From positions 1 to 42,713 of the IMG/VR virus record IMGVR_UViG_2636415959_000003: 42,713 bases of DNA; one strand, 5' to 3'. The first letter of the stretch is position 1; each line of letters opens with the position of its first letter. This document shows positions 1 to 42,713 of the stretch, piece by piece. Below the pieces are notes generated by a model. That model did not search any database. It was not told where the DNA came from and worked only from the letters and a program-made list of their open reading frames with translations. This DNA comes from a virus. Lineage: Duplodnaviria; Heunggongvirae; Uroviricota; Caudoviricetes. The position numbers were made by a program, and so were the translations under genes.

Positions 1-549
1 TCAGCTAGCTGGAAACTTTTTATACAGAGTTGAGAGCCCTACTCCATACGTTTTTGATACGCTTTGTCGTGATTCACCGGTTGCCATCCGCTCCCCCATT
101 TCCCGCCATTGCTCATCCGTGAACTTAGGCCTGCGACCACCAACTCGCCCTTTTGCCCTGGCTACGGCCAGCCCTGCTAAGGTACGTTCGCTATTAAGAT
201 CAGATTCATATTGTGCTGCGGAAAGGATGTTACGAAAGTTATAGCGGCCGCTGGCTGTTTTGAGATCCACGCCATCGGTAATACTGCGGAAGTTGATACC
301 CTTTTCCTGTAACTGCTGGAACATCAACAGCGCATGCAGAACGTTGCGGCCTATCCTGTCCAGCTTCCAGACCACCAGTTCATCCCCCGGCTGCATAGTG
401 GCGATCAGCCGTTTTAGAACCGGCCGATTCGATTTCCTCCCGCTGGCATGCTCTTCAAAAATTTTCTCACAACCCGCTGACTTGAGCGCCGTTAGTTGCA
501 ATTCAGTGTCCTGGTGGTTTGTTGATACTCGGGCATAACCGTAAATCAT
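1..549 (-). CDS. Serine DNA invertase (Hin/Gin/Pin/Cin family)
   Basis: 183 aa from ATG at 549 (GGAG RBS upstream) to stop at 1-3. N-terminal MIYGYARVSTNHQ catalytic-serine motif, VVWKLDRIGR, C-terminal HTH (GLSTLYKK), closely resembling Gin/Hin as recalled. Confidence 0.9.
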   Translation of the reverse strand: MIYGYARVSTNHQDTELQLTALKSAGCEKIFEEHASGRKSNRPVLKRLIATMQPGDELVVWKLDRIGRNVLHALLMFQQLQEKGINFRSITDGVDLKTASGRYNFRNILSAAQYESDLNSERTLAGLAVARAKGRVGGRRPKFTDEQWREMGERMATGESRQSVSKTYGVGLSTLYKKFPAS

Positions 550-601
550 GGGATTTCTCCTGTTATGAAAACAGGAGAAACGGCGAAGCATCACCAGATT
601 T

Positions 602-1132
602 TTGATGGTTATAAAAAAGGTTGGTTTGGGAGAAGGTTCAGCATTACCGGTTGGTGTGCCTGTTCCGTGGCCTTCAGCTACACCACCGACAGGCTGGTTG
701 AAATGCAATGGTGCAGCTTTTTCTGCTGAAGAATACCCGGAACTGGCAAAGGCTTACCCGACAAATAAATTGCCTGATTTACGCGGTGAGTTTATTCGTG
801 GCTGGGATGATGGACGCGGTGTGGATACGGGGAGGGCAATATTATCATCTCAGGGCGATGCCATACGTAATATCTATGGTGAGTTCAAGACTGTAAACGC
901 CGAAAATTATTCAATATGGGAATCAGTAGACTCTTTTAAGGGGGCAGTGGTGCCTTTGAACCCCTCAACGGACAATAGTTATTTCTCCATAATCAATAGT
1001 ATGTTGACACAAAGAACAGATGGCTCTGTTTACCCAACAGTGATTGGCCTTGATGCTTCAAGAATTGTTCCAACTGCAAACGAAAACCGTCCACGAAATA
1101 TTGCATTTAACTTTATCGTGAGGGCTGCATAA
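602..1132 (+). CDS. Alternative tail-fibre C-terminal variable segment (silent in this orientation)
   Basis: ORF in frame with the GLGE crossover codons (623-634). No credible own start (TTG/ATG inside the gix site). Would fuse to the constant fibre N-terminus after inversion. Confidence 0.6.
   Translation: MMVIKKVGLGEGSALPVGVPVPWPSATPPTGWLKCNGAAFSAEEYPELAKAYPTNKLPDLRGEFIRGWDDGRGVDTGRAILSSQGDAIRNIYGEFKTVNAENYSIWESVDSFKGAVVPLNPSTDNSYFSIINSMLTQRTDGSVYPTVIGLDASRIVPTANENRPRNIAFNFIVRAA
609..634. other. gix/hix-like inversion crossover site (left): TTATAAAAAAGG-TT-GGTTTGGGAGAA
   Basis: 26-bp site (12+2+12). Inner half-site GGTTTGGGAGAA is the exact inverted copy of TTCTCCCAAACC at 2478-2489. Resembles Gin/Hin site architecture. 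Confidence 0.7.
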
Positions 1133-1734
1133 TGGATAACGCTGTATTAAATAGCGAGCTTATTGCCACGAAGGCGGGGAATATTACCGTCTATAGCTAT
1201 GATGGTGAAACTCGGGAATATATTTCCACTTCAAATGAATATCTTGCCGTTGGCGTCGGTATCCCGGCATGTTCTTGTTTAGATGCACCAGTTACACATA
1301 AAGCTGGTTATGCAATCTGCCGTTCTGCAGATTTTAACTCATGGGAATATGTGCCAGACCATCGCGGTGAAATCATCTATAGCACCGAAACAGGAGAATC
1401 GAAAGAAATCACAGCTCTGGGTGATTACCCTGAAAATACAACCACTATCGCCCCGTTAACGCCATATGATAAATGGGATGGTGAGAAATGGGTGACAGAT
1501 ACTGAGGCACAGCATAGTGCCGCAGTAGACGCGGCAGAAGCACAGCGCCAGTCACTGATTGATGCAGCAATGGCTTCCATTAGTCTGATTCAGCTGAAAT
1601 TACAGGCCGGACGTAAACTGACGCAGGCAGAAACAACCAGACTTAACGCCGTGCTGGATTACATTGACGCGGTGACGGCAACAGATACCAGCACCGCGCC
1701 GGATGTCATCTGGCCTGAACTGCCGGAGGCGTAG
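1132..1734 (+). CDS. Tail fibre assembly protein (alternate copy)
   Basis: 200 aa; C-terminal STAPDVIWPELP motif typical of Tfa/Mu U-type chaperones. TAATG coupling to the upstream ORF. Confidence 0.7.
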   Translation: MDNAVLNSELIATKAGNITVYSYDGETREYISTSNEYLAVGVGIPACSCLDAPVTHKAGYAICRSADFNSWEYVPDHRGEIIYSTETGESKEITALGDYPENTTTIAPLTPYDKWDGEKWVTDTEAQHSAAVDAAEAQRQSLIDAAMASISLIQLKLQAGRKLTQAETTRLNAVLDYIDAVTATDTSTAPDVIWPELPEA

Positions 1735-2125
1735 GCCATTCAATATCGAGTGCTGTTGAAGTATTAATACGCATCAATAGCACTCGATATTCTTTCCATG
1801 CCAGTAACAGTTTCGTTTCATCATCTGTTGCCATACCTAAATCAACCGCATCCTGAAGCGGAGCTATTACATTCGTTGCCTCTGCTATCAGTGCAGATTT
1901 CTTTTCATCATTTATTAAGGCTAATTGTTCTGGTGTTGGAGAAGGACGGTCAACAATGACAGGATGACCGTTCTCACCACAGGTAATCATTTTTGTTACA
2001 CTCTGTGCATTAATCAGTGTTTTCCACTCTGATTCCGAGATTTCCACTGCATCATCAGGAATATTGGTGCCGTGAAATTCAGTCGAATAAAATCCGTTTG
2101 TCGATGCAGAATAAAAATATGACAT
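1706..2125 (-). CDS. Tail fibre assembly protein (currently expressed copy)
   Basis: Starts MSYFYSAS at 2125. C-terminus APLQDA..AWKEYRVLL..TSTALDIEWP resembles lambda Tfa C-terminus as recalled. Confidence 0.7.
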   Translation of the reverse strand: MSYFYSASTNGFYSTEFHGTNIPDDAVEISESEWKTLINAQSVTKMITCGENGHPVIVDRPSPTPEQLALINDEKKSALIAEATNVIAPLQDAVDLGMATDDETKLLLAWKEYRVLLMRINTSTALDIEWPTPPAVQAR

Positions 2126-2129
2126 TTCG

Positions 2130-2759
2130 TTAATATCCCATTGCAATGTAATACGCATCAGCAGATGAACCATATCCTGAACCGGGCGACACTGTAATAT
2201 TAAATCCAGTGTTCTGGACATTTGTCGCCGATACAGTCGGCTGCCCTGACGCGCCAGTAACGTTCAATGTAACTGTGACAGCAAGGACTCTTGAGAATGT
2301 CATCGGGAACCTTATCTCGTATGTTGAAGAAACATTCGGGGAGCCATTCAACTGACCGCACTGTAAAATTAAACCAGACGGAAATTTTTGCGCAGCAGCC
2401 GTTGCGGTATTACTTGACGCGAACAGGCTCATATCAGGTATCTGATTCGCCCCTGTACCTACATTCCTTTTAGCTGCTTCTCCCAAACCAAGGTTTGTGG
2501 TAATCGCTGTCGCCAGCTTTGCCACCAGTCCATCAACGTCACCATCATCGAGCGCGTCCAGTTCGGCGTTCGCGATAAACTGCCCCAGTACAGCCGCCAT
2601 CGTCGACGGTTGGCGCAGCGCTTTACTGACCTGTGCGCTGGATGCTTTACCCGAGGAGAATCCTTTCTTCAGTGCGGTTAGCGTCTCCCATTCCTCCTGC
2701 GAGGTAACATTTGCATTAGCATCTGTCGCAAACGCTTTAAAATCATTAGTTCCAGCCAT
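2130..2759 (-). CDS. Tail fibre protein (constant N-terminus 2759-2492 plus variable C-terminus 2489-2130)
   Basis: ATG at 2759 overlaps upstream stop (TAATG). The gix site lies in frame inside the gene (…TTNLGLGE…). Confidence 0.7.
   Translation of the reverse strand: MAGTNDFKAFATDANANVTSQEEWETLTALKKGFSSGKASSAQVSKALRQPSTMAAVLGQFIANAELDALDDGDVDGLVAKLATAITTNLGLGEAAKRNVGTGANQIPDMSLFASSNTATAAAQKFPSGLILQCGQLNGSPNVSSTYEIRFPMTFSRVLAVTVTLNVTGASGQPTVSATNVQNTGFNITVSPGSGYGSSADAYYIAMGY
2478..2503. other. gix/hix-like inversion crossover site (right): TTCTCCCAAACC-AA-GGTTTGTGGTAA
   Basis: 26-bp imperfect dyad inside the tail-fibre gene; inverted partner of the 609-634 site. Confidence 0.7.
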
Positions 2760-3439
2760 TAAAGTAATCTCCCCCATGCGCCGTCATCAAAACCGGCGAT
2801 GTATTCGTTATCCATGTCAAATCCAAAGAATTTTGTTCCTTCGGACGGTGTTTCGACCGAGGGTGTTTCAACGCCGCCAGCCCATACACCAGCAGCTTTA
2901 ACGGTGAGATAACCCTGTTTGATAGCGGCTATCAGTTCGAGTGACACATCAGAAATATCAGTCTCGGGAAAAACCCAGACCGATATCGTCATGTCCTGGT
3001 TATCGACGATCTGCATCTTCAGTCCAGAGCCTGCGGTAGCAGCGTCAAGGATGGGAGGCAGAGAGTCGTTCCGACCATCCCAGTTGTTGATAGCGATTTT
3101 CGCTTTCAGAATGATGCGGTACGTCTCATCACCCAGCGTCGTATAGCCAGAATCAGGATCATATGGCCCTTGCCAGATGCCCTGGTCATATCCGAGCCCG
3201 TCAGTGTCCCAGCTGAAATAAACGCCGCTAATTGGCTGGCTGACTATACGACTACGCCCAATCCACAGGCCGAGGATATCGAGTTGCACGCCAACCGCCG
3301 TATCGATATCGAAGGCTGTTACAAGCCCTGACATAGTGCTGGACACATCAATCAGCGGGCGGGTGCTCAGATCTATATGGTCAAAAAAGAGTGGCTTGGT
3401 AGCATGGTAGTTAGTGATCAGTTCGGTGTATTTGCTCAT
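2759..3439 (-). CDS. Baseplate/tail protein (Mu gp48-like, tentative)
   Basis: Position immediately upstream of the tail fibre; ATGA coupling at 3436-3439. Family assignment from gene order only. Confidence 0.45.
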   Translation of the reverse strand: MSKYTELITNYHATKPLFFDHIDLSTRPLIDVSSTMSGLVTAFDIDTAVGVQLDILGLWIGRSRIVSQPISGVYFSWDTDGLGYDQGIWQGPYDPDSGYTTLGDETYRIILKAKIAINNWDGRNDSLPPILDAATAGSGLKMQIVDNQDMTISVWVFPETDISDVSLELIAAIKQGYLTVKAAGVWAGGVETPSVETPSEGTKFFGFDMDNEYIAGFDDGAWGRLL

Positions 3440-4635
3440 GAGGTCACCGTGATAGTGACGTGACTCGCAACGCATGACGCAGATTCGTCATAAGCAATAT
3501 CGATATTTCCGCTTGCGACTGAGTCAGAGGATTTGCCGATGAGCAGCTCCTGAATGTCGTAATAGCGAGCACTGCCTCCGCTTACCACGCCAAGGTTTGC
3601 CGGGGAATAAATACGACTCAGCAGAACGTCATCGCCAATTGCCAGGCCATTTATATAATCGGCAACAGCCTGTTTAATCTGCTCGCCGATTTGAGAGGTA
3701 TAGCCGGTAAAAACTTTCAGGGTAATGGCTACGAAAATTGGCACATCGGTAGAGCGCGAAAAACTGATGACGTGTGGATTACCGTAAGTATCCGGCACCG
3801 TGACAGAAGTTTTACCGTAAGTTGCGGTTCCCTGCCCTTTATTCCCCCTGATGGTCTGGGCTATCTCGGTAACATCCCCTCCATCGACGATGGCGGAAAT
3901 AGAGTGTGGCGGCAGCCCGTTGCTGTCGGTTGCCCCAGTGTCGTTCTCATATAGTTTGTGACGTGTCACGCCAGCAACATTAGCGATAGCACCGTCGACA
4001 CCTTCAAACGGTGTGATCGATGGTAGCGCGACGCTTTGCCCCTGCCGAATGCGCAGCTCTGCGTCGGTTTCGGCTGGTGAACCGACAGTAGCCGCAACTG
4101 GATTGGTTACCGACACCCAACCTCGGGTCGGGGTGTTGATAGTGGTAATAGTCCCGGCCAGCGCCGCAACCGAACCGCTATTCGCACATGTGGCCGTCAC
4201 CAGCACAGTACCATCAACGCCGATCGCTACACTTGCGGGAAAATTCCAGATAATGCCGTTTTTATCCCGTGCGGAGCCATTCGTGATAGTCGTGCCTGCC
4301 GTACCGGTTAACAGAAGGTCAGCAGTAGAGTTTGTCGCTACTTTTCGCGTGATCCCGTTAATTTTCACATTGCTGCTAAGCGCTGCGGCCTGCGCTGTCG
4401 TCGGTGAAAAAGAGTTGTAGATCCCGATAGCGGTATTGTTAGCGTCATGCACCGCAAGAGCCACCAGCGCGACCATTTGCCCATCTTTGCTGTCTGGTTC
4501 GAGGTAGGCATCACTACCGTAAATCTGCCTGAAATAGCTGGTCAGTGTATCTAGGATTGTCTGGTAATCAGGCGCACTAATCCCCTGGGCGGTTACCGTT
4601 GCCGATAGCCCCAGCGTGTCGAGGTTCAAAGCCAT
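3436..4635 (-). CDS. Baseplate J-like protein (Mu gp47 / P2 gpJ-like)
   Basis: 399 aa; position and size in a myovirus baseplate cluster. Confidence 0.6.
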   Translation of the reverse strand: MALNLDTLGLSATVTAQGISAPDYQTILDTLTSYFRQIYGSDAYLEPDSKDGQMVALVALAVHDANNTAIGIYNSFSPTTAQAAALSSNVKINGITRKVATNSTADLLLTGTAGTTITNGSARDKNGIIWNFPASVAIGVDGTVLVTATCANSGSVAALAGTITTINTPTRGWVSVTNPVAATVGSPAETDAELRIRQGQSVALPSITPFEGVDGAIANVAGVTRHKLYENDTGATDSNGLPPHSISAIVDGGDVTEIAQTIRGNKGQGTATYGKTSVTVPDTYGNPHVISFSRSTDVPIFVAITLKVFTGYTSQIGEQIKQAVADYINGLAIGDDVLLSRIYSPANLGVVSGGSARYYDIQELLIGKSSDSVASGNIDIAYDESASCVASHVTITVTS

Positions 4636-4989
4636 TTATGCCTCGCTTGTTACAGTCGTCTGGCCGTAGATTGTGTCAATGGAGGAAGTGAAGGTGACGC
4701 GACGGCTGGTGCCGTCATAATTGGTATCAAAGGAAAGAATCGACAGAACGCCCGGTGTGTCCTGTATGCGTTCGCGTATAGCCAGGATGTAGACGTCAGA
4801 ACGCTGCTTACCCAGCACTGACTGGACATACGGCGTGCCTTCTGTCAGGTCGAGAAACCACTGACCTCGCCACAGCTCGAAACGGGTTTTTACGGCCTGG
4901 GCAACGCACTCCGGGCTGTCGATAAGGAAGGTGTTGTCACCCTGCCCGAAAGTGTAATCGCCGTCAGCATCTTCGCGTCGGTATCGCAT
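4636..4989 (-). CDS. Small baseplate protein (gp46 / gpW-like, tentative)
   Basis: 117 aa between spike and J-like genes; coupled stops and starts. Confidence 0.45.
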   Translation of the reverse strand: MRYRREDADGDYTFGQGDNTFLIDSPECVAQAVKTRFELWRGQWFLDLTEGTPYVQSVLGKQRSDVYILAIRERIQDTPGVLSILSFDTNYDGTSRRVTFTSSIDTIYGQTTVTSEA

Positions 4990-5729
4990 TATTGCGGCCC
5001 TCCGGTAGTTCCCCCGCCAGTCTGTACTCCGCCATGTTTATGCGTGGCGACACTGATACCAGAAGCTGTTACGTCATTCGTTACCGTCACCGGCCCAAGC
5101 ATCGTCGCAGTACCGCCGCTTTCTCCCATTCCCTGAGACAGGTTACCGTTAATCGTTACGTTGCCGTTCAGCGTGATAGTCGGGGATGTGATTGTCGTTC
5201 CACCCTCAGCCGTAGCCGTGAGCTGGCCCGGTGTTTGAACGGTGATGTTATGTCCTGCGGCAACCTCTACGAACGCCGCACCATCATCGGTTCGCAGCTG
5301 CGCGGCGCTGGTACTGATACCGCTGATTTTCTGTGCTTGCGACTGCGGGCCAACGATGGCGAACGCATCAGATAAGTCATGCTGGCGCGGGTCGACGGTC
5401 TCCTGAACGCCGCCGCTCTGCCACCAGAAATCGATACAACGGTCGGCAAAGATCAGCAGGCACTCATCGCCTTCTTTTACCGGAAAGGTCAGCGTGCAAC
5501 CACCGCCGCGAGGAAAGATAACCGGCACATCCACCAGCGGTTTTAATTCGGTGGAGCCGTCGCCAACAATACCGCGAAGCGCCACCTCTGCTGTGCAGGT
5601 AACAGTATCAGGATCGAACGACTGAATGATGCCAGGCATCGCTACGCGCATCTGGGTAGACACCGAATCGGCAATGGCCTGCGCGGTCTGCTGCTCTCCG
5701 CCGATCTGTGATTGAGTTGGAATTGGCAT
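4989..5729 (-). CDS. Baseplate spike/hub protein (Mu gp45 / gpV-like)
   Basis: Start MPIPTQ at 5729 with GGAG RBS. Gly/Thr-rich C-terminus (HKHGGVQTGGGTTGG). Confidence 0.5.
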   Translation of the reverse strand: MPIPTQSQIGGEQQTAQAIADSVSTQMRVAMPGIIQSFDPDTVTCTAEVALRGIVGDGSTELKPLVDVPVIFPRGGGCTLTFPVKEGDECLLIFADRCIDFWWQSGGVQETVDPRQHDLSDAFAIVGPQSQAQKISGISTSAAQLRTDDGAAFVEVAAGHNITVQTPGQLTATAEGGTTITSPTITLNGNVTINGNLSQGMGESGGTATMLGPVTVTNDVTASGISVATHKHGGVQTGGGTTGGPQ

Positions 5730-5745
5730 AAAAACTCCATAAAAA

Positions 5746-5765
5746 AACCCGCTCGGCGGCGGGTT
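5746..5765 (-). terminator. Rho-independent terminator (7-bp stem AACCCGC/GCGGGTT followed by U7 on minus strand)
   Basis: Hairpin plus T-run read on the minus strand, immediately upstream of the gp45-like RBS. Confidence 0.55.
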
Positions 5766-5944
5766 ACTGATCAAACGTCAGGGTTTGAAGGCTGATTTGT
5801 CCGTGCTATTTATCTTCTTTGCAGCCCTGAATGTAGGTCTTGCTTAAAACTACGGTAACGTCGTGGTTTGTAGCGAGATACAGGCTGCCAAGGAAAAGCC
5901 GCAAGGCAATTTTTAGCTTCTCACGATAGGGGCCGGATACCTTT

Positions 5945-6295
5945 ATGCCAAAATCAGAAACAACCATAAAATTTACTCCAGCAATAGGCAAAGAATTGCT
6001 CTCCGTAATCCAGGATAACATACCTGAAAGTGACTATAAAATACGCAGGCGAATCAGAACTGCTGACTCAATTAATGCGGTTGGCACGCTCGTCGACATA
6101 ACTATCATCGTAGCCACGTCGTCACCAGCTTGTATAGCCATTGCATCTATCGCAAGAAAATGGATACAGACCAGATCATCCAAAAAAATAACAATGACCA
6201 CAGAGAAAGGTAAAATCGAAGTAGAAAACCTGACGTCAAAAGAACTGATTGAAGTAATGGAGCAGTGCAAGAACATCAGCTTCAAAGAGGAATAA
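5945..6295 (+). CDS. Hypothetical protein with central hydrophobic segment (moron, opposite strand to late operon)
   Basis: 116-aa ORF in an AT-rich island with a terminator 7 nt downstream; weak RBS. Overlaps a 71-aa minus-strand ORF (5806-6021) at the 5' ends, so one of the two is probably spurious. Confidence 0.45.
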   Translation: MPKSETTIKFTPAIGKELLSVIQDNIPESDYKIRRRIRTADSINAVGTLVDITIIVATSSPACIAIASIARKWIQTRSSKKITMTTEKGKIEVENLTSKELIEVMEQCKNISFKEE

Positions 6296-6301
6296 CTTGG
6301 C

Positions 6302-6329
6302 GCGCCGGTCAACCCGGCGCTTTTTCTTT
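6302..6329 (+). terminator. Rho-independent terminator (GCGCCGG-tcaac-CCGGCGC followed by T-run)
   Basis: Perfect 7-bp GC stem followed by TTTTTCTTT on the plus strand. Confidence 0.7.
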
Positions 6330-6333
6330 ATAC

Positions 6334-6684
6334 CTACTTCACCTTCACGCAGTCGTATGTTGCATACTGACGCGGCGCATTCATGCTGGCTTGCAGCCAC
6401 TGGGCATTGAGAATGGCTTTGCCGTTGCGCTTGATGTACTCAAGCCCAACCCAGCGGCCGGGTTGATTAGTTGCAACCGTCCATTCCATCTTGAGATTTT
6501 GATAATCTTCCTTGGCTTTCAGAAAGGTCATTTTCTGGTTTTCTGGCTTTACACCATTAATATGCATAAAACCATCATTACCTGCGGTGAGGCGATATGG
6601 CCCGCATTGGGTATCAGCCATTGCAGTTGAAGCTCCGACCAACGAAAGAACGGCTCCGCAGATAACATTCCTAATTTTTGTCAT
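6334..6684 (-). CDS. Secreted/periplasmic protein of unknown function (signal peptide MTKIRNVICGAVLSLVGASTAMA, AxA cleavage site)
   Basis: ATG at 6684 with AGGTG RBS, coupled (TGAtATG) to the upstream tail gene. Two Cys in the mature part. Sits in the AT-rich island. Confidence 0.6.
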   Translation of the reverse strand: MTKIRNVICGAVLSLVGASTAMADTQCGPYRLTAGNDGFMHINGVKPENQKMTFLKAKEDYQNLKMEWTVATNQPGRWVGLEYIKRNGKAILNAQWLQASMNAPRQYATYDCVKVK

Positions 6685-6685
6685 A

Positions 6686-7780
6686 TCACACCTGTACTTT
6701 TTGGAGCGTCGACTGACTATATAATTCACGACTGCCACGCGCGAAGCACATCAAATCCATGTACCATGCCTGACCTCTTGTGTCGCCAGTATAGTCGATA
6801 GCTTTGACGATATAAACGCCATCTGTCGCAATGCTTGCTGGTTGACTGACAGTGCCGTTAACGACGAGATTACCATTCATGTCGCTCTCTTGCAGCTTTG
6901 GTGAGGGTATGATATTTCCATTCTCGTCGTATTTGACCGCACGAAGATCTTCATTGTTTAACTGCGTTCGGTACACCGAAGCCTGATCGAGCTGGATAAG
7001 ACCATTAATGCGGATGTTCGGGTTTATCAGGCACCGCACGTTTACGCCGCCGCCCATCGTCTGTTGCGGCATACCAATCAGGCCAGTATTGGCATTCAAC
7101 ACAATGGCTTCGTGAATATATTTATCCTCCGGCACCATCTGGACCTGACCATCCACCAGCTGCCATGTCGCTTTGCACTGCGCTGCAATATTATCCATCA
7201 CGTTACGAGTGGATGAGTAAATCGCTCGGCCACGAGGAAACACGGTATCAGGAAAGTCGCCGGTAATGCCCTGCGTCACGCCGAACGCGTTAAAATCCTG
7301 CATCGTCGCCCGGTGCAGATCCGCTACGGTATAGCCAGCGGCAAGCGTGGTGATGGTAGTCGCGTAGAGGAACGCTTCATGATCTCCAATAGCCTGAATC
7401 AACACCCAGGAATCCGTAATGTTGTCCTTCCCGGTGACGGTGAAGCGAATATCACCGTCAAATATCAGGCCGTAGTTCTGACCGTTCACCTGCCCTACCT
7501 GGTCTGGTGAAATCTCCCGGGCGACACCAACCTGGCTCGCATCAACATCCGGCGCAATACCGTCATACCCGGCAATGATGCGAATTTTTGCAAACTCCTG
7601 CCCCAGTATCTTGTTCGTGGTATCGGTCGAAAGGTTGTAAATTTTCACGTTCGCCACGCGCGGCCAGCTTGTATCTGCCCACTCGATCTGGAACGTGACC
7701 TTAAAATCAGACAGGGAAACGCCATGCCCGTTCTGGTCCAACAGTTGCAGCTCAAAATGGCGCATCCAGTTAAGAGACAT
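6686..7780 (-). CDS. Tail/baseplate hub protein (Mu gp44 / P-like, tentative)
   Basis: 364 aa; size and position in a Mu-like tail cluster. Confidence 0.55.
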   Translation of the reverse strand: MSLNWMRHFELQLLDQNGHGVSLSDFKVTFQIEWADTSWPRVANVKIYNLSTDTTNKILGQEFAKIRIIAGYDGIAPDVDASQVGVAREISPDQVGQVNGQNYGLIFDGDIRFTVTGKDNITDSWVLIQAIGDHEAFLYATTITTLAAGYTVADLHRATMQDFNAFGVTQGITGDFPDTVFPRGRAIYSSTRNVMDNIAAQCKATWQLVDGQVQMVPEDKYIHEAIVLNANTGLIGMPQQTMGGGVNVRCLINPNIRINGLIQLDQASVYRTQLNNEDLRAVKYDENGNIIPSPKLQESDMNGNLVVNGTVSQPASIATDGVYIVKAIDYTGDTRGQAWYMDLMCFARGSRELYSQSTLQKVQV

Positions 7781-7782
7781 TT

Positions 7783-8088
7783 CTACTCCTGCACGAAAAT
7801 GAGGTGGCTGTGTGTGCCGAGGTTGGTTTTGGTGGGCTCGTCCGGTGCGCCTACATCGCAGCCAACGAGCAGCGCCCCGTTAATACCTAGTTGAGGATAT
7901 TGCTCAAGAAGATTTACACCGGTTACCAGCGGCACGCCAGAAAGAAGCGGTTCGCCACTGCTATCTTGTACATCCAGAATCCAGCCAGCAGAATCACGCC
8001 AAATGACTCTCAGCGTGTATGTTGTCTCTGCTAACTGAATGCGAAATAGCTGGTTATCCGGCGATAAAGGGATTTCAGTTACATTCAT
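7783..8088 (-). CDS. Small tail protein
   Basis: 101 aa; ATGA coupling to the upstream ORF; inside the tail cluster. Confidence 0.45.
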   Translation of the reverse strand: MNVTEIPLSPDNQLFRIQLAETTYTLRVIWRDSAGWILDVQDSSGEPLLSGVPLVTGVNLLEQYPQLGINGALLVGCDVGAPDEPTKTNLGTHSHLIFVQE

Positions 8089-8711
8089 TGGATACCTATA
8101 AAGTTACCAAGTCTGGTTCCTTTTAGTCCATCAAGCCACCCTGTTGACTTAATTACCGATTCATTTACTGGGGTGGTGGATTTAGTCCCGGAATTCTGCA
8201 CCGCCGATGTGCTGACGCCATCCTGCATATCTGATTTATCAGCAACGCTAACGCTCTGCGTCTGCGACATGATCACTTCACGCAGGGTAAGCGTGCAGTT
8301 CAGCACGTTCTCGCTGGTTTTGTCCGTTGTCACCTCAATGGCACGCACCAGCATATTGGTGTACACCCTCTTCCCGGTAACCACATCGAACGGTACGCGC
8401 TCAAGCTGCATATCCAGCAGCTTTTGGTATGTCTCCTTTGGGCTAAGCCCAGCGCTAAGACCGATTGAAGATGTATCAATGAAGTCCAGCAACGAACCGC
8501 CACCAGCGAAGCCGCATTCCATCGTGACTTCGCTTGGGCGCTTATACGCATGATCGGCGATGAAACCCGACGCGCTATTCGTTGTTGGCTTCTCCACCGG
8601 GTGCTCAGTAATTTCGAGCGCATCAGAATGCTTTTCAGAAACAACCACGCTGGGGATTAATATTCCAATTCGCCGGGATTTCTGGCGAAAAATAGCGGAG
8701 AGAATATCCAT
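8085..8711 (-). CDS. Tail protein of unknown function (immediately after tape measure)
   Basis: 208 aa; start overlaps tape-measure stop. Confidence 0.45.
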   Translation of the reverse strand: MDILSAIFRQKSRRIGILIPSVVVSEKHSDALEITEHPVEKPTTNSASGFIADHAYKRPSEVTMECGFAGGGSLLDFIDTSSIGLSAGLSPKETYQKLLDMQLERVPFDVVTGKRVYTNMLVRAIEVTTDKTSENVLNCTLTLREVIMSQTQSVSVADKSDMQDGVSTSAVQNSGTKSTTPVNESVIKSTGWLDGLKGTRLGNFIGIQ

Positions 8712-18686: not shown

Positions 18687-20004
18687 TCTCGATATCCTCG
18701 TCGGTAATGGATGCCCCGATGCCGGTGACGTCAGAGTTTTCGCGCAGGTCGGTCATCGCCGCCTTACGCGTCATCAATCCGTCGCCCAGCGCGGTACTGA
18801 TCGCGTTGGTGGTGTTTACGGCCACCGTTGATCGGTCAACGTCAGACATTTGCCATAGCGGGTTAAACTCAAACGTGAAATCGTCCGGCAGCGGCTTACC
18901 GAGTTCCGAGCGGTGCATAATGTCCAGTATCCGGCGCATCGGCAGCCGTAAGCGGCGCTCCTGCAATGAGCTCACCCGGTCGTAATAGTTGGCGAGGTCT
19001 GCGTCACCAGTAGAGAAGCCTTTCGGGGATTGACCGAACAGGCGTACCAGCGGGATACCAACGGCACCGCTGATCTGCTCAGCAAACTGCGAAAGAATGT
19101 CATCCAGACCGCTGAAGCTGTACTGGTGGGTTTCGAACTTATCCCGCGAGTCCATGAGCGTCATGCCTTCATTGCTCTGGAACTGGCGGATCAGGTCGAT
19201 GTTCTTCAGCAACGCTTCGAACGCCGGGCCTCCAAGCGCGATAAGCTCGCGCAACTTCTCCACGCTATAGGTACGCAGATGCGCTTTATAGACCAGCTGC
19301 GCCGCGCCGACAGTAGCGCTATCGAACGCAGTAAGCCGATCCCAGATACGCTCTACAACCGACATTCCCCATTCGTTTTCGGTCATCTTCTGCTGGAATG
19401 GCAGCGTGACGCCATCAAAGCGGATCAGGCGGCTGTGATGGATGCGCCAGGCCGGAATGCCCGTTGCGGTGGTCACCACGTCGTAAAACTCAGGCTTGCC
19501 GAGGTCCGGCCCCATCTCTTTAATGCGGCGTGTCAGCACCGGGTTAATCATCCAGCGGTCGAGCGGGAGAATGCCCTTAAACTTGCCCTCGCCAATGGTT
19601 TCGAGTCGCAGCGGGGTCATTGGTGCTTGCCCCTCGATCATGATGAAGCCGACCGCGCCGCCGTAGAGGCGCGACCATTTCAGCACGTCGTTCAGCGCAT
19701 CCCAGATCTGCAACTCATCCAGTTGCGCTTCGAGGGTGCCACGGTCTTTGGCGTCAATCTCCGAAGTGATGCGAATGCCTTTGCGGGTCATATCGTCCGG
19801 GATAGCGTCGACCGCTTCGCCGATAACCCACGAACCGCGATATGACCATTCCACCAGCATGCGGTTGCGGCTGGTGAAGTTCGCCCGGTAGGTCGATGCT
19901 GAATGCTGGTTAGGCGTCTGCATCCCCACGCGGGCGACAAAGTTCTCATAGCCATCAGCGGTGGCCTGCGCCGTTCGCTGAGAGGCTTGCTTGTTTCGTG
20001 CCAT
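18535..20004 (-). CDS. Portal protein
   Basis: About 490 aa from ATG at 20004 (GGGAGG RBS, overlaps terminase stop); position after the terminase large subunit. Confidence 0.75.
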   Translation of the reverse strand: MARNKQASQRTAQATADGYENFVARVGMQTPNQHSASTYRANFTSRNRMLVEWSYRGSWVIGEAVDAIPDDMTRKGIRITSEIDAKDRGTLEAQLDELQIWDALNDVLKWSRLYGGAVGFIMIEGQAPMTPLRLETIGEGKFKGILPLDRWMINPVLTRRIKEMGPDLGKPEFYDVVTTATGIPAWRIHHSRLIRFDGVTLPFQQKMTENEWGMSVVERIWDRLTAFDSATVGAAQLVYKAHLRTYSVEKLRELIALGGPAFEALLKNIDLIRQFQSNEGMTLMDSRDKFETHQYSFSGLDDILSQFAEQISGAVGIPLVRLFGQSPKGFSTGDADLANYYDRVSSLQERRLRLPMRRILDIMHRSELGKPLPDDFTFEFNPLWQMSDVDRSTVAVNTTNAISTALGDGLMTRKAAMTDLRENSDVTGIGASITDEDIENAEDEAPPGIGELGDKPPEPPGGDPISNEPTADSAGGRGYRKWSLRWFKR

Positions 20005-21449
20005 CAGGCTTGCCTCCCGAGCAATTCCCAAATATCCATTGTTGTATCGGTCGGCGCGAACGCCATTATGAAAGCGTCGGCAATGTTAGGTGAGGGGATA
20101 TCGCGCTTAGCCAAATCTTTCTTGCTTTCAACCATAACCCTACCGTTACGATCAAAGTCTCGGTGCGGGGTCGTCAGCTCAAGCTTTAGTTTCTCCAGGT
20201 GCGGGCACGATGAATCGATACTTATCAACTCATCAACAGGATATTCCTCTCCATTTTTCACCGCGTTGAACGTATTACGAAAGCGATCAGCTACCAGCCA
20301 CCATGCCTGGGCTTTCAGATTGGCAAAGAAGTCTTTATTCGGAATGCCGTTATATTCAGAATCTGGCTCGTTCACACCAGCGCCAGCATTGAAGCGTTGA
20401 TAATTAACTGGTCGTGAATAAGGATTTTCACGTCGTCTGTCTTCGTTAATTTCCGAGAATTTAGCACCAGCAGAAGCGCCAACACCAATGGAGTCATAAA
20501 CGATATCAGCACTTCTCTCTGTGGCTGCCTGATATGCCCGCTGGCAGCTTTTAAGAAGCTCGTCTTCTTTTGCCTTCCATTCATCAGCCCAATACACAAC
20601 GGAGCCATGACGATAAACATTGGAGCACTTATCCGCACCGCTATCGGCAACGTCGAAGCCTATTCGCTTTCGTCCGTTTGGCTCAAAACCAAGCACCTTA
20701 TGGGCATCTATTGCAGCCTCAATCCACGAAAGTTTAATAATTGCCGCGTCATCATCAGATTCGGGAACCCCCATATAAACGTGGTCAAACCCCTCCGGAT
20801 CACGACGCTTTGCAGCCGAGATAACCTTAAGCATGGTGTCTGAGAGGAATGGGTTTTCGTCGTAATTGATTTTTCGCACCAACGTATCTTCTGGTGGATC
20901 AACAACGAAATTACGCCATACAAAGTCAGTCACCAGACCAGGGTTAAAAATAAACCAGCATTCAGATCCGCTTTTACGAATGGTTGGTTCCAGTATCTTC
21001 CACTGGTATTCCGTTAGTGCATGGGCTTCTTCAAGCCACAAAACGCTGATACCTTCCAGGGATTTAATTTCTTCGATATTGCGCCATAAACCGTAAAACA
21101 CGAATTCTGAGCCAGTGACCCGGTTGATAATTTTATTATTCAGAATTCGGAAGCGATGCCGCAGCCCAAACCGTTCAATCTGTATTTTGAGCAGGGTATA
21201 AACCGACTCTTCGATTTTGTTCTGAATTTGACGTGCGCAACAGAAACGCAGGTTGTATTTATTTGCCAGAAAGACAGCAAACCCAGCAGCATCCCATGAC
21301 TTTGACGATGAGCGCCCACCAAAAAGTACTTTATTTCGAGCCTGTGTCGTCCAGAAGTTCCTTAGGGCCGGATTCAGGGTCGGTTTGGATGTCAGAGTAG
21401 AAGTCATTAAGGTCACGATCTCCATTACCGTCATCAACGCCAGCATCAC
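20004..21449 (-). CDS. Terminase large subunit
   Basis: Walker A-like GGRSSSKS near the N-terminus; about 480 aa. Start may be internal (ATG at 21407). Confidence 0.85.
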   Translation of the reverse strand: MMLALMTVMEIVTLMTSTLTSKPTLNPALRNFWTTQARNKVLFGGRSSSKSWDAAGFAVFLANKYNLRFCCARQIQNKIEESVYTLLKIQIERFGLRHRFRILNNKIINRVTGSEFVFYGLWRNIEEIKSLEGISVLWLEEAHALTEYQWKILEPTIRKSGSECWFIFNPGLVTDFVWRNFVVDPPEDTLVRKINYDENPFLSDTMLKVISAAKRRDPEGFDHVYMGVPESDDDAAIIKLSWIEAAIDAHKVLGFEPNGRKRIGFDVADSGADKCSNVYRHGSVVYWADEWKAKEDELLKSCQRAYQAATERSADIVYDSIGVGASAGAKFSEINEDRRRENPYSRPVNYQRFNAGAGVNEPDSEYNGIPNKDFFANLKAQAWWLVADRFRNTFNAVKNGEEYPVDELISIDSSCPHLEKLKLELTTPHRDFDRNGRVMVESKKDLAKRDIPSPNIADAFIMAFAPTDTTMDIWELLGRQA

Positions 21450-22086
21450 GACGAAGGCGATCCGCTTCCAGAGACACTTTGTCAGTGGAGGCGAGCCGAT
21501 GCTCTATAGATGCCTTTGTGAATTCCAGCGACTCAATGCGGGCCGTGTTACGGTGCATGGCTTTTTGCGCAGATGAAATTAGCTCGTGAAGATTATTGGC
21601 GGTATCGCCATCAGCTATTTCAAGCTCAGTCTGCCAGCGGCCAATATTTTCAGCAGCGGTAAGGTTCGCCGCACGCAACCAGAAAAGCTCATCATCAAGA
21701 GTGAGCGCCTGAGCATCCTCGGTAATGGCATCAGATAGAAGCATTCGGCGTCCATAGCCACCATGCTTCAATGCGTTCTGATTTCCGGGTCTGGAATTAT
21801 AATGAGCGCGTTTCGTTTCTGGTGAGTTTGATGGTTTTGCGACTTCGCAGTTATCCACTAAGCCCGCTGGTGGCTTACTCTTTGCCACTTTCTCCTTTTG
21901 CGAATTCGCAGTTTTATTCGCACTTTTCTTTTGCGAATTCGCACTACCATTCGCAATTTTGATATAGCGCTTTGCAGTCGAGTAATTCAGTCCCTGCGCT
22001 TCGCACCATTCTTTGGGGGAAATGCCGGTTTTGGCATGTTCGGACAGGAACCGTTGCTGAAGCTCGCCCCAGTCCGGCTTTGCCAT
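21331..22086 (-). CDS. Terminase small subunit (HTH DNA-binding N-terminus)
   Basis: 251 aa immediately upstream of the large subunit; N-terminal HTH-like segment (GISPKEWCEAQGLNYSTAKRYIK). Confidence 0.65.
   Translation of the reverse strand: MAKPDWGELQQRFLSEHAKTGISPKEWCEAQGLNYSTAKRYIKIANGSANSQKKSANKTANSQKEKVAKSKPPAGLVDNCEVAKPSNSPETKRAHYNSRPGNQNALKHGGYGRRMLLSDAITEDAQALTLDDELFWLRAANLTAAENIGRWQTELEIADGDTANNLHELISSAQKAMHRNTARIESLEFTKASIEHRLASTDKVSLEADRLRRDAGVDDGNGDRDLNDFYSDIQTDPESGPKELLDDTGSK
21844..21955. repeat. Cluster of TTCGCA motifs including two exact 16-bp direct repeats (CTTTTGCGAATTCGCA) inside the small terminase gene; candidate pac region
   Basis: Five TTCGCA copies; 16-mers at about 21895-21910 and 21928-21943. 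Confidence 0.3.
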
Positions 22087-22143
22087 GAATATTTCCTCTT
22101 AATGACATTATCGAAGCCCCTCAGTGAAGAGCTTCTGTAATGG

Positions 22144-22401
22144 CTACTTCGTTTTTGCTTCCGCTCTTTTACGGCGGCGCTCTTCTTTCTTCTCGGCGTT
22201 TGCCATGTCCATGAATGCCTGCATGATCGAGTTCCTCATCATGTAACTGACAAAGTGATGATTGACGCAGCCGTTGAGACGGAGTTGCTCGCCAAACTCA
22301 TCCACCGAGGCCAATGCTTCCATCATGCCCTTCTCGCCTTTCATGAACTCTGAGAAGTCGCGCCCCGCTCTGGAGGCGCATTCAATGACACGATCACTCA
22401 T
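22144..22401 (-). CDS. Hypothetical small protein
   Basis: 85 aa; ATGA-coupled to the KilA-N gene. Confidence 0.45.
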   Translation of the reverse strand: MSDRVIECASRAGRDFSEFMKGEKGMMEALASVDEFGEQLRLNGCVNHHFVSYMMRNSIMQAFMDMANAEKKEERRRKRAEAKTK

Positions 22402-22895
22402 CCCGGAAGCCCGGGGATCGTAATCTGCAGCTGGTTAGCCAGGGAGTTAATCTCAGCGACCAACACTGGCTTCGTATAGCGCCATGCTGCCAGCCCTTGT
22501 CCGCAGAAGCTCGCCATGTCTTTCTTCTGGTCAAACTCATGACATTTCATGTTGAGCTGCGCACTTAAGCTGTTGCGATGCTGAAGTTCTCCGGTGAAGT
22601 AGTCATCGAGGACTTTATAGGCCGCGTACTTGAACCCGGGGTTTAACCAAGCCGCATAATCGTAAGCAACAAACTTCCCGCCATATGTTCCACCGTGTAC
22701 ACCGCGCTCAGTAAAAACCACAGATTCGTGGTTTTTCTCCAGCTCGGCTAAGAACTCTTTGGTCTGCTTGTTTCGCAGGTAGTGGTAAGGCGATTCAGAT
22801 TCACTTTTACCACTGGCTTTCCACATATCAGTGAGGCAGATCATGCCATCTTCACCGATACGAATTGGTTGATTGAAGAGGGTTAATGATTTCAT
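22398..22895 (-). CDS. KilA-N domain protein (possible antirepressor-like)
   Basis: Start MKSLTLF at 22895. N-terminal DGMICLTDMWKASGK…YLRNKQTKEFLAEL matches the KilA-N pattern. Confidence 0.6.
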   Translation of the reverse strand: MKSLTLFNQPIRIGEDGMICLTDMWKASGKSESESPYHYLRNKQTKEFLAELEKNHESVVFTERGVHGGTYGGKFVAYDYAAWLNPGFKYAAYKVLDDYFTGELQHRNSLSAQLNMKCHEFDQKKDMASFCGQGLAAWRYTKPVLVAEINSLANQLQITIPGLPG

Positions 22896-23043
22896 TTCGC
22901 TGATACCTTTTGGTGGTTGAGCCTGTTCTCGTAGATACGGGCAGCCCAAGAGCGGTCAGCGTTACCACTGCCCTATCTCAAGCTCTACCCCGAAAGGCTC
23001 TTGGTTGATATGCGCACGAGAATGCGCGGTTTACTGCGGACAT

Positions 23044-23067
23044 AAAAAAGCCCGACCGAAGTCAGGC
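23044..23067 (-). terminator. Rho-independent terminator after lysis cassette (UUCG tetraloop hairpin plus U-run)
   Basis: Stem GCCTGAC/GTCGGGC with TTCG loop, followed by a T-run on the minus strand. Confidence 0.55.
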
Positions 23068-23087
23068 TCTGTTATTTGGGTAACGAA

Positions 23088-23561
23088 TCATTTAAGACAC
23101 TGCTCTTTGATGTAGTCCTGCATGCCGCGAATCATCTTGTCAGCGGTTGCGATTCCGTCCCGGTGATCGAAATAATTCCGTCGAGCGTCTGGAGTAAGTT
23201 CGGGGGCTCCTGCATCATCCACGCCGGTGGAGGAGGTGGCTTTTGGCACTCCAGGGCAGGTTGCGGCGATGCGCAGCCGTTTAGCGCCAGAATCGACATC
23301 CCGACGCAAATCGTTAATGGTTTTTTTCGCATCGGACAATTCCTTCGTGTATTTGGCATCCAGCGCAGCAACATCGCGCTGACGCACCTGCATGTCTTTG
23401 ATGGTGGCGTTCGCCAGGCGGAGACTCTTGGTGGCTTTGTCGCGCTGGTCTTTGTAGGTGATGGCGTTGTCGCGGTACCGGTTTACGAAGAACGCCAGCA
23501 CGCCGATTAACGCCACCACCAGCAGCTGCAACCAGTAACGTTTGACCATATCGCCAATCAT
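23088..23561 (-). CDS. Rz-like i-spanin
   Basis: N-terminal TM helix (WLQLLVVALIGVLAFF), coiled-coil periplasmic part; ATGA overlap with lysozyme stop. Confidence 0.7.
   Translation of the reverse strand: MIGDMVKRYWLQLLVVALIGVLAFFVNRYRDNAITYKDQRDKATKSLRLANATIKDMQVRQRDVAALDAKYTKELSDAKKTINDLRRDVDSGAKRLRIAATCPGVPKATSSTGVDDAGAPELTPDARRNYFDHRDGIATADKMIRGMQDYIKEQCLK
23132..23332 (-). CDS. Rz1-like o-spanin (embedded in Rz, +1 frame)
   Basis: MRKKPLTICVGMSILALNGC lipobox-like signal followed by a Pro-rich segment (PPPPPA), entirely inside Rz. Confidence 0.6.
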   Translation of the reverse strand: MRKKPLTICVGMSILALNGCASPQPALECQKPPPPPAWMMQEPPNLLQTLDGIISITGTESQPLTR

Positions 23562-23998
23562 GACAGGAACAGAGCCCGCTCTGCCTCCCGGCGACGGGTG
23601 AGCCCATTCAGGACTTTACCACCAGCTTTATTCCAGCGCAGGAACTCATCGGCAGCGCCAGCGTAATCACCGGCGTTGAGTTTTCGCAGAAGGGTCGATG
23701 TCGACAGTGACCGGGCGCCGAGGTTGTAAGTGAACGACACCAGAGCATCGAATTGCCCCTGAGTCAGGTCAACTTTGACCAGGCGGGACACGTCGTTTTC
23801 ATAGCTGACCAGCCCGGTCTTCAGCAGGCGTTCTGCAGTTTCCTGCTTAATCGTCATCCCGGCTCGGATCGGTTTGCCGTCGACAGGCTTGGTCCAGCCA
23901 TAGCCGATCGTCCACACTCCGACGCTGTCCTGATACGCGGTGAGCTTGCAGCCTTCGAACTGCTTGATCAGGGCAATGCCTTTATCACTGGTTTGCAT
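23558..23998 (-). CDS. Endolysin (phage lysozyme, GH24-type)
   Basis: FEGCKLTAYQDSVGVWTIGYG catalytic Glu/Asp/Thr motif region; 146 aa. Confidence 0.9.
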   Translation of the reverse strand: MQTSDKGIALIKQFEGCKLTAYQDSVGVWTIGYGWTKPVDGKPIRAGMTIKQETAERLLKTGLVSYENDVSRLVKVDLTQGQFDALVSFTYNLGARSLSTSTLLRKLNAGDYAGAADEFLRWNKAGGKVLNGLTRRREAERALFLS

Positions 23999-24302
23999 TC
24001 TTCATCCCCGTCAGACGTTCCCAGAAATAGGTCAGAGCCACGGAGCCCATCGCCCCGCTAATGCCTGACGTAACCAGAATCATGTAAAGGCTCAGCCCAC
24101 TTTCTACGCTGATTAGGCCACCAATAAGACCGGTAAAGCCGGACACTGCAATTTGTGCCAGCGCATTAATCCAGCTCCAGGTGGCTTTGTTCTGCTTAAC
24201 GTCAATAAGGTATCGGACCAGGCCGCCCCAGCATGACAGAGCAAGGACAATCAGCCATGACACTCCGGCAATGCTTTCTTTATCTTGCATACGTTTAGCC
24301 AT
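23985..24302 (-). CDS. Holin (class I-like, dual-start motif MAKRM)
   Basis: 105 aa with three hydrophobic segments; GGAGGTG RBS; overlaps lysozyme start. Confidence 0.75.
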   Translation of the reverse strand: MAKRMQDKESIAGVSWLIVLALSCWGGLVRYLIDVKQNKATWSWINALAQIAVSGFTGLIGGLISVESGLSLYMILVTSGISGAMGSVALTYFWERLTGMKNANQ

Positions 24303-24400
24303 ATCACCTCCGAAAGAACGGGGTGCTGTTTGTAGTAAGGGATCAGGCCCTCGGGACGATTTAACAAGTAGGCGTGTCGATGATGGTTCCCGGAGCCTGA

Positions 24401-24427
24401 AATAAAAAAACCCGGCGACAGGCCGGG
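24401..24427 (-). terminator. Rho-independent terminator (tR'-like) between Q and holin
   Basis: CCCGGC-ctgtc-GCCGGG followed by U7 on the minus strand. Confidence 0.6.
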
Positions 24428-24500
24428 AAGATGAGGGCAAGTTAATGTCGGCTCTCTGGCCGAAGGGTCCCAGGCAGTGGGTTCTGTGTGCGGCGTACCG

Positions 24501-24531
24501 CAAATAAAAAAGCCCCGCACGATGGCGAGGC
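24501..24531 (-). terminator. Second candidate terminator hairpin plus U-run between Q and holin
   Basis: Imperfect 7-bp stem followed by TTTTTTATTT on the minus strand. Confidence 0.35.
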
Positions 24532-24593
24532 TTGGCATTCATTCATGTCACACACAACAACGGCAACATATACGATTTATTCTGCTCATTTGT

Positions 24594-25094
24594 TCATTGA
24601 AAAGCAAGCGCGTTATGAGGATTTTTTGCAATTTTCCTCACATTTTCGCGATTGTTAAACGCATTTTGCAGCGGTTGGTACAAACAGAACAGTGAGGCGT
24701 TGATGATTTGCTTCACCTCTCTACGGATTGTCGAGATGCTTGGGTGTTTATACTGATTTCCGCCACGCGTCTTCATCAGGCGAGGCTTACTTACTGCATG
24801 CTGCCATGATGCAATTCGGATCTCGCTGGAGTTACAAACGTAGTAGGCGAAGACAACCCGCCAGGCATTTTCATCCACATTCTTCAGATAGTGACGAATG
24901 ACAGCATCAATGAGCATCCCGTCATCATCACTACATACCGGTCGTGATGCTTGCTGGGGCTCGACGGTAGCCATGAATCTGGCAATCATGTTGATCATCG
25001 CTTTATCAATCTTGCCGGTCTGGCACCATGCGCCCCACAACTGGAGCCACTGGTCTACCCATTGATGCTGGTCGTTGGTTAATTCCAGTTTCAT
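24594..25094 (-). CDS. Q: Late-gene antiterminator Q (Q82-type family, tentative)
   Basis: 166 aa immediately upstream of the late promoter/terminator region and lysis cassette. Confidence 0.65.
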   Translation of the reverse strand: MKLELTNDQHQWVDQWLQLWGAWCQTGKIDKAMINMIARFMATVEPQQASRPVCSDDDGMLIDAVIRHYLKNVDENAWRVVFAYYVCNSSEIRIASWQHAVSKPRLMKTRGGNQYKHPSISTIRREVKQIINASLFCLYQPLQNAFNNRENVRKIAKNPHNALAFQ

Positions 25095-25206
25095 TATGCG
25101 GCTTCCTTCTGTGGCTGGTTGGTTTTGGTCTGGCTGTGCTTTGCTATTGGCGGCAGGTTGGCGCGCTTAACGCTTTCTGCCTGGTAGCGGATAATCTGGT
25201 CACGTG

Positions 25207-25590
25207 TCATTCGTCCACCCTCTCGTTCTGCCAGAGAGGAAGTGGTGACTTATCCCCAGCGCGGCGTATGCGGGATTTGGCGTTCTTCTCAATCTGAATG
25301 AGTTTCTCGATATTCTGACGGCGCTGCTTTTCTTCCCGGCGGAGATATTTCACGTTCTCCATATAGCGAGACTCCTGGTCGCAGAGCGTCATCAGGAAGT
25401 CAAAAGGCTCGATCAACGTTTCGCACTTCCTGCAGCGTAAGGTCCGGTCCTTTTCGTTAACCCAAACGGTGGAGTGCAGGCACATTACCTTCTGTCCTTC
25501 GCGCTGAATAACGAGCCCATCCTGTAGGTCGTTATTCTTTGACGGGAAAGCGACAACCTTGCCCAGTTCAATTTCTGTTTCTGTGCTCAT
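25207..25590 (-). CDS. Hypothetical nin-region protein (Cys-containing)
   Basis: 127 aa; ATGA-coupled to NinG. Confidence 0.45.
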   Translation of the reverse strand: MSTETEIELGKVVAFPSKNNDLQDGLVIQREGQKVMCLHSTVWVNEKDRTLRCRKCETLIEPFDFLMTLCDQESRYMENVKYLRREEKQRRQNIEKLIQIEKNAKSRIRRAGDKSPLPLWQNERVDE

Positions 25591-26228
25591 GCGGCCTCCC
25601 GTTGTTTCAATGCTTTGAGTTTGGCGCGGTACTCATCGCGGATCCGGATGAAATCTTCCCGGCGGTAGTTGGTCATTTCGTGGGGGCCATTGAGCCAGTC
25701 GACGTATTCCTGTCCGTAACGAGCAACCAGACCGGCTTCGTATTGCTGCGCTACGGTCGCCTCCTTGGCGGTGTACTTTCCGGCACCGGCATTACACGAT
25801 TTGCACTGCTTATGGGCGTTGCGCTCTTCAAAGCGAAGTTCTGGGTTGGCGCCGACCGTTTTGAAGTGGCCGCAGTCCCACTGGCCGCCATGTAAATCAG
25901 GTGGATTGGTCTCTCCGCAGCTGATGCATGGCAAATCAGCGTCACGCGCTCGGATGTAGGCGTTGAACGCCTGCTGAGCCTGCGCCTTGTAGTAACCGGC
26001 AGGCCGAAGCTCTGCCAGCCGTTCCTTGCGGCGTTTGCGACCGGCCTTCTCGGCGTCCTTCTGCTCCTTGATGCGCTTAGCAGCGGCTTTCACCTTCTCC
26101 TTTTCGCGTTCTTCCATTGCGAGGATTGTGCCGTGCTCAGGGCTGCACCAGCGGATCCGGATGTCGTGGAATTTAGGCACGAAGTATTCACCGCATACTT
26201 TGCACTTACGGCGGGATGGTTTACGCAT
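25587..26228 (-). CDS. ninG: NinG / Rap recombination-associated protein
   Basis: 213 aa; Cys-rich pattern (CKVCGEYF…CISCGE…CGHF…CKSC) typical of NinG. Confidence 0.75.
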   Translation of the reverse strand: MRKPSRRKCKVCGEYFVPKFHDIRIRWCSPEHGTILAMEEREKEKVKAAAKRIKEQKDAEKAGRKRRKERLAELRPAGYYKAQAQQAFNAYIRARDADLPCISCGETNPPDLHGGQWDCGHFKTVGANPELRFEERNAHKQCKSCNAGAGKYTAKEATVAQQYEAGLVARYGQEYVDWLNGPHEMTNYRREDFIRIRDEYRAKLKALKQREAA

Positions 26229-26391
26229 GACCTCTCCTCGCCGCGAGACGCAGCCATTTCTGATCCACCAGGCGGGCGGTGTAGCCTTTCAAGGTCGGGA
26301 TGTCGGACGGCTTAACCGCGGGCTTACGCTTGCGGCGCGCAGGAACGCGGAAGATTTCGTTTGTGATGACGCGGGAAAGTGGAGTAGACAT
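26221..26391 (-). CDS. Small basic protein (56 aa), not in the supplied ORF track
   Basis: ATG at 26391 overlaps the NinB stop (TGATG); GGAGG RBS; stop overlaps the NinG start. Translation MSTPLSRVITNEIFRVPARRKRKPAVKPSD… read directly. Confidence 0.4.
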   Translation of the reverse strand: MSTPLSRVITNEIFRVPARRKRKPAVKPSDIPTLKGYTARLVDQKWLRLAARRGHA

Positions 26392-26846
26392 CAGGCCTCC
26401 TGCTTATCGCGTAGTTGCTGGTACTCGCAGCTCTGCGGGATGGTCAGGTGGCAGCCGATATTCATCGCCCAGGCTTCGACTTTGCACAGGAAAATGTACA
26501 TCTCGCCCGTTTCCAGCTCTGACGTATGACGTAGGGATTGGACGGTGGTGACCTCGCCAGACACGACGTCTACACGGTCCTTGCTTTCGTAGCCGAGATA
26601 GGTGTGCTTCATCGCGTCTTTGACCCACTCAGGCGTAGCGAAGGTCTTGCCGCGCGCGATCAGGTACTCGCTAATTTCCGTGTACCACATGTGGCTGAGC
26701 GCGTTCTGCGACAGGCTGCGCTTCTCGCGCCATGGCTTAACCTGAAGGCGGAAGCATTGCCCGTCATTCAGAAGTGGGTGAAGGTGCTGGGTGATAGCAT
26801 TAATATTGCCACGATGAAGCTTGATGCCGTCTTTTGGGAGAATCAT
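26391..26846 (-). CDS. ninB: NinB recombination protein
   Basis: Start MILPKDG at 26846 with GGAGGTG RBS; KRSLSQNALSHMW motif similar to lambda NinB (RSLDQN) as recalled. Confidence 0.7.
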   Translation of the reverse strand: MILPKDGIKLHRGNINAITQHLHPLLNDGQCFRLQVKPWREKRSLSQNALSHMWYTEISEYLIARGKTFATPEWVKDAMKHTYLGYESKDRVDVVSGEVTTVQSLRHTSELETGEMYIFLCKVEAWAMNIGCHLTIPQSCEYQQLRDKQEA

Positions 26847-27019
26847 ACGCCACCTCCGAGAGGTAACGCAGAATACAGAAAATCGCAGGTGCATTTCTGC
26901 ATCTGTGACAATGTGAGGAGTTCAGATTGTGGTCGCATTTAAGTCCCCTTAAATGCGCAGAAGTCACTGACGGGTGTTCAGGCCGTCAGCAAAGAAAGTA
27001 TGGACGGTTGATTCAACAA

Positions 27020-27052
27020 AATCAACTAAAGAGAAAGGCCTCCGAAGAGGCC
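27020..27052 (-). terminator. Rho-independent terminator upstream of nin region (tR2-like position)
   Basis: GGCCTC-cgaa-GAGGCC hairpin followed by a U-rich tract on the minus strand. Confidence 0.45.
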
Positions 27053-27096
27053 CTGGGCGGGTCGATATGTGAATCCCCATATCGCTTGTATGGTAG

Positions 27097-27339
27097 CTAT
27101 GTCAACTCAGGCAGTTTGAAGCCAGCCATGTCTTCTGCCCGGATGGGAGGTGACAGGCAGTCAGCAAAGACCAGTGAACCATCGAGCAAGATAACGAAAC
27201 TCCACCCTCTGAACAGGCTGGCGCTACACCAGTCGGCCTTAAGCGGCACATCTGGCATCCTGTCCGGGAAGGTTGGGTAATGCTCTGCAAGCCACTCCAT
27301 GGCGTCGCAGCGGTTGATGGTGTAATTGTCGTACATCAT
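27097..27339 (-). CDS. Hypothetical protein
   Basis: 80 aa; ATGA-coupled. Confidence 0.4.
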   Translation of the reverse strand: MMYDNYTINRCDAMEWLAEHYPTFPDRMPDVPLKADWCSASLFRGWSFVILLDGSLVFADCLSPPIRAEDMAGFKLPELT

Positions 27340-28247
27340 GCCTCCTGCTGTGGTGCTGCTGGTGCAGCGGCGAGCATTTTCGAGTAGCAATGCACTGTAT
27401 TCAGCCAGAACCCAACCACCGATTGCCCCGCACGCAACATATCTTTTGTTGGGTCAATCGGAACGAGTTTCCATCCATTAGGAATGGAGGAGGTATTAAC
27501 GCTTTCCCCCTGAAGCGCGGCAGCGGCTCGCTCCAAAAGCTCAGGTGATTTGATCTCTCCTTTTTCTCGAAGATATTTAGCTCTACCAGTAAGCATGCAA
27601 ATAAAATCATCTGGCAATTTGTAAGCCGTCGTTACAGGTTCAACCATATTGTTGGAGTCACCGGAATGGTCAACCATAGCGAGCTTATCCTCGGTATGGT
27701 TGGTTATCGCTTCCTGAAAGCGTTCAAGCTCCACGTACTCCTGGCATGACCAACCGCCATCAATGAAATCACGAGCTTCAACAGCGTCGAAAGTGAATGA
27801 TGTTTCGCTGCCAGTTGGTGAGGTTAAGCCGTACAGGTCTGCTACCGGCTTAAACTGTGTGGCTGGAATATTTTCAGGAATATTTTGTTGTCGATTTTGT
27901 TGCTCGGCACCCTGAAGCATGGCGGCGAACTCCTTCATGCCTGTATCATGTTCTGCTCGCTGCTCTGGTGTCATAGCCTCAAGCTCAGCATAATACTCTG
28001 CGCGCCGCCGTAATGCTCCAAGCATTGTTCTAGTAGGCACTCCTTTGCCGAATTTCAAACCAGGCTCCAGCATCACTGGGCATGGCAAGGTTTCAGGGTA
28101 ATCAGGCACAGATGCCGGCGCTGGCGGGGAGGCGAGCATGGACATCAACGCGCATATGGTGTCCTCGCCGATTTCAAACATACCACTGGCGTTCTGCTCC
28201 GAAGCTTTCAGGTCTTCGATTAACTGCTCTCTGGTAATAGTGCTCAT
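27336..28247 (-). CDS. Hypothetical protein (303 aa)
   Basis: Long ORF, ATGA-coupled on both sides within the early-right operon. Confidence 0.5.
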   Translation of the reverse strand: MSTITREQLIEDLKASEQNASGMFEIGEDTICALMSMLASPPAPASVPDYPETLPCPVMLEPGLKFGKGVPTRTMLGALRRRAEYYAELEAMTPEQRAEHDTGMKEFAAMLQGAEQQNRQQNIPENIPATQFKPVADLYGLTSPTGSETSFTFDAVEARDFIDGGWSCQEYVELERFQEAITNHTEDKLAMVDHSGDSNNMVEPVTTAYKLPDDFICMLTGRAKYLREKGEIKSPELLERAAAALQGESVNTSSIPNGWKLVPIDPTKDMLRAGQSVVGFWLNTVHCYSKMLAAAPAAPQQEA

Positions 28248-28654
28248 GATGCCTCTCCTTTACCGGCTGCGGCGACCTTCACGCCAACTTCTTCAAGCGC
28301 CCTGAAAAACTCAAGGCGGACACCAACCAGAATATCTTCACGCTCACGGTGAGTTACTTCGGCAAGGTAATCACGAAGCATTTTTAACTCAGGCAATTTC
28401 ACCTCCCGCGCCTCCAGCTCAGCGATCCGCTTCTCTGCGGATTCCAGCTCATCCAGCAGCGCCAGCACGGTGGCGGGGTTGGCTGCGGCGATAAATGCAG
28501 CATCACGCGCTTCGTTTTCACTGAATACCATGGCTATTTGCTCATGGTTCACGCCGTCAGTGGAGTAAATCTCATCGTCGAACTCAACAGCCCACCGGCC
28601 TTTCGTCGCCTTCTCCTCCGCTTCACGCAGAGCCTGGTAATTAATCTCGCTCAC
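28244..28654 (-). CDS. Ea22-like coiled-coil protein (tentative)
   Basis: 136 aa; coiled-coil ELESAEKRIAELEAREVKLPELK segment. Confidence 0.45.
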   Translation of the reverse strand: MSEINYQALREAEEKATKGRWAVEFDDEIYSTDGVNHEQIAMVFSENEARDAAFIAAANPATVLALLDELESAEKRIAELEAREVKLPELKMLRDYLAEVTHREREDILVGVRLEFFRALEEVGVKVAAAGKGEAS

Positions 28655-29172
28655 TGGTTGCCTCCTTTGCGAAGCTGGGCGGCGATATCTTCGAGAACGC
28701 CATCAGAGAATGAGCGGTCAAAATCGCCTTCCGGCGCATTAGCCATAAACTCAGTAGAGGTAAGAATCATCCTGGCAATATCCGCGGCGTTCTTTGCAGT
28801 ATCATCAATAAAACCAGCTTCCCAGGCAGCCAGCATTCTGTTCGCCACAAAGTAAGCTCCCTCCTTGCGTGCTTCAGTCTTCACTTCAGCCAGGAAAGCG
28901 TCGGTCGCCGGTGTTGGTTCTTGTGGTGATACAGCAACGCGAATGGTTTCAAGTGCCGGGTCTGTTTCCACTGTCGGAACCTGGATATAACCAAGCTGCA
29001 CCCCATTCATGATGAACGTGCGACGGTCTTCACACACCGCCTTCAGCCCCGCATTCTCCGCTGCCATCTGCGCCAGCTTCATCTCCATATTATCGATTGT
29101 GATATCAGTCTGGCGGCCGTAGCGCTCTGACTCGATGAGCTTCTGCTCTAACTCTTCATAACTCGGTTTCAT
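28651..29172 (-). CDS. Hypothetical protein
   Basis: Start MKPSYEELEQKL at 29172, ATGA-coupled. Confidence 0.45.
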   Translation of the reverse strand: MKPSYEELEQKLIESERYGRQTDITIDNMEMKLAQMAAENAGLKAVCEDRRTFIMNGVQLGYIQVPTVETDPALETIRVAVSPQEPTPATDAFLAEVKTEARKEGAYFVANRMLAAWEAGFIDDTAKNAADIARMILTSTEFMANAPEGDFDRSFSDGVLEDIAAQLRKGGNQ

Positions 29173-29510
29173 GCTCTCACCCCGTATACGCTTAAAATTC
29201 TTTTCATCGCCGCGCTGTTGCGGCACTCCTGGCAGATCACGTTTGTGTCCGTCCGCTGAATTAACTTCGACTTACCCTGCTTCATGCCAGGTATCGTGTC
29301 AGGGGCGAAGCGCATTCCGTAGCTGGTCAGGCTGTAAAGGCGCTGGCCGTATTTTCCTTCGCAGCGGATCAGGCCGTCTGCCAGCAGCGTGCTCACCGTT
29401 CCGGATATCTTTTTGGTGTCCATGCCGATAAGCCCTGCCAGTTTGGCGTTGTTCAACCCTGGGTTGTTGCGCAGGGCTGCCAGCACCTGCTCACGGATTG
29501 TTATGTTCAT
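29169..29510 (-). CDS. Hypothetical protein (possible winged-helix)
   Basis: Start MNITIREQVLAAL at 29510. Confidence 0.45.
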   Translation of the reverse strand: MNITIREQVLAALRNNPGLNNAKLAGLIGMDTKKISGTVSTLLADGLIRCEGKYGQRLYSLTSYGMRFAPDTIPGMKQGKSKLIQRTDTNVICQECRNSAAMKRILSVYGVRA

Positions 29511-29511
29511 G

Positions 29512-30201
29512 TCACACCATCCCGTTCGACTTGTTGCGGTTGTACTTGGCCAGCAGCAGCTGGATCGGCGTCGGCCCTTGCTCGGCAGCTGGTGCGGCAA
29601 TAGCCCGGCGTACCGGCGGCACTGGCTTACCCTCGGTGACGCGCCTTTCCCACATGTCCAGCAGATCGCCTGCCTCGCGTGCCAGTTCACCATGCGTTAA
29701 CTGGCGCTCGGTGCTGCGGTGGCGCAATTCTACGCAAATGTGGTACATGACCGGCTGCGACCATGGAAATTGCTCGCTGGAGATGAATTCGAACGAGCGG
29801 TTACGCCAGTCCCAGTATTCGGCGATCACCTGGTCAACGTTGACGCCCAGCGCGCCGCCGCTCTGCTTGCACCAGGCGACGAACTGGCCCGGCGACGGCA
29901 GGAATGGGCGCTCCTGGCGGCGGGCAATGCGCATGCCGGCATCGACCTGAGCCATGGTGTGGATCCCGTTCTCCTGAAACGCCAGCAGCCACTGACGGCG
30001 GAATTCGTTCAGGTCTTCCTGGGTGCGGAAGTTCGCCATGCTGGCCGGGAACGCGGCGCGCAGCTCGTTGAACAGCTTGTTGAATACCTGCGCCACCTGC
30101 TCGACCGGCGCGCACTCCTGGTACTGCTCTGGCAGGTTATGGGCCATGCGGCTCATCTGCTCGCGGTCGTGGTTACGCATCTGCTCTGCAAGAGATTTCA
30201 T
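29512..30201 (-). CDS. P: Replication protein P (DnaB helicase loader)
   Basis: MKSLAEQMRNHDREQMSRMAHNLPEQY…RPFLPSPGQFVAWC closely matches lambda P as recalled. Confidence 0.85.
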   Translation of the reverse strand: MKSLAEQMRNHDREQMSRMAHNLPEQYQECAPVEQVAQVFNKLFNELRAAFPASMANFRTQEDLNEFRRQWLLAFQENGIHTMAQVDAGMRIARRQERPFLPSPGQFVAWCKQSGGALGVNVDQVIAEYWDWRNRSFEFISSEQFPWSQPVMYHICVELRHRSTERQLTHGELAREAGDLLDMWERRVTEGKPVPPVRRAIAAPAAEQGPTPIQLLLAKYNRNKSNGMV

Positions 30202-31106
30202 CGGATCACCCCATAGGCCCAGTCAGTGTTGTTGAAGTCCAGATCTGGCTTGACAGCGCGCTGCTCACCTCCGGCGTTACGCTGCATTGTCAGCTTGTCC
30301 CACTGCTTACGCAGGCTTTCGGGACTCAGGATGTTGGTCTGCCAGAAGTGGTGTTTGCTAGCCCAGTCATACAGCGCGCAGATGTCCTGGTGCGACCGGT
30401 TGTCTATCTGGCGCATCAGGCGAACAGTGTTAGACCAGGAGGTCATGTCCGGGGCTTTGCAGGTTGGGTTAATCAGCTTCACCCTGGAGGAAATCCACTT
30501 AGCTGTCTCGAGGTCTTCAGCAGAGCCCCACTTCGCACCGGATGGTGTGTAGACCGCAGCTTCAGGATGAGTTGATAAAAATTTCTTCAGACGTGCGTCA
30601 GAGGATTCGTCAGAATTCTCGGACGAAGATCTTTTAATACTGTTCTTGTTCTTGTATTGGGTGTCTACCGTTTTCGGGAAGGTTATTCCTGATTTCGGGA
30701 AGGATTTTCCCGTTTTCGGGAATTTTCTTCCCGTTTCCGGTTTGTCTAAAATCCATGCTGAAAGGTCAGTGTTTACACCGACGATTTTCATCATGCCCTG
30801 CTTCTGTGAAAAGATGATTTTGCGTTCTGCGAGAGACTTAAGCGCGTCCGATACATGCGTATCGCTCAGGCCCGTAAGCTCGGCAATAACCGTATTTGTC
30901 ACGCGGTCCTGTTTCTTGTTCCAGCCGTAGGTAAGCCAGATCACCGCCTCAAAACATTGCCATTCCCGGCCTGACAGTCTCAGGCGAGGCTTAAGCTGTT
31001 GGATCTCGTTAGCGACCTTGGTATACCCGTTCGACAGGTCGGCCATACGACCTCCCGGTTGTTCGGTTTTATTTGGGAAATTGATTATTTCAGCGGTGTT
31101 TGACAT
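30198..31106 (-). CDS. O: Replication initiator O
   Basis: MSNTAEIINFP…TYGWNK…SSENSDESSD…NTDWAYGV closely matches lambda O as recalled; GGGAG RBS. Confidence 0.9.
   Translation of the reverse strand: MSNTAEIINFPNKTEQPGGRMADLSNGYTKVANEIQQLKPRLRLSGREWQCFEAVIWLTYGWNKKQDRVTNTVIAELTGLSDTHVSDALKSLAERKIIFSQKQGMMKIVGVNTDLSAWILDKPETGRKFPKTGKSFPKSGITFPKTVDTQYKNKNSIKRSSSENSDESSDARLKKFLSTHPEAAVYTPSGAKWGSAEDLETAKWISSRVKLINPTCKAPDMTSWSNTVRLMRQIDNRSHQDICALYDWASKHHFWQTNILSPESLRKQWDKLTMQRNAGGEQRAVKPDLDFNNTDWAYGVIR
30668..30743. repeat. Replication origin iterons (four TTTCGGGAA-containing repeats) inside the O gene
   Basis: Iterons tgatTTCGGGAAgga / ccgTTTTCGGGAAttt etc. at about 20-bp spacing, followed downstream by an AT-rich tract. 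Confidence 0.7.
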
Positions 31107-31143
31107 ACTTACTCCCGTTACTTGGCGTAACACAGTGTGATAA

Positions 31144-31184
31144 GGGCCTTTGAAGTTACCGCTTCAAGGGCTTTTTCTTTTCTT
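31144..31184 (+). terminator. Plus-strand rho-independent terminator antisense to the early-right operon (OOP-like RNA terminator)
   Basis: About 10-bp stem (GGCCTTTGAAG/CTTCAAGGGC) followed by TTTTTCTTTTCTT on the plus strand, between O start and YdaT-like stop. Confidence 0.4.
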
Positions 31185-31191
31185 GTGCCTC

Positions 31192-31734
31192 TCATATAAC
31201 CCCCAGCATCGATGTAACCATCGTCATCAGTGGGCCTGCCTGCTCCGGCATGAGGCGGAAGAGCGACGCTATACCCTCGCTTACCTCTTTCAGCTTCTGA
31301 TGCTCTGGAGCGTCCAGCAGCACGGCCTGTTTAGCCTCTGCGAGTTCTTTCTCGGCCTCAGCCAGGCGAGACATTTTGCAATCGGCACCGATCAGGCGAG
31401 TGCGATACTCAACCGGCAGGACCGCCATGATTGCCGGTGTCAGCTGGCGCACGTTCTCGCGGTACTGCTCAGAGTCGAAGCGGTTATCCAGAAAGCGAAA
31501 TAGCTTCTGCCGCGCCCGGCTGATGTCTTCCGGAAAGCTGATGGCGTTCCCGCCCTGCTCCCGGTATTCGTTGATGATCAGCGCCGAAACGACGTCCTGA
31601 TTGTCCAGCGCCGACGACCATGCCCGGACCGCATCGCGGATCTTTTCGTGGTCTGGCGCCGCCTTAGGTTGAGCGCGGTTTATCATCGCTCCCGGGTGTA
31701 TTCCGGTATTGTGTTGATACGCAAGTGAATGCAT
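31192..31734 (-). CDS. YdaT-like protein in the cII position
   Basis: LIINEYREQGG…LTPAIMAVLPVEYRTRL resembles Rac prophage YdaT as recalled. Start at 31734 or 31686. Confidence 0.5.
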   Translation of the reverse strand: MHSLAYQHNTGIHPGAMINRAQPKAAPDHEKIRDAVRAWSSALDNQDVVSALIINEYREQGGNAISFPEDISRARQKLFRFLDNRFDSEQYRENVRQLTPAIMAVLPVEYRTRLIGADCKMSRLAEAEKELAEAKQAVLLDAPEHQKLKEVSEGIASLFRLMPEQAGPLMTMVTSMLGVI

Positions 31735-31763
31735 TGCTTTCCCTTTCGTGGTTAGGGCCGCCG

Positions 31764-31985
31764 TTAGGCGGCAAAGATACTTGGATATAGAACTTCGCGA
31801 GGAAGCCCCGTCACTTCTTCGTACTTACGCATTTTTGTTACTGGAAGGCTGCCACCTCGCTTTTTAAGCATATTGATGGCCTGTGGCGTTACGCCGACCT
31901 TTTCAGCAAGCACCTTTTGAGAGCCGCCCACTGCATTAATGGCTTTCTCAAGCGGGGTGCTTGCGTTGGATTCTTTGTTGATCAT
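31764..31985 (-). CDS. cro: Cro-like HTH regulator (YdaS/Cro type)
   Basis: 73 aa HTH (QKVLAEKVGVTPQAINMLKK); divergent from cI; GGAG RBS. Confidence 0.7.
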   Translation of the reverse strand: MINKESNASTPLEKAINAVGGSQKVLAEKVGVTPQAINMLKKRGGSLPVTKMRKYEEVTGLPREVLYPSIFAA

Positions 31986-32102
31986 GTTTTGCTCCGCTCA
32001 TGTGTAATCAACACCATGTTAATTCATGATGTGGATTAAATCAACATTATGGTGATGGAAAAAATCCACATGTTGTTTACCATGCATGGAGCGGAGGGTT
32101 TT
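31986..32102. promoter_or_regulatory. Right operator/promoter region (OR with PR and PRM)
   Basis: Minus-strand promoter TTGATT-17-TAACAT with the motif ATCCACATCATG between -35 and -10. Further copies of ATCCACATG/AAATCAACA motifs in the cI-cro spacer. Confidence 0.6.
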
Positions 32103-32813
32103 ATGAGTAGCATTTCTGAAAGAATTAAATTTTTACTGGCAAGGGAAGGCTTGAAGCAGCGGGATTTGGCTGAGGCTTTGTCGACTAGCCCACAGACCGT
32201 CAACAACTGGATAAAAAGAGACGCGTTAAGTCGTGAGGCGGCGCAACAAATATCTGAAAAATTCGGTTATTCTCTTGACTGGTTATTAAATGGAGAGGGT
32301 TCTCCAAAGAAGGATCTGGAGAGCAACATCCCGCCAGAGTCTGAGTGGGGAACTGTCGACGCTTGGGACAAAAATACCCCCCTACCTGACGATGAGGTGG
32401 AAGTACCGTTTCTGAAGGATATCGAGTTTGCGTGTGGTGATGGGCGTGTTCATAGCGAAGATCATAACGGCTTTAAACTGAGGTTCTCCAAGGCAACGCT
32501 CAGAAGGGTGGGTGCAAATAGTGATGGTTCTGGAGTGCTTTGCTTTCCCGCTTCTGGTGACAGCATGGAGCCCGTTATTCCTGACGGCGCAACGGTAGCA
32601 GTCGATACAGGCAACAAGCGGATTATTGACGGCGAACTCTATGCTATTAACCAGGGCGATTTAAAGCGCATAAAGCAGCTTTATCGAAAGCCTGGTGGGA
32701 AGCTATTAATACGAAGCATCAATCGCGATTATGACGATGAAGAGGCTGATGAGGCAGATGTCGAGATAATCGGTTTTGTGTTCTGGTACTCGGTATTGCG
32801 ATATCGCCGATAA
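32103..32813 (+). CDS. cI: CI-type repressor (HTH_XRE plus LexA-like S24 autopeptidase domain)
   Basis: N-terminal HTH (KQRDLAEALSTSPQTVNNW), C-terminal GDSMEP…K catalytic Ser/Lys pair; GGAGGG RBS. Confidence 0.9.
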   Translation: MSSISERIKFLLAREGLKQRDLAEALSTSPQTVNNWIKRDALSREAAQQISEKFGYSLDWLLNGEGSPKKDLESNIPPESEWGTVDAWDKNTPLPDDEVEVPFLKDIEFACGDGRVHSEDHNGFKLRFSKATLRRVGANSDGSGVLCFPASGDSMEPVIPDGATVAVDTGNKRIIDGELYAINQGDLKRIKQLYRKPGGKLLIRSINRDYDDEEADEADVEIIGFVFWYSVLRYRR

Positions 32814-32818
32814 TTTTA

Positions 32819-32931
32819 GTGGCCTGAAGAGACGTTTGGGTGATAAGAGAATATCTGATAGTAGGCGTGGTTACTTTGCTCTCGGTTGTTGCGATCGTGC
32901 TTATGGTGGCCTGATGAGACGTTTGGGTGAT
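32819..32931. repeat. Two 26-bp direct repeats GTGGCCTGA(A/T)GAGACGTTTGGGTGAT (25/26 identical), 87 bp apart
   Basis: Copies at 32819-32844 and 32906-32931, starting 6 bp after the cI stop. Confidence 0.6.
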
Positions 32932-33079
32932 GGGCAAGGTGTTCTGGTCGGCGCATAGCTGGTGAAAAAATTATTTAATGCGGTGTATTGGCTGATTGTA
33001 ACCCCATGTAACATCTTGCCGTCACCATTTCGGTGGTTAGATTTTTAATAAAAAAAACAAATGTATAGCAAGGTTTTTT

Positions 33080-33559
33080 ATGGATAAAATTAATTACCCA
33101 CCCCTGTTTGAGCCAGGGCTCCATGACATGGATGAAGCTGGATTAAAATCGTATTGTGTCGATTGCTTTCCTTCATCATCCAGGCGAGGCATGCTATACT
33201 GTAATTTTATACAGCTACTCGAATCTATTCGAGAATTATCTGCTCAATATGGCTGTTTTACAGAAATATGGGTTGATGGTTCATACACCACGTCTAAACC
33301 AGAGCCTGATGATATTGATATTTTGTTGGTATGTGACTATAGCAATATAAACTCAATACCTGTCATGCTTCGGGGCCGCGTCGATAATTTGCTTGACCGA
33401 AACTACATCAAACAAAACTACAAAATTGATGTCCTACTACTCATGAAGAATTTAGATGACCCTAACTATGATTATGAGTACTGGCGTAGCTACTGGCGCG
33501 GTTGGTTTGGTTTTGATCGCAGTGAAAACCCGAAAGGGTTAGTGAGGATTTTTTTATGA
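33080..33559 (+). CDS. Nucleotidyltransferase-fold protein (minimal Pol-beta-like NTase), cargo gene A
   Basis: 159 aa; WVDGSYTTSKPEPDDIDILLV fits the hG[GS]-x9-13-DhDh NTase signature, with a later acidic residue (KIDVLLL). AT-rich; AAGG RBS. Confidence 0.55.
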   Translation: MDKINYPPLFEPGLHDMDEAGLKSYCVDCFPSSSRRGMLYCNFIQLLESIRELSAQYGCFTEIWVDGSYTTSKPEPDDIDILLVCDYSNINSIPVMLRGRVDNLLDRNYIKQNYKIDVLLLMKNLDDPNYDYEYWRSYWRGWFGFDRSENPKGLVRIFL

Positions 33560-34488
33560 ATGATAAATCAATGTTTAAAAATTGCGATAAACGCATTGAT
33601 TTCATTCAAAAAGAAGTCGATGCAATGAAGCAAAACAAAACCAGGTCCTTTGCTGACATGCTTCTTTATCGCTCCATGGATTCTCATCTGAGCGATTTGA
33701 AGGCCGAAAAATTAAAGCAAGATAGTCGGCACCCACTTATCGATTTTTTTGAGCTGCGGCTGAAAGGCTCTGAGGTTGACTTTGGCTCTATTCCTTTAGA
33801 GCTGCTTGGGGCTATTTCAACAAATCTTGCAGCGCTAATACAAAGAGCAACACACAAAATTGCCTCAGGCAAGGACTCAAAAAAAGTTCCCTACGACGTG
33901 AAAAGCTCCTTAAACCTCAGGCTGGCTGATTTATCCCCTGGGTCTACAAAATTGGGCGTCACCTTCTCTACAGGAATAGCAGAATTAGTAGAAACAGTAC
34001 CCAGCAAGGCTGTAAAAGGCATATTCGATTTGTTGTTAAGCGATGACGACAACAACTTCATGAATCACGTCGCTGAAATTGGATACAATTCCACTGTAAG
34101 CCTTAAGAGAATCGTAGAGGAATGCGATAAACACAACTTAACATTTGATGCAAGTTGGACCGGTCCATTTAGTAATGGCACCAAGGTGGCAACTATTGAC
34201 TCCAATAAAATTAAGTACTTGGTGAGTAGACTTACATCAACCATTTCATCCCCTCCCATTACTGAAACGGTTACAGGCGAACTGGTCGTTCTATCCAAAT
34301 ATGGGAAGCTGGAGCTTGATGTTGGTGGTGAACATTTAAAGGCTTCCTATCCGATTGAAATGCTAGATTTAATACAAAAAAAACACAAGGTCGGACAGAT
34401 TGTTTCTCTTTTAGTGGAGACTACTGAGATTCACAATGATCGCATAGGTCTGTACCGTAAAAACCATCTTGTTAAATCGGTTCTTTAA
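33556..34488 (+). CDS. Hypothetical 310-aa protein, cargo gene B (partner of the NTase-fold protein)
   Basis: ATGA overlap with gene A (33556-33559); no TM segments. One Rx4H match (RSMDSH), not diagnostic. Confidence 0.55.
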   Translation: MNDKSMFKNCDKRIDFIQKEVDAMKQNKTRSFADMLLYRSMDSHLSDLKAEKLKQDSRHPLIDFFELRLKGSEVDFGSIPLELLGAISTNLAALIQRATHKIASGKDSKKVPYDVKSSLNLRLADLSPGSTKLGVTFSTGIAELVETVPSKAVKGIFDLLLSDDDNNFMNHVAEIGYNSTVSLKRIVEECDKHNLTFDASWTGPFSNGTKVATIDSNKIKYLVSRLTSTISSPPITETVTGELVVLSKYGKLELDVGGEHLKASYPIEMLDLIQKKHKVGQIVSLLVETTEIHNDRIGLYRKNHLVKSVL

Positions 34489-34495
34489 TATCTCA

Positions 34496-34520
34496 CCCGG
34501 CCACCGCGCCGGGTTTTTTA
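34496..34520 (+). terminator. Rho-independent terminator after cargo operon
   Basis: CCCGG-ccaccgcg-CCGGG followed by TTTTTTA, 8 nt after the gene B stop. Confidence 0.65.
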
Positions 34521-34603
34521 TTGCCCACCCATAAAGCCATCCTCCATTCTGCCGATAACTATCCAGCCTGAAGCTGATAACAATAACTATCGCAACACTA
34601 CCT

Positions 34604-34628
34604 GCCCGCCCGTGCGGGCTTTTTTATT
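34604..34628 (+). terminator. Second tandem rho-independent terminator
   Basis: GCCCGC-ccgt-GCGGGC followed by TTTTTTATT. Confidence 0.65.
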
Positions 34629-34821
34629 GTCCTTTCCGCACTATCTCAGCTGCATCCCTGTTCACACCCTTACCTATCACGTTTCCCGTTTCCTTCCGGT
34701 ACCGTTCCAGCTTGTCGATGATGTTTTGCTGGGTCATAGGTAAATCTGCCAGTGACAACTCCATGACCGCCCGCCCCATGGCGTGAACCATCATGTTCAC
34801 TCTTTCTTCATCCAAGTCCAT
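34624..34821 (-). CDS. Hypothetical small protein (65 aa) divergent from PL
   Basis: ORF ending at the second terminator; no convincing RBS inspected. Confidence 0.35.
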   Translation of the reverse strand: MDLDEERVNMMVHAMGRAVMELSLADLPMTQQNIIDKLERYRKETGNVIGKGVNRDAAEIVRKGQ

Positions 34822-34860
34822 TACCCACTCCTTTTTGATGTTTTTTTCAGCATATCACTT

Positions 34861-34965
34861 ATGCCACCAAAAAATAAATCAACATAAAAATCAACAGTAA
34901 ACGATTAAATCAACAAAATAAATCCACAAGGTGTTGACCTACAAATCCACATGATGTTTAATTAC
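34861..34965 (+). promoter_or_regulatory. Left operator/promoter region (OL/PL)
   Basis: Plus-strand TTGACC-17-TTTAAT with ATCCACATGATG between -35 and -10 (same motif as in OR), plus three AAATCAACA repeats upstream. Confidence 0.55.
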
Positions 34966-35026
34966 TCCATCGAAACGAAACATCGACAGCTGAGCGAAGT
35001 TAGCCAGCGGCGGACAGCAAGTCGCC

Positions 35027-35039
35027 TGCTTTTTAACAA
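35027..35039 (+). promoter_or_regulatory. boxA-like element TGCTTTTTAACAA in PL leader
   Basis: 12 of 13 match to the rrn boxA TGCTCTTTAACAA as recalled; about 70 nt downstream of the PL -10. Confidence 0.35.
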
Positions 35040-35378
35040 CATGCAGATTTACAGCGTCAATGACCTGTTAAGACCCCTACACGTAAACGTGCTGTATCAC
35101 CGGGTGCGATCCGGTCGGTGAGAGAGTATCCCCGCGCGAGAGCGAGAACGGCGTGAGAACGGGCAACACTGGCAGGGAGTTGGCGCTGACCAATACAGGG
35201 AATGTTATGGGATGTGGTGAAGGGTTCATGGACGGGAATATGTCGCACGTAAAGCGGCGAGGCCCGAGGAGCTATTGCCGAAGATAAGTAGGCCGAATCG
35301 GGTCGAAATGGGTCTCCCACCTACCACAGCACCAAAGCATTTCTCCCGCATCAGCGGGTAACTAAGTGGAGAGTAAGT

Positions 35379-35567
35379 ATGCACAAGTGTCAATTCTGTG
35401 GGTACTTTCTGGCATCTGAAGAGATGCAGAGAATATCTGTAAACATGGTTGGCAGGCCTTACAACATCTGCATTCCATGCTCAGAAAAGTACAAAAAGAA
35501 AGGCCTGTGGGATTCGGCAAAAAACGATATCGACTGGAAAGCACTTCCATGCGTCGATGAGACATAA
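35379..35567 (+). CDS. Small zinc-ribbon-like protein (CxxC…CxxC)
   Basis: 62 aa; first ORF of the PL operon; GGAGAG RBS. Confidence 0.5.
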   Translation: MHKCQFCGYFLASEEMQRISVNMVGRPYNICIPCSEKYKKKGLWDSAKNDIDWKALPCVDET

Positions 35568-35600
35568 CCGCATCAGCGGGTAACGACAGAGGGTAAGGGG

Positions 35601-35897
35601 ATGATCGACGACATCAAGCGCATCGACTCAATGATAAATGCGCTTCGCAATATGAAACAGGACATCAAGCGTCAGCAGAAACTAAGTGAAATAAACAGTT
35701 TAGACCTGTCGCCGAAGCAAGCTCAAAAGCGCAATGCCGATGCTGACTGGATTGCGATGGAACAGATTAAGCGTCGGCATGAGCTGCACGCTCTGTCTGT
35801 TGAGCTTGGGTTCGCTGAGCGCCGGGAAAGTTATGCTCCATTTGAATTAACTGACGGGTGGCACCGATTCGACCACAAGCCGCGCGAACCTCAATAG
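35601..35897 (+). CDS. Hypothetical protein (98 aa)
   Basis: AGGGTAAGGGG RBS; followed by a terminator. Confidence 0.5.
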   Translation: MIDDIKRIDSMINALRNMKQDIKRQQKLSEINSLDLSPKQAQKRNADADWIAMEQIKRRHELHALSVELGFAERRESYAPFELTDGWHRFDHKPREPQ

Positions 35898-35918
35898 CCG
35901 CCTAACCAGCGGCTTTTT
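35897..35918 (+). terminator. Intra-operon rho-independent terminator (tL1-like)
   Basis: GCCGC-ctaacca-GCGGC followed by TTTTT directly after the stop at 35897. Confidence 0.55.
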
Positions 35919-36052
35919 CATACCTGGAGTCATTTACGAGTGGCTCAAGTTATGACAACCGGCGGCCATCCACCGCCCATTGAAACACTGAATAAATGCG
36001 TTGAAGTCTTGTATTAACCGTTCCGTTCGCCGCGATAAGGCCAAGAGGATTT

Positions 36053-36262
36053 ATGAGTGATTTGGAGTTGGGCTTAAAGATATACGCATTATGGTTTGTC
36101 GGGACGTTTCTGCTCGGCATAGCAATCAACTCGCTGACGAAAAAAGAACATCGCCAGCCACTTTCAAAACTAGCCATTGACCATGTACGCATGTCTTCCG
36201 CAATAACCATTGTGGGCCTGATTGTGTGCGGTATGGGCTGGTTCTTATTCAAGGTGGTGTGA
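36053..36262 (+). CDS. Small membrane protein (two predicted TM helices)
   Basis: 69 aa; hydrophobic segments IYALWFVGTFLLGIAI and ITIVGLIVCGMGWFLF. Confidence 0.5.
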   Translation: MSDLELGLKIYALWFVGTFLLGIAINSLTKKEHRQPLSKLAIDHVRMSSAITIVGLIVCGMGWFLFKVV

Positions 36263-36263
36263 G

Positions 36264-36422
36264 ATGACAGTCACCCACAACGGCAAGCAGTACACCGCCA
36301 AAAAGCTCAACGATAACGAGTGGCAGCTGACGTCGGTATCTAACCCGCGTGAAAAGCTGACGATGAACCGCTGGCATATGAAGCTGGCTGGCCTCCTGGA
36401 ACAGGTTGAGGTGAAGGCATGA
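36264..36422 (+). CDS. Hypothetical small protein
   Basis: ATG at 36264, coupled to upstream stop. Confidence 0.4.
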   Translation: MTVTHNGKQYTAKKLNDNEWQLTSVSNPREKLTMNRWHMKLAGLLEQVEVKA

Positions 36423-36628
36423 TCAACCACTACGGCACCACCCCGCTCATTCGCCAGTGCGTCACGCCCGGCATGATGGCATTGCATGAAGGCCGCACAT
36501 ATCGCGTCTCAGCAGTCATTCAGGAGCGCAAATGGGTATACCTGCACACTGACGCAGAAATAATCCGACTCAGTGACTGCGTGATTGACGTCCTTCTTGA
36601 CGGTCACGGCAACCCTATCCAGCACTAA
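36419..36628 (+). CDS. Hypothetical small protein
   Basis: ATGA coupling. Confidence 0.45.
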   Translation: MINHYGTTPLIRQCVTPGMMALHEGRTYRVSAVIQERKWVYLHTDAEIIRLSDCVIDVLLDGHGNPIQH

Positions 36629-36698
36629 CCACCCTATTCAACCGATCGGCCTGGCTCAATGCGGGCGGGATCTGCACATCCAAATTTCAGGAGAAACC

Positions 36699-37670
36699 AT
36701 GAGCGAAGTAACGGACTTAACTGTCATCGAAATCAAGCCGGAGCAGGCGCCAGTGCTTTACGTAGCCGGCGGCCTTGACGCTTATCTCGAACAGATCCGC
36801 CAGGCAGTAAACGAAGTGCCGGACCTGTCCACGAAGAAAGGCCGTGACCGTGTTGCCTCTCTGGCAGCACAGGTGTCCCGCAGCAAGACGGCAATCGAAA
36901 AGCCGGGCCGTGAATACCTGAAGCGCCTGAAAGAGGCTGTGCGCCCTGCTGAGGCCGAAATTAAGCGTTTCGTTGATGCCTGTGATGAGCTGCGCGACGC
37001 CACCCGCCGACCACTCACCGAATGGGAAGCCGAGCAGGAACGAATCCGGGTGGAAGAAGCTTGGAACGCCATGCACGAAGAAGCACTGGTGATGAACAAG
37101 ATGTTCGATGACCAGCGCGCCGCGCAGATCGAAGCAGACCACGAAATGGCTCTGCTGATGAATGACAAGTTTGACCGTGACCGCGAAGAGCAGCGCCGCC
37201 AGGCGGAACAGGCACAGCGTGAACACGAAGAGCGCATTAAGCACGAAGCGGCAGAACAAGCCCGCCGCGATGCCGAAGCGAAGCACAAAGCAGAGATAGA
37301 AGCTGCAGCGCGCCGTGAAGCTGAAGAGAAAGCACGTGCAGAAGCTGCGGAACGCCTACGCATTGAAACGGAGCAGCGTGCGGCGCGTGAGAAGCAGGAA
37401 GCGGAAGCCCGGGCGGAACGCGAAAAAGCCGCGGCGGTTGAAGCCGAGCGCCTGAAGGCAAAACAGGCCGAAGATGCTCGCCTGGCCGAAGAGAAGCGCA
37501 AAGCCGACGAGCAAGCCAAGCGCGAAGCTGACGTGAAGCATCGCAAGACGGTCGGCACCAACATCGTTAACGCGCTCACCAGCCACACCAGCTTAACCCG
37601 CGAACAGGCTATCGAAGTGCTCACCGCACTGAAAGATGACCTGATCCCCTGCGCGAAAATTCATTACTGA
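36699..37670 (+). CDS. Protein with long Ala/Glu/Arg/Lys-rich coiled-coil region (TolA-like low complexity)
   Basis: ATG at 36699 with AGGAGA RBS; 323 aa; highly charged central repeats. Confidence 0.55.
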   Translation: MSEVTDLTVIEIKPEQAPVLYVAGGLDAYLEQIRQAVNEVPDLSTKKGRDRVASLAAQVSRSKTAIEKPGREYLKRLKEAVRPAEAEIKRFVDACDELRDATRRPLTEWEAEQERIRVEEAWNAMHEEALVMNKMFDDQRAAQIEADHEMALLMNDKFDRDREEQRRQAEQAQREHEERIKHEAAEQARRDAEAKHKAEIEAAARREAEEKARAEAAERLRIETEQRAAREKQEAEARAEREKAAAVEAERLKAKQAEDARLAEEKRKADEQAKREADVKHRKTVGTNIVNALTSHTSLTREQAIEVLTALKDDLIPCAKIHY

Positions 37671-37677
37671 GGCAGCC

Positions 37678-37956
37678 ATGAACGCATACCTCACTTACGA
37701 CCGCATCGAAGATCGGCGGTGGGTTGAGCAGCAGCTCACCGACGAGAAAGAGAAGTGGATCGACGACCGGGCGAAAGAGTTGATCGCCATGTTCCCTGCG
37801 AAACCTCTGGAAATGAGCAGCTTGTTCCTGCCCCAGGAAGCCCAGTTTGCGCTTATCGGAGAAAAGGCCGAAGAGGCATACAACGAATACATTTCGGCCT
37901 GCGCATATGCCCGCGCCGAAGAAGAATGGCAGCGTCAAGCGCCCTGCCCGTTCTAA
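37678..37956 (+). CDS. gam: Gam-like host-nuclease (RecBCD) inhibitor
   Basis: MNAYLTYDRIEDRRWVEQQ… resembles the lambda Gam short form (MNAYYIQDRLEAQSW…) as recalled; position upstream of annealase and exo. Confidence 0.65.
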   Translation: MNAYLTYDRIEDRRWVEQQLTDEKEKWIDDRAKELIAMFPAKPLEMSSLFLPQEAQFALIGEKAEEAYNEYISACAYARAEEEWQRQAPCPF

Positions 37957-37965
37957 GGAGTGATC

Positions 37966-38883
37966 ATGAGCTTAACCCTTGTTGATTTCGTCAAACAACA
38001 GGAGCCGCTTTTCATTAAGGCGGCCACTGACGAGCGGATGGTGTGGGCGAAGGAAAGTCAGTTCGCCATCCAGCTATTTCAGAACAACGACTACCTCGCG
38101 AAAGTCGCTTTCCAGAACCAGACCAGCACACAGAACGCAATCATCAACGTTGCGGCTATCGGTATTTCGCTAAACCCAGCTCAGAAGCTGGCTTACCTGG
38201 TTCCGCGTAAAGGGGCTATTTGCCTAGACATCAGTTACATGGGCCTGATGCACATCGCGCAGCAGTCTGGCGCCATTAAGTGGTGCCAGTCGGCTATTGT
38301 TCGAAGAAACGACCAGTTCCGCCGCGAGGGGCTCGATAAGCCGCCAATCCACATCTACAACGACTTCGATACTGAAGAGCAGCGCGGGGACATCGTAGGC
38401 GCGTATGTAACGGTAAAAACTGACGATGGTGATTACCTCACCCATACGATGCGCATCGATGCCATCTACTCCATCCGTGACCGGTCTGAAGCATGGAAGA
38501 AGTACAAATCTGACAACAGCAAGAAGTGTCCATGGGTCACCGATGAAGAGCAGATGATCCTAAAGACGGTCGTGAAGCAGGCAGCAAAATACTGGCCTCG
38601 ACGTGAGCGCCTGGATGCCGCCATCGACCATGTTAATACCGAGGGTGAGGAAGGTATCAACTTTACAGCAGAGCGTCAGCCTGAGCGCGATATAACGCTG
38701 CTTAGCGAAGCCACGCAGAAAGAGATAAACGACCTCCTTGTCTCTTTGGATAAGACATGGGATGCCGATCTTCTCCCTCTCTGTTCACGCATTTTCAAAC
38801 GCCCTATCTCGCAGCCAGCCGACCTAACAGAAATGGAAGGTGTTAAGGCTCTCGGGTTCCTCAGGCAAAAGGCGGCAGCATGA
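37966..38883 (+). CDS. Single-strand annealing protein: RecT-family core with lambda Bet-like C-terminal tail
   Basis: Core has RecT-like motifs (…[18 protein letters not shown]…, [10 protein letters not shown]). C-terminal about 80 aa ([11 protein letters not shown]…[17 protein letters not shown]…[13 protein letters not shown]) resembles the lambda Bet C-terminus as recalled. AGGAG RBS. Confidence 0.75.
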
Positions 38884-39560
38884 CACCAGAAATTATCCTG
38901 GCCCGGACCGGTATCGACGTAACTACTATCCAGCAAGGCGACGAGGCATGGCACCGGCTGCGCCTCGGCGTTATCACCGCCTCTGAAGTGCACAACGTCA
39001 TCGCCAAGCCAAGATCGGGAAAGAAGTGGACAGACATGAAAATGTCCTACTTCCACACGCTGCTCGCCGAGGTATGCACAGGCGTCGCGCCAGAGGTTAA
39101 CGCCAAGGCGCTGGCCTGGGGCAAGCAGTATGAAGAAGACGCCCGTGCTCTCTTCGAGTTCACAACGAACGTAAAAGTCACGGAGTCTCCGATCCTGTTC
39201 CGTGACGAGAGCATGCGCACTGCGTGCTCTCCTGACGGCCTTTGTAGTAACGATTTCGGCCTTGAACTGAAATGCCCATTCACCTCCCGAGACTTTATGA
39301 AATTCCGCCTTGGCGGTTTTGAAGCCATCAAGTCTGCGTACATGGCCCAGGTGCAGTACAGCATGTGGGTGACCGGAAAAGACGCCTGGTTCTTTGCCAA
39401 CTACGACCCGCGCATGAAGCGCGAAGGAATTCACCACATCGTCGTTGAGCGGGATCCGCAATACATGTCCGAGTTCAACGAAATGGTGCCGGAGTTCATT
39501 GAGAAGATGGACGAGGCGCTGGCGGAGATCGGATTCACGTTCGGGGAGCAGTGGAAATGA
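38880..39560 (+). CDS. exo: Lambda-type exonuclease (Red alpha)
   Basis: [14 protein letters not shown]…[23 protein letters not shown]…[12 protein letters not shown] is near-identical to lambda Exo as recalled; ATGA coupling. Confidence 0.9.
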
Positions 39561-39985
39561 AACGCACACCCTTTTACCGCAGGCCCGGGAGAACCGGGCA
39601 ATTCTCCGGCCTCCGTGAGCGCGTTATCTGGATGATCCAGACGCGCGGCCGCCCGGTAACCGGCAGCGAAATTGCCGAGAAGTTTGGCGTAACGCTCATT
39701 GAGTTTAACCGGGTGGCCAACGGCATTACCCGCGGCGCCGGACAAATAGCGCAGATTGTCGCGTCGGAAAAATGGCTCAACGAGGACGGCATCTGCGACC
39801 GGACTTTCGACTTGGTAACGAAGCCAAAGGTCGTAACGCCACAGGGTAAATCGCGGCTGTTCACCCGGCGCGCCATAAAGCAATCGCAAGAAGGAAGGCG
39901 GCAGGAGTGCATTGATCGTGCCGCCCGCCGTCGCCGCCTGATTGCTCAGGGCCTCTACATCGACGAAATGGAGTCCATCCTATGA
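39557..39985 (+). CDS. Hypothetical protein
   Basis: 142 aa; ATGA-coupled to exo. Confidence 0.45.
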
Positions 39986-40140
39986 CTCACGCTCACGACG
40001 ACATCAGGGTTGGCACACTGTGCCTTCCCTGGCTCAAAGAGAAAAACGGATGGTTGCTGCCGTGGGGTGATGTCGTTACCAACCCACTGAAGGCGCAACG
40101 ACTGGCTGAAGAACTTAACGAAAAGCAGGTGGCAGCATGA
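39982..40140 (+). CDS. Small hypothetical protein (52 aa), not in ORF track
   Basis: ATGA-coupled at both ends, filling the gap between neighbouring genes. Confidence 0.35.
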   Translation: MTHAHDDIRVGTLCLPWLKEKNGWLLPWGDVVTNPLKAQRLAEELNEKQVAA

Positions 40141-41042
40141 ATTACGGATTTGTAAGTGTTTGCGTTGAGCAATTCAATGAAGCGGTTAAGCTGCCACCCG
40201 CACACAATCCAGCATCACGAATTTGGCAGCGCCCGTTCCTTAAATGGGCTGGCGGCAAATATTCGCTGCTGCCGGAACTGGATCGCCTGATCCCCGCAGG
40301 GAAACGCCTTATTGAGCCTTTTGTGGGTGGCGGCTCGGTGTTCCTTAACTCAGACAAGCACGAACGCTTTCTTCTGGCTGACGTCAACGCTGACCTGATT
40401 AACCTGTATCAGATGCTGGCGGTGGTCCCCGACTCGGTGATCTATGAGGCAATGAAGGCATTCAGGCATCTGAATGATGCCGAAAACTACACGGTAATTC
40501 GTGAAGCATTCAACGCGCAGCGGCTGGATGCGGTCGAGCGCGCAGCAGCGTTCCTTTACCTCAACCGGCACTGCTTCAACGGGCTGATCCGTTATAACCT
40601 GGACGGTTTTTTTAACGTCGGCTTTGGGAAATATAAAGCGCCATATTTCCCGGAAGAAGAGATCAGGGCATTTAAGCGGAAGGCTCACGCATGCGTATTC
40701 ATGAATGCAGGCTTCAGGCGCACGCTCGCGCTGGCAGGTGATGGTGACGTCGTTTACTGCGATCCGCCTTATGAACCGCTGCCCGGCACCGCTGGTTTCA
40801 CTAACTACGCGGCTGGTGGGTTCTCATGGGATAGCCAGGTAGAGCTTGCGGAAAGCTGTGTGGCAGCCCACCAGCGAGGTGCAAAAGTGGTGATCAGCAA
40901 TTCTACCGCTCCGCGCGTAATTGAACTTTACGAACAGCACGGCTTCACGCTGCACCGCGTCAATGCTCGCCGGGCTATATCCTGCAAAGGCAGCACCCGC
41001 GAAACAGCGAGTGATGTCGTAGCCACTTTGGGGGTGCAGTGA
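40137..41042 (+). CDS. dam: DNA adenine methyltransferase (Dam-like, orphan)
   Basis: DPPY catalytic motif (VVYCDPPYEP), N-terminal SAM-binding region; 301 aa. Confidence 0.85.
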   Translation: MNYGFVSVCVEQFNEAVKLPPAHNPASRIWQRPFLKWAGGKYSLLPELDRLIPAGKRLIEPFVGGGSVFLNSDKHERFLLADVNADLINLYQMLAVVPDSVIYEAMKAFRHLNDAENYTVIREAFNAQRLDAVERAAAFLYLNRHCFNGLIRYNLDGFFNVGFGKYKAPYFPEEEIRAFKRKAHACVFMNAGFRRTLALAGDGDVVYCDPPYEPLPGTAGFTNYAAGGFSWDSQVELAESCVAAHQRGAKVVISNSTAPRVIELYEQHGFTLHRVNARRAISCKGSTRETASDVVATLGVQ

Positions 41043-41284
41043 TGATGAAGCTGATTAATCGCAGTAAGCAATCACCTATTGGTCGCCGCGCTTGCGATGT
41101 TGCGCTGGCGGCTCACTTGCAAACATATGGCGACTATGGGCGAAGCAAGATGAAAGAGACTTATACGGTGAAGGTTGAAGGCGTGAAAGTCTGGGTGGAG
41201 GTGGTGAACCGAAAGGCGAGCTACGTGGCCACAGCGATGACCGGCATGCGCCGTCTCCGCTCCCTGCCCTGGCAGGTTGGTTGA
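41042..41284 (+). CDS. Hypothetical protein
   Basis: 80 aa; coupled to the dam stop. Confidence 0.45.
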   Translation: MMKLINRSKQSPIGRRACDVALAAHLQTYGDYGRSKMKETYTVKVEGVKVWVEVVNRKASYVATAMTGMRRLRSLPWQVG

Positions 41285-41325
41285 AAAAGATTTTGAATGG
41301 CCCGAACGGGCAACTGGAGAGAGCT

Positions 41326-41523
41326 ATGGATGATATTTTGGTAACGTCAGACCTGACCAGTCGCTACAAAATTTCACGCAAAACCCTTTGGTCATGGCAA
41401 AGTGCAGACACAATGCCTCGGGGCTTCGTATGCCCGTTCCCACCCCCTGACTGGCCCGGCAACCCTAACCGCTGGCGCTCTGAGTCAATCAAAGAGTGGG
41501 AGGATAAAAAGAAGATAAATTAA
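41326..41523 (+). CDS. xis: Excisionase / AlpA-like DNA-binding protein (tentative)
   Basis: [27 protein letters not shown]-like segment; adjacent to integrase; GGAGAG RBS. Confidence 0.5.
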
Positions 41524-42713
41524 CTGAAGGGCTCTCCGATGATCTCTTCAAGATGGCTCTGCCAAACGCGGAGCCAGTGTTTCTGATCATCGATATAGTC
41601 ATGAAGGTTGTAATGCGCCATAACCCCCACCATCTGATGCCCGAGCAGCTTTTCAATTACGTGCGGCGGGCAACCTAACTCAGAGAGATTTGTGGCTATC
41701 GTCCGCCTCATATCATGAAGCGACCACTCTGCCATACCTGTTCCATTCCAAATAGAACGGGCGTAATTGGATGCCACAGGTGAATGAACGGGCGAATCTT
41801 TGATCCCGCCATCAATTTTACGTTGTGAAGTCACCAGGTGATTGGTGTTTATTTTCTTGAGGTGATTTCTGACCAGGTTAACGGCGGCGTCTGAGAGTCC
41901 CCTTCTAATATGTACCCGAGTTTTATAACTGCCCGCAGGCACGACCCACTCATTATCATCCAATCGAAACCATGATCTCTCACTAAGTCGAATCTCAGCC
42001 GTACGGCATCCGGTAAGCATAATAAATTTCACCAGGAAAACGGACTCTATCGACATATGGCTTTTCAACCACTGATAGATTTTGCGCAGATCGTCATCGT
42101 CCATCCTGCGAGTTCTCTTTTTAGGCTTTTGCCCGACATCAGATGGCAGTAATCCCTCGAGTGGGTTTGAGGCGATCACACTTCTGTTAACGCAGAACCT
42201 AAACGCCCGTTTGCACAGCGAAAGCATGTAATGAGCCATCACCCTGCTTTCTATAGAATCGAAGACGTTGATCCAGTGCATTTTCGCTGTGTTATCGACT
42301 TTGACATTCTTCATCGGTTCGGCGATATGTTTCTCAAACACCTGGCGATAGTAATCGACTTTAACTAGCCCGTTAGCGATACAGTGCCTTTCAATCCAGT
42401 AATTGAACGCTTCGGCAACGGACATCGCTTCCTGTCGGGTCTGCTTATCCAGCTTCACCTGCTCTCGCGGATCCAGACCCTCAGTTAACCAGTTTCTGAA
42501 TTGTTGGCGACGCTCTCTTGCCTGGGTGATACTCATTGCAGGATAATCACCAACATTGAGTTTTACCGCTTTACCGGCCCAGCGATACCGATAGAAAAAT
42601 GATATTTTTCCGGCCTGGCTGATTCTGGCGTTGAGCCCGTGCGAATCAGAAATAATCTCGATATCATCTCTTTTCTTGCCGAGCGCCTTCCTGAGCTTTG
42701 TGTCGGTGATCAT
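41520..42713 (-). CDS. int: Tyrosine integrase (phage integrase family)
   Basis: 397 aa from ATG at the window edge (42713). C-terminal catalytic region with R…HxxR…Y pattern (HDMRRT…LLGH…AHY). N-terminus could extend beyond the window. Confidence 0.85.

Follow-up and report, generated by a model that had tools for sequence, protein, structure and literature searches.

The gamL-rec-exo set of phage φ80 is a known recombination module composed of GamL, a RecT-type annealase and a λ-type exonuclease. Deletion of φ80 recT lowers phage–prophage recombination, and φ80 RecT is needed for recombination between diverged sequences (PMC3945230). In λ, mutation of Bet L223 or F249, or of Exo L91 or F94, abolishes the Bet–Exo complex, and alanine at Bet Q226, R229 or E256 left the complex undisrupted. 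The C-terminal domain of Bet (Redβ) uses the same pocket to bind the C-terminal peptide of SSB (PDB 8TFU, 8TG7; PMC6393309), and contacts near the Redβ N-terminus have also been reported to contribute to Exo binding (PMC5052646). According to the literature, Rac RecT does not work with λ Exo. For recombineering it matters in practice which part of an annealase determines the exonuclease that it works with. According to a 2023 review, it is unknown whether annealases of the RecT type rely on a C-terminal domain like that of Bet; a 2025 survey proposed the shuffling of partner-interaction domains and left the analysis undone.

We analysed a locus in a 42,713-nucleotide stretch of a Caudoviricetes record (IMG/VR IMGVR_UViG_2636415959_000003; hereafter, the window). 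We consider, with a probability of about 0.8, that it belongs to a lambdoid prophage and is an early-left recombination operon of the φ80 type (agt-gamL-rec-exo), that its annealase is a two-part chimera, and that the tail of the annealase and exo have been joined, as one unit, to different cores. We found no published account of the chimeric architecture in a literature search that stopped short of the φ80 genome paper (Rotman 2012), Iyer 2002 and the supplementary files of a 2025 paper in Genome Research.

The gamL-rec-exo locus and its φ80 counterpart

The reading frames of the 92-residue protein, the annealase and Exo (Table 1) lie where a preliminary description of the window had drawn them. 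The annealase starts with the ATG at 37966. A Shine-Dalgarno-like AGGAG, read from the sequence at 37956-37960 (+ strand), sits five bases before this ATG and thereby rules out a GTG at 37960 as the start; φ80 rec is annotated with the same 305-residue frame. A four-base overlap (ATGA) links the stop codon of the annealase to the start of exo.

Table 1. Coordinates of the recombination genes and of the parts of the annealase in the window
Feature	Position	Strand	Size or residues	Basis or remark
Agt/Mog-like protein	36699..37670	+	323 aa	77% identical to φ80 Agt (PHI80_40); PHROG 1376
GamL, φ80-type predicted RecBCD/SbcCD inhibitor	37678..37956	+	92 aa	NCBIfam NF033500
Annealase reading frame	37966..38883	+	305 aa	
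RecT-subfamily ssDNA-annealing core	37966..38649	+	annealase residues 1-228	Pfam, PHROG, RecT alignment
Predicted flexible linker	38635..38706	+	annealase residues ~224-247	AERQPERD patch; breakpoint ~38650-38665 inside
Redβ/Bet-type C-terminal three-helix bundle	38707..38883	+	annealase residues 248-305	stop codon included; predicted Exo/SSB-docking domain
φ80-divergent block	38665..38990	+	tail and ~first 35 exo codons	55-77% DNA identity; flanks 85-100%
λ-type 5'-3' exonuclease (Exo/Redα)	38880..39560	+	226 aa	λ Exo alignment, Pfam YqaJ

The 92-residue protein had been taken for a λ-type Gam, an assignment that we had to abandon. It is a φ80-type GamL, matching NF033500 phi80_GamL (E 4e-45, 151.7 bits against a cut-off of 40) and PHROG 1050. 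A Pfam search with it returned no match, including to Gam PF06064, which λ Gam itself matches at 215 bits (1e-64). Its resemblance to λ Gam was limited to 18 of 39 N-terminal residues, and a PDB sequence search found no relative. The upstream Agt-like gene stands where φ80 has a gene whose annotation reads antitoxin or modifier of GamL. The first ~116 residues of its product are nearly identical to φ80 Agt and the remainder diverges; it belongs to no Pfam family, and PADLOC gave no match for it or for the 144-residue reading frame downstream of exo.

Exo, first described as near-identical to its λ counterpart, is indeed highly similar to it in protein over the full length (192/226 residues, 85%), but at 77% DNA identity "near-identical" overstates the relation. 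It matched Pfam YqaJ (PF09588; E 1e-31, 110.5 bits against a cut-off of 22). The catalytic and substrate residues D119, E129, K131, R28, R45 and L78, which we take to be the functional residues of λ Exo from established knowledge and a review, are conserved. So are the docking residues of helix E (Q83, D87, L91, F94 and T95), with T90 replaced by alanine; the contact residues L184 and Y186 are changed to I and H, respectively.

Over gamL-rec-exo, the window is 88.7% identical in DNA to φ80 (Lula; GenBank JX871397, PHI80_39/38/37), and the gene order is shared: agt lies upstream in both, and the 144-residue frame, a dam-like gene and int follow downstream. In φ80 the dam-like gene is a pseudogene, in the window it is intact, and the structural genes of the window resemble those of Citrobacter phage Omnitron, not φ80. 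Identity between the encoded proteins was uneven: the annealase cores are identical, Exo is 94% and GamL 80% identical, and the φ80 tail is a different allele, with 61% protein identity to the window tail. The 3' two-thirds of gamL (37768-37945) also differs: DNA identity there is 58-78% to φ80 and 92-100% to a prophage of E. coli M37H. Within the annealase gene, sliding-window DNA identity to φ80 dropped between the windows that begin at 38605 and 38665, from 98-100% to 62%, which marks a sharp breakpoint at the core/tail junction. Beyond it, 9 of the 14 differences between the two Exo proteins fall at residues 15-48.

Core, linker and tail of the annealase

The preliminary description had proposed a RecT-like core followed by about 80 residues resembling the C-terminal domain of λ Bet, a division that pairwise alignment to λ Bet and Rac RecT reproduced. 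[quoted passage not shown] The protein, thus, is not uniformly a Bet or a RecT homologue: the break in similarity is real and far beyond chance, because the tail alone aligns to Bet and the core to RecT. A PHROG search split the annealase in the same way, into a core matching RecT-like phrog_148 (E 1e-70) and a tail matching the C-terminal third of Bet-like phrog_252.

Profile searches assigned the core to Pfam PF03837 (residues 31-213, E 1e-29, 103.6 bits against a cut-off of 24) and to TIGR00616 (55.7 bits against a cut-off of 52.65). Since λ Bet also falls in PF03837, the Pfam 'RecT family', the term 'RecT-like core' separates these proteins at the level of the subfamily, not of the Pfam family. 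At that level the two cores are far apart: the Bet core (residues 1-177) gave no BLASTP alignment with the annealase core, hhalign of the core profile against Bet returned a probability of only 2.7%, and the PDB match of the core was LiRecT 7UB2, not Redβ177. A structure model of the core, built from a shallow alignment of 25 sequences and of medium confidence (pLDDT only 50-70), matched LiRecT 7UB2_E in Foldseek (E 1e-4, target-normalized TM 0.51). The sequence comparisons place the core in the RecT subfamily and predict a single-strand annealing activity. The core has no equivalent of the region near the Redβ N-terminus that is reported to contribute to Exo binding in λ.

Structure prediction put the domain boundary at the same place. 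AlphaFold confidence dropped below 50 across residues 224-242, the predicted linker, and rose to 84-93 over three helices at 248-260, 265-277 and 289-304. A DNA stretch within the linker, GCAGA.CG.CAGCC.GA.CGCGA, is kept in the window, φ80, CobraSix, ENT47670 and λ bet. A Pfam search with the tail alone found no family; its phmmer matches in the PDB were 8TFU (E 2e-26) and 6M9K_D (E 2e-19), and the tail model superimposed on 6M9K_D with a TM of 0.92 and an rmsd of 0.4 Å (Foldseek). All four residues of the Bet pocket, L223, I227, F249 and L250, are identical in the window (L272, I276, F298 and L299). The peripheral contacts that differ, Q226 (R in the window), R229 (K) and E256 (A), are those at which alanine is tolerated in λ. 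By sequence comparison, then, the annealase is naturally chimeric, and its last 77 residues form a domain of the λ Bet docking type.

Tails, exonucleases and cores across relatives

We compared annealases with and without the Bet-type tail in 80 species-dereplicated genomes. An Exo homologue adjoined the annealase in all 28 cases with the tail, 26 of these homologues being full-length and λ-type; a λ-type Exo accompanied none of the 52 annealases without it (Fisher p = 5e-19). Pairwise identities were correlated more closely between tail and Exo (r = 0.81) than between core and tail (r = 0.68). The p value and both correlations overstate independence, because the loci are phylogenetically related. 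In a phage collection, the tail occurred in 277 records and an Exo at least 60% identical in 276, and the two sets of counts agreed by organism name. Searches for the loci of single proteins (λ Bet and mEpX1 RecT) returned 80 near-identical copies each, which serve as counts and do not measure diversity; in the mEpX1-type viral contigs, 80 of 80 lacked both tail and Exo. We saw no RecE-like nuclease beside any core relative examined; the 2025 survey reports that in phage Edno5 a core of this type is paired with RecE. Separately, an apparent covariation of Bet Q226 with Exo T90, promising in seven reference phages, dissolved in 152 unique tail/Exo pairs, where the combinations Q/T (39), Q/A (26), R/T (23), K/A (12), K/T (10) and R/A (9) all occurred.

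The co-occurrence could partly reflect physical linkage of tail and exo and not functional need. In a rival reading, the tail was shuffled but selected for binding of host SSB, or for tuning of oligomerization, with Exo following only as its neighbour in one transferred block. The block that diverges from φ80, comprising the tail and the beginning of exo, has the extent expected for linked transfer, and the λ pocket does bind the SSB peptide. We nevertheless consider this explanation unlikely. Tail-less relatives live in the same enterobacterial hosts, and so with the same SSB tail, but use other tails and lack a λ-type Exo; Exo has kept the helix-E residues through which it touches the tail; and λ pocket mutants lose both Exo binding and double-strand DNA recombination. 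Furthermore, one lineage, with tail and Exo of the Morganella/Proteus type, has substituted positions matching λ contacts in both partners together (F/Y223, K/R227 and M249 in the tail with T/S91 and Y95 in Exo), and this rewired interface is found on two different core subclades.

That the Exo-binding tail was kept while the core was swapped had been suggested in the preliminary description, and the breakpoint, the tail–Exo co-occurrence and the distribution of tails over cores all support it. The Bet-type tail occurs on at least three types of core, those of λ Bet, φ80-type RecT and a Klebsiella-phage type, which are mutually unalignable by BLASTP. Conversely, cores closely related to that of the window (55-60% identity), in mEpX1, phiA005 and many genomes, carry unrelated tails and are not accompanied by a λ-type Exo, and Vibrio phage 1.198.B joins the same core subfamily to an unrelated tail. 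Among 799 locus pairs with cores at least 97% identical, 290 had tails less than 70% identical, and 41 locus pairs combined tails at least 90% identical with cores less than 85% identical. A neighbour-joining tree of the cores (drawn without support values) requires at least six gains or losses of the tail. Together, these comparisons suggest that the tail travels with exo as one unit, and that recombination in or close to the conserved linker has attached this unit to different annealase cores.

Vertical inheritance of a single Bet/RecT homologue, with a fast-diverging core and a tail held in place by the constraint of Exo binding, would need no shuffling at all. The shared membership of λ Bet and the window annealase in PF03837 indicates a remote common ancestor of the cores, and the conserved interface residues show that the tail is under obvious constraint. 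Such descent is very improbable, however, given the same core subfamily with unrelated tails in mEpX1, phiA005, Vibrio phage 1.198.B and the 52 tail-less genomes, protein-identical cores bearing two tail alleles that meet at a sharp DNA breakpoint, nearly identical tails on diverged cores, and the scatter of the tail over the core tree. An artefact of assembly or annotation is scarcely credible, as the full-length architecture recurs in phages φ80 and CobraSix, in 69 complete E. coli genomes, in 80 viral contigs and, across many genera, in the best 120 of 5909 protein-cluster matches.

Predicted function and comparison with other systems

For the φ80-type operon with a chimeric annealase, we propose the following scheme. 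GamL would block host RecBCD, and Exo, as the orthologue of λ Redα, would resect double-strand ends in the 5'-3' direction. The annealase would coat the emerging 3' strand and anneal it to a complementary strand, its core (residues 1-~225) providing DNA binding and oligomerization and being joined through the disordered linker to the Redβ-type three-helix domain (~248-304). If the λ crystal structure is a guide, L91, F94 and T95 on helix E of Exo would insert into the tail pocket formed by L272, I276, F298 and L299, so that the window tail probably binds the window Exo. Docking would hold the annealase at that face of the Exo trimer through which the 3' strand leaves, a presumed loading mechanism. 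At a later stage the pocket could also take up the C-terminal tail of host SSB.

A stronger version of this proposal, to which we give slightly less than even odds, is that the ~77-residue tail, as a portable adaptor, suffices by itself to determine pairing with λ-type Exo and enterobacterial SSB, and that it passes among otherwise unrelated annealase cores in a cassette with exo by recombination at the AERQPERD linker. If so, grafting the tail could make any RecT-family core compatible with λ Exo for double-strand DNA recombineering, and the rewired lineage would provide a second, orthogonal specificity pair. The locus and its relatives offer a natural experiment, in which a RecT-type core is paired with a λ-type Exo via an apparently transplanted Bet tail. 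The tail follows the exonuclease and not the core, which makes the specificity hypothesis directly testable and suggests a design rule for annealases. The result is incremental, as the genes themselves were already known and carry annotations, and lambdoid phages are normally mosaic at domain boundaries. The φ80-type module is common among enterobacterial prophages, and φ80 gamL-rec-exo is present in the cloning strains DH5α and DH10B, where it may matter for background recombination.

Compared with λ Red, the window has several features in common. The Exo proteins are 85% identical, with common catalytic residues and, except for T90, common helix-E residues; the tails (Bet 180-255 in λ) are 64% identical and have in common their pocket residues and, by prediction, the three-helix fold (6M9K); and in both the annealase stop overlaps the exo start by four bases. 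The window tail ends five residues before that of λ Bet, Bet E256-A261 being absent. The λ Bet core does not align with the RecT-subfamily core of the window, and the inhibitor is Gam in λ but GamL in the window. In Rac RecE/RecT, RecT is homologous to the window core (29% identity, same Pfam family and TIGR00616) but has no Bet-type tail, and its partner is RecE. Closer in the core is the RecT of the mEpX1/HK140 type, with 59% identity and the same PHROG 148, which instead carries an unrelated tail of 81-85 residues at a locus with no exonuclease gene and with a MuGam-like gene downstream.

Organization of the recombination locus

The locus (36699-39560) is made up of four closely spaced ORFs on the + strand, encoding an Agt/Mog-like protein, GamL, the annealase and Exo. 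We place the annealase start at ATG 37966 rather than GTG 37960, because AGGAG (37956-37960) precedes the ATG by five bases; the annealase stop codon overlaps the exo start by four bases (ATGA). Exo is the same enzyme as λ Exo, but at 85% protein identity (192/226, ungapped) and 77% DNA identity it is not near-identical to it, as the preliminary description had put it. That description had also listed a λ-type Gam, which is ruled out: the 92-aa protein has no match to Pfam Gam, for which λ Gam scores 215 bits, and it matches NF033500 and is 80% identical to φ80 GamL, its likeness to λ Gam being limited to 18/39 N-terminal residues.

Features of the window, with coordinates and closest matches
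Feature	Coordinates	Strand	Length (aa)	Match or description
Structural half	1-24000			Citrobacter phage Omnitron, 95% identity, 74% coverage
λ O/P-like replication genes	29512-31133			
YdaT_toxin-family ORF	31192-31734	-		PF06254, E 1e-29
CI-like repressor gene	32049-32813			
Low-GC island	33080-34488	+		GC 0.40-0.43
Agt/Mog-like ORF	36699-37670	+	323	77% identical to φ80 Agt
GamL	37678-37956	+	92	NCBIfam NF033500, E 4e-45
gamL, 3' two-thirds	37768-37945	+		DNA identity 58-78% to φ80 and CobraSix, 92-100% to E. coli M37H prophage
Annealase	37966-38883	+	305	RecT-type core and Bet-type tail
Exo	38880-39560	+	226	85% identical to λ Exo
Adenine methyltransferase, D12 class	40137-41042	+		PF02086, E 2e-58

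The φ80 Agt protein is annotated as an antitoxin/modifier of GamL. The window's Agt/Mog-like protein is mosaic relative to it, with residues 1 to ~116 nearly identical and the remainder diverged, and its gene is absent from the modules of Enterobacter phage CobraSix and the E. coli M37H prophage, otherwise the closest. On the 3' side of exo lie a 144-aa ORF and the intact adenine methyltransferase gene (the φ80 annotation gives its counterpart, damL, as a pseudogene with a frameshift); a tyrosine integrase gene on the opposite strand closes the window. Elsewhere, the low-GC island lies immediately 3' of the repressor gene and its two ORFs correspond to PDC-M63, a candidate defence system in PADLOC (A component, E 4e-41, also Pfam DUF6932; B component, E 8e-45), and the YdaT_toxin-family ORF separates the repressor region from the replication genes.

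Two-part architecture of the annealase

The proposal of a RecT-like core joined to a Bet-like tail was upheld by alignment. λ Bet 180-255 matches annealase residues 229-304 (49/76 identical, E 9e-31, ungapped), the rest of the annealase remaining unaligned, and a profile of eight cores compared with Bet by hhalign reached a probability of only 2.7%. Escherichia coli Rac RecT aligns to the core (29% identity over 164 residues, E 2e-15), and the tail gave no alignment to it. Since unbroken similarity to Bet or to RecT failed to appear and a discontinuity was found, the observation of a two-part annealase stands. In a PDB sequence search residues 232-304 matched the Redβ C-terminal domain (8TFU, E 2e-26; 6M9K_D, E 2e-19), and residues 34-210 gave Listeria RecT 7UB2 as the sole, weak match (E 0.008). 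A PHROGs search assigned the core to RecT-like phrog_148 (E 1e-70) and aligned the tail with the last third of Bet-like phrog_252. Three independent sources (PDB sequences, PHROGs and the predicted structure below) agree on where the annealase divides. The contrast between RecT and Bet, however, holds at the subfamily level inside one superfamily, as λ Bet itself falls in the Pfam 'RecT family' PF03837 (E 3e-33).

The predicted structure places the domain boundary likewise. The AlphaFold2 model, built on a 25-sequence alignment (mean pLDDT 65), has a core of medium confidence, joined through a low-confidence linker (224-242) to a confidently predicted bundle of three helices (248-260, 265-277 and 289-304; pLDDT 84-93). 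By Foldseek, the bundle superposes on 6M9K_D (TM 0.92, rmsd 0.4 Å) and the medium-confidence core matches LiRecT (E 1e-4).

Association of the tail with λ-type Exo

We scanned for related cores by alignment, taking one genome per species; the 80 loci obtained share 42-100% core identity with the window. Among the 28 with a Bet-type tail, 26 have as neighbour a full-length λ-type Exo (at least 288 bits, with 49-95% identity to that of the window), one a pseudogene fragment and one a distant Exo-family gene. None of the 52 without the tail has a λ-type Exo; 25 have a distant YqaJ-family nuclease (24-43% identical) and 27 have none. Fisher's exact test gives p = 5e-19, a value that overstates independence, the loci being related. 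Both tail and Exo are absent from all 80 mEpX1-type loci in viral contigs, and contig ends explain the tail-bearing loci without full-length Exo in the viral-contig sets. Searching a phage collection by tblastn gave 277 records with the tail and 276 with an Exo of at least 60% identity, with near-equal tail/Exo counts by organism name (Escherichia 140/141, Stx2a 26/26, Stx1a 24/24, Klebsiella 17/17). Pairwise identities correlate at r = 0.81 for tail and Exo, 0.68 for core and tail, and 0.69 for core and Exo.

In the λ crystal structure, Exo helix E (T90, L91, F94, T95) enters a pocket formed by Bet L223, I227, F249 and L250, and the complex is abolished by mutation of L91, F94, L223 or F249 but not of peripheral polar contacts (PMC6393309). 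All four pocket residues are as in λ in the window tail, as are Q83, D87, L91, F94 and T95 in the window Exo, where D119, E129, K131, R28, R45 and L78 are also conserved. Substitutions relative to λ fall at peripheral positions, in the tail Bet Q226 to R, R229 to K and E256 to A, and in Exo T90 to A, L184 to I and Y186 to H. This architecture and residue conservation are direct observations. An apparent covariation of Q226 with T90 was lost in a larger sample. A rewired pair is found in a lineage in Morganella, Proteus, Xenorhabdus and Moellerella (loci L270-L276, L290 and L291), with F/Y223, K/R227 and M249 in the tail and T/S91 and Y95 in Exo. It occurs on two different core subclades, as would be expected if tail and Exo co-evolved and were transferred jointly, though it may stem from few evolutionary events.

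Tail and exo are adjacent, and they may travel together as neighbours through linkage alone; this, however, leaves unexplained both the conserved interface residues and why Exo-less relatives in the same hosts always have another tail. The most probable mechanism would run as follows. GamL would inhibit host RecBCD and Exo would resect double-strand ends. By homology with λ, helix E of every Exo subunit would anchor the C-terminal bundle, tethering the annealase at the face from which the 3' strand exits, and the annealase would be loaded onto that strand as it emerges. The same pocket may next bind the C-terminal tail of SSB, a contact solved for Redβ (8TFU, 8TG7), and the RecT-type core would anneal the strand to its complement. 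Deletion of φ80 recT reduces phage-prophage recombination, above all between diverged sequences (PMC3945230).

Exchange of tails and relation to φ80

The core (1-228) of that φ80 RecT is 100% identical in protein to the window's, whereas its tail is 61% identical. DNA identity to φ80 is 95-100% over 37975-38634, drops to 55-77% over ~38665-38990 (the tail and first ~35 exo codons) and returns to 85-100%. The breakpoint coincides with the domain boundary and adjoins an AERQPERD-encoding stretch whose DNA is conserved even in λ bet. The 3' part of gamL forms a second block diverging from φ80 and CobraSix, which makes the module a patchwork drawn from three or more sources.

A Bet-type tail of 77-79 residues is present in 80/80 viral contigs with cores 70-100% identical. 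Two tail alleles occur on protein-identical cores, a window allele sharing 91-99% identity with the window tail and a φ80 allele sharing ~61%, and one contig joins a 91% identical tail to a core of just 81% identity. Across 101 loci of the window core type, 799 pairs share at least 97% core identity, and in 290 of these the tails are <70% identical; 41 pairs combine tails at least 90% identical with cores <85% identical. Three core types mutually unalignable by BLASTP bear the tail: the Klebsiella phage ST512-KPC3phi13.1 annealase, λ Bet and φ80-type RecT. The λ-type Exo that follows each of them shares 85-94% identity with the window Exo. Conversely, cores 55-60% identical, including those of mEpX1, Aeromonas phage phiA005 and Vibrio phage 1.198.B, carry unrelated tails, lack λ-type Exo and neighbour a MuGam-like gene, SSB or a distant nuclease. 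On a neighbour-joining core tree without support values, tail-bearing proteins fall in several separate clades, and Fitch parsimony requires at least six changes of tail state.

The breakpoints, the alternative tails within one core family and the incongruence of core and tail bear out the domain shuffling first proposed, and contradict a vertically inherited Bet homologue with uneven divergence. Many independent copies exclude an assembly artefact.

Exo-less relatives (L173-L252 and mEpX1 RecT, L004 3646-3903) share another conserved tail of 81-85 residues, which aligns to the C-terminal portion of PHROG 148's profile; the mEpX1 recT gene is followed by a MuGam-like gene. Several viral contigs with a core identical to the window's (L014, L015, L019, L043, L048) have an extra ORF between rec and exo. 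In L014 (4415-5035) it encodes 206 aa with a weak HTH_28 match alone and begins at the ATGA overlap, and Exo there is 249 aa with a different, longer N-terminus. Yersinia phage vB_YenM_22 has a homing endonuclease in the same position.

The 1.9-kb region is 94.4% DNA-identical to the M37H prophage, 93.2% to CobraSix and 88.7% to φ80, whose annotation names the genes gamL, rec ('RecT; bet') and exo. It is held at ≥80% coverage by 69/5426 complete E. coli genomes, including the φ80 sequence carriers DH5α, DH10B and TOP10. The annealase is matched by 5909 proteins (E ≤ 1e-5), with full-length relatives in many genera, including Salmonella, Citrobacter, Leclercia, Enterobacter, Klebsiella, Cronobacter and Kosakonia. 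As the structural half is Omnitron-like and not φ80-like, the window carries a φ80-type early-left operon in a different phage backbone; that half also resembles myovirus-like Escherichia and Hafnia phages and is unrelated to φ80 virion genes.

De Paepe et al. describe φ80 RecT just as having '32% identity with Redβ', a 2023 review treated the use of a similar domain by RecT-type annealases as unknown, and a 2025 survey pairs the window's annealase type with Exo, RecE or no nuclease. No explicit account of φ80-type RecT as a chimera of RecT core and Redβ tail was found in the literature searched, the φ80 genome paper lying outside that search. Such a chimera is unsurprising, because mosaicism is common in lambdoid phages; the domain-level reading is a modest, useful insight that makes the question of partner specificity directly testable. 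The gene set itself is already known and annotated from φ80, and to it the window locus adds a distinct tail allele.
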